Positions 1 through 64,000 of a stretch of DNA of 64,000 nt are shown here, piece by piece (the stretch's first letter is position 1; each line of letters opens with the position of its first letter). The translations under genes and the position numbers were made by a program. The stretch covers positions 1,795 to 65,794 of IMG/VR virus record IMGVR_UViG_3300030329_003041; one strand, 5' to 3'. This DNA is from a virus (lineage: Duplodnaviria; Caudoviricetes). The notes under the pieces are model-generated. The model made no database searches. It saw nothing but the letters and a program-made list of their open reading frames with translations, and was not told where the DNA came from.

Positions 1-6
1 TATTAA

Positions 7-225
7 TTACTTGATCTCATGCTCGCGAGCCCAAGTAGGAAGATTGTTAGTATTTGTGTAGTTGCCATATTTGTGCCAGCATGGCATAGCTTCTAACTTC
101 TTCTCATTAGCTTTGTAGACAACATCATGGTTGTACTTCCTTGTCTCACCTTTCTTGTTAGTGAAAGTTATGACAATGTTCTTGCCAATTAAAGTTTTTC
201 TCAATACAAATCTTTTTGATTTCAT
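7..225 (-). CDS. early hypothetical protein, paralog of 431..682
   Basis: 72-aa ORF; near-identical to 431..682 (RFVxRKTLIGK...KLEAMPCW.KY.NYTNTNNLPTWAREH); promoter motif 26 nt upstream. Confidence 0.85.
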   Translation of the reverse strand: MKSKRFVLRKTLIGKNIVITFTNKKGETRKYNHDVVYKANEKKLEAMPCWHKYGNYTNTNNLPTWAREHEIK

Positions 226-250
226 AGCATATAGTTTTTAAATTCAGAAT

Positions 251-283
251 TATTATCTTATAATGATCGTGCTGACTTTGTGA
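251..283 (-). promoter_or_regulatory. phage early promoter-like motif, copy 1
   Basis: + strand TATTATCT-N8-TCGT-N6-TTTGTGA (= TCACAAA-N6-ACGA-N8-AGATAATA on -), upstream of ORF 7..225. Confidence 0.8.
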
Positions 284-322
284 CGCGGGAAAATACGTGC
301 CCACTTTGTGAGTGCTATACAC

Positions 323-351
323 GTAAAAGAAAAGCCGCTCATTCGAGCGAC
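323..351 (-). terminator. intrinsic terminator after 431..682
   Basis: - strand GTCGCTC-GAAT-GAGCGGC hairpin followed by TTTTCTTTT. Confidence 0.6.
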
Positions 352-428
352 TGATCTTGAACCATGATCACACAGATCACCAAGCAGAGGATTACCACTG
401 CACCTACAAATATATCGAACATAAGCGG
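335..428 (-). ncRNA. putative structured RNA element between the paralogous early genes
   Basis: closing stem CCGCTTA..TTCGA / TCGAA.TGAGCGG enclosing GCAG/CTGC and TGATCT/AGATCA hairpins; GC-rich relative to the genome. Confidence 0.4.
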
Positions 429-430
429 AG

Positions 431-682
431 TTATTTAGACTCCACTTGATGTTCTCTCGCCCATGTCGGCAAGTTATTAGTGTTGGTGTAGTTTTTATAC
501 TTGTTCCAACACGGCATTGCCTCGAGTTTCTCTTTGTTGGCATTGTACACCGCGTCGTGATCGTAGGTGAACGAGTTGCCTTTCTTGTTAGTGAATGTGA
601 TGATCGCCTTTTTACCGATCAATGTCTTACGCATAACGAATCGATTAGTAGTCATGCTGTTCAATGCTGCCTTCTTAGCCAT
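431..682 (-). CDS. early hypothetical protein, paralog of 7..225
   Basis: 83-aa ORF with A-rich 5' leader and promoter motif upstream. Confidence 0.85.
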   Translation of the reverse strand: MAKKAALNSMTTNRFVMRKTLIGKKAIITFTNKKGNSFTYDHDAVYNANKEKLEAMPCWNKYKNYTNTNNLPTWAREHQVESK

Positions 683-719
683 AGCTTTTAAGTATTAGTT
701 AATAATTAATTTTCAAGTT

Positions 720-752
720 TATTATCTAAATATAATCGTGCCCAGTTTGTGA
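720..752 (-). promoter_or_regulatory. phage early promoter-like motif, copy 2
   Basis: TATTATCT-AAATATAA-TCGT-GCCCAG-TTTGTGA on +. Confidence 0.8.
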
Positions 753-814
753 TGCCAAAAATAAATTGCCAAAATAATTTAGCCGAGCAAATATACTTAT
801 TTAAACTTCAAATA

Positions 815-847
815 TATTATCTAAAAATATTCGTGCCGACTTTGTGA
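815..847 (-). promoter_or_regulatory. phage early promoter-like motif, copy 3
   Basis: TATTATCT-AAAAATAT-TCGT-GCCGAC-TTTGTGA on +. Confidence 0.8.
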
Positions 848-907
848 CGAAATGGGGGGCTGGGCTAAAATATTTGACTTTTGATAGTCGTTGTCACTTT
901 GTGAGAA

Positions 908-922
908 GGGGTGCAGCACCCC
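908..922. repeat. GC-rich perfect palindrome GGGGTGC-A-GCACCCC in the divergent intergenic region
   Basis: seen directly; near a G-rich run at 854-865. Confidence 0.7.
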
Positions 923-950
923 GGTTCTATATTTGTAATAACTTTTTATA

Positions 951-995
951 TGACATTAGGCTGTTAATAAAGAAGAGTAGTAGGCTACTGTCACA
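951..995. promoter_or_regulatory. inverted-repeat operator-like site (TGACA..AG.C-spacer-GCTA.TGTCACA), copy 1
   Basis: matches the site at 59177-59222 in half-site sequence and span. Confidence 0.6.
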
Positions 996-1019
996 GTTTT
1001 AACTATCATGTGTTTTTAA

Positions 1020-1030
1020 GTGATAGTATA
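1020..1030 (+). promoter_or_regulatory. putative late promoter element GTRA-N3-TAWA
   Basis: GTGATAGTATA; similar elements at 1967, 29737, 32059 and 40708 in + arm intergenic gaps. Confidence 0.4.
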
Positions 1031-1033
1031 CGT

Positions 1034-1288
1034 ATGGCATATGTACAGAAGAATAGTCCGTTTAGAAAGCAGAAGTTATCGGCTAAAGCTGCAAAGGCTA
1101 AAGCAGAGAGAGACTTAGCTTATGCAAACGGTCCTTATAAGAAGAAAAGAGCTGAGAATCAGAGAAAGCGACGTGCTGCTAAAAAGCGTGGAGTTAATCT
1201 AGAGGGCAAGGATTATGACCATACAACGCAATCATTCGTATCGGTTAAAAGTAACCGCGGTGGATTTGGTAATGGAACTAACACTTAA
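1034..1288 (+). CDS. small basic protein, degenerate HNH-like
   Basis: ATG at 1034 (MAYVQKNSPF) preferred over the track's GTG at 1010; GKDYDH...SNRG resembles minimal phage HNH proteins. Confidence 0.6.
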   Translation: MAYVQKNSPFRKQKLSAKAAKAKAERDLAYANGPYKKKRAENQRKRRAAKKRGVNLEGKDYDHTTQSFVSVKSNRGGFGNGTNT

Positions 1289-1299
1289 TATATAAAAAC

Positions 1300-1959
1300 A
1301 TGGCATTTAAAATGAAAGGTTGGTCGGGTAATCACGGTAATAGTCCGACTAAAAATTATAAAAAAGGATATTACGGGGATTCTCCAAATAAAAAAACTTG
1401 GAAAGAAGCTTATAAAAGCATGAAGAGTGATCCTAAATTATCGAAAATTTATGGTAACCTAAGTGAAGCTGAATATATAGCTGAAGCTAAGAGACAAAAA
1501 GCTAAACACGCAGAAACAGGTAAGTGGGATGCTCCTAAAAAACCTATGAAAACTTCTTCTACAAAAACTGAAGTAAAAACTAAAACGGTCCAACAACCAT
1601 CAAACGTTTATAAAGAAGGAGAAGTAAAAACTGTACCTGTCACAGAAAAAACGAAAAAACAAACTAAGACAGATAAAAAAATAGCAAAAGCAGTTTCTAA
1701 AGGTAAATTAAAAAAAGCAGCTAAAATATCTGCTGTAGCTTCTCAACCTGGTACAAGTAAACTAGAGAAAAGACTTAATTACGCTGGAGAGAAAGCTAGA
1801 AAACGAAAAGCTTTAAGACAAGAGAAAAAAGAAAGAAAGCAAAACCTTAAAAAACAAGTATCTAGTTCATCTAGAACCGATAAAGAGAAAAAAGAGTGGT
1901 TGAAGACAGGTAAAAAGAATATTAGAAAAGATATTAGATCAAGAATGTCAAAAATATAA
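1300..1959 (+). CDS. Lys-rich protein, possible internal virion/DNA-binding protein
   Basis: 219 aa, very basic, N-terminus MAFKMKG..NSPTK. Confidence 0.7.
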   Translation: MAFKMKGWSGNHGNSPTKNYKKGYYGDSPNKKTWKEAYKSMKSDPKLSKIYGNLSEAEYIAEAKRQKAKHAETGKWDAPKKPMKTSSTKTEVKTKTVQQPSNVYKEGEVKTVPVTEKTKKQTKTDKKIAKAVSKGKLKKAAKISAVASQPGTSKLEKRLNYAGEKARKRKALRQEKKERKQNLKKQVSSSSRTDKEKKEWLKTGKKNIRKDIRSRMSKI

Positions 1960-1966
1960 GATACCT

Positions 1967-1977
1967 GTAAATATAAA
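1967..1977 (+). promoter_or_regulatory. putative late promoter element
   Basis: GTAAATATAAA upstream of 2013. Confidence 0.35.
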
Positions 1978-2012
1978 ATTACAAACATACGTTTAACCTA
2001 AAACCAATAAAC

Positions 2013-2300
2013 ATGACGTACCTTTATTACCGGTCCACAAATGGACAACAACAAGTTAACCCAAAAACTAAGAGAGATTGGGAACACCTAGCCAACAAGG
2101 CAAATTGGAGAATTGTTCAATTACCTAACGGCTATTACCAAACTGAAGTTTCTAACCCTGATAATGAGGAAAGTTGGCAAGATGTTACTCGCCGAGAGAC
2201 ATTAGAAGGTGCTGAAAAGGCTATCGACGGAAGTGTTGATCATTTTTCTAAAAAACTAGAGGCTATCAAAGGACCAAAAGTGGTAAAAACTTTTAATTAA
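2013..2300 (+). CDS. hypothetical protein
   Basis: 95-aa ORF with A/C-rich leader, followed by a terminator. Confidence 0.75.
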   Translation: MTYLYYRSTNGQQQVNPKTKRDWEHLANKANWRIVQLPNGYYQTEVSNPDNEESWQDVTRRETLEGAEKAIDGSVDHFSKKLEAIKGPKVVKTFN

Positions 2301-2305
2301 TGCAT

Positions 2306-2333
2306 GAGGAGCGCAAGCTCCTCTATTTTTTTT
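2306..2333 (+). terminator. intrinsic terminator
   Basis: GAGGAGC-GCAA-GCTCCTC hairpin (GNRA loop) + T tract. Confidence 0.8.
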
Positions 2334-2349
2334 AATTTAATTTAATAAA

Positions 2350-3912
2350 ATGGAGTACAATAACCCTTCTCAGCTCATAAAAGAGTTGAATTTTGGCCAA
2401 AATGCCAAATCTAAGATTGCAAGTGGCGTAAATAAGCTTGCAAAAGCAGTAAAATCGACGCTTGGAGCGTCGGGAAAGTGTGTGATTTACGAAGATGCAC
2501 GAGGAAATCCAGTAATTACTAAAGATGGTGTGACAGTAGCGGAAAGTGTAGTACTTTTTGATCCAATTGAGAACATCGGAGCAACGATGATCAAGGAAGC
2601 TGCTAAAAATACCGTAAAAGAGGCTGGTGACGGAACTACAACTGCCACTGTTTTAGCTGAAGCTTTGTTAAGTAGTATTTCTAAGCATAGCGATGGACCT
2701 ATTAGAGCTCTAAAAAATGGTGTTAATTCAGGTTTAAAGAAGATTAATAAATATTTAGATGAAGTCAAGATCGAAGTAGCAGACGAGAAGCTAGCTAACG
2801 TCGCTGCTATCTCTTGTAACAACGATTCTGAGCTAGGTGATATTATAGCTGAGGCCTACCAGAAAGTTGGTAAAGATGGTGTTGTGCTTATGGAAGAGTC
2901 TCCAACCGAGGATACTTACGTTGAGGTTGTTGATGGAGTACAATTTGAATGTGGAGTAACATCACCGCACTTCATCACAAATACAGATAAGCAGAAAGTT
3001 GAGCTTGAGCAGCCACTTGTTTTAATATGCATGTCTGAAATACCTAATATACGTAAGATTCAGAACATCTTAGAGTATGTTATTAAAAACAACCGATCTT
3101 TACTTATTGTAGCGGCAGTAAGTCAGCAAGTAAAATCGGCGCTGCTCATGAATAAAGTAAAAGGTAACATTAAGGTTAATATTGTAGATCTACCTGGTTT
3201 TGGTCCTACTAAGAAAGATACATGTGAAGACTTAGCCATATTAACAGGGGCTACGGTTGTAAATGAGGAGCTAGGAGACGATCTTGACCTTATAGATGTC
3301 GAAACACTAGGGGAAGCTGAATATGCGACCACAGATGACAGATATACAGTTCTAACGGTTGATTCTGATACTGAAGCTGTAGAAGAAAGAATCAAACAAG
3401 TTAGTAAGCAAATAAAAGATGAAAAGAATCAGTACATTAAGAAAAAGCTTCAAGAGAGGTTATCTATGCTTTCTGGTTCGGTTGGAGTTATCAAGGTTGG
3501 CGCAGATTCTAAGATTGAACTTAAAGAGAAGAAAGACAGGGTTGAAGATGCGATATACGCTGTTAAAGCTGCTCTTAAAGAAGGGATTGTTCCGGGCGGA
3601 GGTATTGCATTACTTAATGCTTCTCAAAAAATCGAACCCACTAACGTGGGTGAAAGAGCTATTATTGAAGCTATACAATCGCCTTTCAAAACAATAATGT
3701 CTAATGCAGGTCTAGAACCTCAAACTGTATCGGGTGAAGGTTTAGGCGTTGATGTCGTCACAGGTGATATTGTTGACATGGTCAATGCTGGTATTATCGA
3801 TCCAGTTCTCGTAACAAAGTCTGCACTCAAGAACGCTGTGAGTGTAGTTACAACTATAGTATCAGCGGACTGTGTAATCTCAAACGCAAGAGCAGATGAA
3901 AGCAATCAATAA
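2350..3912 (+). CDS. groEL: chaperonin GroEL (Cpn60)
   Basis: [41 protein letters not shown] motifs; lacks the GGM tail. Confidence 0.97.
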
Positions 3913-4153
3913 CTATTTAGTAGTAGATAAGATCAAAGAAGAGCAACGTAAGGTTGCAGGTCTTATAATGACAGAGGATTTAGATGATGACAATAGGTAC
4001 TTAAAGGCTAAGGTAATATCAGCTGGTAATCTAGTTGAAGCTGTAGCTGAAGGTGATATGGTTTACTATGATAAACATGCTGGTCACGGAATACAATGGC
4101 AAGATAAACTTTATTTTGTCATTAGATCAAGTGATATTGTATTAGTAGATTAA
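3896..4153 (+). CDS. groES: co-chaperonin GroES (Cpn10)
   Basis: 85 aa overlapping groEL end; ..AGLIM..AKVISAG..V.EGD.V.Y pattern. Confidence 0.85.
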   Translation: MKAINNYLVVDKIKEEQRKVAGLIMTEDLDDDNRYLKAKVISAGNLVEAVAEGDMVYYDKHAGHGIQWQDKLYFVIRSSDIVLVD

Positions 4154-4229
4154 TCATAAACCAAAACCCGTAATCCTTAAACCTGAATTCGTAAACAATT
4201 ATTAATTATTAAACAAAAATTTTTAACAA

Positions 4230-4598
4230 ATGGAAAAATTTCTTTATTTCACTGACGGTACAGCAGGAGCAAATGCAACAACAGAGGCTATATGTGTTCC
4301 TGTTAGTATGATCAAAAGTATGGAACCTGTTAGTGCTTCGGCAATGAACATTTATTTTAAAGAATTACGAGAAGAACAAGGAGCTACACAAGCTGTAGCA
4401 ACAGCTAGATATTCTTACGTAGATCTTGAAATAACAGATGGAGGTTTTAAAGATGTATGTGAGGCTATAACTGGAGCTATAAATGACGTTAACAATAGTG
4501 GATTCATAGTTATAGCTGATACACTAAATAGCAAGTTTATACACCCTAACATTACTGATGCTACTATTAAGTATAGTGATACTGATACTGCTGCATAA
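4230..4598 (+). CDS. putative structural protein, paralog of 4631..5011
   Basis: shares LYF.DGTAGANATTEAICV...MIKSMEP.SAS.M.IYFKELREEQGAT. Confidence 0.8.
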   Translation: MEKFLYFTDGTAGANATTEAICVPVSMIKSMEPVSASAMNIYFKELREEQGATQAVATARYSYVDLEITDGGFKDVCEAITGAINDVNNSGFIVIADTLNSKFIHPNITDATIKYSDTDTAA

Positions 4599-4630
4599 TC
4601 TAATTATTAACTAATAAAATATAAAACATT

Positions 4631-5011
4631 ATGAAAAATATGCTTTATTTTAGTGATGGTACAGCAGGAGCAAATGCAACAACAGAAGCTATTTGCGTAT
4701 CATCAGACATGATTAAGAGTATGGAGCCTATTAGTGCTAGTTTGATGCACATTTATTTTAAAGAATTAAGAGAGGAACAAGGAGCTACAGCTGCTGTTGG
4801 AACTGACAGATTTACTTATGTTGTCTTAACAATTGGCGATGGAGATTTTCCAGCTGTTGCTGAAGATATTGTTACTGCGCTTAATTCAAGTAGAAAAAGT
4901 AATAACGGTTTTATTGTTATTGCAGATGCACTTAACGGTAAATTTTTAAATGGTAAAATCACAGATGCTAAAATAGTGTTTAGCGATGATGATATAGACT
5001 CTACTAACTAA
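4631..5011 (+). CDS. putative structural protein, paralog of 4230..4598
   Basis: tandem duplicate. Confidence 0.8.
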   Translation: MKNMLYFSDGTAGANATTEAICVSSDMIKSMEPISASLMHIYFKELREEQGATAAVGTDRFTYVVLTIGDGDFPAVAEDIVTALNSSRKSNNGFIVIADALNGKFLNGKITDAKIVFSDDDIDSTN

Positions 5012-5016
5012 TCTCA

Positions 5017-5457
5017 ATGAGATTAACATCTCACGATTTACGTGAATTACAAATCCTTAAGTATTACAGGCTCACTAGAAAGTGGGCTTGTAAGACTTAC
5101 GGGTTAACTGATGCAGATCTAGAGTTATTGATATATCTAGACTGTAAGAAAAGATTTACTCGAGCTGAATTTGAAGCTGGAGAATATACACTTAGCTGGG
5201 ATAAACACCGCTGGGAAAAACTAAGAAAAGAAGGCTGGATTGAGGTCTGGCGTCATCGAAATCGAACTACGATTAAGTACAGCGTCTTCAAAACCTCGTT
5301 TAAATGCAGCCAACTCATAAGCAGAATATATAGAATATTATTAGGCGAGGAGGATATTCCAACACACGATAAAAGTGTATTTTTTAAAAACAAATCATAT
5401 ACAGACAAAGTGTATAACAAAGCTGTAGATGATATGATAAAAGACTCTGAAAGATAA
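5017..5457 (+). CDS. hypothetical protein, possible winged-helix DNA-binding protein
   Basis: 146 aa; GLTDADLELLIYL...KLRKEGWI resembles a MarR/wHTH pattern. Confidence 0.6.
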   Translation: MRLTSHDLRELQILKYYRLTRKWACKTYGLTDADLELLIYLDCKKRFTRAEFEAGEYTLSWDKHRWEKLRKEGWIEVWRHRNRTTIKYSVFKTSFKCSQLISRIYRILLGEEDIPTHDKSVFFKNKSYTDKVYNKAVDDMIKDSER

Positions 5458-5816
5458 TGGGATTTAAACTAGGTTCTGAAAAAAGACAAATACGTAATTC
5501 AAGTAATACACCTATTATTAGAAAAAACTTAGACGATGGTATTTTAGGTGAAGCTAATATGGACGGTAGTATTTACATAGATAAATCAGTACCTAAAGAT
5601 AGTGCACTTGAAAAGAAAGTAATAGCACACGAATCCCAACATCTAAAAGATATGTCTACTGGAGAATTATCCTATACAGATGATTATGTTCGTTATAAAG
5701 GTGTAACATATCCTAGACGTGATGGTAAAATTAAATATAATGGCAAGTGGAGCGCAGAGGGCTCTAACGTTTTTCCTTGGGAGAAGAAAGCCGTAAAAGC
5801 TGAAAAGAATGCTTAA
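5457..5816 (+). CDS. small zincin-like metallopeptidase
   Basis: GEANMDGSIYI...VIAHESQH (HExxH). Confidence 0.7.
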   Translation: MGFKLGSEKRQIRNSSNTPIIRKNLDDGILGEANMDGSIYIDKSVPKDSALEKKVIAHESQHLKDMSTGELSYTDDYVRYKGVTYPRRDGKIKYNGKWSAEGSNVFPWEKKAVKAEKNA

Positions 5817-6228
5817 TAAAATGTTAGGTGGTATATTTGGTAAAGTATTAGATAATGCCAAAGGTATACTAGATGAGGTAATAACTACAGACGAAGAAAG
5901 AGAAAAAGTAAAGTTAGAGATCGAGAAAGTAATGCTCGAAGCTGAACGTGAAGCTTTTGCTAAAGAAGTGGAAGATCGTAAGTCAGCTAGAGACATGTAT
6001 AAAGATGATGCTATAATTCAGAAGATATTAGCAACACTGTTTACATTAGCTTATTTTGGTCTAACTTACGTGATGTTTAGATATTTCGTTTTAAAAGACG
6101 TTGTATTAGGTGATTATGAGATAGGATTCATTTCTACCACATTTGGTGCAATGAGTGCTAAAGTAAATACAATAATAGACTTCTTCTTCGGGGGAAGTTC
6201 AAAACAGAATCAACAAGTAAATAAATAA
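5809..6228 (+). CDS. holin-like membrane protein
   Basis: amphipathic N-terminus, D..SARDM, two hydrophobic helices, FFFGGS end (GTA 3TM holin-like). Confidence 0.6.
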   Translation: MLNKMLGGIFGKVLDNAKGILDEVITTDEEREKVKLEIEKVMLEAEREAFAKEVEDRKSARDMYKDDAIIQKILATLFTLAYFGLTYVMFRYFVLKDVVLGDYEIGFISTTFGAMSAKVNTIIDFFFGGSSKQNQQVNK

Positions 6229-6233
6229 AAAAA

Positions 6234-6629
6234 ATGGGATTAAATTCAACAGCAACAGCTTGGAATTTCGGACAGCTTGGTAGTGGACATCTTAAAGCCA
6301 ATGCTACCGATCTTACACCTCCGCATGGTAGAGTAATAGTTGCTATAACAATGTTAGAAGATGTAAAGTTTGATCAACTAGTAGCTGCAACCGACGGTTC
6401 GTCTAGTTTAGTAGATACTGCTGGATCACTAGGTGATGGTGTAGCTTTTATTGGTACTCAGACTCAAACTAGGGCTAATGGTTTAGATCAATCAAATGAT
6501 ACCGCTGAGAGTGAAGCAATAGCAGATACCGTTATATTTCCAGAGGGCTTAACTATTTACGGTAGATGGAATAGAGTATCTTTACAAACTGACTATACAC
6601 ATGGTGTAATAGTTTATTACGGCTATTAA
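6234..6629 (+). CDS. putative virion protein
   Basis: 131 aa; FPEGLTIYGRW...V.L C-terminus; within the structural operon. Confidence 0.65.
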   Translation: MGLNSTATAWNFGQLGSGHLKANATDLTPPHGRVIVAITMLEDVKFDQLVAATDGSSSLVDTAGSLGDGVAFIGTQTQTRANGLDQSNDTAESEAIADTVIFPEGLTIYGRWNRVSLQTDYTHGVIVYYGY

Positions 6630-6976
6630 TGGCGTTGGGTAACGCAAATACATCAGCTCAAGCTAGAGGTAAAAATAAAGCTGTAAAAATTAGAAAACGT
6701 ACGGAGGTTAGAAACGCTAGCGGTTGGACCTCTTTCTCCAGCTCTACAGTTCAGAGTAATGGTAGTAATGCTTGTGCTGCAACTATGGACCAAACATATT
6801 ACCATGACGGTAGTAGTTCAGCTCCGACTGCAGGTGATAAAGTTTACTCAAAAGCTAGAGCTAATGATAGGTATTTTCTAGCAGATGGCCACTATAGAAT
6901 AGATGGTGGTGGAGGTAGGTTTAAAGCTATGCCTGTAACATCAGGTGTAGTTGGATCAATATCAGATTGTAGATAG
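6629..6976 (+). CDS. hypothetical (virion-associated) protein
   Basis: 115-aa ORF translationally coupled to the previous gene. Confidence 0.65.
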   Translation: MALGNANTSAQARGKNKAVKIRKRTEVRNASGWTSFSSSTVQSNGSNACAATMDQTYYHDGSSSAPTAGDKVYSKARANDRYFLADGHYRIDGGGGRFKAMPVTSGVVGSISDCR

Positions 6977-7011
6977 TAAATTTATATAAAACAATTAAAT
7001 TAAATTAAATT

Positions 7012-7302
7012 ATGAATACAACAAAAGAAAAACTCGTTGACCTTAAACCTAAAGCTAAAAAAATTGAAACTGAAGAACTAACTAAACTTCAGTCTTTAGC
7101 TAAAGGTATCAATCAAGCCCAAAAACAAATAGGTATCATTGAGGTTCAAAAGCACAGCATGCTTCATGACATTTTTGAAATGAGAAGTTATATTATGGAA
7201 GTTCAAAAAGAACTTAAAGAAAAATATGGTTGTGACGATGTGAGTCTAGAAGATGGTACAATAAACTATAATTCAAATGAATCAAACGAAGCTAATTCGT
7301 AA
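7012..7302 (+). CDS. hypothetical coiled-coil protein
   Basis: 96 aa, heptad pattern, ends KYG..VSLEDGTI. Confidence 0.7.
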   Translation: MNTTKEKLVDLKPKAKKIETEELTKLQSLAKGINQAQKQIGIIEVQKHSMLHDIFEMRSYIMEVQKELKEKYGCDDVSLEDGTINYNSNESNEANS

Positions 7303-7504
7303 GATTACAGTTGGAAAAGATTACAAGATAGACGCTATGCACTACTCTGTAGGTCAAGAAGTTTATGGTGGTCATACCATTTGTAATATTATGGAAGAAG
7401 AAGAAAAGTATAGTATTTATATTAAAAAAAACAAAGATATACTGCCTTGGAAAGATTTTAATAAAAACATGGCAATATCAGTTGAGTATAATTTAGAATA
7501 CTAA
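7277..7504 (+). CDS. hypothetical protein
   Basis: 75-aa ORF coupled to its neighbours. Confidence 0.7.
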   Translation: MNQTKLIRKITVGKDYKIDAMHYSVGQEVYGGHTICNIMEEEEKYSIYIKKNKDILPWKDFNKNMAISVEYNLEY

Positions 7505-8091
7505 TGAGAAGTATATATGGCTTTGTTATAAAACCAAAAGGTGGTAGATATAACAATACTAAAACAATCGGTGATAAAGAGTTAATAATAAACACTGAAA
7601 TATATAATCATCAATTTGTCAATAGAGAAGCCGAAGTTATATCTTGCCCAATGGTTGGTGATGACTTAGGGATAAAACCAGGTGATACAATAATAGTTCA
7701 TCATAATGTTTTTAGAAGATGGCATGATGTTAAAGGCAAAGAAAGAAATAGTAAATCCTATTTTAATGAAAATACCTATATTGTTTTCAAAGATCAAATA
7801 TTCTTATACAAAAATGATAAAAGTGATTGGAAAGCCCCTGATGGCTTTTCTTTTGTTATGCCCCTAAAATCTATAGACAAGTACGATATAGATCAAGAGA
7901 GGCCACTTATGGGTGTTATAAAGTACTCTGATGGTTCTTTTGATAAACAAGATTTAGTTGGTGTTAGACCAAACAGTAAGTACGAGTTTATAATTGATGG
8001 TCAGAGACTATATAGAGTTATGAACCATTTTATAACTATTAAGTATGAATATCAAGGAGACGAAGAAGAGTATAATCCAAGCTGGTCATAG
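7504..8091 (+). CDS. tandem GroES-like domain protein
   Basis: two GroES-type units: FVIKP...AEVISCP...IKPGDTIIV and FVMP...GVIKYS...DLVG...YEFIIDGQRLYRV. Confidence 0.6.
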   Translation: MRSIYGFVIKPKGGRYNNTKTIGDKELIINTEIYNHQFVNREAEVISCPMVGDDLGIKPGDTIIVHHNVFRRWHDVKGKERNSKSYFNENTYIVFKDQIFLYKNDKSDWKAPDGFSFVMPLKSIDKYDIDQERPLMGVIKYSDGSFDKQDLVGVRPNSKYEFIIDGQRLYRVMNHFITIKYEYQGDEEEYNPSWS

Positions 8092-8320
8092 AGCAGTGGA
8101 AGAATTAATTAAAGTAGCTAAAGAAGCTATAGTTGACAGCGGTGATGATATTACTGCTGATAGACTTAAAAATGCTGCTGCTACAAAAAAATTGGCTATC
8201 TTTGATGCTTTTGAAATACTCAATAGAATACAAGAAGAGCAAGCTATACTAGATGGTAAAACTGAAGATAAAAAAGAAGACAAAGTTTTCAAAGGTTTTG
8301 CTGAAGGTAGATCTAAGTAA
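8045..8320 (+). CDS. putative terminase small subunit
   Basis: 91-aa helical protein coupled directly upstream of terL. Confidence 0.5.
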   Translation: MNIKETKKSIIQAGHRAVEELIKVAKEAIVDSGDDITADRLKNAAATKKLAIFDAFEILNRIQEEQAILDGKTEDKKEDKVFKGFAEGRSK

Positions 8321-10536
8321 TGTACGAGCAAACATTATATAAAATAATAGAACCTATAAAGCTTACTACTATTAAAAGACTTAATAAAGGTAAGAAGTGG
8401 AAACAAGGATATGATCCTGACCATGACATTATTATACTTGGTACTACAGGTCAAATAGGTGAAATATATGAAATACAAGGTTTAAAAATAGCTTTGCCAA
8501 AACCACCTAAAAGTATATATTCTAATGATAAAAAGAAGTGGGAGCAAATACCTAAACCTGATATACTTAAAAAGATAAAAACTATATTTGATTGGCGTGC
8601 ATATCCTGAAGAGCAAAAACCTCAATGGTATGATTATATAGATGAAGAATTTAAACGCCGCGAAGATGGTTTTTGGTTTAATAATGATGGAATCCCAACT
8701 TATATAACAGGTAGTCATTATATGTATTTACAATGGAGTAAGATTGACGTAGGTGCCCCTGATTTTCGTGAAGCAAATAGATTATTCTTTTTATTTTGGG
8801 AAGCTTGTAAATTAGATAAGCGATGCTACGGAATGTGTTATTTGAAAAACAGACGTTCTGGTTTCTCATTTATGAGTTCAGCAGAAGCTGTGAATCAAGC
8901 TACAATATCTAGCGACTCAAGATTTGGTATACTATCAAAAAGTGGTAGTGATGCTAAGAAGATGTTTACAGACAAAGTAGTACCAATATCTATAAATTAT
9001 CCTTTTTTCTTTAAACCTATCCAAGATGGTATGGATAGACCTAAGTCAGAACTTGCTTATCGTGTTCCTGCTAGTAAATTTACTCGTAAGAAATTAGATA
9101 CTAACGAAAAGTTAGAAGATATAAAAGGTCTTGATACAACTATTGACTGGAAGAATACTGGTGATAATAGTTATGATGGTGAAAAGCTTTCTCTATTAGT
9201 ACATGATGAAAGTGGTAAATGGGAGAGACCTGATAATATACTTAATAACTGGCGAGTGACTAAAACTTGTTTAAGGTTAGGTAGTAGAATTATAGGTAAG
9301 TGTATGATGGGATCAACATCTAATGCTTTAGATAAAGGTGGTGATAACTTTAAAAAATTATATAACGACAGCGATGTCACAAAACGTAATAAAAATGGTC
9401 AAACACGATCTGGTTTATATTCTTTGTTTATCCCAATGGAATGGAACTTTGAAGGTTTTATTGACGAGTTTGGAAGACCAGTATTCAGTACTCCAACACA
9501 AGACGTTTATGGACCAGACGGTGAACTAATTGATGTTGGTGTAATTGATCACTGGGATAATGAAGTTGAAGGTCTGAAAGAAGATCAAGATGCATTAAAT
9601 GAATTTTATCGTCAATTCCCAAGAACTGAAGAGCATGCTTTTAGAGATGAAACAAAAAATAGTTTATTTAATCTTGTAAAAATATACGAGCAAATAGATT
9701 ATAATGAAGGTATTAGAAATTCAGCAGTAACGACTACTGGAAGCTTCCAATGGGTTGGTGGTGTAAAAGATACTAGTGTTGTTTTTAATCCAGATCCAAC
9801 TGGAAGATTTAAAATTAGCTGGGTACCGCCTCAAAATCTTCAAAATAGAGTGATAGTTAAAAATGGGGTTAAATATCCTGGAAATGAACATATGGGAGCT
9901 TTTGGCTGTGATAGCTATGATATTAGTGGAACAGTTGATGGACGTGGATCAAACGGTGCTCTTCATGGTTTAACTAAATTCAGCATGGAAGATTCCCCAG
10001 CAAACACATTCTTTTTAGAATACATTGCTAGACCTCAAACCGCTGAAATATTTTTTGAAGATGTATTGATGGCTTGTGTATTTTATGGCATGCCATTATT
10101 AGCAGAGAATAATAAACCAAGACTTTTATATTATTTTAAACGAAGAGGTTATAGAGGGTTTAGTATGAATAGACCTGATAAAATCTGGAACAAATTGTCC
10201 GCAGCTGAAAAAGAAGTTGGTGGTATACCAAACTCTAGTGAGGATATTAAACAAGCTCACGCCGCGGCAATTGAAATGTATATCAATGATCATATTGGTC
10301 ATTTAGGTGAAGGTAATTATGGTACTATGTACTTTAACGAAACACTTAATGACTGGGCAAAATTTGATATAACTAAAAGAACTAAGTTTGATGCGGCTAT
10401 AAGTTCAGGATTAGCTATCATGGGTTGTAATAGACATTTGTACTCTCCTAAAGCACCTTCTTATAAACCAAAGTTAAACATAAATATAAGTAAATATAAA
10501 CAAGATGGTTTTACATCTAAAATAATTAAAAGATAA
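8320..10536 (+). CDS. terL: terminase large subunit
   Basis: Walker A LKNRRSGFS, Walker B LLVHDESGKW, motif III GSTSN, nuclease GCDSYD...FDAAISSG; precedes portal. Confidence 0.93.
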   Translation: MYEQTLYKIIEPIKLTTIKRLNKGKKWKQGYDPDHDIIILGTTGQIGEIYEIQGLKIALPKPPKSIYSNDKKKWEQIPKPDILKKIKTIFDWRAYPEEQKPQWYDYIDEEFKRREDGFWFNNDGIPTYITGSHYMYLQWSKIDVGAPDFREANRLFFLFWEACKLDKRCYGMCYLKNRRSGFSFMSSAEAVNQATISSDSRFGILSKSGSDAKKMFTDKVVPISINYPFFFKPIQDGMDRPKSELAYRVPASKFTRKKLDTNEKLEDIKGLDTTIDWKNTGDNSYDGEKLSLLVHDESGKWERPDNILNNWRVTKTCLRLGSRIIGKCMMGSTSNALDKGGDNFKKLYNDSDVTKRNKNGQTRSGLYSLFIPMEWNFEGFIDEFGRPVFSTPTQDVYGPDGELIDVGVIDHWDNEVEGLKEDQDALNEFYRQFPRTEEHAFRDETKNSLFNLVKIYEQIDYNEGIRNSAVTTTGSFQWVGGVKDTSVVFNPDPTGRFKISWVPPQNLQNRVIVKNGVKYPGNEHMGAFGCDSYDISGTVDGRGSNGALHGLTKFSMEDSPANTFFLEYIARPQTAEIFFEDVLMACVFYGMPLLAENNKPRLLYYFKRRGYRGFSMNRPDKIWNKLSAAEKEVGGIPNSSEDIKQAHAAAIEMYINDHIGHLGEGNYGTMYFNETLNDWAKFDITKRTKFDAAISSGLAIMGCNRHLYSPKAPSYKPKLNINISKYKQDGFTSKIIKR

Positions 10537-10538
10537 TT

Positions 10539-12956
10539 ATGGCTGAGTCAGTTGTAAAGAGTTTTTTTCCAAGTCAAGCAGTTAGTGATATTGAGAAAAT
10601 GACTAACGAGTACGGTTTAAAAGTAGCAAGAGCTATTGAGCAAGAATGGTTTTCTAGTGATAGAGGATCAAGAGCCGGTAGACATATAAATACTAAAAAT
10701 GATTTCCACAACTTAAGATTGTATGCTAGAGGTGAACAATCTATTCAAAAGTATAAAGATGAGTTATCTATAAATGGTGACTTAAGTTACTTAAATTTAG
10801 ACTGGAAACCAGTACCTATTATACCTAAGTTCGTCGATATTGTAGTTAATGGCTTAGCTCAAAGAAATTATGATATTAAAGCATACTCACAGGATCCTTA
10901 TGGAGTGGAAAAACGTACTGAGTATATGGAAAGCATACTTAGAGATTTAAGATCAAAAGAATATACTGATTTAGTAATGCAAGCAACTGGCGTTGATTTA
11001 ACAGAAAATGATATGTCAGATATGCCTGAAAATGAAGAAGAGTTAAAACTACACATGCAAATGACTTATAAGCAAGCTGTAGAGTTAGCTGAAGAACAGG
11101 CTATAAATGTTTTACTTGAAGGTAGTAATTATGAATTAATTAAACGTAGATTTTTCTACGATTTAACAGTATTAGGAATTGGTGCTGTAAAAACTAGTTT
11201 TGATACTTCAAGAGGTGTTGTTGTTGAATATGTTGATCCAGCAGATTTAGTTTACTCTAAAACAGAATCCCCCTATTTTGATGATATATATTATGTTGGT
11301 GAAGTTAAACATGTACCTATTAATGAATTAGTAGTTCAATTCCCTGACTTAACTGAAGAACAAATAAAAGAAATATCTGAAACTAATAATTACGATAAAG
11401 GTAATTACAATACTCAAAGAGATTATGATAATAACCAGGTTCAAGTCTTATACTTCAACTGGAAAACTCACAAAAACGAAACCTACAAAATTAAAGAAGT
11501 TGGTTCAGGTGCTGAGAAAGCCATTGAGAAAGATGATACATTTAATCCTCCAAAAGATTTAGACGGAAACTTTATTAAATTACAAAGACAAATAGAGTGC
11601 TTGTATGAAGGAGCTTTAATATTAGGTACTGATAAATTACTTAAATGGGAGATAGCTAGAAACATGCTACGCCCTAAAAGTGATTTTACTAAAGTTAAAA
11701 TGAATTATAGTATTGTAGCACCTAGAATGTATAATGGTCGTATTGAATCATTAGTAAAGCGTATAACTGGTTTTGCTGATATGATACAGTTAACACACTT
11801 AAAGTTACAGCAAGTATTATCTCGCATGGTACCAGATGGTGTTTATTTAGATGCTGATGGTTTAGCCGAAATAGACTTAGGTAACGGTACAAACTATAAT
11901 CCACAAGAAGCATTAAATATGTTCTTCCAAACAGGTTCTGTTATTGGTAGATCATTTACTGAAACTGGAGATATGAATCCAGGTAAAGTGCCTATACAGG
12001 AAATATCAAGTGGATCAGGTGGTCAAAAAATGCAAAGCTTAATTGCTACGTATAATTACTACTTACAAATGATTCGTGATGTCACCGGACTGAATGAAGC
12101 TAGAGATGGTACAACACCTGATAAAAATGCTTTAGTTGGTGTTCAAAAACTAGCAGCTGCTAATAGTAACACTGCTACAAGACATATATTACAGTCTGGG
12201 TTATTCTTAACTGTTGAAGTGGCTGAGCAATTATCACTTAGAATATCAGACATTATTGAGTACTCTCCAACTAAAGAAGCTTTTATACATGCTTTAGGTG
12301 CTCACAACGTAGCTACATTAGAAGAAATGTGTAGTTTACATTTGTATGACTTTGGTATATTTATTGATTTAGCACCAGATGAAGAAGAAAAAGCTATGCT
12401 TGAAAACAATATACAACAAGCTTTAGCTCAAGGTGGTATAGATTTAGAGGATGCAATAGATGTGAGAGATATTAAAAATATCAAATTGGCTAATCAAGTA
12501 TTAAAGATTAGACGTAAGAAAAAACAAGAGCGTGATCAATTAGTTCAACAGCAAAATATTAAAGCACAAGCTGACGCTAATGCCCAAGCACAACAAGTTG
12601 CAGCTCAAGCAGAGATGCAGAAAGATCAAGCAAAGATGCAAGGTCAAGCTCAATTAGAGCAAGTTAAAGCTCAATTTGAAGCTGAAAAATTAAAACAAGA
12701 ATTAGCTGGTAAAAAAGAGTTAATGATGTTAGAGTTTCAAATAAACCAACAATTAAAAAGTATGGATCAAAGCACTGTAAATGCTAAAGAAAAGATGAAA
12801 GAAGATCGTAAAGATGAGAGAACTAGAATCCAAGCGTCACAGCAAAGTGAACTTATAGAGCAAAGAAAAACAGGTAATCCACCTAAAAACTTTGAATCAT
12901 CAGGTAATGATATACTTGGTGGTGGTATGGGATTAGAAGATTTTAATCCTAGATAA
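10539..12956 (+). CDS. portal protein
   Basis: 805 aa after terL; PIIPKFVDIVVNG motif; Gln-rich C-terminal barrel. Confidence 0.88.
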   Translation: MAESVVKSFFPSQAVSDIEKMTNEYGLKVARAIEQEWFSSDRGSRAGRHINTKNDFHNLRLYARGEQSIQKYKDELSINGDLSYLNLDWKPVPIIPKFVDIVVNGLAQRNYDIKAYSQDPYGVEKRTEYMESILRDLRSKEYTDLVMQATGVDLTENDMSDMPENEEELKLHMQMTYKQAVELAEEQAINVLLEGSNYELIKRRFFYDLTVLGIGAVKTSFDTSRGVVVEYVDPADLVYSKTESPYFDDIYYVGEVKHVPINELVVQFPDLTEEQIKEISETNNYDKGNYNTQRDYDNNQVQVLYFNWKTHKNETYKIKEVGSGAEKAIEKDDTFNPPKDLDGNFIKLQRQIECLYEGALILGTDKLLKWEIARNMLRPKSDFTKVKMNYSIVAPRMYNGRIESLVKRITGFADMIQLTHLKLQQVLSRMVPDGVYLDADGLAEIDLGNGTNYNPQEALNMFFQTGSVIGRSFTETGDMNPGKVPIQEISSGSGGQKMQSLIATYNYYLQMIRDVTGLNEARDGTTPDKNALVGVQKLAAANSNTATRHILQSGLFLTVEVAEQLSLRISDIIEYSPTKEAFIHALGAHNVATLEEMCSLHLYDFGIFIDLAPDEEEKAMLENNIQQALAQGGIDLEDAIDVRDIKNIKLANQVLKIRRKKKQERDQLVQQQNIKAQADANAQAQQVAAQAEMQKDQAKMQGQAQLEQVKAQFEAEKLKQELAGKKELMMLEFQINQQLKSMDQSTVNAKEKMKEDRKDERTRIQASQQSELIEQRKTGNPPKNFESSGNDILGGGMGLEDFNPR

Positions 12957-12978
12957 TTACTAATTTTTATTTTATATT

Positions 12979-14160
12979 ATGGAAGAAAACAAAGAAGTAG
13001 TTGAAGAAACTACACAAGAAACCACTCAACCTCAGATCGATGAATCTAAGTTTGAGTCCGCTGGAGATGATTCAGTGTACAAAGTTGATTTAAGTAAACC
13101 AATAGTTAATGAAGAACCAACAGAAACTGAAGAAGACACAACTGACACAGCAGGAGTGGTGGGAAGCGATGAAGACTCCGGATCCACAGAAGAGCAAGAA
13201 GAAGTACAGTCGGAAACAGAAGTACAAGAAACAGAAATACCAGTATTAGAAGAGGTAACCAATGAAGAAGTTGAAGAAGTAGCTGAAAAAGTTGAAGAAG
13301 CTATTGCTAAAGCAGAGGAGACTGGGGAGCCTATACCTGAAGATGTTCAGAAGTTATTAGACTTTATGAATGAAACTGGTGGTACTTTAGAGGATTATGT
13401 AGAGTTAAATAAAGATTATAGTGATCTTGATAATAAAACAGCTTTACTTGAGTATTATAAAAGAACTAAACCGCACTTAGATGCGGAAGAAATAGATTTC
13501 TTAATAGAAGATTCATTTAGCTACGATGAAGAGTTAGATGATGAAAGAGAAGTTAGAAGAAAAAAATTAGCGCTTAAAGAGCAAGTTGCCAGCGCGAAAG
13601 CCTACTTAGACGGGCAAAAGTCTAAATATTACAATGAAATTAAAGCAGGAAGTAGATTAACGCCTGAAGCGCAGAAAGCTATGGACTTCTTTAATAGATA
13701 CAATAAAGAATCAGAGACGAATAAACAGTTAGCTGAGAAACAAAAGTCTGTATTTGACAAGAAGACTAATCAAGTCTTTAACGACAATTTCAAAGGTTTT
13801 GAATACAACGTCGGAGATAAGAAATACAGATTTAATGTTAAAAACGCAGATGACGTAAAGTCTACTCAAAGTGACATCAACAACTTCATTAACAAGTTTG
13901 TTAATAGCGACGGTGTAATAGATGATGCTAAGAGTTATCATAAAGCTTTATATTCTGCAATGAATGCTGACGCTATCGCTCAACACTTTTATGAACAAGG
14001 TAAAGCTGATGCTTTGAAAGACAGTGTTGCTAAAAGCAAAAATGTCAATATGAATCCTCGTCAAGAACGTGGAGGTCAAGTAGAAGGCGGAGGCATAAAG
14101 TTTAAAGTGCTAGGTGATAATTCTTCTGATTTTAAATTTAAAATTAAAAATAAAAAATAA
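12979..14160 (+). CDS. capsid scaffolding protein
   Basis: very acidic N-terminal half; lies between portal and capsid genes. Confidence 0.7.
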   Translation: MEENKEVVEETTQETTQPQIDESKFESAGDDSVYKVDLSKPIVNEEPTETEEDTTDTAGVVGSDEDSGSTEEQEEVQSETEVQETEIPVLEEVTNEEVEEVAEKVEEAIAKAEETGEPIPEDVQKLLDFMNETGGTLEDYVELNKDYSDLDNKTALLEYYKRTKPHLDAEEIDFLIEDSFSYDEELDDEREVRRKKLALKEQVASAKAYLDGQKSKYYNEIKAGSRLTPEAQKAMDFFNRYNKESETNKQLAEKQKSVFDKKTNQVFNDNFKGFEYNVGDKKYRFNVKNADDVKSTQSDINNFINKFVNSDGVIDDAKSYHKALYSAMNADAIAQHFYEQGKADALKDSVAKSKNVNMNPRQERGGQVEGGGIKFKVLGDNSSDFKFKIKNKK

Positions 14161-14182
14161 CTTAATTTAAAAACATTTAATT

Positions 14183-15625
14183 ATGGCAATTACAAGTTTT
14201 AACGGAGGGGCTGGTCCTGATGCGGCTCCACGTAAACAAACGCTTGCTTCTAACTACGTAGATTTTTTATCTGCTGATACTGAAGGTTGGGCGCAACAAT
14301 ACTTACCAGATCTTATGGAAAAAGAAGCTGAGATCTATGGTAAAAGAACTATTTCTGGCTTCTTATCTCAAATTGGTGCTGAAGAAGCTTCTGCGTCTGA
14401 CCGAGTAGTTTGGTCTGAACAAGGTCGTCTTCACTTAGCGTATACTTGTAAGTATAAAGATTCTAATAATGTTTATACTATTGAAAACGATATTGATGGT
14501 AATACTGTAGGTGCTGATCACGGTATTCGCGTAGGTGATATGGTAGTTATGTCTAATGCTTCAGCTACTGCTAAAGGTTATGTATCTGCTGTTTCTAGTG
14601 CTGATGTAACAGTATTAGCTTATGCAGATGGTAACATGGTTGATGCAGACGCATTAAATTCTAATACTGTATCTTCTGAAGATACTAGAATTTTAGTTAT
14701 TGGTTCTGAATTTGAAAAAGGGTCTAACGCTCGTTCAGGTGCTAATGCTCCTAAATTCAAATCTTACCAACAAAAACACATAATCCTAAGAGATTACTAC
14801 GAAATATCAGGTTCTGATGCTTCTCAAATCGGTTGGGTTGAAGTTTCTGGTGAAGAAGGACAAAATGGTTACTTGTGGTATTTAAAAGCTGAAGGTGATA
14901 CTCGTGCTCGTTTCGCTGATTACTTAGAAATGACTATGCTAGAAGCTGAGACTGCTCACGCTGATGCTGGTGCAATTGGTGGTACTGACGGTGATGCACT
15001 ACAAGATGGTATGGAAGGTTTATTCCAATCTATTACATCTCGAGGTCACTCTTCAACTGGTATTACTGGTGTAAATGCTGCTACTGACTTAGCTGAATTT
15101 GACGCTATGTTAGCTGTATTTGACCAAAACGGTGCTATTGAAGAAAACATGTTGTTTGTAGATCGTTCTACTAGCTTAGCTATAGATGATATGCTTGCTT
15201 CTATGAATTCTTATGGTACTGGTGGTACTTCTTATGGGGTATTTAACAACAGCGAGAACATGGCACTTAATTTAGGTTTCACTGGTTTCCGAAGAGGTTC
15301 TTATGATTTCTACAAGTCTGACTTTAAATATTTGAATGACAAAGGAACTCGTGGTGGTCTTAACGATACTGTTAATAATATTCGTGGTGTAGTTGTACCT
15401 GCTGGTGTATCTTCAGTTTATGATGAAGTGTTAGGTAGAAACTTAAAACGTCCATTCTTACATGTACGTTATAGAGCTTCTCAAACTGAATCTCGTAAGT
15501 TGAAAACTTGGGTTACTGGTTCTGTAGGAGCTACTACTTCAGGTGTTGATGCGATGCAAGTTCACTACTTATCAGAAAGATGTTTAGTTACTCAAGGTGC
15601 TAACAACTTTATGTTATTGAACTAA
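14183..15625 (+). CDS. major capsid protein
   Basis: 480 aa; strongly biased codons; position after scaffold; followed by a strong terminator. Confidence 0.85.
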   Translation: MAITSFNGGAGPDAAPRKQTLASNYVDFLSADTEGWAQQYLPDLMEKEAEIYGKRTISGFLSQIGAEEASASDRVVWSEQGRLHLAYTCKYKDSNNVYTIENDIDGNTVGADHGIRVGDMVVMSNASATAKGYVSAVSSADVTVLAYADGNMVDADALNSNTVSSEDTRILVIGSEFEKGSNARSGANAPKFKSYQQKHIILRDYYEISGSDASQIGWVEVSGEEGQNGYLWYLKAEGDTRARFADYLEMTMLEAETAHADAGAIGGTDGDALQDGMEGLFQSITSRGHSSTGITGVNAATDLAEFDAMLAVFDQNGAIEENMLFVDRSTSLAIDDMLASMNSYGTGGTSYGVFNNSENMALNLGFTGFRRGSYDFYKSDFKYLNDKGTRGGLNDTVNNIRGVVVPAGVSSVYDEVLGRNLKRPFLHVRYRASQTESRKLKTWVTGSVGATTSGVDAMQVHYLSERCLVTQGANNFMLLN

Positions 15626-15629
15626 TATA

Positions 15630-15661
15630 GGATGGGGCTTCGGCCCCACCTTATTTTTTTT
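15630..15661 (+). terminator. intrinsic terminator after the capsid gene
   Basis: TGGGGC-TTCG-GCCCCA hairpin (cUUCGg) + T tract. Confidence 0.88.
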
Positions 15662-15681
15662 AATTTTTATTTTATTATATT

Positions 15682-16527
15682 ATGGCAAAGAAGAAAACTA
15701 CGGCGAAAGCCCAAACTGTAGCAACCGCTCCAGTACAAGAAACTTTAGCTACCAATGAGATGGTAGAAGCTAAAGTTGAAATTAAAGAACAACCAAAAAA
15801 AGACACTTGGGAGATTAAAGATAGAATGTATTACTTAACAGGTAATAAAACTCCTTTAACAAAGTTAATAAGAGGAAGTAATATATTTTATTTTGATGAA
15901 GAAGCGGGTTATGAAAGAGAGTTGAAGTACACTTCAAATCAAAGAACTTGTTTTGTAGATGAAATGAAAGGTGAGCAAAGATTAGAGCATATTATATTTC
16001 AAAATGGTGCTTTAATGGTTCCTAAAACTAAAACTGTTTTACAAAAACTACTCTCATTATATCACCCTCATAGAGATAAAGTGTATAAAGAACACAAACC
16101 TCAGCAAATAGCCGCTAATCAAATTGACATGTTAGAGCTTGAAATAGAAGCATTAACAACTGCTCAAAATTTAGATATTGATATAGCTGAAGCTGTTATG
16201 CGTGTAGAGATTGGTTCTGAAGTTAATAGGATGAGTTCTAAGGAGCTTAAAAGAGATTTACTATTATATGCTAAGAGAAATCCAGGTTTGTTCTTAGAAT
16301 TGGTGAATGATGATAACGTACAATTACGTAACTTTGGTATTAAAGCTACTGAGTTAGGTATTATTAAACTATCAAATGACCAACGCACATTTATGTGGGG
16401 TACAAATGATAGAAAATTATGTACTGTTCCTTTCGATGAACACCCGTACTCTGCTTTAGCCGCATGGTTTAAAACAGATGAAGGTATGGAGATATATTCT
16501 AACATTGAAAAACGTTTAAACGCGTAA
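15682..16527 (+). CDS. hypothetical protein in the head module
   Basis: 281-aa ORF. Confidence 0.8.
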   Translation: MAKKKTTAKAQTVATAPVQETLATNEMVEAKVEIKEQPKKDTWEIKDRMYYLTGNKTPLTKLIRGSNIFYFDEEAGYERELKYTSNQRTCFVDEMKGEQRLEHIIFQNGALMVPKTKTVLQKLLSLYHPHRDKVYKEHKPQQIAANQIDMLELEIEALTTAQNLDIDIAEAVMRVEIGSEVNRMSSKELKRDLLLYAKRNPGLFLELVNDDNVQLRNFGIKATELGIIKLSNDQRTFMWGTNDRKLCTVPFDEHPYSALAAWFKTDEGMEIYSNIEKRLNA

Positions 16528-16539
16528 CTATCTTATAGT

Positions 16540-16572
16540 AGAGTAGCCACTCTAAGGTAGGGTGGCTACTTT
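16540..16572 (+). terminator. hairpin / probable terminator
   Basis: AGAGTAGCCACTCTA-AGG-TAGGGTGGCTACTTT. Confidence 0.65.
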
Positions 16573-16590
16573 AACTATAAAATAATAGCG

Positions 16591-17784
16591 ATGTCAGTAA
16601 GCATAAACAATGTATACCAAAAGGTATTGGCAATAGCCAATAAAGAACAAAGAGGTTATATCACACCTCAAGAATTCAATTTATTTGCAGATCAAGCACA
16701 AAAAGAAATATTTGAACAGTATTTCTACGATATAAATCAGTTTAACCGCATTCCTGGTAATCAAACTGAGTTTTCAGATCAATTATACATGTTGGAAGAG
16801 AAAATAGCTCCGTTTAGAGTTAATGGAGCTTCAATGGTATCTTCTACTGAGTTGCTCACTAGATCTACTTTTGAAGATGGAGTTACAACAGGTTGGACAG
16901 ATGCTACTAATAATAATTCTGCACCCTCAGTAGTAGCTAATGCTAGCAATAATTATGTATCTAGTTTAAAGTTAATAAATGATGGTTCTGATGTTGATCC
17001 AGGTGTTTATCAAGACGTAACACTTTCAACTTCTAAAAAGTATAGACTTAAAGTTAAAGTGTCTTATGCTAATGATCCTAGTGGAGCTGGAGATATTGTT
17101 GGTTTAAAACTTTTAGCATTTGCTATTGCTGGCGCTGATGATGGTTACTATATTTTACAAACTAAAGCAGTTACTAATGGTGAGTATTTTTTAGATATTG
17201 AACCATTAGATTATGCAGGCGGTGGAGGAGCAACTGAATCATATAGATTATACGTCCAACTTGAAGAAAATACTTTAGATAGTACTGAAATACATTTTTC
17301 TGAAATAAGTCTTAAAGAATTAGATAACACAACTTTAGCCACTGACATATATAGATTAGGAGAGGTTTTATATAAAGATACTGGTTCTTCGTATGCAACA
17401 CAAGTAAGTGAAGTTAATACTAATGAATTAACAAATTACAATTTATCTCCTTTAACTAGACCAACAGTTAGTAATCCTCTATACGTTAGATCGAGTAGTA
17501 CATCTATAACTATATATCCAACAATATTAACTAGTGGATCTTCTATCACTTATAATTATATTAAAAATCCAGTTAGTCCTAAATGGACTTATAATGTTGT
17601 TTTAGGTAAAGCTGTTTATAATAGCTCATCAAGTGATGCTAAAGACTTTGAATTACATGAATCTGAGGAAAATAATTTGGTTTATAAAATATTACAATTA
17701 GCAGGTATATCAATGAGAGATGCTGATATTGCTCAAGCTGGTTCAAATAAAGAAGTACAAGAAGTTCAACAACAAAAATCTTAG
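16591..17784 (+). CDS. tail ring/head-tail connector protein with inserted carbohydrate-binding-like domain
   Basis: NKEQRGYITPQEFN N-terminus and YIKNP..PKW..FELH C-terminus typical of crAss-like ring proteins; internal STFEDG..GW...VYQDVTL..KKYRL insert. Confidence 0.7.
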   Translation: MSVSINNVYQKVLAIANKEQRGYITPQEFNLFADQAQKEIFEQYFYDINQFNRIPGNQTEFSDQLYMLEEKIAPFRVNGASMVSSTELLTRSTFEDGVTTGWTDATNNNSAPSVVANASNNYVSSLKLINDGSDVDPGVYQDVTLSTSKKYRLKVKVSYANDPSGAGDIVGLKLLAFAIAGADDGYYILQTKAVTNGEYFLDIEPLDYAGGGGATESYRLYVQLEENTLDSTEIHFSEISLKELDNTTLATDIYRLGEVLYKDTGSSYATQVSEVNTNELTNYNLSPLTRPTVSNPLYVRSSSTSITIYPTILTSGSSITYNYIKNPVSPKWTYNVVLGKAVYNSSSSDAKDFELHESEENNLVYKILQLAGISMRDADIAQAGSNKEVQEVQQQKS

Positions 17785-17787
17785 TAA

Positions 17788-18675
17788 ATGGGACTGATAA
17801 ATCAAACGGGTAATGCATATTATAATTCTAATGATCTTGGTAGTTATCAATTTACATCCTTACAAGATATAGTAGATCAATTTATGATTGCATATGTAGG
17901 CGAGGATAAAATTATTAGTAAAATTAAAAAACCTGATATTTTATTTCATGCTAAAAGAGCTCTACAAGAGTTTAGTTTTGATACTTTTAAATCTATTAAA
18001 GCTTACGAGATAGTAGTGCCAGCTACTCTTGCTATGCCTTTACCTCAAGATTATGTTAATTATACAAAACTTTGTTGGGTAGATGCTTCAGGTATAGAAC
18101 ATAGAATATATCCGACTTCAGACACTAGTAACCCTTCAAATATAGCTCAAACAGGTACACCAGGAACAGCTCCATATTATGAATTTACTGATAATGAGTT
18201 AGTTTTAGATACTGAATCTGATACATTGTCAAACTTTAAAGCTAATAATCCTTCAGAAAATAAAGTAAATGATTTTAACTATGATGATGAGCTTTATGAC
18301 CCTAATATTGGCCAACGTTTTGGTTTAGATCCTCAAAGAGCTCAAATAAATGGTAGTTTTTATATAGATGAAACAAGGGGATTTATTAGATTTAGTTCGA
18401 ATTTGTCAAGTAAAACTTTAATATTAAAGTATATTAGTGATAGTTTAGGCACTGATGCTGAAATGCAAGTACATAAATTTGCAGAAGAAGCTATGTATAA
18501 ACAAATAGCTTATGCTGTAGTTTCAACAAGATCTAACACACCTGAATACATAGTAAATAGATTTAGAAAAGAAGCTTTCGCGACTAAACGTAAAGCTAAA
18601 CTTAGATTATCAAACATTAAAATAGAAGAAATAACTCAAGTTTTAAGAGGTAAATCTAAACACATCAAACACTAA
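17788..18675 (+). CDS. tail ring / tubular protein
   Basis: LPQDYVNY motif; position before the muzzle gene. Confidence 0.7.
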   Translation: MGLINQTGNAYYNSNDLGSYQFTSLQDIVDQFMIAYVGEDKIISKIKKPDILFHAKRALQEFSFDTFKSIKAYEIVVPATLAMPLPQDYVNYTKLCWVDASGIEHRIYPTSDTSNPSNIAQTGTPGTAPYYEFTDNELVLDTESDTLSNFKANNPSENKVNDFNYDDELYDPNIGQRFGLDPQRAQINGSFYIDETRGFIRFSSNLSSKTLILKYISDSLGTDAEMQVHKFAEEAMYKQIAYAVVSTRSNTPEYIVNRFRKEAFATKRKAKLRLSNIKIEEITQVLRGKSKHIKH

Positions 18676-18678
18676 GAT

Positions 18679-21600
18679 ATGCCAGAGTTAAATAATACTT
18701 TTGTAAAAGGTCGAATGAATAAAGACCTTGATGATAGATTAGTACCACAGGGTGAATATCGAGACGCATTAAATATAGAAGTGTCAACTTCTGAGAATTC
18801 AGATGTTGGTACAGTACAAAATTTAAAAGGTAATAAAAACATATCTAATGATATATTATCCTCTTTTAGTCATGAAAATATATTTAATCTTGTAGGTAAT
18901 GTTGAAATAAATACTCAAGATTCTTACACTTCATTTACAACAGGACCTAATACTGATGATGCTTTAGTTAATTTTGCTGGAAATAACGAATTAAAATTTA
19001 GTTATCAAAATTCAAGTAATACCACATATAGGGTAGTTAAAAATGAGTTATTAGAAGTAGACAAAGAGTATACTATTTATTTTGATTTTGAATTAAATTT
19101 ACGCTCTTACGCACCTGGTACTTATGATTATACAATTGGTTTAATAGGTTTAGATTCTATTTTTACAGATGAAATTATTGTAGATAAAAATACTATAATT
19201 AATGATGGTGTTGCCTCTGGTTTTATAAGTAAAACTTTTTATTGTGATAATGTAAACTTAGGAATATTTGCATCATCAAGTTTTAGTGGGTTTATAAAAA
19301 ATATAACTCTAACAGAGTCATCTACTTTAGTTAGTGATACTAATAATGCTATTACAGTTGGTTCAAAAGTAGATACAACTAGTGATACAATATATAATTT
19401 TGTTCATAAAGCTTCTGATTTTAAAATTAATACTTTTATAACATCAACTGGCGAAGTTAAATCTAGAATGCTTGGTATACAGAGTGATGCTATAATACAA
19501 CATAAACCAAATAATTTTGAAGAAAGTTCTGTAAATAAAGTTGTTTTAACTGATGTTTACAAGGTTAGAATGGGACCTAAATTAGGGTTAAATGGAAAAG
19601 TTCCAATGCTTTCGTTAGGTGGAGTAATTGAAAATAATTACATTACTGGTTTACCTTTTATAACAGACTCTAATGGTAATAAAGTTGTTCAAGGTATAAG
19701 ACCAGGTATGAAAGTGTCACTTTTAAACGAACAAGGTCAAGACGCTTGGAGAGGTTTAGATATTTCAGTTATAGAAACTAGATATGATAGTAGTAGTAAA
19801 AGTGGTTCAGCTTGGGTAACTCCAGTACCTAGTCAATTAATTTATAATCAAGACGCTATAGATAAAAATTTTATATTAGAATTTAATTCTGAAAGAGTTT
19901 TAAAATTTTCACCTGGAACTAATGAAGAAGAATCTAATACTGATAATGGTAATTCTCCAACTCCAGTTAACTCTTTAATCACAGCTATAAACATTATAGA
20001 TAATTTTTTATACTACACAGATAATAGTACAGAACCTAAAAAGATAAATATTAAAAGAGCTATAGAATCTACAGAAAGTATATTTAAACACACTGAATAT
20101 ACTGAAGTAAATACTTCACTGAGCGAAAGTGAGCCAACAAAGTACTTTTTAGAAGAAAAATATATATCAGTAATTAAACAAAAACCAACTTACCCACCTA
20201 AGTTAAGAATGTCTAATAGTAATAGAAAAGGTGGGAGTTTAGTCTTTGATGCTAATGTAGAAACCGGGAGAATTTTCTATGTAGATTCTACTACTGCTAT
20301 AATTGGTGAGTATAATAATAACACTTCAAGTCAATTTCATTTTTTTAAAATAATAGATGGTGCTGTATCTGATGATGTAGAACAATTAGGTACTATATAT
20401 AGAATAGTATCCAATATAAAGAAAGTTAATTGGAGAGAAGGAGATACTTTATTATTAACAGGTGTAGAGAGTCAAAAAACTTTAGATGTTATAATAACTA
20501 AAGCATATTCTGGTGATTATGATAATTTTGATATTAAAATAATTGGTTATTCAAATCAATATAGTGATATGGATCCTGTAATTAGTGAGAATTTTATAGC
20601 AGAATTACGATCTAGTAAAACTATATTTGAAGATAATTTTGTTTCTTTTGCTTTAAGATATAAATATAATGATAATGAATATTCTGCTATTGGACCTTAT
20701 TCAGAACCTGCTTTTATACCTGGTAGATATTTATATAAATCTTCAGTAGGTTTAAATGAATCTATGGTTAATAATTTAAAATCTTTAGATCTTTATGATA
20801 TTATAGGAACTGATATTAATAAAGATGTTAAATCAATAGATATAATATTAAAAGATCATTTATCAACGAATGCTTATTTGATAAAAAATATAGAGAAAAA
20901 TTCTCAGGAATGGAATTTAAATAGTTTTGAAATTTTATCTGAATTAAGAGGTACTACAATACCTAGTTTGCAATTATCGAGAGTTTACGATGCTGTACCA
21001 ATCAAGGCTAAAGCTCAAGAATTTATAGCTTCAAGATTAATGTATGGTAACTATAGTGAATCATATGATATGATTGATGATAATATGACTAAAATAGATT
21101 TTTCCTGTAAAACTAGTTTTGAAACTATAAATGTTCTTTATGATGAGTTTTTAACAGCCTCTGTTAATAGTGGGGATGATAATGATTTAATAGCTATTAA
21201 CGAACCATTTTTTAATCCAGAAGATTCACACTCCGGAAATAGTGGGTATATACATAATTTCTATAAATTACATCTTGGGTTTGATTGGAGTAATGATCAT
21301 TCTATTGATAGTTACGGTACTGAGGAGCTTAATGGTCAATCCAACATTTTACATTGCCCTCAAGATATAGATCAAATGTTTAGGAGTAAAGACGAACCTG
21401 GTACAGGACCTGAATTTAATAGTTTTTTAATACCTATTTTTCCAGTAAATAGTCATCAAGATGGTAATAATTCTACAACTTTAGTTATGCCTAATATTGT
21501 TGATCAAACAGGTTATGATTGGAATATGGGAGCGACTGGTAACTATCAAGTTTTTAACACAACACATTCAGATCATTATAATTCTACAGCTTACCCTAAT

Positions 21601-24492
21601 TATGAAGATGCAAATTTACCTAGTAATGTAAAACCATTAATATATAAAGCCCCTATCACTGGTACTTATAAAGTTAAAGCTTCAACAGAGGCTATTGTTA
21701 GATATTATTATGGCAGCTATGCTCCCAGTTTATTTAATCAAACTCATCCGAGAGTATATAAAAGTATGCGTTTTAGAATAGAGTTACATAAAGTTAATAT
21801 AAATGGTATATCTACAGGTATTATAAATAATTCAATAGATTTAATAGGTAATGAAGATGGTTTAGCTGTATCCTCTCTTCGCTCTTCGCAACCTTCTGGT
21901 TGGAAGGGATGGATTGGTAGTAGTTTTGGTCCTGATACTTTAGAACAAATACGTAGTGGTACTATGCAATATGGATATGCTAATGTTGTAGGTGGTCTTG
22001 CAAACGTAAATACAACCGCTCCAACTACTCAAGAAGTAGAATTACATAGAGAAATTACTTTAACTGCTGGTGAATATATAGCTATATTTTTTAGTTATCA
22101 AAAAAGTTATGATGACAATCAAAATACAAATACTACTACTGTAGAACATTCGTATTATAATTATATTGACAGTTCTACTACTACATTTGAAAAAAATATT
22201 AATGAAAAAAATTCTGTTAAATTTTTATTAGATGCTAGTAAAACTAAATTAGAAATTAATGCCCCTCAAGTAGTTCAGGGTATTAATGTTGTATCACCAT
22301 CTAAATCTGTTAGAAGTAATAGATTTTATGAAACTGGTGTTGTTTATAGTGATATGTATGGAAGAGATACTACGGTTATGATTAGTAGAGACTCCAAAGT
22401 AGAAATACCTATAACTTATAGTGATAAAAAAAATGCCATAAGTTGTGAAATAAAATCTAAAGCTCCTTATTGGGCAACTCACTATAAATACTATATTAAA
22501 GAATCTTCAAATAAATTTTATAATATAGTGTTAGATGCTGCTTATAGTAATGAAGGTAATGAAACTAATTCTATTTACTACTGGTTGAGTTTCAATAGTT
22601 CTGATATAAGCAAAGTAAAAGTTGATGATAATTTAATTCTTAAAAAGCAACATGGTACTAATAAAGCTGTTAATTCAATAGTAAATAAAATAAAAGTTTT
22701 AGATATTTCTAACGAAGTACCGACAAATATTCAAGCTAACACAACTGCTGATCAAGTCGAAGGTAAGTTTTTTGTGAAAGTTAAAACTTCAGAAATATCT
22801 AACATAACTGATATAGCAACAACTTCTGATGCATTTAGCGCTGCTTTACTTGATTATGACACGACAGTAAATTCAGATAATGGAGCTATTTTTGAAGTTG
22901 AACCTGAATCTACAGTTCGCGAAGGTTTTTATTGGGAATCTTCTAAAGCTTATCCTATAGTTCTTAATAAAGAAAATGCTGGCCAATATATTGAAATTGG
23001 AGATAATATACAATTATTATATATATATGATAGTGATACAGACTCTATTAATAAAAGAACAGTTGATAGTTGGAATCAATTCAATAGTAATGCTAAAGTT
23101 ATTGAAGTAGTTGGCGCTAAAAGTTTCCCTAACAAACCTGAACAATATTATGAAATAGATTCTACTTGTAATATTACTACTAATGTGGATTTACAATCAT
23201 ATAATCATCCTGGTGCAACATCAATTAGTGTGCCTCATGTTGGAACTAATAAACACTTAATTGCTAAATTTACAAAAAAAGATGGTTCTTATGTTACTGG
23301 TAGAGTAGTCAAAATTGATATTAATTCAATTAGAATAGTTCCTTATACACATCCTAATGATAAATCTTTTGTGAAAGTATTAAATAAAGTTGTGTTACCT
23401 TGGTTTAATTGCTATCAGTGGTTTAATGGTGTTGAGACTGATATTATAAGAGATGATTTTGGTGGATCAACAATATATGCTTACACTCCAGAATCTGGTA
23501 AACAAAGTGGTTTTAACGCTAGTGATTATTATCCTGATTATAGTAGAGTAAATAATACTTCTGGTATAATATGGTCGCAAATATATAATGAAGCTTCAAA
23601 TATAGACGCTAGTAATCAATTTATTTTAGCAGATAAAACAACTAAACGATTAAATAGATCGCATGGTCAAATAAACGCTCTCATAGCTAGAAATAACGAT
23701 ATAATAGCTCTCTGCGAAGATAAAGTATTAAAAATACTTAGTTCTGGAAAAGATGCTTTATTTAACGCTGATGGAAATATTCAATTAACTGCATCTTCAA
23801 AAGTGCTTGGGCAATCAATACCTTTTGTTGGAGATTTTGGCTGTCAACATCCAGAATCAATAGCTTTAGATGAATATAGAATATATTTTGTGGATAAAGC
23901 TAGAGGGGCAGTTTTAAGATTGTCTAGAGATGGTATAACTGAAATATCTAATAATGGTATGGATAATTGGTTTGATGAACAATTAGAGCGTGCGCAATCA
24001 ATTGTAGGTAGTTTTGATGATAATAAATCTGAATATAATATAACAATACACGAAGTAACCTCTCCTAGAGTTAGTAAAAATGTATATACATTGAGTTTTG
24101 ATGAAACAACAAAAGGTTGGACTAGTTTCAAGTCATTTATAAAAGAAAGTGGTTTAAGTTTAAATAATAAATATTATACATTTAAGAAAGGTAGATTATA
24201 TAGACATCATAGTGATGATACTTTAAGAAATTATTTTTATGATACTCAATATGAATCTAGTGTAACTACAGTAATCAATATGCAACCTAATATAGTGAAA
24301 TCTTTTCATACAATAAATTACGAAGGTTCTCAAGCTGAGATTGTGAAAGACTTAGAAGATGAAAATTATACTAATATAAAAGCTATTAGTGGTTGGTCTG
24401 TAGAAAATATAAAAACAGATCAACAAGAAGGAGAAGTAGACGAGTTTGTAGAAAAAGAAGGTAAATGGTTTAATAATATTAAGGGTAAATAG
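18679..24492 (+). CDS. tail muzzle/stabilization protein (crAss-like, P22 gp10 analog)
   Basis: 1937 aa; MNKDLDDRLVPQGEYRDALN N-terminus; YFVDKARGAVLRLSRDG and EKEGKWF C-terminus. Confidence 0.8.
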   Translation: MPELNNTFVKGRMNKDLDDRLVPQGEYRDALNIEVSTSENSDVGTVQNLKGNKNISNDILSSFSHENIFNLVGNVEINTQDSYTSFTTGPNTDDALVNFAGNNELKFSYQNSSNTTYRVVKNELLEVDKEYTIYFDFELNLRSYAPGTYDYTIGLIGLDSIFTDEIIVDKNTIINDGVASGFISKTFYCDNVNLGIFASSSFSGFIKNITLTESSTLVSDTNNAITVGSKVDTTSDTIYNFVHKASDFKINTFITSTGEVKSRMLGIQSDAIIQHKPNNFEESSVNKVVLTDVYKVRMGPKLGLNGKVPMLSLGGVIENNYITGLPFITDSNGNKVVQGIRPGMKVSLLNEQGQDAWRGLDISVIETRYDSSSKSGSAWVTPVPSQLIYNQDAIDKNFILEFNSERVLKFSPGTNEEESNTDNGNSPTPVNSLITAINIIDNFLYYTDNSTEPKKINIKRAIESTESIFKHTEYTEVNTSLSESEPTKYFLEEKYISVIKQKPTYPPKLRMSNSNRKGGSLVFDANVETGRIFYVDSTTAIIGEYNNNTSSQFHFFKIIDGAVSDDVEQLGTIYRIVSNIKKVNWREGDTLLLTGVESQKTLDVIITKAYSGDYDNFDIKIIGYSNQYSDMDPVISENFIAELRSSKTIFEDNFVSFALRYKYNDNEYSAIGPYSEPAFIPGRYLYKSSVGLNESMVNNLKSLDLYDIIGTDINKDVKSIDIILKDHLSTNAYLIKNIEKNSQEWNLNSFEILSELRGTTIPSLQLSRVYDAVPIKAKAQEFIASRLMYGNYSESYDMIDDNMTKIDFSCKTSFETINVLYDEFLTASVNSGDDNDLIAINEPFFNPEDSHSGNSGYIHNFYKLHLGFDWSNDHSIDSYGTEELNGQSNILHCPQDIDQMFRSKDEPGTGPEFNSFLIPIFPVNSHQDGNNSTTLVMPNIVDQTGYDWNMGATGNYQVFNTTHSDHYNSTAYPNYEDANLPSNVKPLIYKAPITGTYKVKASTEAIVRYYYGSYAPSLFNQTHPRVYKSMRFRIELHKVNINGISTGIINNSIDLIGNEDGLAVSSLRSSQPSGWKGWIGSSFGPDTLEQIRSGTMQYGYANVVGGLANVNTTAPTTQEVELHREITLTAGEYIAIFFSYQKSYDDNQNTNTTTVEHSYYNYIDSSTTTFEKNINEKNSVKFLLDASKTKLEINAPQVVQGINVVSPSKSVRSNRFYETGVVYSDMYGRDTTVMISRDSKVEIPITYSDKKNAISCEIKSKAPYWATHYKYYIKESSNKFYNIVLDAAYSNEGNETNSIYYWLSFNSSDISKVKVDDNLILKKQHGTNKAVNSIVNKIKVLDISNEVPTNIQANTTADQVEGKFFVKVKTSEISNITDIATTSDAFSAALLDYDTTVNSDNGAIFEVEPESTVREGFYWESSKAYPIVLNKENAGQYIEIGDNIQLLYIYDSDTDSINKRTVDSWNQFNSNAKVIEVVGAKSFPNKPEQYYEIDSTCNITTNVDLQSYNHPGATSISVPHVGTNKHLIAKFTKKDGSYVTGRVVKIDINSIRIVPYTHPNDKSFVKVLNKVVLPWFNCYQWFNGVETDIIRDDFGGSTIYAYTPESGKQSGFNASDYYPDYSRVNNTSGIIWSQIYNEASNIDASNQFILADKTTKRLNRSHGQINALIARNNDIIALCEDKVLKILSSGKDALFNADGNIQLTASSKVLGQSIPFVGDFGCQHPESIALDEYRIYFVDKARGAVLRLSRDGITEISNNGMDNWFDEQLERAQSIVGSFDDNKSEYNITIHEVTSPRVSKNVYTLSFDETTKGWTSFKSFIKESGLSLNNKYYTFKKGRLYRHHSDDTLRNYFYDTQYESSVTTVINMQPNIVKSFHTINYEGSQAEIVKDLEDENYTNIKAISGWSVENIKTDQQEGEVDEFVEKEGKWFNNIKGK

Positions 24493-24497
24493 TAGTA

Positions 24498-27400
24498 ATG
24501 AGTTTAGATACTTCAAAATTAAATTTACAAGGTGTTGGTACCTTAAAGTCTAATGCTTCTATGGTTAGTGGTGTTGATCCTGGTAGGACTTTTAATCTCA
24601 CTATTAAAGCTGATGATACTAATCATAATTGGTCTAGTACAACAACAACTCTTTCTAATATTACTAGTATTAGTGGAACATCGACATTTACTATAAAATC
24701 AAATCCTGGTTTTCAAGTTCATTCTTCTATGTTTACTTATAGTGACATTTTTGGTGATGGAACTTTAAATACATATTATTATGATTTAACTTTTTCTAAT
24801 ACATTAAGTAATGTAGATCCTTTAAATGAAGTTGAAGTTACTGTTCATTGGCGTCAGCAGAGTATTTCAAGCGATATTGATATTATAATTTTAAACATTG
24901 CTACAGGAGAAGAACTTGATGGAAATGTTTATCATAAAAATGAAATTATTATTGATAATCCTAATTCAAATTATTACCAACTTACTATAACTCCATACGA
25001 AAATGTTCAAGTTAATGAAAATATTTGTGATGCTTTAATTATCCCAGGTGAAGAAAAGCAATTATTTGAAATATCCTTAGTTATTAAAGAAGAATTTCGA
25101 CATCTTGTTGCTTTTAATAATCTTGGTATTATCTTTAATACTTTCACTGGAGCAGAAATATCAAATTATTCTATAGAATATACTAACTCCGAATTTGCTT
25201 CTGAAAATCCTTTTACAGTTAGAGAATTTATTGTTTCATTTACACCTGAACTAGATTATTTTAATTCATTTAATTATAGCGATATAATTATATTAAATCC
25301 TATTACTGTACAACCTTCTATATATGTAAATGAATCAGTTGTAGTTTTTGAAGCTACTGGAGATACCAATTCACAAAGTTATACTATTAATTTAACACGA
25401 AATTATACTAAATTAAGAAATTTTGCAGCCTATAAAGCTCACCATCTTCCTCCTTGGCCTGCTACCGATGAGCAAGCCAATTGGATACAGTTTAATAATA
25501 GTTCTTACGATCCAATAGCAGACACTTTGTCTTTTACTGTTTCAAATCAACCACCTACAGGTGCGGAATTGAGAAGAGCTTACATATATCTTTGGAATAC
25601 TATAAATAGTAGTGATTTTAGTAAAGCTTTAAACAGTATTGCCGTTGTCCAAGCAAGTGGTGATACTTTAGAAGTAAGTTTAATTAACGCTACTAGTGAT
25701 TATCAAGGTATTTTAGGTGATGATAATTTATCTGTTACTAAGATACATCAAGATGGAGGTGTGCTAAATTATCAAGCAGTTATAAATTCCGAAGATAATT
25801 GGGTATATGTGGATTCCCCGCCACTTAATGATTTTATTACATTTTCTGTAGATAGTTCAACTATACTAGATGGGCAATCTACTTCTGTAAATTGGTTAGA
25901 AGATAGTATGACTGTAAGTCAAGATGCTACTTTTTCAAATATATTAAATTTTGCATTCAATATACCATCTAATCCAGATTCTGCTACAAGAGCAGTAAAT
26001 GTACTTGTACAAAGACCAAATTCAATATTAACTGTGGAATTTACATTAAGTCAAAAGAGAGCATGGAACTATAATTTAGATGACTTTACTTTATACACTG
26101 GTGATCAATCAAATTATGTTGAGGAAGATAATTATTTTGATTTACCATTAAATAATGAAATTTACGAAGTTGCTCATGAAAATGTATCCGGTATATTTTT
26201 TGGTATACAATTAAGTGATTTTGATATTGGACTTTTATCACCAACTGATTTCACTATTACTATAGATGATAGTTCAGATATAACCGATTTTGCATTTTTA
26301 GATGTAACAGATACTTATGATACTACTCAAGTTCCTTATGATTTTCTCTGGGCACTTTATGTACCAAATAATACCACCTTCAATAATAGAGTTGGTATGA
26401 TTAATATAAAACATCCATATTACGGAAATAGTGATCCTGCTAAAACTATTACAATATCTCAAGAAGCTTCACCAGCGGCTTTCTTTGTGAATCCTGGTGG
26501 ATTTTATATAACGCCTGAATTTTTATACCAAGATGTAGATTTGGGAAATATTGAATCAAGCGTGTTTCAATATCATGAAATAGAAAATGGTGGAACTATT
26601 ACGACTTCGATATTTTCCTCTGAAGGAAATACTCCAGTGCTTGCTTTAGTTGGTTGTAAAGAATTTTCATATCCCGAAGGAAATATGCAACCAGTATGGA
26701 ATGCAACTAATGAGCAAAATCTAGATTACAGTTGGATAAGTGGAATGGCTTGGGAAAGTGGTTATAGTAGCTTTGGTATAACAGAAGCACCTACAATTAC
26801 AATGTCACCTACTGATACTGCTAGTAATGGTACAATACAGTTTACTTTTAATGATTCTGATCAAGAAGGTGTATATCAACATCATACTTATAGACAATGG
26901 TTTTTTTATTTATATCCTTCTGGTACTGAATTTACTGGTAATGATTCACAGTCAAATGGATTAATAACCCCAGTGACAAATAACGATGTGCTACCTAGTG
27001 CACTTATAGTAACCCAAAGAGTTAATTTTGTAGTTGAAGATTCACTTAAATTTAATGGTATAATGACTACTACAACACCATTTAATTTTGGTCAAAGTCT
27101 TACGCATTTGCCAATACTTTCTGCTAGTGGAGGAATATCACCATTAATTCTCGTAGATTCAGGTTTAACTAATCCAACTGATTATTTGCAACCAAGCGTT
27201 GGCATACCTCAGATTATACTTAATGAAAGTGGAGCCGCAGGTATAGGTGATTCATTTCAGTTTACTGCCAATCCTGCTGTAACTTTAGATGATCTTTCTT
27301 ATAACGCTGTAGATTGTATAGTAGGTTTTAATAAATCTCACGCTGATTTAGAAATTTATTTTTCAGATATTAGTCCGGTATATCAAGTTTTTGGTGGTAA

Positions 27401-29360
27401 TAACAATGCTGATCTTGGCAACATTTCAGCAGCTGTTCATAATTCGAATCCTCAAGGTGTTACTCTTCCTGAGGCTACTATTCATAGTGATGGTGCTGCT
27501 TTGGGTTATCCAATAGGTTTTGAAAATTATATAAAATTTCACATACCTTCAGTACCAAATACTTACATAATTGACAGTGTAACTCACTCTGTTTCGTGGA
27601 TAACTTTTAAACTTAGATTCCACGTAGGAATATCTAGCTGGTATTTGAGAGTACAACGAAGACCTCATAGTGCTGATTATATTACTCAAGGTCCAGCTGT
27701 ATTTTTATTAGCTGGTCAATCAAATATGGTTGGTAGGGATGATGATGATGGAGTTTCTTATCCTATTCAATTCTCAGGAATTAAACAATATAAATATACA
27801 ACTTATAATGCTGATAATACAGATACAACACTGCACGATGCTTCATCTCCTTTAGATCACGTAGATGAGAATGCTGGTGACATGGGATTAGCTAAGAATT
27901 TTGTAATTAAACTTAGAGAAAATAATCTTTACGATAATAGACAAATAATACTTATACCAACAGCTGAAGGTGGAACTGGTTTTACTGATGATAAATGGGG
28001 AGTTGGACAAGTTAGATATACCACAGCTGTAAATATGGTTAATGTATTAATGGCTTCCTTAGCTGATGATGCTACATTTGAAGGTATTTTATGGCATCAA
28101 GGTGAAAAAGATTATCAAAATAATGATTTTATAAAAGATTTCTACTATATGGCGCAGAAAATGCGACATGATATTAATGCTGCAGATAGTACTACACCTT
28201 TTGTTATTGGTGATTTAATAGAAGGAGGCGATAATACTAATACCTGGACTAGTTTTGTACATCAGTCGTTTGTTGATTTATTTTATAGAGTAAAAAAATG
28301 CACTACAACTTCATTATCTGCAATAGGTGGTGGAGATAATGTTCATTTTAGTACGGCATCTTTAAATTCTTTAGGAGAAAAATATTATAATGAATTTTTA
28401 AACTTAAAATCGTACTTAAGTCCAGATGCATATCCTAATATAAGCAGCTGGGGTAACTCTTCATTGCAATGGATATTTGGTTTAGATAATCAGTTAATGA
28501 TACCTGTAGATTCAGATGGAGAGTGGGATGTTGATAATGCTATGACTTTCAGTTGTTTCAGTCCAAGCGCAAGTCTACAGGCTAATCCGTTTCTTTCAGC
28601 TGGAAATCCAGTTACACAAAGTGACCCTGGTATCACTTATGATACTTTTACATATAATAATACCGCCACGCATGTTAAACAAAATATTTCACACGTAAAT
28701 ATTTTAAATGATTTGTTTTTTCATGGATTAAATACAGGGATTCCAGATCAGCAAGAACTTACGTTTGCTATAGTATTTAAAGCTCAAGGTTATAATGCAA
28801 GTGCATCTGATAGACATAGTATAATTTTTGGTAATTTTACGGTAGAATACCAAACTCAAATGAGTGCAGATCTACCCGACCCCCACCAATTTGGTGTAGC
28901 GTACACCCCACCTAATCTTTACAGTTCTTATGGTTTTGGATTGTTTACAAACGCCACAGGTCAAGTGAGAATAATGTGTAGAAGTGGAATAGCTGGTGAA
29001 AGCGTGTCAACTACTCTTATAGATCAACCAGTTGCAGATAAATGGTACTTTGTAGTTTTAGAAGCTACACCTGAAGGAGTTACCGCTCGATACCAGTATA
29101 CGATGAATGCCATGTTTGATCCCAAACACGCTAATCCAGCTGGTGGAAGAGGTGTTGCTATGTTAGAGGAGGATACACACCATTCAAATATATATTTAGG
29201 TAATCAATTATATGCTAGTGCAACTTTTGAGGGAGGTCCACCTACTCAAATAGCTTATTTCGCAGCAGCCTTAAATGGTGCAAGTGGGGGTATCAATTAC
29301 GGTAAATGGTGCCAAGATGTTGCGCATATAATGGGTGCAAGAGGTATAACAATTGATTAA
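24498..29360 (+). CDS. tail/surface protein with Ig-like (BACON-like) repeats, SGNH carbohydrate esterase (SASA) and C-terminal lectin-like domain
   Basis: N.T...R repeats; AGQSNM, WHQGEKD and DNVHF catalytic motifs (~27700-28400); beta-rich C-terminus. Confidence 0.75.
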   Translation: MSLDTSKLNLQGVGTLKSNASMVSGVDPGRTFNLTIKADDTNHNWSSTTTTLSNITSISGTSTFTIKSNPGFQVHSSMFTYSDIFGDGTLNTYYYDLTFSNTLSNVDPLNEVEVTVHWRQQSISSDIDIIILNIATGEELDGNVYHKNEIIIDNPNSNYYQLTITPYENVQVNENICDALIIPGEEKQLFEISLVIKEEFRHLVAFNNLGIIFNTFTGAEISNYSIEYTNSEFASENPFTVREFIVSFTPELDYFNSFNYSDIIILNPITVQPSIYVNESVVVFEATGDTNSQSYTINLTRNYTKLRNFAAYKAHHLPPWPATDEQANWIQFNNSSYDPIADTLSFTVSNQPPTGAELRRAYIYLWNTINSSDFSKALNSIAVVQASGDTLEVSLINATSDYQGILGDDNLSVTKIHQDGGVLNYQAVINSEDNWVYVDSPPLNDFITFSVDSSTILDGQSTSVNWLEDSMTVSQDATFSNILNFAFNIPSNPDSATRAVNVLVQRPNSILTVEFTLSQKRAWNYNLDDFTLYTGDQSNYVEEDNYFDLPLNNEIYEVAHENVSGIFFGIQLSDFDIGLLSPTDFTITIDDSSDITDFAFLDVTDTYDTTQVPYDFLWALYVPNNTTFNNRVGMINIKHPYYGNSDPAKTITISQEASPAAFFVNPGGFYITPEFLYQDVDLGNIESSVFQYHEIENGGTITTSIFSSEGNTPVLALVGCKEFSYPEGNMQPVWNATNEQNLDYSWISGMAWESGYSSFGITEAPTITMSPTDTASNGTIQFTFNDSDQEGVYQHHTYRQWFFYLYPSGTEFTGNDSQSNGLITPVTNNDVLPSALIVTQRVNFVVEDSLKFNGIMTTTTPFNFGQSLTHLPILSASGGISPLILVDSGLTNPTDYLQPSVGIPQIILNESGAAGIGDSFQFTANPAVTLDDLSYNAVDCIVGFNKSHADLEIYFSDISPVYQVFGGNNNADLGNISAAVHNSNPQGVTLPEATIHSDGAALGYPIGFENYIKFHIPSVPNTYIIDSVTHSVSWITFKLRFHVGISSWYLRVQRRPHSADYITQGPAVFLLAGQSNMVGRDDDDGVSYPIQFSGIKQYKYTTYNADNTDTTLHDASSPLDHVDENAGDMGLAKNFVIKLRENNLYDNRQIILIPTAEGGTGFTDDKWGVGQVRYTTAVNMVNVLMASLADDATFEGILWHQGEKDYQNNDFIKDFYYMAQKMRHDINAADSTTPFVIGDLIEGGDNTNTWTSFVHQSFVDLFYRVKKCTTTSLSAIGGGDNVHFSTASLNSLGEKYYNEFLNLKSYLSPDAYPNISSWGNSSLQWIFGLDNQLMIPVDSDGEWDVDNAMTFSCFSPSASLQANPFLSAGNPVTQSDPGITYDTFTYNNTATHVKQNISHVNILNDLFFHGLNTGIPDQQELTFAIVFKAQGYNASASDRHSIIFGNFTVEYQTQMSADLPDPHQFGVAYTPPNLYSSYGFGLFTNATGQVRIMCRSGIAGESVSTTLIDQPVADKWYFVVLEATPEGVTARYQYTMNAMFDPKHANPAGGRGVAMLEEDTHHSNIYLGNQLYASATFEGGPPTQIAYFAAALNGASGGINYGKWCQDVAHIMGARGITID

Positions 29361-29379
29361 TAAATTTTAACTGTATAAT

Positions 29380-29733
29380 ATGAATATAACTAGATTAATA
29401 TTAGACGAAAGTATAGATTCTACTATTAGTAATAATGATATTATATATTACTGTGCAGTAGAAGCACTTGGCGGTTTTAATACCCAATTAGATGAAACTA
29501 AAATTAAAAAGCTAGGTAAAGTGTTAAGTGTTCACTCTAATGTTTTAGTTGTTGAAGTAACTGAAAACAATCCTATACCCTCACAAAATGATTTTATTTT
29601 TTGTGTAAAAGATGACGAAGTAAATCTTAGTTCACTAACTGGTTATTTTGCTGAGGTTAAAATGAAAAACACATCTACTGAAAAAGCTGAACTTTTTAGA
29701 TTATCTTTAGGCTTCGCTAACAGTAGTCAATAA
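29380..29733 (+). CDS. putative tail protein
   Basis: 117 aa; SSLTGYFAEVKMKN..EKAELF. Confidence 0.7.
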   Translation: MNITRLILDESIDSTISNNDIIYYCAVEALGGFNTQLDETKIKKLGKVLSVHSNVLVVEVTENNPIPSQNDFIFCVKDDEVNLSSLTGYFAEVKMKNTSTEKAELFRLSLGFANSSQ

Positions 29734-29736
29734 ACT

Positions 29737-29747
29737 GTGATTATAAA
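29737..29747 (+). promoter_or_regulatory. putative late promoter element
   Basis: GTGATTATAAA upstream of 29766. Confidence 0.35.
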
Positions 29748-29765
29748 AATGATAAATTAAACACT

Positions 29766-30719
29766 ATGGCATACGGAAAAAAAGCTTCACCACTAAAATT
29801 ATTTGGTAGTAGAAGAAGAAAAAGAGAACAAAGACAGGCTAATGCAGCTTTTAATGCACAAATGGCCGCGTATGGTGCGATGGATGTAGGTCAAAATGTA
29901 TATGCTGACTTTCAAAACGTATATGCTGGCGCTGAAAATGTATACGCTGACGCTAAGAATGTGTATGAAGGTATGGAAAATACTTTCGAAGATCTTCGTA
30001 TAGACACTACAGCGGCGGAGTTAGCAGGTGCTCAATTCGCTCAATCACAAGCTGATCAATTAGCTGCTTTAGGTGGCGGAGCTGGAGGTTCTGGTTTTGG
30101 TGCATTAACTACAACGATGAGTCGACAAGCGGCTCAGCAATCCGCAGCGAACACTGCTGATATAAGACAGCAAGCAATAGAAAATGAAAGATTGGCACGT
30201 GGAGAAGCTTCTAAAATACAAACTTTAGAAAGAACTGGTGCTGAAAAGCAACAACAGATGATATTGAGTGGTGCTGATATGCAGCAACAATTAATATTAG
30301 GTGGTGAACAATATGCTCAAACGCTTCAATTCCAAGGTGCTAGTGATGCACTTGGTAGACAAATATCTCAACAAGAGACTATGTTGGGTATAGCTGCTGG
30401 TAGAAAAGAAGCCGCGGATCTTGCAAGACAGCAAAATACTCAAATGTGGATGAATTTAGCTGGTGATGTTATAAAAGCTATCCCCTCATACGCTGCCTTA
30501 TCAGACAGAAGGTTGAAGAAAAATATAGAATTGATTGGTAAATCTCCTAGTGGTATTAATATATATACGTTTGAGTATATTGATGAAAAATTAGGTAAAG
30601 GTAGATTCCAAGGAGTAATGTCTGACGATATTCCTAAAAATGCTATTGTAAGAAACGATAGTGGATTTGACATAGTAGATTACTCTAAGATAGATATTGA
30701 ATTTAAAAGTGTTATATAA
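29766..30719 (+). CDS. putative DNA ejection protein with C-terminal peptidase S74-like autocleavage domain
   Basis: Ala/Gln/Gly-rich helical body; SDRRLKKNI..IG...G..IY.F.Y...GVM...VDY. Confidence 0.75.
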   Translation: MAYGKKASPLKLFGSRRRKREQRQANAAFNAQMAAYGAMDVGQNVYADFQNVYAGAENVYADAKNVYEGMENTFEDLRIDTTAAELAGAQFAQSQADQLAALGGGAGGSGFGALTTTMSRQAAQQSAANTADIRQQAIENERLARGEASKIQTLERTGAEKQQQMILSGADMQQQLILGGEQYAQTLQFQGASDALGRQISQQETMLGIAAGRKEAADLARQQNTQMWMNLAGDVIKAIPSYAALSDRRLKKNIELIGKSPSGINIYTFEYIDEKLGKGRFQGVMSDDIPKNAIVRNDSGFDIVDYSKIDIEFKSVI

Positions 30720-32053
30720 TGAATGCAGAATTAGTAAAAGCGGTAACAGCGGCATACCATGCTCAAGCAGCTCAAGCAGATTTCGCTACTCCTATTAGTA
30801 ATGTTCTAAGTAGCATACAAAAATCATTTGAGAAGAGAGCTCAAGAATCACTTGCTAAGAATAGGGCTAATCAAGCTAAGATTACTGGTTTTAATCAAAA
30901 AGAGATAGATCAACTAACTATATATAAAGATGAGTACGATTCTTTAGCTAGAAAGCTAGCTAACCCATTACTTGGTAGAGAAAAGAAAAAAGAATTAAAT
31001 GCTCAGTTAAATGCTGTCAATGAGAAAACTACTAACTTTATAACCGGAGTTAATAGAAATATGGCATTACAAAATAACGCTATTGACGTAGCTGACTCAA
31101 GAAGTGGACAGTATAATATGCAACAAAAGATGTTTATTGATAGAGCTCAAGTCGGAGATTATAGAATTGATTGGACCGTTGATGAGAATGGTAATGTGAT
31201 GATACAAGATCCAATGGGTGAAGAAGGTAGTTTTAAGAACGTTCTTGATTTTGAACCTATTAAAGGTGTTAATATAGATTTTTTAAATGCGGATACAGAT
31301 TTGATAAATACTACAACAAGTTTAGCTGTCGACTTAACAAGATCAAAAAGTCAAGTTGAAAGTCAAATAAAAAACTTAATATCAAATAACTACATGTCTG
31401 ATCCTACAGCTATATTTGATACTGAAGCTGTAGCTAGTGGTGATTTTGCAAACTACTTAGCTAATAATGAAAAGTTTCAAGCTATTGTAGATTTTCTACC
31501 TGAAAATGATGATTTTGATCAAATGCTTGCTGATGGAAGTGCGGATGAAGATTTTCATAATTTAATATATGAAATAGCAAAAACTAAAGTTGATGTTAAA
31601 GAGTTCTGGATAGACTTTAATACTAAAAAGCACATGGGTGAGTTCGATAGAACTAGAGCTAGAAAATTGAATGAACTTGAAGGAAGTGAAGAAGCAAAAG
31701 GTAAGAACGATAAAGTATATAGCTATCACAAAGGTCAATATACATTTAGACCTTCAGAGATAACATCGGAATATAAATCTTTATCCAACATGAAAGTTGG
31801 TGATACTAGAGCTTGGCCTTTTGGAGATGCTGGAACAAAAGTTTCTGTAGTACCAAAATATTCAGGAGACATTTTAATAGAAGATGGTGTTCAATATGCA
31901 TTAGAAAAAAGTAAATATCCTGGTGATACTGATCCTGAGTTCCGATCACAAACAACAGTAGAGTATTATGATTCTTTAGAAGAATTATGGATGGCTAATT
32001 TAGGAATGGCTGCACCAGAACAGTATATGATTTCTAAGAGCAAACTGCCTTAG
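30719..32053 (+). CDS. putative internal virion/ejection protein
   Basis: 444 aa, helical, between ejection genes. Confidence 0.7.
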   Translation: MNAELVKAVTAAYHAQAAQADFATPISNVLSSIQKSFEKRAQESLAKNRANQAKITGFNQKEIDQLTIYKDEYDSLARKLANPLLGREKKKELNAQLNAVNEKTTNFITGVNRNMALQNNAIDVADSRSGQYNMQQKMFIDRAQVGDYRIDWTVDENGNVMIQDPMGEEGSFKNVLDFEPIKGVNIDFLNADTDLINTTTSLAVDLTRSKSQVESQIKNLISNNYMSDPTAIFDTEAVASGDFANYLANNEKFQAIVDFLPENDDFDQMLADGSADEDFHNLIYEIAKTKVDVKEFWIDFNTKKHMGEFDRTRARKLNELEGSEEAKGKNDKVYSYHKGQYTFRPSEITSEYKSLSNMKVGDTRAWPFGDAGTKVSVVPKYSGDILIEDGVQYALEKSKYPGDTDPEFRSQTTVEYYDSLEELWMANLGMAAPEQYMISKSKLP

Positions 32054-32058
32054 TACGT

Positions 32059-32069
32059 GTAATACTATA
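32059..32069 (+). promoter_or_regulatory. putative late promoter element
   Basis: CGTGTAATACTATA upstream of the giant gene. Confidence 0.4.
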
Positions 32070-32091
32070 ATCACAACTTAAATAAACAAGC

Positions 32092-35000
32092 ATGCCAGAA
32101 TATTTATTTGGAACTGACGTTTTTACTGAAGAAGAAGTAAAGCAAAGAGCAGATCAATTAGGTGTTACATTAGATGAATACCTAAAACTAAATCCTGAAG
32201 TTAAATTATCTGATGCGGGAAAGCAGAAAGGCACCGCAGTTACAGGACCAGTAGCGGTGTCAGGTACGGGGTCCAAATCGGTAAGTGGTTCTTCGGAGCC
32301 ACCAAAGATTCATAGTTGGCTAGATGATGAATTCGCTGTTAAATCATTTTTTGATCAAGAAGATGAAAGAGCAGTTGAAGAATTAAGAGTTAGGTATCCA
32401 GATTTTGAGTTCTCAGAAGTAATCTTTATGGCTACAGATAGAGGTGGATCTTTTGCTGGAGTTAAAATAACTTCTCCAGACGGTGAAGATTCTATAGAAA
32501 TAGAACTTAACCTTGATGGTATGGCTTCGCTAAAGGGTGAAGTTCCTTATGACGGTGAAACAGCTAAACTAAAATCATTCATTGATAAACATCGTACTGA
32601 AGAATTTGACAAAAAGTACGAAATCAAAAGACAACAAATATCTGATTTTACTAGTAGACTAAATAAAGCTGTTAGTTTAACTACTGAAGAGAGAGAGGAA
32701 GTTGATGGTAAATTTCCATCTACAGATATATTCGATCCAATAACTCCTGATAGAACGGAAGGTAAGTACAAACATTACGGTAGTCCTGATCTTATATATC
32801 CTCATAGAAAACTTCTTGATGACATTTACAAAGAGTTATTAAAAAGCAATGATAAAGATATTGCTGATCTAATGAAAGATCCAACTCGTAGAGAACAGGC
32901 TCGAGAATATGTTGAAGAAGTGGCTCTTATTAGATTAAGATCTGAAGAAGAGCTAAAAATAAAGAAGAATAAAGTTAAAGGCTTATACATTGAAGCTAAA
33001 AATAATGCTGGCCGAAAAAGAGGAGTAGAAGGTAATGAGTGGGTGTTAGGAGTTAAAATGTCTGAATTACTTAAAAGTGTTTGGGACCCAAAAGTTGATC
33101 CTAAAGAGTTAGAAGGATTTTTAACTGTTGGTAGTCAAAACTTTTTAAGTGATTATACTGAAAAAATAACTTTATCTGAAGTACAACATAATGATGTTTT
33201 AAATTTAAAAAGCAAACTAGATGCTTTTACAGAGAAATTACAAGATCCAAAACACAAGTTTGAGTTAACTGAAGATGATGTTCAATTACAATTGAATAAT
33301 GGTAATATAATATCAGAAAGAGAGTTTAACCAGTACAATAATAACGTAAACGTATTTAATCAAGAACTATCTAATTTTAAGCAAACATTAGTAGAGTTAG
33401 CTGAAGAAGGATCTAACGTAAAAGATGTAAATCAAAGATTAGCTCTTGCTAGAAAGAACTACGGTATTTTAAATAAAATGGCTGTAAAAACTGGTGCTGC
33501 TTTTATAGACTTTTACGCTAACATGTCGATGGGAACTTCTGAAAATCCTGAACAGCAAAAAGTATTGACCGAAATTAAAGCTATGACAGCTGGGTTAAGA
33601 GCTAACTACAGAGATGCTGTAGAATTTAATGACGCATTTAGTAGTGTAAGTAACTTCTTTGAATGGACTATGACTGACATGCTTACAGAGCAAGCTCCAA
33701 TAATAGCAGCTTTAGCTTCAGGACCTGTTGGTTATGTTAGTTTAGGTGGTAGTGTGTTTGGAGAGAAATACTCTAGAATGACTATAGAAGATATTGAAGC
33801 CGAGGTAGCTGCTGAAGCATTTGGTATTGAATCTAAGAAACGATCTATATTAGAAAAAGTTGTTGTTGCCGGAGCTTATACAGCCCCTGAACTAATATTA
33901 GACTACTACTTTACAGGTGCTAGAATTAGAGGTATACAATCTATGTCTAAGGTTAAAGGAGCGCCTAGAACAATTGAAAACATAAGAGATCCTAAGCATC
34001 TAAAAAGAATAGTAGGTGCTATAGGTTATAATACTGTAATTGACGCTTGGGGTGGTGGTTCATCTGAAGCTGTTACTCAAATAATACAAAACGCTATTGA
34101 TGGTGTGCCACTGAGTTCACATTTAGCAGAGGCTTTTGTTAGTGGTGTTTTATTAGATGCTGGATTAGGTAGTATACCTTCTATAAAAGGAGTTTACTTA
34201 GCCACAATGTCTGATAACGTTGCGTATGAATTTATTAACGAGCAACAAGCTATTATAGAAAAGTATGCTGGTTATACTAATAGTATAAGCCCTGCTTTGC
34301 GTGAAATTGCTATTCCAAAAGTAGAAGAAGCTGTTAAGAAGAGAAATGAGGCTATTGAAGAGTTGGAATCAAAAATATTTGGTACTGGTAAGCATAGAGG
34401 TTTGAGTCAAGAAGGCGCACGAAAGTTTTACAACATAAGAGGTAAAATGGAGACTTTACGTACTAAATATGACAACTTACTAAAAGATAATAACTTAGGA
34501 CTATCTGAAGATGCAAAGACTGAAGAGCTTAATAAATTAAAGTTGGAATTTGAAGCTTGGCAATCTTATGAACAAGATATGTTAAAAAATAATTTTTCCC
34601 ATAAAGCTCAATGGAAAATTTTCTTACATGAAAATCCTAAAAAAGCTCAAAAATATATAGATGCAGCAGCTAAAAAGTTGAAACTTAAAAAAGCTGTAGT
34701 AACAGATGAGCAAATAAAAGAGGAGGCTAGGATAATCTATAATCTAGAGCAAATAGAAAAAGATATTAAACGTGCTAAGAAGCATAATTTACTTGGTGAT
34801 CTGAAAGTTATAAGATCAAGAGAAGAGTGGGAAGTTTGGGTAAAAGAAAAAATACTTCCTGATGTTAGAAGAATTGGTCTCAAAGAAGTTAAAAGCGATG
34901 CTGATATGCAGAAATTAGCAGATTATCAAGAGATCGTAAAAGCCTATGATAGAGGAGATCACGGTTTCAATCTTGGTGAAGGAAGATATAGTCAAAGTAT

Positions 35001-38000
35001 TATTATCACTGATAACATGGCTAAAGATAATAAACTCGAGGTTAGAACTCACGAGTTAGGTCATGCATTCGCTGCAGAAGCGTTTAAACAAAATCCAGAA
35101 TTATTTAGTGGTATGGCTCAAGCTATATTAGATTGGGCAGAAGTAAATGATCAAGCATTGTATAATAGATTAACTACTAGAGTTGATGGTATTGAAGTTG
35201 AAAGGGATGCACAAGGTAGATTATTAGCTGAAGAAGTTTTTACAAACTTCTTAGAAGAAGTTGCTGGTAATAGAATAGACTTTAGTAAAACAAGTAATAG
35301 AGGTTTACGTTCTATATTTGGATTTGGTGTTAGTCAAACAATGCAAGATAAATTTGGTATCGACATTGATTTAGCTGGTGTTAATGACGTAGTAGGTATG
35401 GCTGTCGCTATAGCACAGAAAATTAAACAAGGTAAAATAACTCAAACTGATATTAACAAAGCTAGTGAGTCAGAAGCTGCTAAGTTAGCTAAAAAAAGAG
35501 GTGAACAGTTAGTTAGAGCTGGTGTATTTGCTGTGTCAGATAAAATACAGAAGTCAGCTAAAATTCAAAAGAAAATTGATGCGCTACCTGATAACTACAA
35601 TTTAGAATCTTGGCAGAAGGAAGGAGCGGATGCTGCTATAGTAGAAAGTTATGGTAACTTAGAATCTTTAATACGTAGTGAAATATATAGATTTAAAAAT
35701 CTACCAAATTTCTCTGAAGAAGATTTTGTTTCCACATCTTTAATAGGATTGATGCAACATATGCGTAGATTTAACCCTTGGAAAGAGAAATTTAAAAACG
35801 GTAATCCTAATCCAATATTCGCAGCTTTAGTTGAAGCTGGTGTTAAAAAAGATGAAATACCTAAAATGACTTGGGGTGAAATTAAATCTAAGTTAAGTCC
35901 TAGTTTGTTAGGTAAGTATGGTCTTTCAGGTTGGACTAACAGTCAACTAAATAATAAAATTTTAGATGCACTTAAAAGCAAAGAAGTAACTACACAGACT
36001 TATTCTATAGATGAAAGTGCTGATACATTCAAAGAGCAAGTTGCAGAAGAAGATGTGCTTGAAACTTTTGAAGAAGAAAATATATCTATACAAGCTCAAA
36101 TACGTGAAAGAAACTTATCACAAAGAGAAGGTGGTGAACATGAATACTCTAAATTTAGAAGAGAAATAGAGTTTAATGGTGAGAAAGGTATTAGCGATAA
36201 AATGAAACAAGCCATTGAAGCTAAAACTCTTGAAATATTATCGTCCCCTAAGTATATAGATTTACCATTTGATATTATTTCTAAAAACCTACAAAAAGAT
36301 CTTGAAGTCGCTTTAAAAAACATTGTACAGAAAGAAATGGGTACTGAGAGTGACTATTTGGATTTCTTAATGAAAAACAAAAATATCATACTCAAAAACT
36401 TAGATATTAAGTCTCTAGTGGCTATGGAGCGTCAGATTGATTCTAAGGACAAAATAATGACTGAGTTTGTAAAACGCTTAACAACTCAAAAGGATGTACA
36501 GGACGCTATCGATAATGGCTGGTTAGCGCATGTAGATAATCCTGCTCAAGGTCCTAACTTATACAAAGTATTAGATCCTAGTACATCTGACTACTTAAAG
36601 TTCTACAATCCACCTCCAACGATTGAAAGTACAAAAAGAGTTAAGCAGTGGGATGCTATGTCTGATGCTGCAAAGCAACAACTTGCAGATGCGACAGGTA
36701 AAACTTTAGAGCAAGCTAGAAAACAATTTGTTGAGGTTAGAAACATGAAGAAGGGTGAGAGAAAGAAAACTTTAGCAGAACGTATTGCTGGGCAGTTAGC
36801 TTTTGACGCTACGATGCAAGTAGTACAAAGTAAGGCTTTTGCGGCAATGAGAGAGAAGGCTGGTAAACCAGTGTTGGCTCAAGCTAAAATAGCAGAACTT
36901 GCAAGACGTATAGATAGAGGTATTGATGTTAAGTTCTCTAAAAAGATTGTATCACAAGGTACTGCAGCTATGGCAGCTGATCTTATTAACGATGCTATCA
37001 AGAAGAACTCTATAACATCTGATATTAATCTTACAAGAAAACCAATATATAAATTATTCAGTAAAGAAGATAAACAACTTGCTGTTGATTTGGCTGATCT
37101 TTTACTTAAGAATGCTAAGATTGAATCTGAGTTAGTAAAACTTGAAAAGTTTGCTGATAAACCTAATGTAAAAAGATTATTAGAGCTTCATAACATGAAC
37201 ATCGATGAAGCTATTGATAGTCCAAATAAAGATGCTTATCTATCTATAAAATACTCTAAAAAGAATAGAGATCAATACATTGCTAGACTTAAAAAGAAAA
37301 GACCTGACATAGCCGCTGAAGCGGAAAAGCAAGTTGACGCTGTTTTTGATTTTGTAGATGTAGGTGTTGAAACTGGTCAAATACCACCGAAAAAAAAGAG
37401 TAAGTTTGAAAAACTAGCTTTTCACTATTTATTAAGTGGTTATGTTAAACTTCCTGAAGATAGTTATAAAATTATAGAGGCTGAAAGATTGGCTACTGTA
37501 AAAAAAGAAGATCCGTTTTCTTATAGAAATCCTAATGAGATAATAGAGAGGTTTGCTGATGAGGTTAAAACTAAAGTTGAAAGAACTAATCCTGATAAAG
37601 TAAAAGAACTATCTAATAAAAAGTTAGTTGAAGGTAAGGTTAAAGGAGTTACTGTTTATGATATAGAAAATTCTAAAGCAGGTCAAATAGCTCTTAGAAA
37701 AATAGTAGATACTCATTGGGGTGAGAAATCAAACCCGTGGTGTATAGTTGCTAGAGCCATGCCTCCATCTATAGCAGAGGAAATAGATGCTGAGTTTGGT
37801 GAACAAATTGATGATATTTTTGAACAAATAGTAGAGTCTGAGACATTTCAAGAAGAACAACAATTTGGTGAATTAACAGCTTCATTTGATCACTGGAAAA
37901 CCTATAACTACGCTGGTAATGGTTTCAAATTATCATTTGTGGATGGTAAACTAAATAGTTTTAGAGATGGAAACAATAAGCAATGGTGGAATAGAATGGA

Positions 38001-40686
38001 TCAACCTAGTGATAATTTAGTTGCTACTACAACAAAAAGAATAGGTAAATCCTTACATGTATATGAAACCGACGTAAAAACTGGGGATAAAAAATTAGTT
38101 CAAGAGCAGCTTGGAACTAGTGCTAATGAAGGACCTGTTATAAATTATGAGTACTTTGCAAATACGGTTGATAAATATTACATGACCATGAAAAATGGTG
38201 AAATTGATTCTAAAGTTACTAGAGTTACAGAAGGACATAGACCGGATGAAATGAAATCGATTGAGATAATTGAAACTGAAGGTAGACCAGGAATGATAGT
38301 TTTAAGTAACATAAAGTTAGATAAAAGATCTGAAATGTTAGGAATCACTACTTTACAACAAGAGAACTTATCAAAAGATCAAGCTCGTAGAGCTCAAGAA
38401 AATGATGCAGGTATATCAAGTGAAACTGAAATTACAGGAATTGCTGAAATAGCAACTGGTCCTTTTGAAGCTTATCTAGGAAAAGAAGTTACAGTGAAAA
38501 AAACTGTTTATAGAGATATGGTTCATTCAAGAAAAGTAACCGTAGATGGTGTAAATATTAAATACTCTAAAAACCTTAATCAGTCTATAAATGAAATGAT
38601 CGAAAGATCAAAAGGTATATCTGCTGATGAAGTTATATCTGAGGCTAAAGCTAAGAAAAGAGGTAAAGGTAAAAATAGATTCCTAACATTTATACCGCCT
38701 TCAGCAGATGACTTTGTTGGACTTATGTATTATATGTTAGGCAAAGGAAAACAAGGTGATGCTGATATGCAGTTCTTTAAAGAAAACTTAATTGATCCTT
38801 TCTCTAAAGCGTATACAGAGCTTGATGCAATGAGAATATCAATATTAAATGGTATTGATAAATTAAATAAATCTGAACTTTCTAGACCTGTATTTAAAAA
38901 GTTGAAGAAGAAAATGCCTAATAGTGATTATACTTATGAAGATGCTATTAGAGTTTATTTATTTGATAAACATAATCATAATATACCTGGTTTATCGAAC
39001 GAAGAAGTGGCTAACTTAGTAGGTAGAGTAAATGCAGATCAAGAACTTGTTTTGTACGCGGAATCTCTAGATGCTATAACACAATCAGATGCTTATATAG
39101 ACCCAAAAGATTATTGGACTGCTGGTAGCATAGCCGGTGACGTTAATAGAATTGTTGAAGGTGTACATAGAAAAAACTTATTAAGTAATTGGAAAGCCAA
39201 TAAAGATGAGATATTTTCTAAAGACAATTTAAACAAACTAGAAGCTGCTTATGGAACTGAATACAGAGAAGCTCTTGAAGATATGTTACATCGTATGGAA
39301 ACTGGTGTTAGTAGAACAACTGTTCAAGGTAAGGATAATCTTACAAGACGTGCTGTTAATTTTATAAATGGATCTATTGGTGCTATAATGTTCTATAACA
39401 CTAAATCAGCAGTACTTCAAACAATATCTATGGTGAATTACATAAATTGGGAAGAGAACAATATGTATGCTATTGGTAAAGCTTTTGCAGATCAAAAGCA
39501 GTTTTGGGAAGACTTTTCTATGATATGGAATTCTGATTATCTAAAATCAAGAAGAGCTGGATTGAAAACAGATATACAGCATGAAGAATTAGCTTCAGTA
39601 GTTGGTAATGCAACTAATAAAGCACAAGCCGCTTTGGCTTACTTACTTAAAAAAGGTTTCGCACCTACACAGGCAGCAGATAGTTTTGCTATTGCAATAG
39701 GTGGTGCTGCTTTTTATAGAAATAGAGTTAATAAACTCATGAAGGAAGGTATGACTAAAGCTGAAGCTGAAGCTCAGGCTTTTATAGATTTTAGAGAAAT
39801 TAGTGAAGAGACTCAACAATCTGCTAGACCAGATAGAGTATCTCAACAACAAACATCTACAGCAGGTAGACTTATATTAGCTTTTCAAAACGCACCAATG
39901 CAATTTAACAGGTTAATGAAAAAAGCTGTTTTAGACTTGCAAGCAGGTAGAGGTAATTGGAAAACTAACGTTAGTAGAATAGCTTATTATGGGGCTATAC
40001 AAAACATAATATTCTTAAGTTTACAACAAGCCGTATTTGCTTTAGCATTTGAAGATGATGATGAAAATTTAACTGTTGAAGAATTAGAGAAAAGAAGAAA
40101 GTTCGAAGAGAATAAAAAAATTCGTTTGCTAAATGGTATGTTTGATACTCTAGCTAGAGGTTCTGGTATAAGAGGAGCTACGCTTGCTTGGATGAAGAAT
40201 GTTGGTCGTTCTTGGTATAGAAGAGATGATGATATAGATTTTTTAGTTGAAGTAGCACAAATCTCGCCTCAAATAGGTTCTAGAGCTAGAAAAATACGAA
40301 GAGGTCATAGGTCAAGAGAGTGGGATGAAGATGCTATAGGTCAAATGTCTTTATTAGATACTAAGAATCCTATATATTCAATATATGCACCATTAGTGGA
40401 AGGATTTACTAATATACCTTTAAGTAGATTGTTAACCAAAACAAACAATTTAAGAGAGGCAGCTAATTCCCAGCATGATCCTTGGCAAAGAGCAGTTATG
40501 GCTTTAGGTTGGAGTCCTTGGGACGTAGGAGTAGATACTAGTGAAGCTGTTGACGAAGCTAAAAAAGAGCATAGAGCAAAGGAAAGAGCTAAAAGAGTTG
40601 GATGTTCTGCTCGTACTGTTAGCGGAGCTAAATGTAGAAACTTAGCTAAACCTGGTACTAAGCGCTGTACTGTACATACTAGGTAG
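32092..40686 (+). CDS. giant multidomain putative ejected virion protein (zincin HExxH, sigma-70 region-2-like domain, C-terminal Zn finger)
   Basis: 2864 aa; THELGH at ~35047-35064 with downstream EE; sigma-like segment ~35620-36015; C-terminal C-x9-C-x10-C-x2-H; position typical of large ejection proteins. Confidence 0.8.
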   Translation: MPEYLFGTDVFTEEEVKQRADQLGVTLDEYLKLNPEVKLSDAGKQKGTAVTGPVAVSGTGSKSVSGSSEPPKIHSWLDDEFAVKSFFDQEDERAVEELRVRYPDFEFSEVIFMATDRGGSFAGVKITSPDGEDSIEIELNLDGMASLKGEVPYDGETAKLKSFIDKHRTEEFDKKYEIKRQQISDFTSRLNKAVSLTTEEREEVDGKFPSTDIFDPITPDRTEGKYKHYGSPDLIYPHRKLLDDIYKELLKSNDKDIADLMKDPTRREQAREYVEEVALIRLRSEEELKIKKNKVKGLYIEAKNNAGRKRGVEGNEWVLGVKMSELLKSVWDPKVDPKELEGFLTVGSQNFLSDYTEKITLSEVQHNDVLNLKSKLDAFTEKLQDPKHKFELTEDDVQLQLNNGNIISEREFNQYNNNVNVFNQELSNFKQTLVELAEEGSNVKDVNQRLALARKNYGILNKMAVKTGAAFIDFYANMSMGTSENPEQQKVLTEIKAMTAGLRANYRDAVEFNDAFSSVSNFFEWTMTDMLTEQAPIIAALASGPVGYVSLGGSVFGEKYSRMTIEDIEAEVAAEAFGIESKKRSILEKVVVAGAYTAPELILDYYFTGARIRGIQSMSKVKGAPRTIENIRDPKHLKRIVGAIGYNTVIDAWGGGSSEAVTQIIQNAIDGVPLSSHLAEAFVSGVLLDAGLGSIPSIKGVYLATMSDNVAYEFINEQQAIIEKYAGYTNSISPALREIAIPKVEEAVKKRNEAIEELESKIFGTGKHRGLSQEGARKFYNIRGKMETLRTKYDNLLKDNNLGLSEDAKTEELNKLKLEFEAWQSYEQDMLKNNFSHKAQWKIFLHENPKKAQKYIDAAAKKLKLKKAVVTDEQIKEEARIIYNLEQIEKDIKRAKKHNLLGDLKVIRSREEWEVWVKEKILPDVRRIGLKEVKSDADMQKLADYQEIVKAYDRGDHGFNLGEGRYSQSIIITDNMAKDNKLEVRTHELGHAFAAEAFKQNPELFSGMAQAILDWAEVNDQALYNRLTTRVDGIEVERDAQGRLLAEEVFTNFLEEVAGNRIDFSKTSNRGLRSIFGFGVSQTMQDKFGIDIDLAGVNDVVGMAVAIAQKIKQGKITQTDINKASESEAAKLAKKRGEQLVRAGVFAVSDKIQKSAKIQKKIDALPDNYNLESWQKEGADAAIVESYGNLESLIRSEIYRFKNLPNFSEEDFVSTSLIGLMQHMRRFNPWKEKFKNGNPNPIFAALVEAGVKKDEIPKMTWGEIKSKLSPSLLGKYGLSGWTNSQLNNKILDALKSKEVTTQTYSIDESADTFKEQVAEEDVLETFEEENISIQAQIRERNLSQREGGEHEYSKFRREIEFNGEKGISDKMKQAIEAKTLEILSSPKYIDLPFDIISKNLQKDLEVALKNIVQKEMGTESDYLDFLMKNKNIILKNLDIKSLVAMERQIDSKDKIMTEFVKRLTTQKDVQDAIDNGWLAHVDNPAQGPNLYKVLDPSTSDYLKFYNPPPTIESTKRVKQWDAMSDAAKQQLADATGKTLEQARKQFVEVRNMKKGERKKTLAERIAGQLAFDATMQVVQSKAFAAMREKAGKPVLAQAKIAELARRIDRGIDVKFSKKIVSQGTAAMAADLINDAIKKNSITSDINLTRKPIYKLFSKEDKQLAVDLADLLLKNAKIESELVKLEKFADKPNVKRLLELHNMNIDEAIDSPNKDAYLSIKYSKKNRDQYIARLKKKRPDIAAEAEKQVDAVFDFVDVGVETGQIPPKKKSKFEKLAFHYLLSGYVKLPEDSYKIIEAERLATVKKEDPFSYRNPNEIIERFADEVKTKVERTNPDKVKELSNKKLVEGKVKGVTVYDIENSKAGQIALRKIVDTHWGEKSNPWCIVARAMPPSIAEEIDAEFGEQIDDIFEQIVESETFQEEQQFGELTASFDHWKTYNYAGNGFKLSFVDGKLNSFRDGNNKQWWNRMDQPSDNLVATTTKRIGKSLHVYETDVKTGDKKLVQEQLGTSANEGPVINYEYFANTVDKYYMTMKNGEIDSKVTRVTEGHRPDEMKSIEIIETEGRPGMIVLSNIKLDKRSEMLGITTLQQENLSKDQARRAQENDAGISSETEITGIAEIATGPFEAYLGKEVTVKKTVYRDMVHSRKVTVDGVNIKYSKNLNQSINEMIERSKGISADEVISEAKAKKRGKGKNRFLTFIPPSADDFVGLMYYMLGKGKQGDADMQFFKENLIDPFSKAYTELDAMRISILNGIDKLNKSELSRPVFKKLKKKMPNSDYTYEDAIRVYLFDKHNHNIPGLSNEEVANLVGRVNADQELVLYAESLDAITQSDAYIDPKDYWTAGSIAGDVNRIVEGVHRKNLLSNWKANKDEIFSKDNLNKLEAAYGTEYREALEDMLHRMETGVSRTTVQGKDNLTRRAVNFINGSIGAIMFYNTKSAVLQTISMVNYINWEENNMYAIGKAFADQKQFWEDFSMIWNSDYLKSRRAGLKTDIQHEELASVVGNATNKAQAALAYLLKKGFAPTQAADSFAIAIGGAAFYRNRVNKLMKEGMTKAEAEAQAFIDFREISEETQQSARPDRVSQQQTSTAGRLILAFQNAPMQFNRLMKKAVLDLQAGRGNWKTNVSRIAYYGAIQNIIFLSLQQAVFALAFEDDDENLTVEELEKRRKFEENKKIRLLNGMFDTLARGSGIRGATLAWMKNVGRSWYRRDDDIDFLVEVAQISPQIGSRARKIRRGHRSREWDEDAIGQMSLLDTKNPIYSIYAPLVEGFTNIPLSRLLTKTNNLREAANSQHDPWQRAVMALGWSPWDVGVDTSEAVDEAKKEHRAKERAKRVGCSARTVSGAKCRNLAKPGTKRCTVHTR

Positions 40687-40707
40687 TTAGCAAATCACTA
40701 TAAACGT

Positions 40708-40718
40708 GTAAATATATA
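40708..40718 (+). promoter_or_regulatory. putative late promoter element
   Basis: CGTGTAAATATATA upstream of 40760. Confidence 0.4.
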
Positions 40719-40759
40719 TACGTAGAATAAAGAAGAATTTTATTAATAAATAAACAATT

Positions 40760-41122
40760 ATGGCAACATTAAAACCAACATTGACTCTGACAAGCTCTGA
40801 CGCTTCTTCAGACTCATTAAATTTTACAGTAACTGACAGTTTAACTGTGACAGCACCTAGTGTTAACTTATCAAGATTATCTATAGGTACAAGTTCTCCT
40901 ACAGTTATTATTGCTAGTTCTGTAAGTTCACATCAATTCACTTATTTGATGAACACTGATAGTTCTAATATCATAACAGTAAGCACTGATGCTGGAGCTG
41001 CATATTGTACGTTAAATCCTGGTGAATTTGCGTTTTTACCTGTTAAAGGTACTGTAGGTTTAGAGGTTCAAGCTAACGGATCTGCTTGTGTTTTAGAATA
41101 CGCATATTGGGCTAGATCATAA
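40760..41122 (+). CDS. putative structural protein
   Basis: 120 aa, Ser/Thr-rich beta protein, LNPGEFAFLP. Confidence 0.7.
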   Translation: MATLKPTLTLTSSDASSDSLNFTVTDSLTVTAPSVNLSRLSIGTSSPTVIIASSVSSHQFTYLMNTDSSNIITVSTDAGAAYCTLNPGEFAFLPVKGTVGLEVQANGSACVLEYAYWARS

Positions 41123-41125
41123 TAT

Positions 41126-41581
41126 ATGAGACTTAGTAAGAATTTTACTTTACGAGAAATTACTCGTAGTAATACTGCTAAAAGGTTAGGTATAGATAAT
41201 GAGCCGACTAAATTACATATGGAGAATATGCAAAGGCTTGTATCTAATCTTATTCAACCTATGCGTGACGAGTTGGGTCCTATTAGGATTACTAGCGGTT
41301 ATCGTTCCCCGTCACTTAATCGTGCTATTGGTGGTAGCACTAAATCGCAACATTGTAAAGGTGAAGCACTTGATCTTCAGTTTTGGAAAGAAGGTCGAAT
41401 GTGTAATGAAAAAATATATGAATGGATTTTAAAGTCAGGATTAGATTTTGATCAGATGATTAATGAATTTGATTTTGCCTGGATACATATATCTTTGAAG
41501 AAAAAAAATAATAGAAAGCAAGTATTAGAAGCATATAAAGATGATGATGGTGATACTGCTTATAAACATGCTCAAGTGTAG
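41126..41581 (+). CDS. endolysin, peptidase M15A family
   Basis: LSKNFTL.E, SGYRS..LN, SQH..GEALD, WIHIS zinc motifs. Confidence 0.9.
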   Translation: MRLSKNFTLREITRSNTAKRLGIDNEPTKLHMENMQRLVSNLIQPMRDELGPIRITSGYRSPSLNRAIGGSTKSQHCKGEALDLQFWKEGRMCNEKIYEWILKSGLDFDQMINEFDFAWIHISLKKKNNRKQVLEAYKDDDGDTAYKHAQV

Positions 41582-43272
41582 TGAAATGGATAGGTCAACA
41601 TATATGGAGTTTTATATCTAGGTTTAGAAGTGATGTTTACTTAGAAAGTATAACCGATCCTGGTTCTGATACTGATAAATTTTTAGTAATTGATGCGAAT
41701 AAAAAAATTGGTTATAGAACAGGATCAGAGGTATTATCTGATATTGGGGGTACACCTTTAACAACAGAGCAAGTACAAGATATAGCAGGAGCATTAGTAG
41801 CAACTGGTGGTACTAAAACAGGTATCTCTGTAACATACCAAGATAGTACAGGAGATATGGATTTTGTTGTAGATGATCTTCATAATGTTGGTGTAGATGG
41901 TTCTGCTAATCAATTACTAACTGATGACGGTGATGGTTCAATTACTTCTGAATCTACTTTAACTTATGATTCTGAAACACTAACTATAGGTGCTGATGAT
42001 GAGGGGGAAGTTATTATAGCAAGAAAAACTCACTCTGATAATTTTGGTGGGGTTATGAGTGTAAAAGGAGGTTCAGCTACAGGTACTGATAAAAGCGGAG
42101 GAAATTGTAATCTTTATGGAGGTCAAGGAACAGGAACGGGAGTTGGTGGAACTATTAACTTAACCGTTTACAAGCCTGCGGGTAGTACTGGCTCATCTAA
42201 TAATACTACAGAATCTACATTAACTTTTAGTGGTGTTGATGCAAGTCTTCAAATACCAGGGGATTTATTAGGTCCTAGAGATACTGATATGTACCTTAAG
42301 TCTGACGGTAATATGGTATTTGGTCTTGATACTGATAATGATGAAACAAGTCAGAGTTTTTCTTTTAGAAATAATAACAGTGTAGAAATAGCAAACTTAG
42401 ACGAATCAGGTAATCTTCAAATAGATGGAGATTTAACGGTATCAGGAAATGATATTAAAGATGATGATGGTACTACTTGTATAACTTTTGACTCTAGTGG
42501 TAATACAACTATAGCAGGAACTCTAGCTGTAGGAGATATAGATGTAACATCTGTAGCAGGACAATCATTAACTCTTACTGCAGGTGAATATGATAATCCT
42601 ATGGATGTAGTTGGTGGTGATTCTAAAGTTTTTATAAGATATAGAGATAATTCTACTGCAGGTACAAACGTGATTGGTTTTGGTGCTCTTGGAGATGATG
42701 CTTATTTTAGAAATGATGAAGGTAGTTTTAAATTTTATGTAGCTAATGATGCCACGGTAGGTGCTGAATTAGATCAATCAGGTAATCTTGAAGTGAGTGG
42801 TAAAATTACAACAACTCATGATTATCATGCAACAACATTTGAAAATCAAATTGCAGATGATGTAGGAACTGGAAAAATTCTGAAATATTCGCCTGGTGCA
42901 AATGATACTTTAAACGGTTCAGAAATATATTTTCTGCATACAGATGGTACTTGGGATCAAGCTGATGCTGATAATGTTGCTACTGGAGCTTCACAAATAT
43001 TAGGTGTTGGACTAGGAGGATCGTCACAGACTGTGGGAGTGTTAATTGAAGGTTTTATTAGAATAGCATCTACAGAAATATTAAATACACCTGGTTCTGG
43101 AGCAGTAGATGGACTACCCCTTTATGTTTCAACAACACCTGGTCACTTTGATTTTACAGCTCCATCTGGTACTGCTGATTTTGTAAGGATAGTAGGGTAT
43201 GCAATTGATGATAATGGTGGTGATGTTTTAGTTTATTTTAATCCAGATAAAACTTGGGTAGAAGTATCATAG
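41581..43272 (+). CDS. tail fibre protein
   Basis: 563 aa, Gly/Thr/Asp-rich, internal LD.SGNL repeats, GTG start overlapping the previous stop. Confidence 0.75.
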   Translation: MKWIGQHIWSFISRFRSDVYLESITDPGSDTDKFLVIDANKKIGYRTGSEVLSDIGGTPLTTEQVQDIAGALVATGGTKTGISVTYQDSTGDMDFVVDDLHNVGVDGSANQLLTDDGDGSITSESTLTYDSETLTIGADDEGEVIIARKTHSDNFGGVMSVKGGSATGTDKSGGNCNLYGGQGTGTGVGGTINLTVYKPAGSTGSSNNTTESTLTFSGVDASLQIPGDLLGPRDTDMYLKSDGNMVFGLDTDNDETSQSFSFRNNNSVEIANLDESGNLQIDGDLTVSGNDIKDDDGTTCITFDSSGNTTIAGTLAVGDIDVTSVAGQSLTLTAGEYDNPMDVVGGDSKVFIRYRDNSTAGTNVIGFGALGDDAYFRNDEGSFKFYVANDATVGAELDQSGNLEVSGKITTTHDYHATTFENQIADDVGTGKILKYSPGANDTLNGSEIYFLHTDGTWDQADADNVATGASQILGVGLGGSSQTVGVLIEGFIRIASTEILNTPGSGAVDGLPLYVSTTPGHFDFTAPSGTADFVRIVGYAIDDNGGDVLVYFNPDKTWVEVS

Positions 43273-43273
43273 T

Positions 43274-43981
43274 ATGGCAACAGTATATGCAAATAGTAAC
43301 GATGGAGCGGTTTACTCATCTAATCAAAGTAGTTGGTCTGATGCTCATAGTATAAGTTCTGGTACAGCAGATAGTAATGATACTTATTCTGGTATTAATA
43401 CTGTTGCTGGAGTATACAGAAATGTTGGAGGTAGAGGATCTGCGTATAGAGTTCATAGATTATTCTTTTATTTCGATACCTCTGGGATCTCAGGAACAGT
43501 AAGTGCGGCAACATTAAAATTATACGGTGTAAACCCGTCAGGAGTTGAGACCACTAAAAATGTTATAGCAGTTAAAAGTACAGCTCATGGTGGAGATGGA
43601 GGTACAGCCCTACATAACGATGATATAAACAATATAGATGTTAGTACTCCTTACTCGTCTCAAACGTCATCATGGACTACTAGTGGCTATAATGACATAA
43701 CATTAAACGCTACAGCTAGAGGACATATGGCCTCTCAAGACTATCTTTTGGTGGCTATAATAAACTACGAGTATGATTACTCTAATACAGATCCAGGTGT
43801 TAATGCTTCATACTCTAACGGTGTATACTTTACAGATTATTCAAGTACAAGTAGAGACCCTTATATAGACTATACTGTAGTAACAGGATACGGTAATAAA
43901 GTGATAAATGTTGCCTCAGCTAATATTGGTAAAGTAAAAGGAGTAGCAACAGCAAGTATTGATAAAGTAATAGGAGTTTAG
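43274..43981 (+). CDS. tail fibre-associated protein
   Basis: 235 aa; FDTSGISGTVSAATLKLY; C-terminal KV.GV repeats. Confidence 0.7.
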   Translation: MATVYANSNDGAVYSSNQSSWSDAHSISSGTADSNDTYSGINTVAGVYRNVGGRGSAYRVHRLFFYFDTSGISGTVSAATLKLYGVNPSGVETTKNVIAVKSTAHGGDGGTALHNDDINNIDVSTPYSSQTSSWTTSGYNDITLNATARGHMASQDYLLVAIINYEYDYSNTDPGVNASYSNGVYFTDYSSTSRDPYIDYTVVTGYGNKVINVASANIGKVKGVATASIDKVIGV

Positions 43982-43983
43982 AT

Positions 43984-44376
43984 ATGAGTGGTAAAATAGA
44001 TACAGTTACAATAGATACTCATAGATTATGGGTTAATATAGGTCAGAAAAATATAAAAGAATTAAGTATTAGTAACACTGGTGGTGTCCAATGTACTTTT
44101 GATCTCGTTTTAGGTCCAAATAGTTTAGCTGGTCAAGGAGCTTCTGATACAGGTGCAATTTATTTTTTGCAAAATATGGTAATACCTGTAGCAGCTACTT
44201 TAGTATTAGATGAGCAATGGTTTGAAAATGTTTTTAGTGCTGGTATGACTATATATACTAATAGTATATCAAGTGGACAATTGACTAGAACAGCTATGAG
44301 TGATCCTAGATTTTTAGTAAGATGTGGGGAAGCAAGTGCTGCTGAAGAGGTTGCTTTAATTATACTTAGAAAATAA
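43984..44376 (+). CDS. hypothetical (virion-associated) protein
   Basis: 130-aa ORF. Confidence 0.65.
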   Translation: MSGKIDTVTIDTHRLWVNIGQKNIKELSISNTGGVQCTFDLVLGPNSLAGQGASDTGAIYFLQNMVIPVAATLVLDEQWFENVFSAGMTIYTNSISSGQLTRTAMSDPRFLVRCGEASAAEEVALIILRK

Positions 44377-44381
44377 AAATT

Positions 44382-44594
44382 ATGGAAATATTTAAAAACG
44401 ATAATGCATGGAACGAAAAAGCTGTAGTTGGATTTATAGCTTTTGCTGTTATGTGTATGATTATGGTAGCTGACTTAGTCACAGGATGGGTTGGACAAGA
44501 TTTAGTTATAAACGAATATGTATACAACTCGTTTGTTTGGGTTGTTCTTGGTTGCTTTGGTATATCAGGTGTTGAAAAATTTGCTAAGAAATGA
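44382..44594 (+). CDS. small 2-TM membrane protein, holin-like
   Basis: 70 aa, two hydrophobic helices, EKFAKK end. Confidence 0.6.
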   Translation: MEIFKNDNAWNEKAVVGFIAFAVMCMIMVADLVTGWVGQDLVINEYVYNSFVWVVLGCFGISGVEKFAKK

Positions 44595-47068
44595 GAAAGT
44601 TTATTTATATATTTTTATTATTTAGTTTAACAGCAAACGCTCAAGATACTATCTTGGATTGCTTTGGAACAGTAGCGCCTACCTCTTGGCTAGGCGACGG
44701 TTTTTGCGATGACGGTTCTTACACATGGAACGGAAATGTGATAGATTTTAACTGTGAGGAGTTTGGGTATGATGCAGAAGATTGTCCATTACCTATAGAT
44801 ACTATACCAGGTTGTATGGATATGTTAGCGTTGAACTATGTGCCTGAAGCCAACTTTAATGATGGCTCATGTGAATATCCTGTATTTGGGTGTATAGATC
44901 CAGCATCTGTAAACTACAATCCATTAGCTGAAGTAGATGATGGTAGTTGTGCTAATGTTGCTTGTGCTGATGGAGAAGCTAAAATGCTTTTTGAGGTTAC
45001 ATTAGATCAATATCCTGGAGAAACAGGATGGATACTAACAGATATATCTAATGGTCAGCCAGTAGCAAGCGTAATGCCAGGTGAATATTCTTATGACCAA
45101 GCTAATACAACAATACCTTATGAATTTTGTGTACCTGAAACTGGTGTGGAACTTATATTAAGTGATACATATGGTGATGGTATGGCTGGTTCCTTATGGG
45201 GTGGCTCAGATGGTAATTTTATAATACTAGCTGATTTAGAACCTTGTGGTAGTCCTGATGTTATTTGGGAACTGCCAGATCCTAATTTTGGTGGTGCTGC
45301 TTACTCTGGACCTATATGGCTAGAGCATTGTGATATACCTATTGAGTATGGATGTACAGATAGTGGCTATATAGAGTTTAATCCTAACGCTCAGGTTGAC
45401 GATGGTAGTTGTGAAACCGAACACATTGTAGGTTGTATTAATTGGACAGCTTATAATTACAACCCTGAAGCTACACTTAATCATATAGTGCCTGTATGTG
45501 AATACCGACTTGTTATTGAAGATGATGCTGCTGATGGGTGGGGTGATTCGCACATAGCTGTAACTCAAGGAGACAGTTTAATTGGAATTTATTCAATGGA
45601 GCCTGGAGAATATGACACAGTATTTTTTATAAATTTACGAACAGATATTCCTGTTCAAATTAGATATTTTGAAACTGGTCCTCCGCAAGTACCTCAAGAA
45701 GAACTTGAGTTTCAAACAATGCATAATTCGTTTTTCTTATTCAATGAAAATGTAGATTTATTAATATCAGGCGGAGCAGTTCCTTTTGCTAATAATGGAG
45801 CTGGAGCTTTACAACCTTTTGAGCCGCCATTTTGGCATGTTTATAATGCAATGCCTTATTGTGGTGATTATTGTATACCAACAGTTGAAGGTTGTATGAA
45901 TCAAAGCGCTTTTAATTACAATCCTGAAGCTAATACAGATATTGGCAATTGTATACCAATAATAGAGGGCTGCACAAATGAATTAGCATTTAATTATGAT
46001 TCGTCTGCAAATGTAGATGATGGAAGCTGTGACCCATATATTTATGGTTGTATGGATATAGAGGCATGGAATTACAACTCTTTAGCTAATGTCGCAGATG
46101 AATCTTGCTTGTATTTTGGTTGTACTGATGAGCTAGCTCTTAACTACGATAGTACTGCGAATGTAAACAATGATAACTGTATATATCCTATTCCTGGATG
46201 TACAAACCCAGACGCATTTAATTTTGAAGTAGATGCTAATGTTGATGACGGTAGTTGCATTCCCGTCTTAATAGGATGCATGGATCCTACAATGTTTAAT
46301 TATAATGATGAAGCAAATACAGCGAGCGATAATTGTATTCCTTTTATATTTGGGTGTACTGATACTACTGCATTTAATTATGACCCTGTTGCTAATACCG
46401 ATAATGGATCGTGTATAGCATTTTACTACGGTTGCACTGATCCTAGTGCATTTAATTATAACCCAGAGGCAAACACAGAAGATTTTTCCTGTGTTGATAT
46501 AGTATATGGCTGTACTGACAATACAGCATTTAATTATGATTCCTTGGCTAATACTGATAATGGAGGATGTATAGATGTCTTAGAAGGCTGCATGGATCCT
46601 TTAGCATATAATTATGATGCAGTATATAATACAGACGATGGAAGTTGCTTGTATGATGCAGGATGTATTGATGGTCCTGGTATACCATATTGGTTGAATG
46701 ATACATGCTACGCTTGGGTTATTATGATAGATCCTTATTGTTGTAATGATCAATGGGATGATAAATGTCAAGAACTTTATTGGAGCTGTGGTGGAAATAG
46801 TTCTTTAAATATAAATGAGTTAATGGAAGATAATGCAATTATTTTATATCCTAATCCTACTGAAGATATTATAAACATTACTAGTAAAGAAACTTTTGAA
46901 TTACAAGTTTTTGATATACTAGGAAATAGGGTTATTTATTGGAAAGTAGAATCTAATGGGTCTACAAAAACAATTAAAGTAGATATTAGTTTATTAGCAA
47001 GTGGTATATATAATTTTAATATAATTTATAACAATAATGTTATAACTAAAAAAGTAATCAAAAAATGA
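44591..47068 (+). CDS. secreted Cys-repeat protein with LNR/Notch-like domain and T9SS C-terminal sorting domain
   Basis: signal peptide; WLGDGFCD..NC..FGYDAEDC; ~14 GCxDxxAxNY..A..DDGSC repeats; LYPNP...DILG...L.SGIY...KKVIKK CTD. Confidence 0.88.
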   Translation: MRKFIYIFLLFSLTANAQDTILDCFGTVAPTSWLGDGFCDDGSYTWNGNVIDFNCEEFGYDAEDCPLPIDTIPGCMDMLALNYVPEANFNDGSCEYPVFGCIDPASVNYNPLAEVDDGSCANVACADGEAKMLFEVTLDQYPGETGWILTDISNGQPVASVMPGEYSYDQANTTIPYEFCVPETGVELILSDTYGDGMAGSLWGGSDGNFIILADLEPCGSPDVIWELPDPNFGGAAYSGPIWLEHCDIPIEYGCTDSGYIEFNPNAQVDDGSCETEHIVGCINWTAYNYNPEATLNHIVPVCEYRLVIEDDAADGWGDSHIAVTQGDSLIGIYSMEPGEYDTVFFINLRTDIPVQIRYFETGPPQVPQEELEFQTMHNSFFLFNENVDLLISGGAVPFANNGAGALQPFEPPFWHVYNAMPYCGDYCIPTVEGCMNQSAFNYNPEANTDIGNCIPIIEGCTNELAFNYDSSANVDDGSCDPYIYGCMDIEAWNYNSLANVADESCLYFGCTDELALNYDSTANVNNDNCIYPIPGCTNPDAFNFEVDANVDDGSCIPVLIGCMDPTMFNYNDEANTASDNCIPFIFGCTDTTAFNYDPVANTDNGSCIAFYYGCTDPSAFNYNPEANTEDFSCVDIVYGCTDNTAFNYDSLANTDNGGCIDVLEGCMDPLAYNYDAVYNTDDGSCLYDAGCIDGPGIPYWLNDTCYAWVIMIDPYCCNDQWDDKCQELYWSCGGNSSLNINELMEDNAIILYPNPTEDIINITSKETFELQVFDILGNRVIYWKVESNGSTKTIKVDISLLASGIYNFNIIYNNNVITKKVIKK
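45890..46650 (+). repeat. tandem ~26-aa GCxDxxAxNYxxxAxxDDGSC coding repeats
   Basis: ten consecutive units in the translation. Confidence 0.85.
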
Positions 47069-48099
47069 AAAAGTTATTAGTAATATTATTGTTAATTCCT
47101 TTTTTAGGGAATGCTCAAGGACTTAAAAGTATATTTAAGTACTCTACTATGTATGCCGCTGTTAATGGTGGTACATCATTAGGTGATGATCAAATATGGT
47201 CTGTAACATCAGGTACGTTAGAAGAGCAAGTAGTTGAAACACCTTTTGATTATACTCTATCTGTAGGTATCAGAAAAATAAAACGATTTGGATATGAGAA
47301 CAGAGCCAACACTTTTTATAATGGTACGGAGAATTCTTATTCTGATGCCGCGACCATCGGTAGAGTTGATGGCTTTGAGTATTTGTTCGAAGCTGATTTT
47401 GTGCGTCGTTTAGGTGTTAATTTTACTAACCAGCATCACTTTGTAAGATATGTTGCTGATAAGTGGGTTAGTAAAGTAGAATATTTAGCAGATGGGTTTG
47501 CAGATATAAAATACTTTGAAGCATCAGAAAGATTTAGATTACAAATTAAAGAAGGTAAATTATCTTTTAACGTAGGAGCTGTTCAGCGTCTTGCAGAGCC
47601 ATATGGTTTTGACCCCCTGGCAGATTGGGTGCTGGACAATGGGACATTACATTATACATATTTGGCACTACAGGAGGGATACAATATAACATTAGATGGA
47701 CAATACTCAGCACCCAATGGAGAGGTAGTAGCAACTAGTCAAGAAGTATGGGAAGAAGTTATTATACCACAAGTAATAGATGACTATGTAGAAAAACAAA
47801 GAAGTGCAATTTCTAGTATAGTAGAATATTCTGCAGTATTAGGATTTGACTATTACCACTTTACAAAAGACTTTTGGTTTCATTCTTGGGGTAATTTAAT
47901 GCCTTATCACTTAGATACAGATAATACATATTCCTACCATAAATACAATGGTGGTCAGTGGTTAGACTACTCAGCTGGACTTATATATGGATATAGATTT
48001 AATAAAAGCTTAGGTATATTTGTAGAAGGTAGATATAATAAGTATTGGAACCGACAATGGCACAATTTTAGTGTTGGTGTAAACTATGTAATATTTTAA
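47065..48099 (+). CDS. outer-membrane beta-barrel protein
   Basis: signal peptide (..GNAQ), aromatic alternating strands, C-terminal VGVNYVIF beta-signal. Confidence 0.75.
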   Translation: MKKLLVILLLIPFLGNAQGLKSIFKYSTMYAAVNGGTSLGDDQIWSVTSGTLEEQVVETPFDYTLSVGIRKIKRFGYENRANTFYNGTENSYSDAATIGRVDGFEYLFEADFVRRLGVNFTNQHHFVRYVADKWVSKVEYLADGFADIKYFEASERFRLQIKEGKLSFNVGAVQRLAEPYGFDPLADWVLDNGTLHYTYLALQEGYNITLDGQYSAPNGEVVATSQEVWEEVIIPQVIDDYVEKQRSAISSIVEYSAVLGFDYYHFTKDFWFHSWGNLMPYHLDTDNTYSYHKYNGGQWLDYSAGLIYGYRFNKSLGIFVEGRYNKYWNRQWHNFSVGVNYVIF

Positions 48100-48101
48100 T
48101 C

Positions 48102-48386
48102 ATGGCAAAAGAATTAAACGAAGACACAACATTGCAGCTTAGTATAAAGACACTAGCTGGCATAGCAGTTTTAATATTCACCCTGGTGGGTATGTGGTTC
48201 ACACTGCAAGCAGATATAACTGAAGCTAAAGAGTTACCTCTTCCTCCTGATCCTGAAATTACTCGTATGGAATACGATATGAAAGATCAACTTATAAGGC
48301 AGACGATAATGTCAACTCAGGAGGATGTTAAAGAGATTAAAGATCAAATGATAAGGGTAGAAGAAAAAATTGATAAACTAAAATAA
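48102..48386 (+). CDS. single-TM coiled-coil protein
   Basis: one TM helix, PLPPDP linker, C-terminal coiled coil. Confidence 0.65.
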   Translation: MAKELNEDTTLQLSIKTLAGIAVLIFTLVGMWFTLQADITEAKELPLPPDPEITRMEYDMKDQLIRQTIMSTQEDVKEIKDQMIRVEEKIDKLK

Positions 48387-48392
48387 ACAAGT

Positions 48393-48695
48393 ATGTATAA
48401 AGCACTCATTATATTTTTTATGATAACAAATATAGTAAGTGCTCAAGCTCTACGGAAAGATAGAATTATACATACAAGTAGTGTATATTTACTTAGTGCT
48501 ACTACTACTGCATTAGTTTTAGATAGGACTAAAAGTAAAAGAAAAGCTGCAGTATATGGATTTATACTACCTATGATGGTTGGTGTGGCTAAAGAGATGC
48601 GTGATATAAAACATGGTAATCCAGATATAAATGATATATTATCAAATGCTGTTGGAGCTAGTTTAGGTATCATAACTATTAGAATAACATTATGA
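48393..48695 (+). CDS. YfiM/VanZ-like membrane protein
   Basis: D..IH...VGVAKE..D....D..D..SN..G pattern. Confidence 0.6.
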   Translation: MYKALIIFFMITNIVSAQALRKDRIIHTSSVYLLSATTTALVLDRTKSKRKAAVYGFILPMMVGVAKEMRDIKHGNPDINDILSNAVGASLGIITIRITL

Positions 48696-49030
48696 AGAAA
48701 TTATTTCTATTACTATCAATACTAACTACTACTTGTATTGCTCAAGATTTTCCTGACGGAATGGTAGCTGTAGAATTTAATGCTAGTTTTAATGCTGCTA
48801 ATCAAGTAGAATGGTTGCCTAAATTAACAGATTGTGAAACAGAACGAGTTGATATAACATCTGATTCTAGGTGGGCTAGTGAATATAAAATAGTAGTTGT
48901 ACCTACTATCGTTATATTCAACAACAATGAAGAAGTTAAAAGATTTCAAGCAAATATAATGATGACTATGGAGGTTACTAAGAATGAAGTACAAAACTCT
49001 ATAGACGAAATAGTAATGGAAGCATTCTGA
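48692..49030 (+). CDS. exported thioredoxin-fold protein lacking CxxC
   Basis: signal peptide; VEFNASFN at the CxxC position; cis-Pro VVPTIVIF...EVKRF. Confidence 0.7.
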   Translation: MKKLFLLLSILTTTCIAQDFPDGMVAVEFNASFNAANQVEWLPKLTDCETERVDITSDSRWASEYKIVVVPTIVIFNNNEEVKRFQANIMMTMEVTKNEVQNSIDEIVMEAF

Positions 49031-49224
49031 TGCCACATAAAGTATTCATACGGCACACTTACATATATAAATGCGGAGAACAAGCTTGTTCTGAAGAGTG
49101 GAAAATAAATGAAGCATCTAAACTAGATAAGCTTAGATGCCCTCATTGTGGTAAATATGATAGTGTTGAATACGTTGATACAGATCAAAGAACTAAATAC
49201 AATAGAAGAGGTATTGGATTATAA
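49030..49224 (+). CDS. zinc-ribbon protein
   Basis: C-x4-C ... CPHCG. Confidence 0.65.
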   Translation: MPHKVFIRHTYIYKCGEQACSEEWKINEASKLDKLRCPHCGKYDSVEYVDTDQRTKYNRRGIGL

Positions 49225-49226
49225 AA

Positions 49227-50852
49227 CTAACCTTCGCAACTACTACACTCTAATATATTTCTACTAAATGCCTGAGCAGAGCTTTGACTAAACTGATAGT
49301 ATAAAGTCTTAACTCCTTCCTCCCAAGCGTATAGGTAAAGCTTATTAATATCTTTAGCTGATATACTAGGATCAATCATAAGGTTTAAACTCTGTGACTG
49401 ATCTATATACTTCTGTCTTTGAGCAGCTTGTAATACTATTTCCTTTGGAGATATTTCAATGAAAGATTTAAACACTCCTTTAGTAGGAAAATCTAAATGT
49501 TGAACAGAGCCATCTTTCTTTAAAATACTATCCCAAGTCTTCTTACTATCTAATTTATACTTTTCTAATTCTGCTTTTAAAAACGGATTTTGATAAACAG
49601 TTTTCGTTTTAGCCAGATCTTTAATAAAGTAATTAGACTTAATAGGTTCAATCCCCATACTGACAGCACCGTGAATAAAGGAGCTAGATTTTGTTGGTGC
49701 AATAGCCATGAGAGTTGTGTTAGCAAACCCGTCACGTAAAGACTTGTACCCTTTGTATTCAGAGAGCCATTTAGACGCGTTCTCTGATCGTTCTTTAATA
49801 GTTTTGAATATTTCATCATTTAATGATTTTGCGTGCAGAGAATCAAACTCTATGAGCTTAGATTGAAATAAAGAATGATAACCTAAAACTCCTAATCCAA
49901 TAGCTCTATGTTGTGATGCAAATCTATGTGCTCGAGCTAAACCAGGTAGTGTTGCTGATTTTACTACAAACTCATCCATAACTGCGTTCAAGAAGTGTGT
50001 ATAGCACTCAATAGCATCTGTATTTTTGATCTCATCCCAGTGTAATAAATTAATTGAACCTAAGCAACAAACAAAAGAGTTATAGCTATCAGTTGGTAAT
50101 TGAATTTCAGAACATAAATTAGAAGCTGTTATTTCTAATCCTAGTTCTTTATATGGTGAATTGTCATTAGAATTATCTTTAAACATAATGTATGGAAAAC
50201 CAAACTCAGATCTACGCTGTATTACTTTAGCCCATATTTTACGCTTAGCTTTATCACCTTCTTTCATAGACTGCATCCATTCACTTGTTACTGTAACTCC
50301 ATATTGAAGATTTTGAATTGGGTTTCCTTCGGTTCCAATATCTAAAAACTCTTCAATATCGCTATGTTCTACAGGTAGATAAACTGCACAAGCTCCTCTT
50401 CTGGCTTCCGACTGCTTACAAACATCAACAGTAGTATCATACATACGAGCATAATGAACAGGGCCATCAGCTTTACCACCTGTTGATATAACACTACCTC
50501 TTGGTCGTATATTACCAAGATAAGCAGATGTACCACCACCATATTTAGACATCATACCTATTTCACGCGATGCATTTAATATACTATCTAAGTTATCATC
50601 TATATTACTACCGTAACAACTAATAGGTAAACCTTTTTGTTTACCAAAATTAATCCATACCGGAGTAGAAAGAGAATAAAAGCCTCTTGCCATATAATCT
50701 TCAAACTTCTGAGCAAAATCTTCCATTTTCAAGATCTTTTCGGCTGTATTAGCTATATCTTTTATCCTTTGTTCTGGGGTCTCTGTTATATATCCTCTAG
50801 ATAAAAACAATCTTGACTCTTCATTGAGCCAGTAATACTTCTTATACTCCAT
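49227..50852 (-). CDS. nrdA: ribonucleotide reductase class I alpha subunit
   Basis: LPISC, GGG, RRGA, SNLCSEI, APT, KTLYY, C-terminal CxxC; no ATP cone. Confidence 0.95.
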   Translation of the reverse strand: MEYKKYYWLNEESRLFLSRGYITETPEQRIKDIANTAEKILKMEDFAQKFEDYMARGFYSLSTPVWINFGKQKGLPISCYGSNIDDNLDSILNASREIGMMSKYGGGTSAYLGNIRPRGSVISTGGKADGPVHYARMYDTTVDVCKQSEARRGACAVYLPVEHSDIEEFLDIGTEGNPIQNLQYGVTVTSEWMQSMKEGDKAKRKIWAKVIQRRSEFGFPYIMFKDNSNDNSPYKELGLEITASNLCSEIQLPTDSYNSFVCCLGSINLLHWDEIKNTDAIECYTHFLNAVMDEFVVKSATLPGLARAHRFASQHRAIGLGVLGYHSLFQSKLIEFDSLHAKSLNDEIFKTIKERSENASKWLSEYKGYKSLRDGFANTTLMAIAPTKSSSFIHGAVSMGIEPIKSNYFIKDLAKTKTVYQNPFLKAELEKYKLDSKKTWDSILKKDGSVQHLDFPTKGVFKSFIEISPKEIVLQAAQRQKYIDQSQSLNLMIDPSISAKDINKLYLYAWEEGVKTLYYQFSQSSAQAFSRNILECSSCEG

Positions 50853-51832
50853 TAAAATAAATCGTCTATTGTTATACTTTTGCTTTTCTTATTGTAATCA
50901 ATCTGTTTTTTATAAAAGAAATCTCCCTCTTTAGTTGCTGTAATTTCAACATCGAACCACTTGGTATTATCGAGGATTTCTTCATTGATCTCGAATACAG
51001 AGTCATAACCTATTTTATTTAGTGAATTGTTAAATCTATTTTTAATAAATTCTTGTATTGTTTCTTTGGGTAAAAAACTTAATTCTCCGTTTTCAAATAT
51101 CCAATCTAAAACTTTACACTCAGCTTTATAAGCTTTTTCACAAGCAGATATTATTAGTATTTTAAAGTCTTCATCAAACCACTCAGGGTTTTCTATTCTA
51201 ATAATATTTATTATCTCAGCTCCGAAATTACCATGTATATCTTCCTCTTTAGAGGTCGCTTCTACAACGTTAGATATACCTTTAAGTAAGTTTTTATTCT
51301 TATTAAAAGACATCATTATTAAGAACTGACTAAATAAACTAACGTGCTCTATAAATAAAGAAAATAATAGTACTGATTTAGTATACATTTTATTATCTCT
51401 TGATCTAGTACCATCTAAATACTTAGTTAAATACTTTATTCTAGCTTCTATAGCTGGTACTTCTACTACAGTTTCAAATTCTTTTTCTAAACCAAGAATA
51501 CGTAACAGTCTAGCGTAAGCATCTTTATGTCTAACTTCAGATTCAGCAAATGTCATACCTACATCACCAATCTCACTTATAGGCATTCTTTTATACATAT
51601 CAGCCCAGAAAGTTTTAACGTTGACTTCTATTTGAGCTATTGATAACATAGTTTTCTTAATTACATCTCTTTCATGATCTGTTATATTTACCTTAAAATC
51701 CTGAATGTCATCAGTAAAATTGAACTCTGTATCTATCCAGTATGAATGCCTTATAGCATCTTTATATTCTAATAACTGTGGGTATTTATAAGGTAGTATA
51801 TTCAACCTTTTTTCAAATATATTATTCTTCAT
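50852..51832 (-). CDS. nrdB: ribonucleotide reductase class I beta subunit
   Basis: ESEVRHKDAY, EEDIH iron ligands, DFF..DY tail. Confidence 0.95.
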   Translation of the reverse strand: MKNNIFEKRLNILPYKYPQLLEYKDAIRHSYWIDTEFNFTDDIQDFKVNITDHERDVIKKTMLSIAQIEVNVKTFWADMYKRMPISEIGDVGMTFAESEVRHKDAYARLLRILGLEKEFETVVEVPAIEARIKYLTKYLDGTRSRDNKMYTKSVLLFSLFIEHVSLFSQFLIMMSFNKNKNLLKGISNVVEATSKEEDIHGNFGAEIINIIRIENPEWFDEDFKILIISACEKAYKAECKVLDWIFENGELSFLPKETIQEFIKNRFNNSLNKIGYDSVFEINEEILDNTKWFDVEITATKEGDFFYKKQIDYNKKSKSITIDDLF

Positions 51833-51974
51833 CTTTTATCTTATCTTCAAGTGTTAATGCTAAGTCAAAACAACCGATATAAAGTACGTGTATAGCAAAA
51901 CCATCATTAAGATAAGTTCTAACACCAAATAAAAAACCAGGAATAAATCCTAGTTCTAAATGCCAATTTTTCAT
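51822..51974 (-). CDS. small hypothetical protein (not in the ORF track)
   Basis: 50 aa MKNWHLELGFIPGFLFGVRTY...; fills the gap with overlapping start/stop. Confidence 0.6.
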   Translation of the reverse strand: MKNWHLELGFIPGFLFGVRTYLNDGFAIHVLYIGCFDLALTLEDKIKDEE

Positions 51975-52417
51975 TTTCTTTTATTTAAAATTAATTCAAC
52001 AACTTTGTCACACTCTTTTTGATTTTGAGGCTTATATAAAGTTACATTAGGGAACTGATTCATAACTAATCTTTTGAATAACTTCCATCGCATAGGAAAT
52101 GACTCATTAGCTCTACCTTTTGTCTCTATTATAAAATCATTACCAATAAAATCAGGCGTATATTTTATAGGTAGTATACGCTTACAACCTCTATTAACCA
52201 TTTCGCCTTTACCATTAGATTGACGTTCATATGCTTCATTTTCAAAATGAAAACCATCTAATAAAACGAAAGTCTCTCCTTCATATTTAGATTTTATTTT
52301 AGCATTTTTCAATGCTACATACATATATTTTTCTAAACCTGAAGCAAACTCTATACCATCAAACGTTACTTTTTTAGATCGTACAGGTCCTTTATTACGC
52401 TTGATCTTTTTTCTCAT
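51971..52417 (-). CDS. PD-(D/E)XK endonuclease / Holliday junction resolvase (T7 endo I/DUF1064-like)
   Basis: FASGLE, YTPDF...IIETKG. Confidence 0.8.
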   Translation of the reverse strand: MRKKIKRNKGPVRSKKVTFDGIEFASGLEKYMYVALKNAKIKSKYEGETFVLLDGFHFENEAYERQSNGKGEMVNRGCKRILPIKYTPDFIGNDFIIETKGRANESFPMRWKLFKRLVMNQFPNVTLYKPQNQKECDKVVELILNKRK

Positions 52418-52694
52418 GATTTCTAAGATCTATTAAATCAATTAACTCTTCACGAGCTGATTGAATATAAAGTATTGCGTCCATTAATTCTTCTTGTATA
52501 TCGTTTAGATAACCTAATAAGTCTTTATGACCTTCGATACGTTCACTATGTAATGTTCTACCATATTTAGCAAAGCCTGTATTAGACCTATCTACAAACT
52601 TATCTACAACTCTTTTAACTACTGGGTCTCTAAAGCCATATGATTCTCTATCTTCATAACCATTTTTTGAATCCATTATTTCTCTACTACTCAT
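52395..52694 (-). CDS. small all-alpha NTP-pyrophosphatase-like protein
   Basis: G.AKYG.TL...QEELMDAILY. Confidence 0.55.
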   Translation of the reverse strand: MSSREIMDSKNGYEDRESYGFRDPVVKRVVDKFVDRSNTGFAKYGRTLHSERIEGHKDLLGYLNDIQEELMDAILYIQSAREELIDLIDLRNHEKKDQA

Positions 52695-52698
52695 AATA

Positions 52699-53466
52699 TT
52701 AATCTTTTACAAATGTTCCATTAACCATTTTACCTGTACGCTTCGATATAGTTGCATAAGCATTTTCTATACAGTCTTCTATATCTAATTTTTCTAGCTT
52801 AGCCAAGTTTGTAAGTACCACAACCATATCACCAATAGCATCTATAACTTCTGGCTTATCGTTTTTAAGTAATGCTTGAGCTAGTTCACCGGCTTCTTCC
52901 ATCAACTTAACATACTGCGTGTGTGAATTACCTTTATCATATATACCTCTTACCATAGCCCAACTACGTATATTATCAAATATATTACGATTAGGTTTTT
53001 CTTCATCATTTAAATATTCATTTGACCATTCAGCGTAAGCCTTGTTATATATATAGCATCTGTTTTTGTCAAACTGTGAAGTTATAGCATGATCCATTAT
53101 CCATGCAATAACATCATGATTTAATACTATATCAGCGTGTTCTGTTTCAATAACTGTGTCTGCAATATCCATTAACCTGCCTCTCAACTTATTAAGTGGG
53201 ACAGGAAATGTAGTTGTTTGTTCTGTTACATTTACTTTCATTTTTTTCTTTTTATTAACGTTTAAATTTTCATATAAGATTTGATCTACTTTATAACCAT
53301 AAGCTAGTTGTAGTTCTTTTTCCATAATGGATGCAACACTTATATCTTCTGTTGAATATACTATATAATATTCTCCAGATTTATAACCTTGTTGTTCTTC
53401 TACTCTTTTTTTAGGGTTTTTAGTAACTCCTACTTTTTTACCTGGTATATGATATACGTGATACAT
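52699..53466 (-). CDS. GIY-YIG-like N-terminal domain fused to MazG-like nucleotide pyrophosphohydrolase
   Basis: YHVYH..KKVGVT.NPKKR...E; C-terminal KLMEEAGEL...DAIGD. Confidence 0.75.
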   Translation of the reverse strand: MYHVYHIPGKKVGVTKNPKKRVEEQQGYKSGEYYIVYSTEDISVASIMEKELQLAYGYKVDQILYENLNVNKKKKMKVNVTEQTTTFPVPLNKLRGRLMDIADTVIETEHADIVLNHDVIAWIMDHAITSQFDKNRCYIYNKAYAEWSNEYLNDEEKPNRNIFDNIRSWAMVRGIYDKGNSHTQYVKLMEEAGELAQALLKNDKPEVIDAIGDMVVVLTNLAKLEKLDIEDCIENAYATISKRTGKMVNGTFVKD

Positions 53467-53467
53467 T

Positions 53468-54130
53468 TTATTTTTGTTTTAGTAATTTATCTTTATATAA
53501 ATGCATGTTATGAGCGTAATGATAATAAGTACCAACTTCATAACCTGTCTTTTGAGCAACTAACATTTGTAAGTTTGAGAATTGATATTGATCATTACAG
53601 AAGCCATACCAGAGATCGTTAGATCGCATTACAACAGACATATTTAGATAATCATCTATAACTGTGAATTGCACTGCATATGTGCATGGGGTGTCATTGT
53701 CGTACTCGTGTATTTCTTTACCGTCGTATATACTTATTGCTGCTTGTCGTGTATTTGGATCTTTTTTTAGCATCTCAATAACTTTATTTAATTGAGAATT
53801 ACGACTCCATTGATGACCGTAATTAGAATTAACTTTACCTTTATCATCTGCCATGCGTTTCCATATTTCAGGTACTTTACCATATATATGACCTAACTCA
53901 GAAATATAAGGATGAGCGGTTAAATACCATTCCCATTCAGCTTGAGCATACTCTAACGACCATTTACGATCAACATGACCTTCATGTATAATGTTAAAAG
54001 TAGGATGGCTCATTAATATACTAACGTCAAATAAAGTTTTAGTATCTCCAAACTCTATACCCTCATCAGAAATAAGATCATATAGTTTGTAGAAAGCTTC
54101 AGATGCGTAAGCAACTTCTATGTGTTTCAT
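53468..54130 (-). CDS. thymidylate-synthase-superfamily enzyme, dCMP hydroxymethylase (T4 gp42)-like
   Basis: P.IW...A..KG.VNSNYG, PCT, MRSNDLWYGFCND (Asp at the base-specificity position), HYAHNMHLY. Confidence 0.8.
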   Translation of the reverse strand: MKHIEVAYASEAFYKLYDLISDEGIEFGDTKTLFDVSILMSHPTFNIIHEGHVDRKWSLEYAQAEWEWYLTAHPYISELGHIYGKVPEIWKRMADDKGKVNSNYGHQWSRNSQLNKVIEMLKKDPNTRQAAISIYDGKEIHEYDNDTPCTYAVQFTVIDDYLNMSVVMRSNDLWYGFCNDQYQFSNLQMLVAQKTGYEVGTYYHYAHNMHLYKDKLLKQK

Positions 54131-54390
54131 TTTTTATACTTTTTATAATAATACTCATAATATTCCCAACGTTTAGCGTCAGCTTCAGAAGCTGTATAAT
54201 TTTTAGGATCTTTAGTGGTATTATCTTTAATAATAATTTCTACTATCCAAGCATCACTATCATTCCAATTAGGAACAACAGCAATACCGATACCGTTTTT
54301 TAAACACCAAGCCATATGCTTCATGTTTGTTTCAGTAAATTTGTGATAACCGGGACGTCTTGATATAACCTTTTTAGGCATTATTCCCAA
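54127..54390 (-). CDS. hypothetical protein
   Basis: ORF overlapping its neighbours; start may be the second Met (MPKK). Confidence 0.65.
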   Translation of the reverse strand: MGIMPKKVISRRPGYHKFTETNMKHMAWCLKNGIGIAVVPNWNDSDAWIVEIIIKDNTTKDPKNYTASEADAKRWEYYEYYYKKYKK

Positions 54391-56093
54391 GGCATTTTCT
54401 CATCTTCTATCAAATCAGATGCTAAAGGTAGGAAACTACCAGACTTGTGCTCCCATGTAAAATGGGCTTCAGCTCCGTTTTCACCTAAGTTTTGAAATTT
54501 AACTTTCAATACTTTAGCTTTAACAGTTTTAGCTTCATAATCTCTATGCACAAGTAAGCCATGATAACTAGCGTCATACCACTCACCGCCACCCTTAATG
54601 TTATACATAGTCGGCTCTTCGATTTTACCGTCTTTGTCTTTATACATTTTAGTAGGATGAGCTACTATAATAACTAGCACATCATATTTTTTAGCAAACA
54701 CTTCTATTTTTTGCAAATACTCTAGTGTATAACGATTTACATCATCTGAGTTAGCATTAATATCTCTAATTTTATTAAATGGATCAACAACTAAGCATTT
54801 AATACCTTTACGTTTAACAAGCTCAGCACCTTTACGTAATACAGCTTCAAGACTATATTTATCCATGTCGATAAAGAAAAAGTTATCATTAACGTGGTCA
54901 GTTACTGTGTTCCATTTGTCATTACCTATATCGTTTGCTCTTGGCATGTCTTGCCAAACTTTACGCATAAGTTTATGAGCATGTAAAAATGTAGGTTGAT
55001 TTTCAGGACTAGCAAAAGCAGTTTTCCAACCATAGTTTTTATTATAACCTACACACATTTGATCTACAAAATCTGATTTACCAGAAGATGGTATACCAGT
55101 AACAGTTATAAACTGCCCTGTATATGTACTAAATATTTTGTCAAAATTTTCTATACCTATTTGATAACCAGGTTTAAAACCATTTTTAACAAAGTCTTTT
55201 AGTTCATCTTCAATATCTCTTAGTGTTGATACACCTTCAAGAGGTACTGGTTGGCATTTATCTATAACATTACGTAACTGTTCTTTACTATACTTAAGCA
55301 AATAATCGTTTGCGTCTTTACAATCTTGAAAGTCGACTAAATAACAAGTTTCAGCACCAAGACGTCTAATAAACTCTTGTTTAAGAGCTTGACCAGGTTC
55401 ATCAGCATCAACAGCTAATATAATCTTAGTTTTGTCTTCTAAATAGTCAATGCAATTATCTAAGTATTCAAGGTTGTTTGAATTTAATGTAGCACCGTTA
55501 GGTACTGATATTACATTTTTAATTCCCGCTTCGTGCATTGCAAGCACATCCATTTCGCCTTCAACAATAATACAAAAGTCATAACCAACTATACTGTTAA
55601 TGTTATAAAATATTTTTTCTGCTCCTTTAAACAGTTTAAAATTCTTACGACCATCACGGTATTTAACATTGATTAATTGATCACCCATGTAGTAGTTAAA
55701 CTGTATAGTATTCTCTGACTTGCCTGTTTGAGGCATAAACTCAGCACCCTCGCTAACGCGAAGGTCACTGAGAGTTTGCTTCGATATACCTCTAGCTTCA
55801 AACCACTGTTCAACTTTAGTAGATGTTGGTTTAAACTCTACTTGAGGTCTAACGTAAACTTTTTCGCTAGCACCTTTTCGTTGATAAGTGTGTAATTGAA
55901 AACTAGTATTACAATTGTGACAAGTACCAAGACCACGTTCCCAATCATAAGAAGCGCATTTAGCTTTCTTATTCTTAGGTTTTCTATCAGCAGAACACAA
56001 AGGACAAATCCCTTGTGTTTTACCTGCTTCAAGCTCATATTGATTGAACTTGTCAATCAAGAATCCATTGATCTCTCTACTCTCTATATTCAT
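54381..56093 (-). CDS. DNA primase-helicase (T7 gp4/Twinkle-like)
   Basis: Zn finger CPLC..CHNC, TOPRIM EGEMD..D.D, Walker A GIPSSGKS, VVDP, AHP. Confidence 0.93.
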   Translation of the reverse strand: MNIESREINGFLIDKFNQYELEAGKTQGICPLCSADRKPKNKKAKCASYDWERGLGTCHNCNTSFQLHTYQRKGASEKVYVRPQVEFKPTSTKVEQWFEARGISKQTLSDLRVSEGAEFMPQTGKSENTIQFNYYMGDQLINVKYRDGRKNFKLFKGAEKIFYNINSIVGYDFCIIVEGEMDVLAMHEAGIKNVISVPNGATLNSNNLEYLDNCIDYLEDKTKIILAVDADEPGQALKQEFIRRLGAETCYLVDFQDCKDANDYLLKYSKEQLRNVIDKCQPVPLEGVSTLRDIEDELKDFVKNGFKPGYQIGIENFDKIFSTYTGQFITVTGIPSSGKSDFVDQMCVGYNKNYGWKTAFASPENQPTFLHAHKLMRKVWQDMPRANDIGNDKWNTVTDHVNDNFFFIDMDKYSLEAVLRKGAELVKRKGIKCLVVDPFNKIRDINANSDDVNRYTLEYLQKIEVFAKKYDVLVIIVAHPTKMYKDKDGKIEEPTMYNIKGGGEWYDASYHGLLVHRDYEAKTVKAKVLKVKFQNLGENGAEAHFTWEHKSGSFLPLASDLIEDEKMPWE

Positions 56094-56094
56094 A

Positions 56095-56403
56095 CTAGAA
56101 AGGTAAATCGTCGTCAGCTACAGCTGCTTTTTGCTCTTCATGTGGCATTGTGTCACGAGGAGCAGCATCAACATTATCGCCGTTAGTCCAAACTACTTTA
56201 ACATTACCTAAGTAAGTTTTAGCAGTTTTAGCTTCACGTTCTTCTTTCGTCTGATCTACACAGATCGGACCTTGATTACCGAACTGATCAGGTTCGTCAT
56301 TGATGGTAATAATAATAGGTAAATACTTACCTTTTTTACCTTCAATGATTTTATCCTTAGGGACTTCACTAAGATTGATCGAGGCTTTAATAATACTTGC
56401 CAT
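56095..56403 (-). CDS. putative single-stranded DNA-binding protein
   Basis: 102 aa, acidic tail DDDLPF, between primase and recombination genes. Confidence 0.7.
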   Translation of the reverse strand: MASIIKASINLSEVPKDKIIEGKKGKYLPIIITINDEPDQFGNQGPICVDQTKEEREAKTAKTYLGNVKVVWTNGDNVDAAPRDTMPHEEQKAAVADDDLPF

Positions 56404-56435
56404 AATAAAATAAATAAGGGTTAATAATTACAATT

Positions 56436-56468
56436 TATTATCTGCTACTGGTCGTATTTAGTTTGTGA
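56436..56468 (-). promoter_or_regulatory. phage early promoter-like motif, copy 4
   Basis: TATTATCT-GCTACTGG-TCGT-ATTTAG-TTTGTGA on +; 33 nt upstream of the SSB start. Confidence 0.8.
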
Positions 56469-56471
56469 CAA

Positions 56472-57197
56472 CTATAAAGTCTCAGTTTGCAAATACTGTT
56501 TTGGGTCGAAGTTGCTGTTTTTATAAAACAAGTCATATTGTTCACTTGCTTGTTTAACTTTAGCTTCACCCTTTTCATAAAACTGTGGTGAGCAGTCGAA
56601 TAAACCAATCTGTTGAGTATTTTTGTCAATGACCATAAATATCATCTCATAACCAAATAACTTACTATAAATATAAGATTGACTGTCATAGTTGTACTTA
56701 GATGCTGACCATCTAAATTTACTTATGTCAGACGTAGTTTTAAGATCAATAACAAGTTTCTCTTCATGATTGATTATATCCGCCTTGCCCTTCCACATAT
56801 TACCAAACAGTTCAATAATGTTAGGCTCTTCAAACACATTTCCTTTACAATGAATAAGTGATCTGCATACATCGTTTTCCAATATAACTTCAGTCAACAT
56901 ATTTGCTGTATCAGCTTCATGTTTCAATAAACACATTTCACCGCCTGATATTTCTTTATACGCTTTAGTATTTCTACTACTAGAGTCTATTATTCTAAAA
57001 CTTTTAAGTTTTTCAGGCTCTAATATTGCTGTATGAAAATAACCACCGACAAGAAATGCAGGGATTTTCTTTTGAGGCTCTTTCAACATGAGGGGATTAT
57101 TAATTAGAGTTGCGATGTTGGAGTTACTCAAATACTGTTGTCCAAACTCTCCATAGTAATCCTCGTCATTTCTTAGCCGGTCGATTATTTTTTTCAT
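56472..57197 (-). CDS. RecE/exonuclease VIII-like PD-(D/E)XK exonuclease
   Basis: YLSNS, G..FH..ILEP, KGKAD, IDLKTT, Y..Q..Y. Confidence 0.85.
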   Translation of the reverse strand: MKKIIDRLRNDEDYYGEFGQQYLSNSNIATLINNPLMLKEPQKKIPAFLVGGYFHTAILEPEKLKSFRIIDSSSRNTKAYKEISGGEMCLLKHEADTANMLTEVILENDVCRSLIHCKGNVFEEPNIIELFGNMWKGKADIINHEEKLVIDLKTTSDISKFRWSASKYNYDSQSYIYSKLFGYEMIFMVIDKNTQQIGLFDCSPQFYEKGEAKVKQASEQYDLFYKNSNFDPKQYLQTETL

Positions 57198-57760
57198 TAT
57201 AGTGTACTAATTAGTTTCTTAAGTTCTTGATCTTGCTTAACAGTTATAGTATATTTGGATTCAATAGCAGTCATACTACCACCGCCAGATATAAACTCTT
57301 TAGCTTTAGTAAATTGATCTTTATTCATCTTAGGTTTCTTAGCGGCTAAAGTTTTAGCTGTAGTATTACCATGAGTATTAGTAGCATCAGCATCTTCTGT
57401 ATCATCAATTAAGAATAAATTACCAAGAGCATACTTTTTACCATATGTAGACGCAGCTCCAAATTGCTGTGAGGTCTGCATACCTTTTTGACCTAGATCA
57501 ACTCCAACTATAGCCGTCGCGTGTATAGCACTTGTGCCATCGCTAATGGTAGCAGTAGTCTTCATCATAGGTACAGGTTCAGTGCCTATAATCTCTTCAG
57601 TCGTTACTACATATACTTTATGTTCTAATAGAAATGGCTTTACAGCCTCTAAGATGTCTTCTGCTTTACGGAAATAGTATTTTCCGAACGAGTTATACGA
57701 AGACTTTTTCGCTTTTAACTTGGTCTGAATATCAGCCAATTTAGTAGTTAATTCTGCCAT
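57197..57760 (-). CDS. erf: ERF-family single-strand annealing protein
   Basis: N.FGKY.FR..EDI, Q..GAASTY.KKYAL..LF.I.D..DAD. Confidence 0.85.
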   Translation of the reverse strand: MAELTTKLADIQTKLKAKKSSYNSFGKYYFRKAEDILEAVKPFLLEHKVYVVTTEEIIGTEPVPMMKTTATISDGTSAIHATAIVGVDLGQKGMQTSQQFGAASTYGKKYALGNLFLIDDTEDADATNTHGNTTAKTLAAKKPKMNKDQFTKAKEFISGGGSMTAIESKYTITVKQDQELKKLISTL

Positions 57761-57777
57761 AGGTTTAAGGTTTAAAT

Positions 57778-58530
57778 TTAACTTAGATACTCCGACAGTT
57801 TAGAGTAATCCATTACTTGCTTTAATTTTTCAATAGCTTGCTTTTTTAATTGCGATACTCTAACATAAGAACTTGCTCCTCCTATATTTAATATCTCAGC
57901 TATTTGTTTTGCAGACTTTTTTTTACAGCCAAGTCCAAAGCTATATCTTATAATGTGAAATTCTTTATCAGTAAGATGCTTCATCATTATTTTTAATATT
58001 TTCTGGTGTAAGACTTCTATTTTTAATGGATCTGTAGATTTATCTTCAATCTGCATATACATATTGTCTCCAACCTTTTCATCTATACTAATAAACATAG
58101 AGTTGTAAAACATTGCTTGTTTCTCTTTATCATGCTCAAATCCTTTTCGTATATCATTCAACTTATGTTCTGGTATACGCATTGCAGAGCGATTAATATC
58201 TGTACCTCTTCGTATTGCACCTCTTATACGTTTAGCGAAAAATGATTTAATAGTTTTTTCTGGGTCGTCAGACTCAGTTATTATTTTACTATCCCATCTG
58301 TCCACAGCTTTTATAAGACCAGCATTACCAATGCTAATTAAATCGTCTATATTCATTATTCCAGACGCAGCATCAGAAGTTGAGAATTTTCTAGCAATAT
58401 TTTCAACTAACGGTAAAAACTTTATTATTAATTCATCACGAGTATATTCATCCCAAAATTTACCTTCAGGTTGATTTGATCGTATGTCTTTTTTATACCT
58501 ACGATAATTTTTACTGTTGTGATTTCTCAT
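57778..58530 (-). CDS. sigma-70 family RNA polymerase sigma factor
   Basis: LIIKFLPLVENIARKF, DDLISIGNAGLIKAVDRWD, RIRGAI, SIDE, region 4 LTDKE..IAEIL..RVSQLKKQAIEKLK. Confidence 0.92.
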   Translation of the reverse strand: MRNHNSKNYRRYKKDIRSNQPEGKFWDEYTRDELIIKFLPLVENIARKFSTSDAASGIMNIDDLISIGNAGLIKAVDRWDSKIITESDDPEKTIKSFFAKRIRGAIRRGTDINRSAMRIPEHKLNDIRKGFEHDKEKQAMFYNSMFISIDEKVGDNMYMQIEDKSTDPLKIEVLHQKILKIMMKHLTDKEFHIIRYSFGLGCKKKSAKQIAEILNIGGASSYVRVSQLKKQAIEKLKQVMDYSKLSEYLS

Positions 58531-58554
58531 CGCGTCAACGAATATATAAAAAAT

Positions 58555-59184
58555 TTACAATAATAGTTGCTGATTTAATAATTCTTTTTCTTTTTTAAGT
58601 TCGTTACACATTCGTCTATGCACAGTTCGAGTTGTGACGTTTAATATATCAGAGATGCGTTGTATCGTGATCTTTTTGTTATCGTGATTAAGTTGTATCA
58701 TAATATCATAAACGTCATCAGAACTGATCTTTTGAGACCGCCCAATTAATTTACCTACAATACTTAACTTCTCTTCTTTAGTTAAAATACTATGCCATTT
58801 AAAAATAACTTTACGAGACTTATTAACAGGTGGTTGATCAAGGTCGCACATGCTAACATCGTACACTATATTTTCTAAAGTGTTTTTAGGTATTTTAAAA
58901 CTAACAAATCCATATTCCATCTTAACGATGTCTTCTGCTAAATATCTAAAATCATCCATAGTTAGTTGAGGGTTTAAATACCATATAACTAATAGATGCC
59001 ATTTTAAAGACTTGTAAGTATTTATTTTAGCTTTAGATTGAAACAGTGAATAACATTGATGAGTACCATTTTGGTAATACATGTAATCATGTGTATCTAT
59101 GTCAGGTACATCAGTTATTGGATTTCTTTTATAAACGATGCGCCTATCATCTAACAGCTTTAATCTTCTTTCAAACTGTGACAT
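58555..59184 (-). CDS. HTH DNA-binding protein, candidate replication initiator/regulator
   Basis: C-terminal HTH ITIQRISDILNVTTRTVHR; palindromic site over its start codon. Confidence 0.65.
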   Translation of the reverse strand: MSQFERRLKLLDDRRIVYKRNPITDVPDIDTHDYMYYQNGTHQCYSLFQSKAKINTYKSLKWHLLVIWYLNPQLTMDDFRYLAEDIVKMEYGFVSFKIPKNTLENIVYDVSMCDLDQPPVNKSRKVIFKWHSILTKEEKLSIVGKLIGRSQKISSDDVYDIMIQLNHDNKKITIQRISDILNVTTRTVHRRMCNELKKEKELLNQQLLL

Positions 59185-59222
59185 AAGCCTGTTATTATTA
59201 TAGCTAACTAGCTATTGTCACA
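59177..59222. promoter_or_regulatory. inverted-repeat operator-like site, copy 2
   Basis: TGTGACATAAGC...GCTATTGTCACA, overlapping the ATG of 58555..59184. Confidence 0.6.
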
Positions 59223-59329
59223 CTGTTGGTAGCTGGTTTTAATGTATAAAGGATGATCCTTTTTCCTTTATCATTCTTGAATTTAATTTTATTAAATTCT
59301 TTGATTCGGTTTTTTAAATTTGGTTTCAT
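59204..59329 (-). CDS. small basic ORF, probably leaderless (not in the ORF track)
   Basis: 41 aa MKPNLKNRIKEFNKIKF...; ATG 6 nt from promoter copy 5. Confidence 0.45.
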   Translation of the reverse strand: MKPNLKNRIKEFNKIKFKNDKGKRIILYTLKPATNSVTIAS

Positions 59330-59334
59330 ACTGG

Positions 59335-59367
59335 TATTATCTATTGGTGTTCGTATTTAGTTTGTGT
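59335..59367 (-). promoter_or_regulatory. phage early promoter-like motif, copy 5
   Basis: TATTATCT-ATTGGTGT-TCGT-ATTTAG-TTTGTGT on +. Confidence 0.78.
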
Positions 59368-60032
59368 TAGTGTTTATTTAATAGCTCTAATACATCAAAT
59401 AAAGCTTTATGTCTATGGTTGTCTTCTAGTACAACTTTATATACGTGCTCAGAAGATGTTATTTTAGACACTTCATGTATCGCGGAATAATTCTTATCGC
59501 TTAAATCTATTTGTTGTCTATCACCACAGAATATCATTATAGAATCTTTACCTAAACGACTAAGAGCCATTTGGAACTGTGATCTAGTTAAGTTTTGGAA
59601 TTCATCTACAATAACTACTGAAGAGTCAAACGTACGACCTCTAAAATGCGCAAGAGATACTAATTCTATATCCTCATCATTAGTCATAGATTCAAGCTTA
59701 TCAGGTTTGTTGTACACTTTACGCATGTTAGACATGATAGGTACAAGCCAAGGTTCCATCTTCTCTTTTTCAGATCCAGGTAAAAACCCATTATCTTCAG
59801 TTGATACAGTTGGTCTAGTAATTATTATCTTGTTATATTGTCTTTTAAAGAACATATCAAGAGCTATTTGTACTGCCAATAGCGTTTTACCGCTACCAGC
59901 ATTACCAACTATAAAACTAAATGGGTGATTTATTATTTCTGCTTTAGCAGCTTTTTGTTCATCTGATAAAGTAATAGAGAACCTAATGTTATTTTTAGGT
60001 GGCTTCTTACTTTTATTATCTGTTTTACTCAA
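59367..60032 (-). CDS. phoH: PhoH family ATPase
   Basis: GNAGSGKT, ITRP, GFLPG, RGRTF, DEFQN, GD..Q.D. Confidence 0.95.
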   Translation of the reverse strand: MSKTDNKSKKPPKNNIRFSITLSDEQKAAKAEIINHPFSFIVGNAGSGKTLLAVQIALDMFFKRQYNKIIITRPTVSTEDNGFLPGSEKEKMEPWLVPIMSNMRKVYNKPDKLESMTNDEDIELVSLAHFRGRTFDSSVVIVDEFQNLTRSQFQMALSRLGKDSIMIFCGDRQQIDLSDKNYSAIHEVSKITSSEHVYKVVLEDNHRHKALFDVLELLNKH

Positions 60033-60318
60033 GATTTTCTACAATTTTACTTAATCTTTCTATATGAGCTTTTATTAAGTGACACTTTTCATACTCTTCT
60101 CTTTCCTCATACAGATTGTTTAGTGTCATAAGTCTAGCTAATTCACCAATAACATGATCATCATCTCTATCGGCATACCATATCATGTCTTCACCTTCAT
60201 AAGGTTTAGTATCCTTTTTAGGATTTTGTATACCATATATTCTTTTTACTATTTGATCTGCTAATTTTGAAGCTAACTTGTCTAATTTTTCATCAGTCAT
60301 ACTCTCAGTCCTATTCAT
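60025..60318 (-). CDS. hypothetical protein with UVR-like C-terminus
   Basis: EEYEKC..IK pattern. Confidence 0.65.
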   Translation of the reverse strand: MNRTESMTDEKLDKLASKLADQIVKRIYGIQNPKKDTKPYEGEDMIWYADRDDDHVIGELARLMTLNNLYEEREEYEKCHLIKAHIERLSKIVENLE

Positions 60319-60703
60319 TGTACCTATCTATAAGATCACGTGCAGTACCTACGAATATACATGAATACATTGGATCACCACCATCTGGTTCTGGATGACC
60401 ACAGCATGGACAATTAGCTTCTGTCCTCTCCCATATACTTATATTTGTCTCTTTATCAGGATGTTGCCATATATAGTATATAAATTCAAGATTTTTTCTT
60501 TCTATAGGTTTATCATCAAACTCTAAATAATTAATAGAGTAATTACCTATTGACATAGACTTAGCAATGTCTAGACCTAAACTACCCGGGTTACCATCGT
60601 AATGCCTGTAGAGACGCGCGTGTATAGCATCGAGCGGTGGATGCTGTGAAAATGACTGACCTTTTTGTCTAGTCACGAATCTAATTTGTGCTGGAGTACT
60701 CAT
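60311..60703 (-). CDS. early phage protein
   Basis: MST...LYRHYDG.P..LG motif common in phage early genes; CPCCG. Confidence 0.7.
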   Translation of the reverse strand: MSTPAQIRFVTRQKGQSFSQHPPLDAIHARLYRHYDGNPGSLGLDIAKSMSIGNYSINYLEFDDKPIERKNLEFIYYIWQHPDKETNISIWERTEANCPCCGHPEPDGGDPMYSCIFVGTARDLIDRYNE

Positions 60704-60941
60704 AATATTTATCTTGCATTAAGTTTATTAATTCTCTACCGTCTCTAGTATGGAAGCCATAACTATGTGACATACCATCAGAAGTTGGTCTATTAGCTAG
60801 TAACAACTCCATTAGTTCACGAGCTGCTATTTCTGTATGATTAGATACATATGTAATAGCTTCAGCCATAGCAGTCATATTATGACGTGGTTCCTCGTTT
60901 AACTCTTCAACTATATAGTCTCTTACCTCTTGTGCTTTCAT
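60681..60941 (-). CDS. hypothetical protein
   Basis: 86-aa coupled ORF. Confidence 0.7.
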   Translation of the reverse strand: MKAQEVRDYIVEELNEEPRHNMTAMAEAITYVSNHTEIAARELMELLLANRPTSDGMSHSYGFHTRDGRELINLMQDKYYEYSSTN

Positions 60942-61258
60942 TCAAATAAATCTATTTTATTTAATAATTCTTTTGTTTTCTTCTCAACCATAGACTCTAA
61001 GAAAGTTTCTTTCATGTTTCTTACTATCAATTGTTTAAGTTCATCCCAATCAAAGTGATTCCACGGATCTTTTATTTCCTCACCATCAAATCTTGATTGT
61101 GGTTTTACACGTTTATGATACCATTGCACACCATTGCGATTTAAATCAGTGTTATGTATACCGAAACTACGCATTTCATCTACAACTTTTTCAGCATGCT
61201 CGCGTATTTGTGCGATTGCTTTAGATTTTAATTGCTTTTCAATTTCGTTTGTTGTCAT
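60938..61258 (-). CDS. hypothetical protein
   Basis: 106-aa coupled ORF. Confidence 0.7.
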   Translation of the reverse strand: MTTNEIEKQLKSKAIAQIREHAEKVVDEMRSFGIHNTDLNRNGVQWYHKRVKPQSRFDGEEIKDPWNHFDWDELKQLIVRNMKETFLESMVEKKTKELLNKIDLFE

Positions 61259-61347
61259 AACTTTTCTTTTATTTGTTTAATACATTCAAAAGCGTTAATG
61301 CTTCCGATTTCATATTCTTCAATAATAAATAGTATTTCTTCTTTCAT
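61255..61347 (-). CDS. very small ORF (not in the ORF track)
   Basis: 30 aa MKEEILFIIEEYEIG...; ATGA overlap with the next gene. Confidence 0.45.
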   Translation of the reverse strand: MKEEILFIIEEYEIGSINAFECIKQIKEKL

Positions 61348-61352
61348 GATTT

Positions 61353-61634
61353 CTAGTCTAATAAAATATAATATGCTTCTACGTTATTATGTCTAAACCA
61401 ATCTAAACCTTTACGCATTTCTTTTTGAAATGGTATAGTACGAGGATCAAACATGTCACCTCTATACTTAGTATCAATAACTAGTTGCGCACCCATCAGC
61501 ATATCATATATAGATAGCTCAAGTGCATTTAGTTCATACTTAACCCCACTGTAAGGGTTTGTTACTGTGGCTCCTCGATCATATACGTCTCCCATGAACC
61601 ATTTAGGAACCTTTTGTTCTTTAGTTTTACTCAT
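61353..61634 (-). CDS. hypothetical protein
   Basis: 93 aa; ends EAYYILLD. Confidence 0.75.
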   Translation of the reverse strand: MSKTKEQKVPKWFMGDVYDRGATVTNPYSGVKYELNALELSIYDMLMGAQLVIDTKYRGDMFDPRTIPFQKEMRKGLDWFRHNNVEAYYILLD

Positions 61635-61867
61635 TTGTTTTCATTTAAAAATTTATCACCGTGTATAAAATCCCATAAAGATACTTCTAGTAAAGTAATA
61701 TGGGTGAAACCAATAATTCTAGTAACTGTTTCAATCTTTAAATCATTCCAGAATTTATTAGCTTTTAGTTCTTCAACTATCATGTTGCCAGTAGTTGGGT
61801 ATCTATCTATTTCATCTAAAATACCTTGTTTTACTTCAGGCTTTAGCCTTTCAAATAGTGTTTTCAT
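61631..61867 (-). CDS. hypothetical protein
   Basis: 78 aa downstream of promoter copy 6. Confidence 0.75.
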   Translation of the reverse strand: MKTLFERLKPEVKQGILDEIDRYPTTGNMIVEELKANKFWNDLKIETVTRIIGFTHITLLEVSLWDFIHGDKFLNENK

Positions 61868-61892
61868 ACTTTATTTAATTTAAATTCATAGT

Positions 61893-61925
61893 TATTATCT
61901 GTTAGTAGTCGTGTTCAATTTGTGA
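61893..61925 (-). promoter_or_regulatory. phage early promoter-like motif, copy 6
   Basis: TATTATCT-GTTAGTAG-TCGT-GTTCAA-TTTGTGA on +. Confidence 0.8.
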
Positions 61926-62088
61926 TAGGTTTTACATCATCTACACCATCATCAAATGATTGATAAAACTCTTGTTCTTCCATTTTACTATTCACTGTTT
62001 TTGTGTATACAAACCTAACTTCTCCTGTACTTCTACCTGAGAAGTCTCTTTTATATACAGTTATTTTATAAGTTATAGGATATTCCAT
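61915..62088 (-). CDS. small hypothetical protein (not in the ORF track)
   Basis: 57 aa MEYPITYKITVYKRDF... Confidence 0.55.
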   Translation of the reverse strand: MEYPITYKITVYKRDFSGRSTGEVRFVYTKTVNSKMEEQEFYQSFDDGVDDVKPITN

Positions 62089-62093
62089 TTTAA

Positions 62094-62700
62094 TTAGTGC
62101 ATTACTAAACCAATTTTATTGTTTTTACTAAACCATTTAGTAGCATAGAGATCGTACTTACTAGCATCTGAGTAACCAGCTTGTTTAAGATCATCTATGC
62201 TTTTAAATATTTTAGTGTGCCGATCATTATCTTGATCTATTAATCTGCTTTGTCTGCCTGAGTCACTGAATATAATATCAAGGTTATCAGGTAGATCTGT
62301 ATTCTTAACCATTTTCACGCAGTTTGTATAAGCATAAAAGCGTACGTCCGGGTTGTGTATAGCAACAGCGCACCATTTATCTAAGTATTCTTTAGAATAA
62401 AAGTCACCACTATCGTGTATACGAACATAATCAGGTTCTTTAATAGTTATATCAGCATTAATTTTAGCTATAAACTTATCTGTTTTAGATAGTTCATATC
62501 TATTATTATATGCTCGTTTAACGTTAGGCCAGGTGAAAGCACCTTTTCTTGCGTAGCAGAATTTAATACAAGATCCAGCCATCGGGCAGGTTGTTTCACC
62601 TCCACCCGATTTATAAGCTGGAATCCCGAAATTAAACAACCTAACACTAAACTTGCTAGACGTTTGTTTTATTTTACTATTCTGAGTCAGTAGATTCATT
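62094..62700 (-). CDS. gp88-like protein (radical-SAM-related Cys motif)
   Basis: CPMAGSCIKFCYA, RIHDSGDFYS, FYAYT; start likely at MNLLTQN. Confidence 0.75.
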
Positions 62701-63045
62701 TTCTTGAATATTAAAGAAAGCATCTATAGCTTCGTATATTATTGAAGTTAAGTTGCTTCGATCATCAAAATTTATACTCTGTAACTGAATTCTATTATCA
62801 TAGTCTATTTCAAAATCACATTCGTAGTTATCCACATCGTCAAAATCATACTGGTCAATAATATCTTCTATTCTATTCGTTAGTTTAGAAAAATCATCAT
62901 TACTAAGCTTTGGCTTGTTAAAATCCTCTAACTCTTTAGTTAGTTTATTTTGCTCGTTAACTAAGTTCTTAACACCGTTGCTTGACTCTTCAATCAACAC
63001 GGTTAACTCTTTAATTCTTGTTTCTAATTCCTCTTTGGTTTTCAT
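62677..63045 (-). CDS. acidic coiled-coil hypothetical protein
   Basis: 122 aa downstream of promoter copy 7. Confidence 0.75.
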   Translation of the reverse strand: MKTKEELETRIKELTVLIEESSNGVKNLVNEQNKLTKELEDFNKPKLSNDDFSKLTNRIEDIIDQYDFDDVDNYECDFEIDYDNRIQLQSINFDDRSNLTSIIYEAIDAFFNIQENESTDSE

Positions 63046-63075
63046 AAGTGTTTGGTTTTTAATTAATTACGGGTT

Positions 63076-63108
63076 TATTATCTGTTAGTGATCGTATTAA
63101 GTTTGTGA
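63076..63108 (-). promoter_or_regulatory. phage early promoter-like motif, copy 7
   Basis: TATTATCT-GTTAGTGA-TCGT-ATTAAG-TTTGTGA on +. Confidence 0.8.
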
Positions 63109-63110
63109 TA

Positions 63111-63272
63111 CTATGGTTGTAAATACTCAGTTACTGGTCCGATTTCTACATCATCATCGTATATAATTATACTAGGGCATATACCATATTTTAATACATA
63201 CTCTATTATACCTTCTATTTCATCAGCGTGATATATATAGCTGATCGTGTCTTCTATTTTTATTGAGTACAT
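63111..63272 (-). CDS. small hypothetical protein (not in the ORF track)
   Basis: 53 aa MYSIKIEDTISY...; TAATG coupling. Confidence 0.55.
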   Translation of the reverse strand: MYSIKIEDTISYIYHADEIEGIIEYVLKYGICPSIIIYDDDVEIGPVTEYLQP

Positions 63273-63487
63273 TATTTAGAGTAGTTTTTAGGTGCAAACA
63301 TTAATCTCGTTTGTAATACTATTGCTTCACAATCTTCGTCAGATATATCACCTATATCATCATACTCGATTTCAAACTCGTCTAATACACGAGCAATACC
63401 ATTCCAAAATGTTGTATCTAAGTAATCTTCTAAGTCATCAGCCATGTAGCTAGCTATTTGTTCAATGTGTTCTTCTGTTAATTTCAT
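63272..63487 (-). CDS. very acidic small protein
   Basis: 71 aa, D/E-rich. Confidence 0.7.
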   Translation of the reverse strand: MKLTEEHIEQIASYMADDLEDYLDTTFWNGIARVLDEFEIEYDDIGDISDEDCEAIVLQTRLMFAPKNYSK

Positions 63488-63516
63488 AGTATTAAATTTA
63501 ATTTAGTAATAAAAAA

Positions 63517-63920
63517 AGTAGTGACCTAATCAAAGGACGAAAAGCTATGAAAAAGGAAACCTTATCATAGATCACTACTCATATAAATAAAATCTAGTTG
63601 TGGTTCACACTCTTATGGTGAATACTACGCACTGCGACCAGCCTCCCACTTTTTAGGCTAATTTAAGGATGATCAATTCCGGCCTTTGGAACTAGATTAA
63701 TAATAAGAGCAGTACCTTGTTTCATACCCCCGATCGACTGGGTTTCCCGGTGTTTACACTGCTCTTTAATATTAAGCAGAGAGAGGAGAACTGGTTAATT
63801 TTTATACTCCCTTTAGTCCAGACTCTCTGCAGTAAGCCTTATTCCTTCTACTTATCTGGATCTATTTACACGCGACCAGAATCAATCGAACCTTAAAGTT
63901 TACTTACATATAACCTGCTT
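63517..63920 (-). ncRNA. array of putative structured non-coding RNA units
   Basis: four consecutive elements, each closed by a perfect 8-9 bp stem and separated by short A/T linkers, plus a further structured segment; no ORF; strand inferred from context. Confidence 0.55.
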
Positions 63921-64000
63921 TAATATCTCCGCCCTGAGTGTTTAAAGCGACAGTTAATAATAAAAAGCTATGTTACTCGTCAGTAACTCCACTCCAGCGG

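What the first reader, a model, noticed from the sequence alone, without database searches (positions are those of the whole stretch)
63517..64000. Array of closed-stem non-coding RNA units in the early region
Seen: an ORF-free ~500 nt made of consecutive units, each bracketed by a perfect inverted repeat: AGTAGTGA/TCACTACT (63517-63579), AATCTAGTT/AACTAGATT (63591-63698), AAGAGCAGT/ACTGCTCTT (63705-63766) and GCAGAGAG/CTCTCTGC (63776-63830). A further segment has GTAAG/CTTAC and TCTGG/CCAGA pairs (63832-63907). Units are separated by short A/T linkers and contain internal hairpins (CTATGA/TCATAG, TTCAC/GTGAA, AGCCT/AGGCT, a GG-GAAA-CC loop and GGTTCGATT on -). They differ in sequence, so this is not CRISPR, and none folds as a tRNA by eye. 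Inference: a polycistronic small-RNA cassette processed at the U-rich linkers (decoy, anti-defence or antisense RNAs). Unit 1 on - contains TTTCATAGCTTTT, complementary to an AAAAGCTATG start context like that of gene 431..682. The array is cut off by the window edge.
Basis: partly seen in the sequence, partly recalled or inferred. Interest (0 to 1): 0.7.

Follow-up and report, generated by a model that had tools for sequence, protein, structure and literature searches.

The report
Shuffled small-RNA cassette island in phage
The ORF-free end of this marine phage genome is a string of small, separately folded RNA modules that related phages carry in many different orders beside a tRNA gene and tRNA-like elements, and none of them matches a described RNA family.

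Summary
The four perfect inverted repeats lie at the stated coordinates. The stretch is the longest ORF-free gap of the 65.8-kb genome, and the units differ in sequence. Single repeats of this kind occur at chance density, but four tiled head to tail occur in 0 of 200 shuffles.

Comparison with 79 related loci shows seven modules, read on the minus strand like the flanking early genes:
- the 3' end of a larger closed RNA, "Q", cut by the contig end;
- a near-invariant hairpin, B;
- a near-invariant rod with a variable hairpin, u5;
- a covariation-supported, possibly pseudoknotted unit, u4;
- three rare units, u3, u2 and u1.

Relatives carry the same modules in 14 different orders. There they sit with tRNA-Arg(UCU) and with tRNA-like elements that keep an acceptor stem and T arm but have a variable or missing anticodon arm.

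No module matches Rfam, ARAGORN or 185,579 prokaryotic genomes.

Best reading (0.5): a cassette island of autonomous small structured RNAs, co-transcribed with early genes and released by host RNases. Transcription, processing and function are inferred, not shown. The proposed antisense target is a chance match. Closest known are the T4 RNAC and RNAD of the tRNA region.

The parts
63967..64000 (-). 3' end of element Q, a closed, structured RNA of about 115-140 nt. The stretch holds the 3' strands of two helices, the hairpin GUUAC-UGACGA-GUAAC and the closing strand. The 5' part of Q lies beyond the contig end.
   Evidence: 94-97% identical over 35 nt in about 20 loci. The full element was read in 17 distinct sequences. 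The motif occurs in 21 of 80 sequences. In 19 of the 20 related loci with the motif tRNA-Arg follows it; the exception is L019, and the window itself also lacks it. Motifs of the 5' part are absent from the genome record.
63909..63956 (-). Module B: hairpin GCUUUAA/UUAAAGC with an 18-nt loop ACACUCAGGGnGGAGAUA, extended by an outer helix.
   Evidence: 95-98% identical in about 30 loci. Found in 31 of 80 sequences by motif. The stem never varies except for one G.U (L054) and one compensatory outer pair (L048), read. Fold.
63832..63907 (-). Unit u5: a rod-like RNA of 76-92 nt with closing helix GUAAGY/GCUUAC, three 3-bp helices, UCUGG/CCAGA, and a hairpin of variable length and sequence at the tip.
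   Evidence: 20 distinct sequences; 58 of the 76 positions of the window's copy (92 alignment columns) are invariant. 22 consensus pairs with 0 broken cells, 1 compensatory pair (G-C to A-U) and 8 one-sided changes, all to G.U on this strand.
63776..63830 (-). Unit u4: 55 nt with an 8-bp closing helix and a 5-bp inner helix stacked on it. A bulge CUGG can pair with CCAG in the loop, giving a possible H-type pseudoknot.
   Evidence: 6 distinct sequences; 97.1% of cells paired against 51-65% when partners are slid. 5 pairs show changes on both sides, 3 in the closing helix and 2 in the inner helix. The CUGG/CCAG helix is invariant, so it is untested.
63705..63766 (-). Unit u3: 62 nt with a 9-10-bp closing helix. 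It is probably derived from the tRNA-like element type 1, with the T arm lost.
   Evidence: Found only in L018 and L019 besides the window. Global alignment to tRNA-like type 1 scores 21 against 9.2 +/- 3.7 in shuffles; 23 of 2000 shuffles reach it. u1, u2, u4 and u5 show no such similarity. There is no covariation to test.
63591..63698 (-). Unit u2: 108 nt with 9-bp perfect terminal inverted repeats, flanked by the direct repeat TTATT. It is an insertion relative to the closest relatives.
   Evidence: Absent from L018, whose matches join across it. An RNA-library contig joins 63578 to 63692, skipping 113 nt, with 6 letters fitting either side. Another run's contig covers 63622-63796, so u2 also exists elsewhere. 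No homologue in the loci or in IMG/VR by a 16-mer: 8 hits, all chance. The internal fold is no better than shuffles, z -0.2.
63517..63579 (-). Unit u1: 63 nt. The closing helix extends to 12 bp on the minus strand through one U.G. Inside is the hairpin CUAUGA..UCAUAG, and a run of seven U follows.
   Evidence: Fold z -3.7; 0 of 200 shuffles fold as well. One homologue, L018 at 97%, in which the first pair becomes G.U. The terminator scan does not call it because its loop is too long.
63272..63487 (-). The 71-aa early gene that follows the array by 29 nt on the same strand. It served as the anchor for finding relatives.

Best explanation
The stretch is the downstream part of an RNA-gene island on the minus strand of a marine phage of Flavobacteriia-phage kinship. 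It holds seven autonomous folding modules, each closed by its own terminal helix: the 3' end of Q, then B, u5, u4, u3, u2 and u1.

Shown:
- the modules exist;
- at least Q, u5 and u4 are kept as RNA structures on this strand;
- B and u5 are nearly invariant in their unpaired parts;
- related phages carry the modules as interchangeable cassettes, in many orders, together with a real tRNA-Arg(UCU) and tRNA-like elements whose anticodon arm is replaced or missing.

Inferred:
- the island is transcribed with the flanking early genes as one precursor;
- host RNases cut the single-stranded A/U-rich linkers, and RNase P / RNase Z cut at the tRNA and tRNA-like members;
- the terminal helices protect the released 50-150-nt RNAs from exonucleases;
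- the conserved loops then bind a host or phage partner in trans.

The partner and the benefit are unknown. The hypervariable cassette content suggests a role in the contest with the host. u1-u3 are rare and may be young or decaying members.
For: Orientation and context: all neighbouring genes are on the minus strand. In relatives the modules lie between a stop codon and the next start codon on the same strand.

Structure:
- u4 has 97.1% of cells paired and 5 pairs with double changes; slid controls give 51-65% and 0-1.
- u5 has 0 broken cells in 22 pairs x 20 sequences, with 8 one-sided changes, all to G.U on this strand, and 1 compensatory pair. Its tip hairpin changes length and sequence while staying a hairpin.
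- Q has one compensatory change in its closing pair. Its hairpin stem reads CCAC/GUGG, CCUCU/AGAGG, CCCC/GGGG or CCACC/GGUGG, and its long helix reads CUC-G-CAG/CUGGAG, CACACU-G-CGG/CCGAGUGUG or CAUG/CAUG (read).
- Module X of relatives closes with GUCAACUC/GAGUUGAC or GUUAACUC/GAGUUAAC.

Conservation: B and u5 are 91-98% identical where flanking coding DNA is about 70-84% identical.

Modularity: 14 module orders in 40 complete clusters. u2 is present or absent as a whole.

tRNA link: ARAGORN finds tRNA-Arg(tct) in 33 loci. tRNA-like elements with an acceptor stem and T arm end 40 clusters.

Not coding; the indels are not multiples of three.

Tiling beyond chance.

Weak hint of RNA: short contigs from four RNA-labelled libraries of three studies cover parts of u1-u5.
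Against: - No direct evidence of transcription, discrete RNA species or processing. The RNA-library contigs are short, of low depth and unstranded, may come from DNA, and several span unit borders.
- u1, u2 and u3 have 0-2 homologues and no covariation. u2's internal fold is no better than shuffles.
- Single inverted repeats of this size are at chance density.
- B and most of u5 are so invariant that covariation cannot test them. Such conservation could also reflect recent horizontal spread.
- No partner protein or target was found. There is no complementarity to the phage's own genome beyond chance.
- No promoter or terminator was detected by the consensus scan, which does not model Bacteroidota promoters.
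Confidence: 0.5

Rival explanations
1. Cis-acting mRNA elements: the modules are 3'-UTR stabilisers, 5' leaders or processing punctuation for the flanking early genes. They do not act as RNAs after release.
For: In relatives the cluster begins 1-2 nt after the stop codon of the 117-aa gene and ends about 17 nt before the next ATG. In the window it ends 29 nt before the 71-aa gene. u1 is followed by a run of seven U. Plant mitochondrial t-elements are a known case of tRNA-like structures that define mRNA ends (PMC1920247, abstract seen in the listing).
Against: The same modules serve different neighbours. They lie after the 117-aa gene in 40 clusters, but after Q and before the 71-aa gene in the window, L018 and L019. 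u4 directly abuts tRNA-Arg in L033. Near-invariant loops are not needed for mere stabilising hairpins.
Confidence: 0.15
2. One long multi-domain RNA: the whole island (500-900 nt) is a single large ornate RNA with variable peripheral domains, like the large phage-borne RNAs found next to tRNA genes.
For: The modules abut with linkers of 0-11 nt. L019 has about 900 nt of ORF-free structured sequence. RNA-library contigs cross module borders. From recall, GOLLD and ROOL RNAs lie in phages beside tRNAs; only the listing of a cryo-EM preprint on them was seen.
Against: Module order is not kept: 14 orders were found, and u4 lies before or after the tRNA-like element. Every module is closed on itself, and no long-range helix between modules was seen. 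No Rfam hit to GOLLD, ROOL or any large RNA at E<=1.
Confidence: 0.12
3. Decaying remnants: the units, above all u1-u3, are degenerate tRNA or tRNA-like genes left after rearrangement of the tRNA region and have no function of their own.
For: The window lacks the tRNA-Arg that follows Q in 19 of the 20 related loci that carry the Q motif; L019 also lacks it. u3 resembles tRNA-like type 1 without its T arm (23 of 2000 shuffles), and the window copy has lost the GG of the D-loop-like motif kept in L018 and L019. u1-u3 are rare, in 1-3 of 80 sequences.
Against: Q, B, u5 and u4 are under clear constraint and are not cloverleaves. Perfect 8-12-bp closing helices would not survive neutral decay. u1 folds far better than shuffles.
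Confidence: 0.12
4. DNA-level elements: either miniature inverted-repeat insertion cassettes, or single-stranded-DNA hairpins that serve replication or packaging near a genome end.
For: u2 has 9-bp perfect terminal inverted repeats, a flanking 5-nt direct repeat (TTATT) and an empty site in L018 and in one run. Whole units come and go. The array lies at the contig end.
Against: Each unit is single-copy in the genome. Insertions of u5, X and u4 in relatives show no flanking duplication (read). No transposase is nearby. In relatives the island is internal to contigs of 66-72 kb. The helices vary by G.U on one strand only, the coding strand of the neighbours. The u5 and Q motifs are absent from 185,579 prokaryotic genomes; u2 was not scanned there.
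Confidence: 0.08

Closest known systems
Bacteriophage T4 RNAC and RNAD (the 'species 1 and 2' stable RNAs of the T4 tRNA region)
   Same: They are phage-encoded small non-tRNA RNAs that lie with the phage's tRNA genes, and their function is still unknown. PMC9697503 calls them 'RNAs of yet unknown functions' and detects them by Northern blot (passage read). Their position in the tRNA cluster and their processing with the tRNAs are recalled, not checked here.
   Different: T4 has two RNAs. Here there are seven modules in the window and at least twelve kinds in relatives, shuffled as cassettes. No sequence or structure comparison with RNAC/RNAD was possible, because none was held. The hosts are unrelated.
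tRNA-like processing signals (plant mitochondrial t-elements; MALAT1 mascRNA and gammaherpesvirus tRNA-miRNA units, the last two recalled)
   Same: In relatives, and at L002 318-462 of this genome, elements with an acceptor stem, a D-loop-like motif and a T arm, but without a working anticodon arm, sit at the border between the RNA modules and the next gene. This is the layout of known RNase P / RNase Z punctuation (PMC1920247, abstract in the listing).
   Different: The window stretch itself holds no such element. Cleavage was not tested. The bodies of these elements vary from about 47 to about 200 nt.
GOLLD / ROOL large ornate RNAs of phages
   Same: They are phage-borne, tRNA-adjacent, multi-domain and partly variable (recalled; listing only).
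   Different: No Rfam match. The module order here is not fixed.
Candidate structured RNAs predicted from IMG/VR (Fremin et al. 2023, PMC10690425)
   Same: That study mined the same collection for covarying intergenic motifs and reports tRNA-like candidates (passages read). Some of the modules may already be in its list of 8,495.
   Different: Its supplementary tables could not be opened, so overlap is unknown. The passages read describe no shuffled multi-module island; the words 'array' and 'tandem' occur 0 times in its main text.
Tandem-repeat RNA arrays (CRISPR, type III toxin-antitoxin ToxI, RNA anti-CRISPR repeat units)
   Same: An ORF-free array of short units, probably cut from one precursor.
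   Different: The units here are unrelated in sequence and differ in length from 48 to 108 nt.

Membership tests
tRNA | Cloverleaf with anticodon arm, detected by ARAGORN | tested here: not met
   0 genes in the window, in the other contig end and across the joined ends with default, intron and mitochondrial settings. Only very low-threshold calls with 33-896-nt 'introns' appeared.
tRNA | Match to Rfam RF00005 | tested here: not met
   No hit at gathering score or at E<=10. In 10 related loci only tRNA-Arg reaches E<=1; the tRNA-like elements do not.
tRNA | T arm: GGTTCGA loop closed by a 5-bp stem | tested here: not met
   In u5 the flanks of GGTTCGAYT (TTAAGG / GATTC) are not complementary in any of 20 sequences.
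Any Rfam 15 family | Covariance-model match | tested here: not met
   Window at gathering score: 0. L001 and L002 at E<=10: six matches (best 22.6 bits against a gathering score of 60.8); one of them, BTnc005 (16.7 bits against 174.8, E = 2), overlaps window 63724-63855 on the minus strand, and all are taken as noise. Ten loci holding Q, B, u5, X, u4, u3 and the tRNA-like elements at E<=1: only tRNA-Arg and one sub-threshold Hammerhead_3 elsewhere.
Hammerhead ribozyme (considered for Q because of CUGACGA and CGAAA) | Three helices around the CUGANGA / GAAA / NUH core in cyclic order | tested here: not met
   CUGACGA is the loop of the hairpin GUUAC/GUAAC, and the order of the elements fits none of types I-III (read). 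No Rfam hammerhead hit on loci with Q.
CRISPR / ToxI-type repeat array | Units alike in sequence | tested here: not met
   No unit matches another at E<=0.05.
Intrinsic terminator | Short G+C-rich hairpin followed by a U run | tested here: inconclusive
   The scan finds none on the minus strand. u1's closing helix is followed by U7, but it encloses 39-47 nt. In L018 the U run is broken.
MITE-like mobile element | Terminal inverted repeats plus target-site duplication | tested here: inconclusive
   u2 has 9-bp repeats and a flanking TTATT on both sides, with an empty site in L018 and in a run contig. Insertions of u5, X and u4 in relatives show no duplication.
MITE-like mobile element | Many copies within a genome | tested here: not met
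   Each unit occurs once in the 65.8-kb record. Host genomes were not scanned for u1-u4.
Structured non-coding RNA (general) | Helices kept through compensatory changes | tested here: met
   u4. Q (partly by eye, because MAFFT misaligns the variable hairpin). u5: one compensatory pair and 8 wobble changes with 0 breaks. There is no variation to test for B, u1, u2 and u3.
Phage tRNA-region stable RNAs (T4 RNAC/RNAD kind) | Location among the phage's tRNA genes | tested here: met
   In relatives Q is followed by tRNA-Arg (19 of the 20 related loci with the Q motif; not L019, and not the window), u4 abuts it in L033, and the clusters end in tRNA-like elements. The window's own genome has lost tRNA-Arg.
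Phage tRNA-region stable RNAs (T4 RNAC/RNAD kind) | Accumulation as discrete stable RNAs cut from a common precursor | not testable with these tools
   Only assembled contigs of RNA libraries were available. They show neither ends nor strand.

The most novel reading that the evidence does not exclude
These phages keep a hypervariable 'RNA cassette island': a recombining library of a dozen or more unrelated small structured RNAs, including anticodon-less mini-tRNAs of about 47 nt. The modules are swapped between genomes as defence and counter-defence genes are. They act as decoys or inhibitors of host RNA-directed immunity or of tRNA-targeting enzymes. u4 would be a new compact pseudoknot fold, and Q and u5 new RNA classes with protein or ligand partners.
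Probability: 0.2. Interest if true: 0.85.

Novelty: new variant of a known kind. Interest (0 to 1): 0.62.

Why it matters
Small RNAs that sit with phage tRNA genes have been known since T4, yet remain unexplained. This island offers a much richer case. It has at least seven modules in one genome and twelve or more kinds in its clade, several under strong constraint, and none in Rfam. They are present in marine metagenomes from many studies and exchanged as cassettes. This gives RNA biologists several new families to solve: Q, B, u5, u4, X and the tRNA-like elements with replaceable bodies. It also gives a natural experiment, the presence or absence of modules, for finding what they do. The anticodon-less tRNA-like elements may show how a phage uses host tRNA-processing enzymes to cut its transcripts. 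If the modules counter host defences, they would be an RNA counterpart of the protein anti-defence islands.

Tried and rejected
- tRNA, tmRNA and intron-bearing or organellar tRNA readings: ARAGORN was negative under all sensible settings.
- Rfam: nothing relevant.
- Isolated phages: no DNA match to 63000-64000.
- Hammerhead reading of Q: rejected on topology and on Rfam.
- Permuted or split tRNA reading of u5: rejected, because there is no T stem.
- Circular junction: the contig ends do not join into Q, since motifs of Q's 5' part are absent. The record is therefore cut inside the island, perhaps because the island's variability breaks assemblies.
- Search for u2 elsewhere: a 16-mer gave only 8 chance hits in GC-rich viral contigs.
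- A looser u5 pattern gave 8 chance hits in what was taken by eye for a coding sequence.
- The 93-aa neighbour gene gave no related loci.
- Consensus promoter and terminator scan: uninformative.
- Host or cellular origin: the u5 and Q motifs have 0 matches in genome contigs. These were exact-pattern scans, so diverged copies would be missed.
- Runs with small word shares were not used to name a habitat.
- RNA-library contigs leave 63876-64000 uncovered; this proves nothing.
- Earlier findings and kin genomes were not available for this virus record.
- RNAalifold on the MAFFT alignment of Q recovered only part of the structure, because the variable hairpin is misaligned. No covariance model was built.

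Full report
**What the window is.** The window is bases 1795-65794 of a 65,794-bp IMG/VR virus record, so the window end is the contig end. The genome has 33% GC. It encodes a large terminase, a portal, a GroEL-like chaperonin, ribonucleotide reductase, a primase-helicase and three giant proteins. Its terminase is nearest to an uncultured Caudoviricetes record (65% identity) and to Flavobacterium, Cellulophaga, Tenacibaculum and Maribacter phages (46% for the best-listed Flavobacterium phages). All genes next to the finding are small and lie on the minus strand.

**Check of the observation.**
- The fifth segment has the stated GTAAG/CTTAC and TCTGG/CCAGA pairs.
- 63488-64000 is the longest ORF-free gap of the record.
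- The units do not resemble one another.
- ARAGORN and Rfam are silent.
- A single 8-bp inverted repeat with a 30-100 nt spacer means nothing in this A+T-rich genome: there are 117 against 115 +/- 11 in shuffles.
- Four such units tiled head to tail are never reached in 200 shuffles.
- The stretch is G+C-rich for this genome.

**Relatives.** The 71-aa gene that follows the array gave 3 IMG/VR loci. An alignment of the four homologues then gave 76 metagenome loci. I laid the minus strand of the array on them.

**What the relatives show about each module.** The array is a chain of independent modules.
- *Q.* 63967-64000 is the 3' end of a closed RNA of about 115-140 nt. Its motif is found in 21 of 80 sequences, and in 19 of the 20 related loci that carry it tRNA-Arg(UCU) follows, directly or after a short insert; L019 and the window lack the tRNA. 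Several of Q's helices keep pairing while their sequences change. Q's 5' part is not in this record, so the contig ends inside Q.
- *B.* 63909-63956 is a hairpin that is 95-98% identical in about 30 loci.
- *u5.* 63832-63907 is a rod. 58 of the 76 positions of the window's copy are invariant in 20 distinct sequences. No predicted pair is ever broken, and every one-sided change goes to G.U on this strand. The tip hairpin varies freely in length and sequence.
- *u4.* 63776-63830 has six distinct forms. Five pairs changed on both sides and 97% of cells are paired, against 51-65% when the partners are slid. A bulge and the loop can form a further 4-bp helix that would make a pseudoknot. That helix never varies, so it is unproven.
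- *u3.* It occurs only in the two nearest relatives. It looks like the clade's tRNA-like element without its T arm (23 of 2000 shuffles reach the alignment score).
- *u2.* It is an insertion. L018 and one sequencing-run contig join cleanly across it, and it carries 9-bp terminal repeats and a flanking TTATT on each side.
- *u1.* It has one homologue. It folds well (z -3.7), and a run of seven U follows it.

**The wider island.** In most relatives there are two RNA slots.
- Slot 1, upstream of the 71-aa gene, holds Q and tRNA-Arg, sometimes with a further closed module, X.
- Slot 2, after a 117-aa gene, holds B, u5, X and u4 in varying combinations. It always ends in a tRNA-like element about 17 nt before the next gene.

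I found 14 module orders in 40 complete clusters.

The tRNA-like elements keep an acceptor stem, a D-loop-like motif and a perfect T arm. Between these parts they carry almost nothing (about 47 nt in all), an arm with an 8-nt loop that ARAGORN sometimes calls tRNA-Thr, or inserts of up to about 170 nt. They do not reach E<=1 against the Rfam tRNA model.

The same kind of element lies at the other end of this genome, outside the window (L002 318-462, minus strand). Its acceptor stem covaries with that of a relative (GGAAG/CUUCC against GAAAG/CUUUC).

In the window, L018 and L019, the slot-2 modules stand directly behind Q, and tRNA-Arg is missing. L019 has about 900 nt without an ORF.

**Strand and nature.** The following all point to RNA read on the minus strand, co-transcribed with the early genes:
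- wobble-only changes;
- a UUCG-capped hairpin in a relative's extra module;
- hairpins of variable length;
- the position of the modules between a stop codon and the next start codon.

The only expression data are short, low-depth contigs from four RNA-labelled libraries. They cover parts of u1-u5, and several cross module borders. This is a weak hint at best.

**Mechanism.** I take the island to be a set of autonomous small RNAs cut from an early precursor. Cleavage would occur at the single-stranded A/U linkers and at the tRNA and tRNA-like members. The terminal helices would shield the products from exonucleases, and the near-invariant loops would bind an unknown partner.
- Shown: structure, conservation, modular exchange and orientation.
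- Inferred: transcription, processing and action in trans.

Confidence is 0.5. The rivals are cis-acting mRNA elements (0.15), one long ornate RNA (0.12), decaying tRNA-like remnants (0.12, higher for u1-u3 alone) and DNA-level elements (0.08).

It fails. The array has no complementarity to the rest of the genome beyond what shuffles give. The second copy of the 10-mer is Q's closing strand.

**Comparison with known systems.**
- Nearest in kind are the T4 RNAC and RNAD RNAs, which are still of unknown function (PMC9697503, passage read; their tRNA-cluster location is recalled).
- The tRNA-like terminal elements resemble the t-elements of plant mitochondria (PMC1920247, abstract only).
- GOLLD and ROOL are tRNA-adjacent phage RNAs but have fixed architectures, and neither matches here.
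- A survey of IMG/VR predicted 8,495 candidate structured RNAs, among them tRNA-like ones (PMC10690425, passages read).
- No module motif tested occurs in 185,579 prokaryotic genomes; u5 and Q were the ones tested.
- Isolated phages have no DNA match to 63000-64000.

**Verdict.** This is a real and unusually dense island of new small structured RNAs tied to the phage's tRNA and tRNA-like genes. It is a new variant of a known but unexplained kind. Function is unknown, and the rare units u1-u3 are the weakest part.

Noticed in passing
L002 318-462, minus strand (genome bases 318-462, outside the window): A tRNA-like element of about 145 nt. It has a 7-bp acceptor-like stem (GGAAGUG/UGCUUCC), the D-loop-like motif UAUUGGUUAC, a perfect T arm AGUGG-UUCGAUU-CCACU and a body of about 100 nt. 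It lies 12 nt before an 81-aa gene that starts MRRL. It is conserved in L019, L056, L046, L069 and L005, and its acceptor stem covaries in L005. ARAGORN and Rfam do not call it.
   Followed up: partly
L040 1570-1625: A sub-threshold match to Hammerhead_3 (40.8 bits against a gathering score of 48.5; E 1.7e-5) in a relative's early region, next to the homologue of genome bases 39-70.
   Followed up: no
L019 3490-3870: A further ORF-free stretch of about 380 nt, closed by GUAGG/CCUAC, between u3 and the 71-aa gene. It has no Rfam match at E<=1. Its first 30 nt also follow u4 in a metatranscriptome contig.
   Followed up: no
L004 4760-4870 and L036 1490-1570: In tRNA-like element type 3 (GCUCGGA/UCCGAGC), the L004 copy carries the loop motif of module B (CUCAGGGAGGAGAUA) as an insert inside its body. 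The motif therefore moves between modules.
   Followed up: no
window 7-682 and L002 1111-2476: Three tandem paralogous genes of 72-83 aa on the minus strand. Each is preceded by a similar upstream block of about 60 nt (CACAAA..GGCACGA..GATAATAATA on the minus strand).
   Followed up: no
L002 1-28 (genome start): The first 28 bases of the record are G+C-rich and have no counterpart in any relative, whereas bases 29-70 do. The two contig ends do not join, so the record is probably not complete despite the 100% completeness estimate.
   Followed up: partly
window 2350-3912 and 18679-40686: A GroEL-like chaperonin gene (phrog_5725, E 2e-136). Also three giant ORFs of 1937, 1620 and 2864 aa, the last two without any PHROG match.
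   Followed up: no
L035 1212-1262 and L047 1247-1320: Additional lineage-specific closed modules lie between u5 and the tRNA-like element. One has a UUCG tetraloop hairpin.
   Followed up: no
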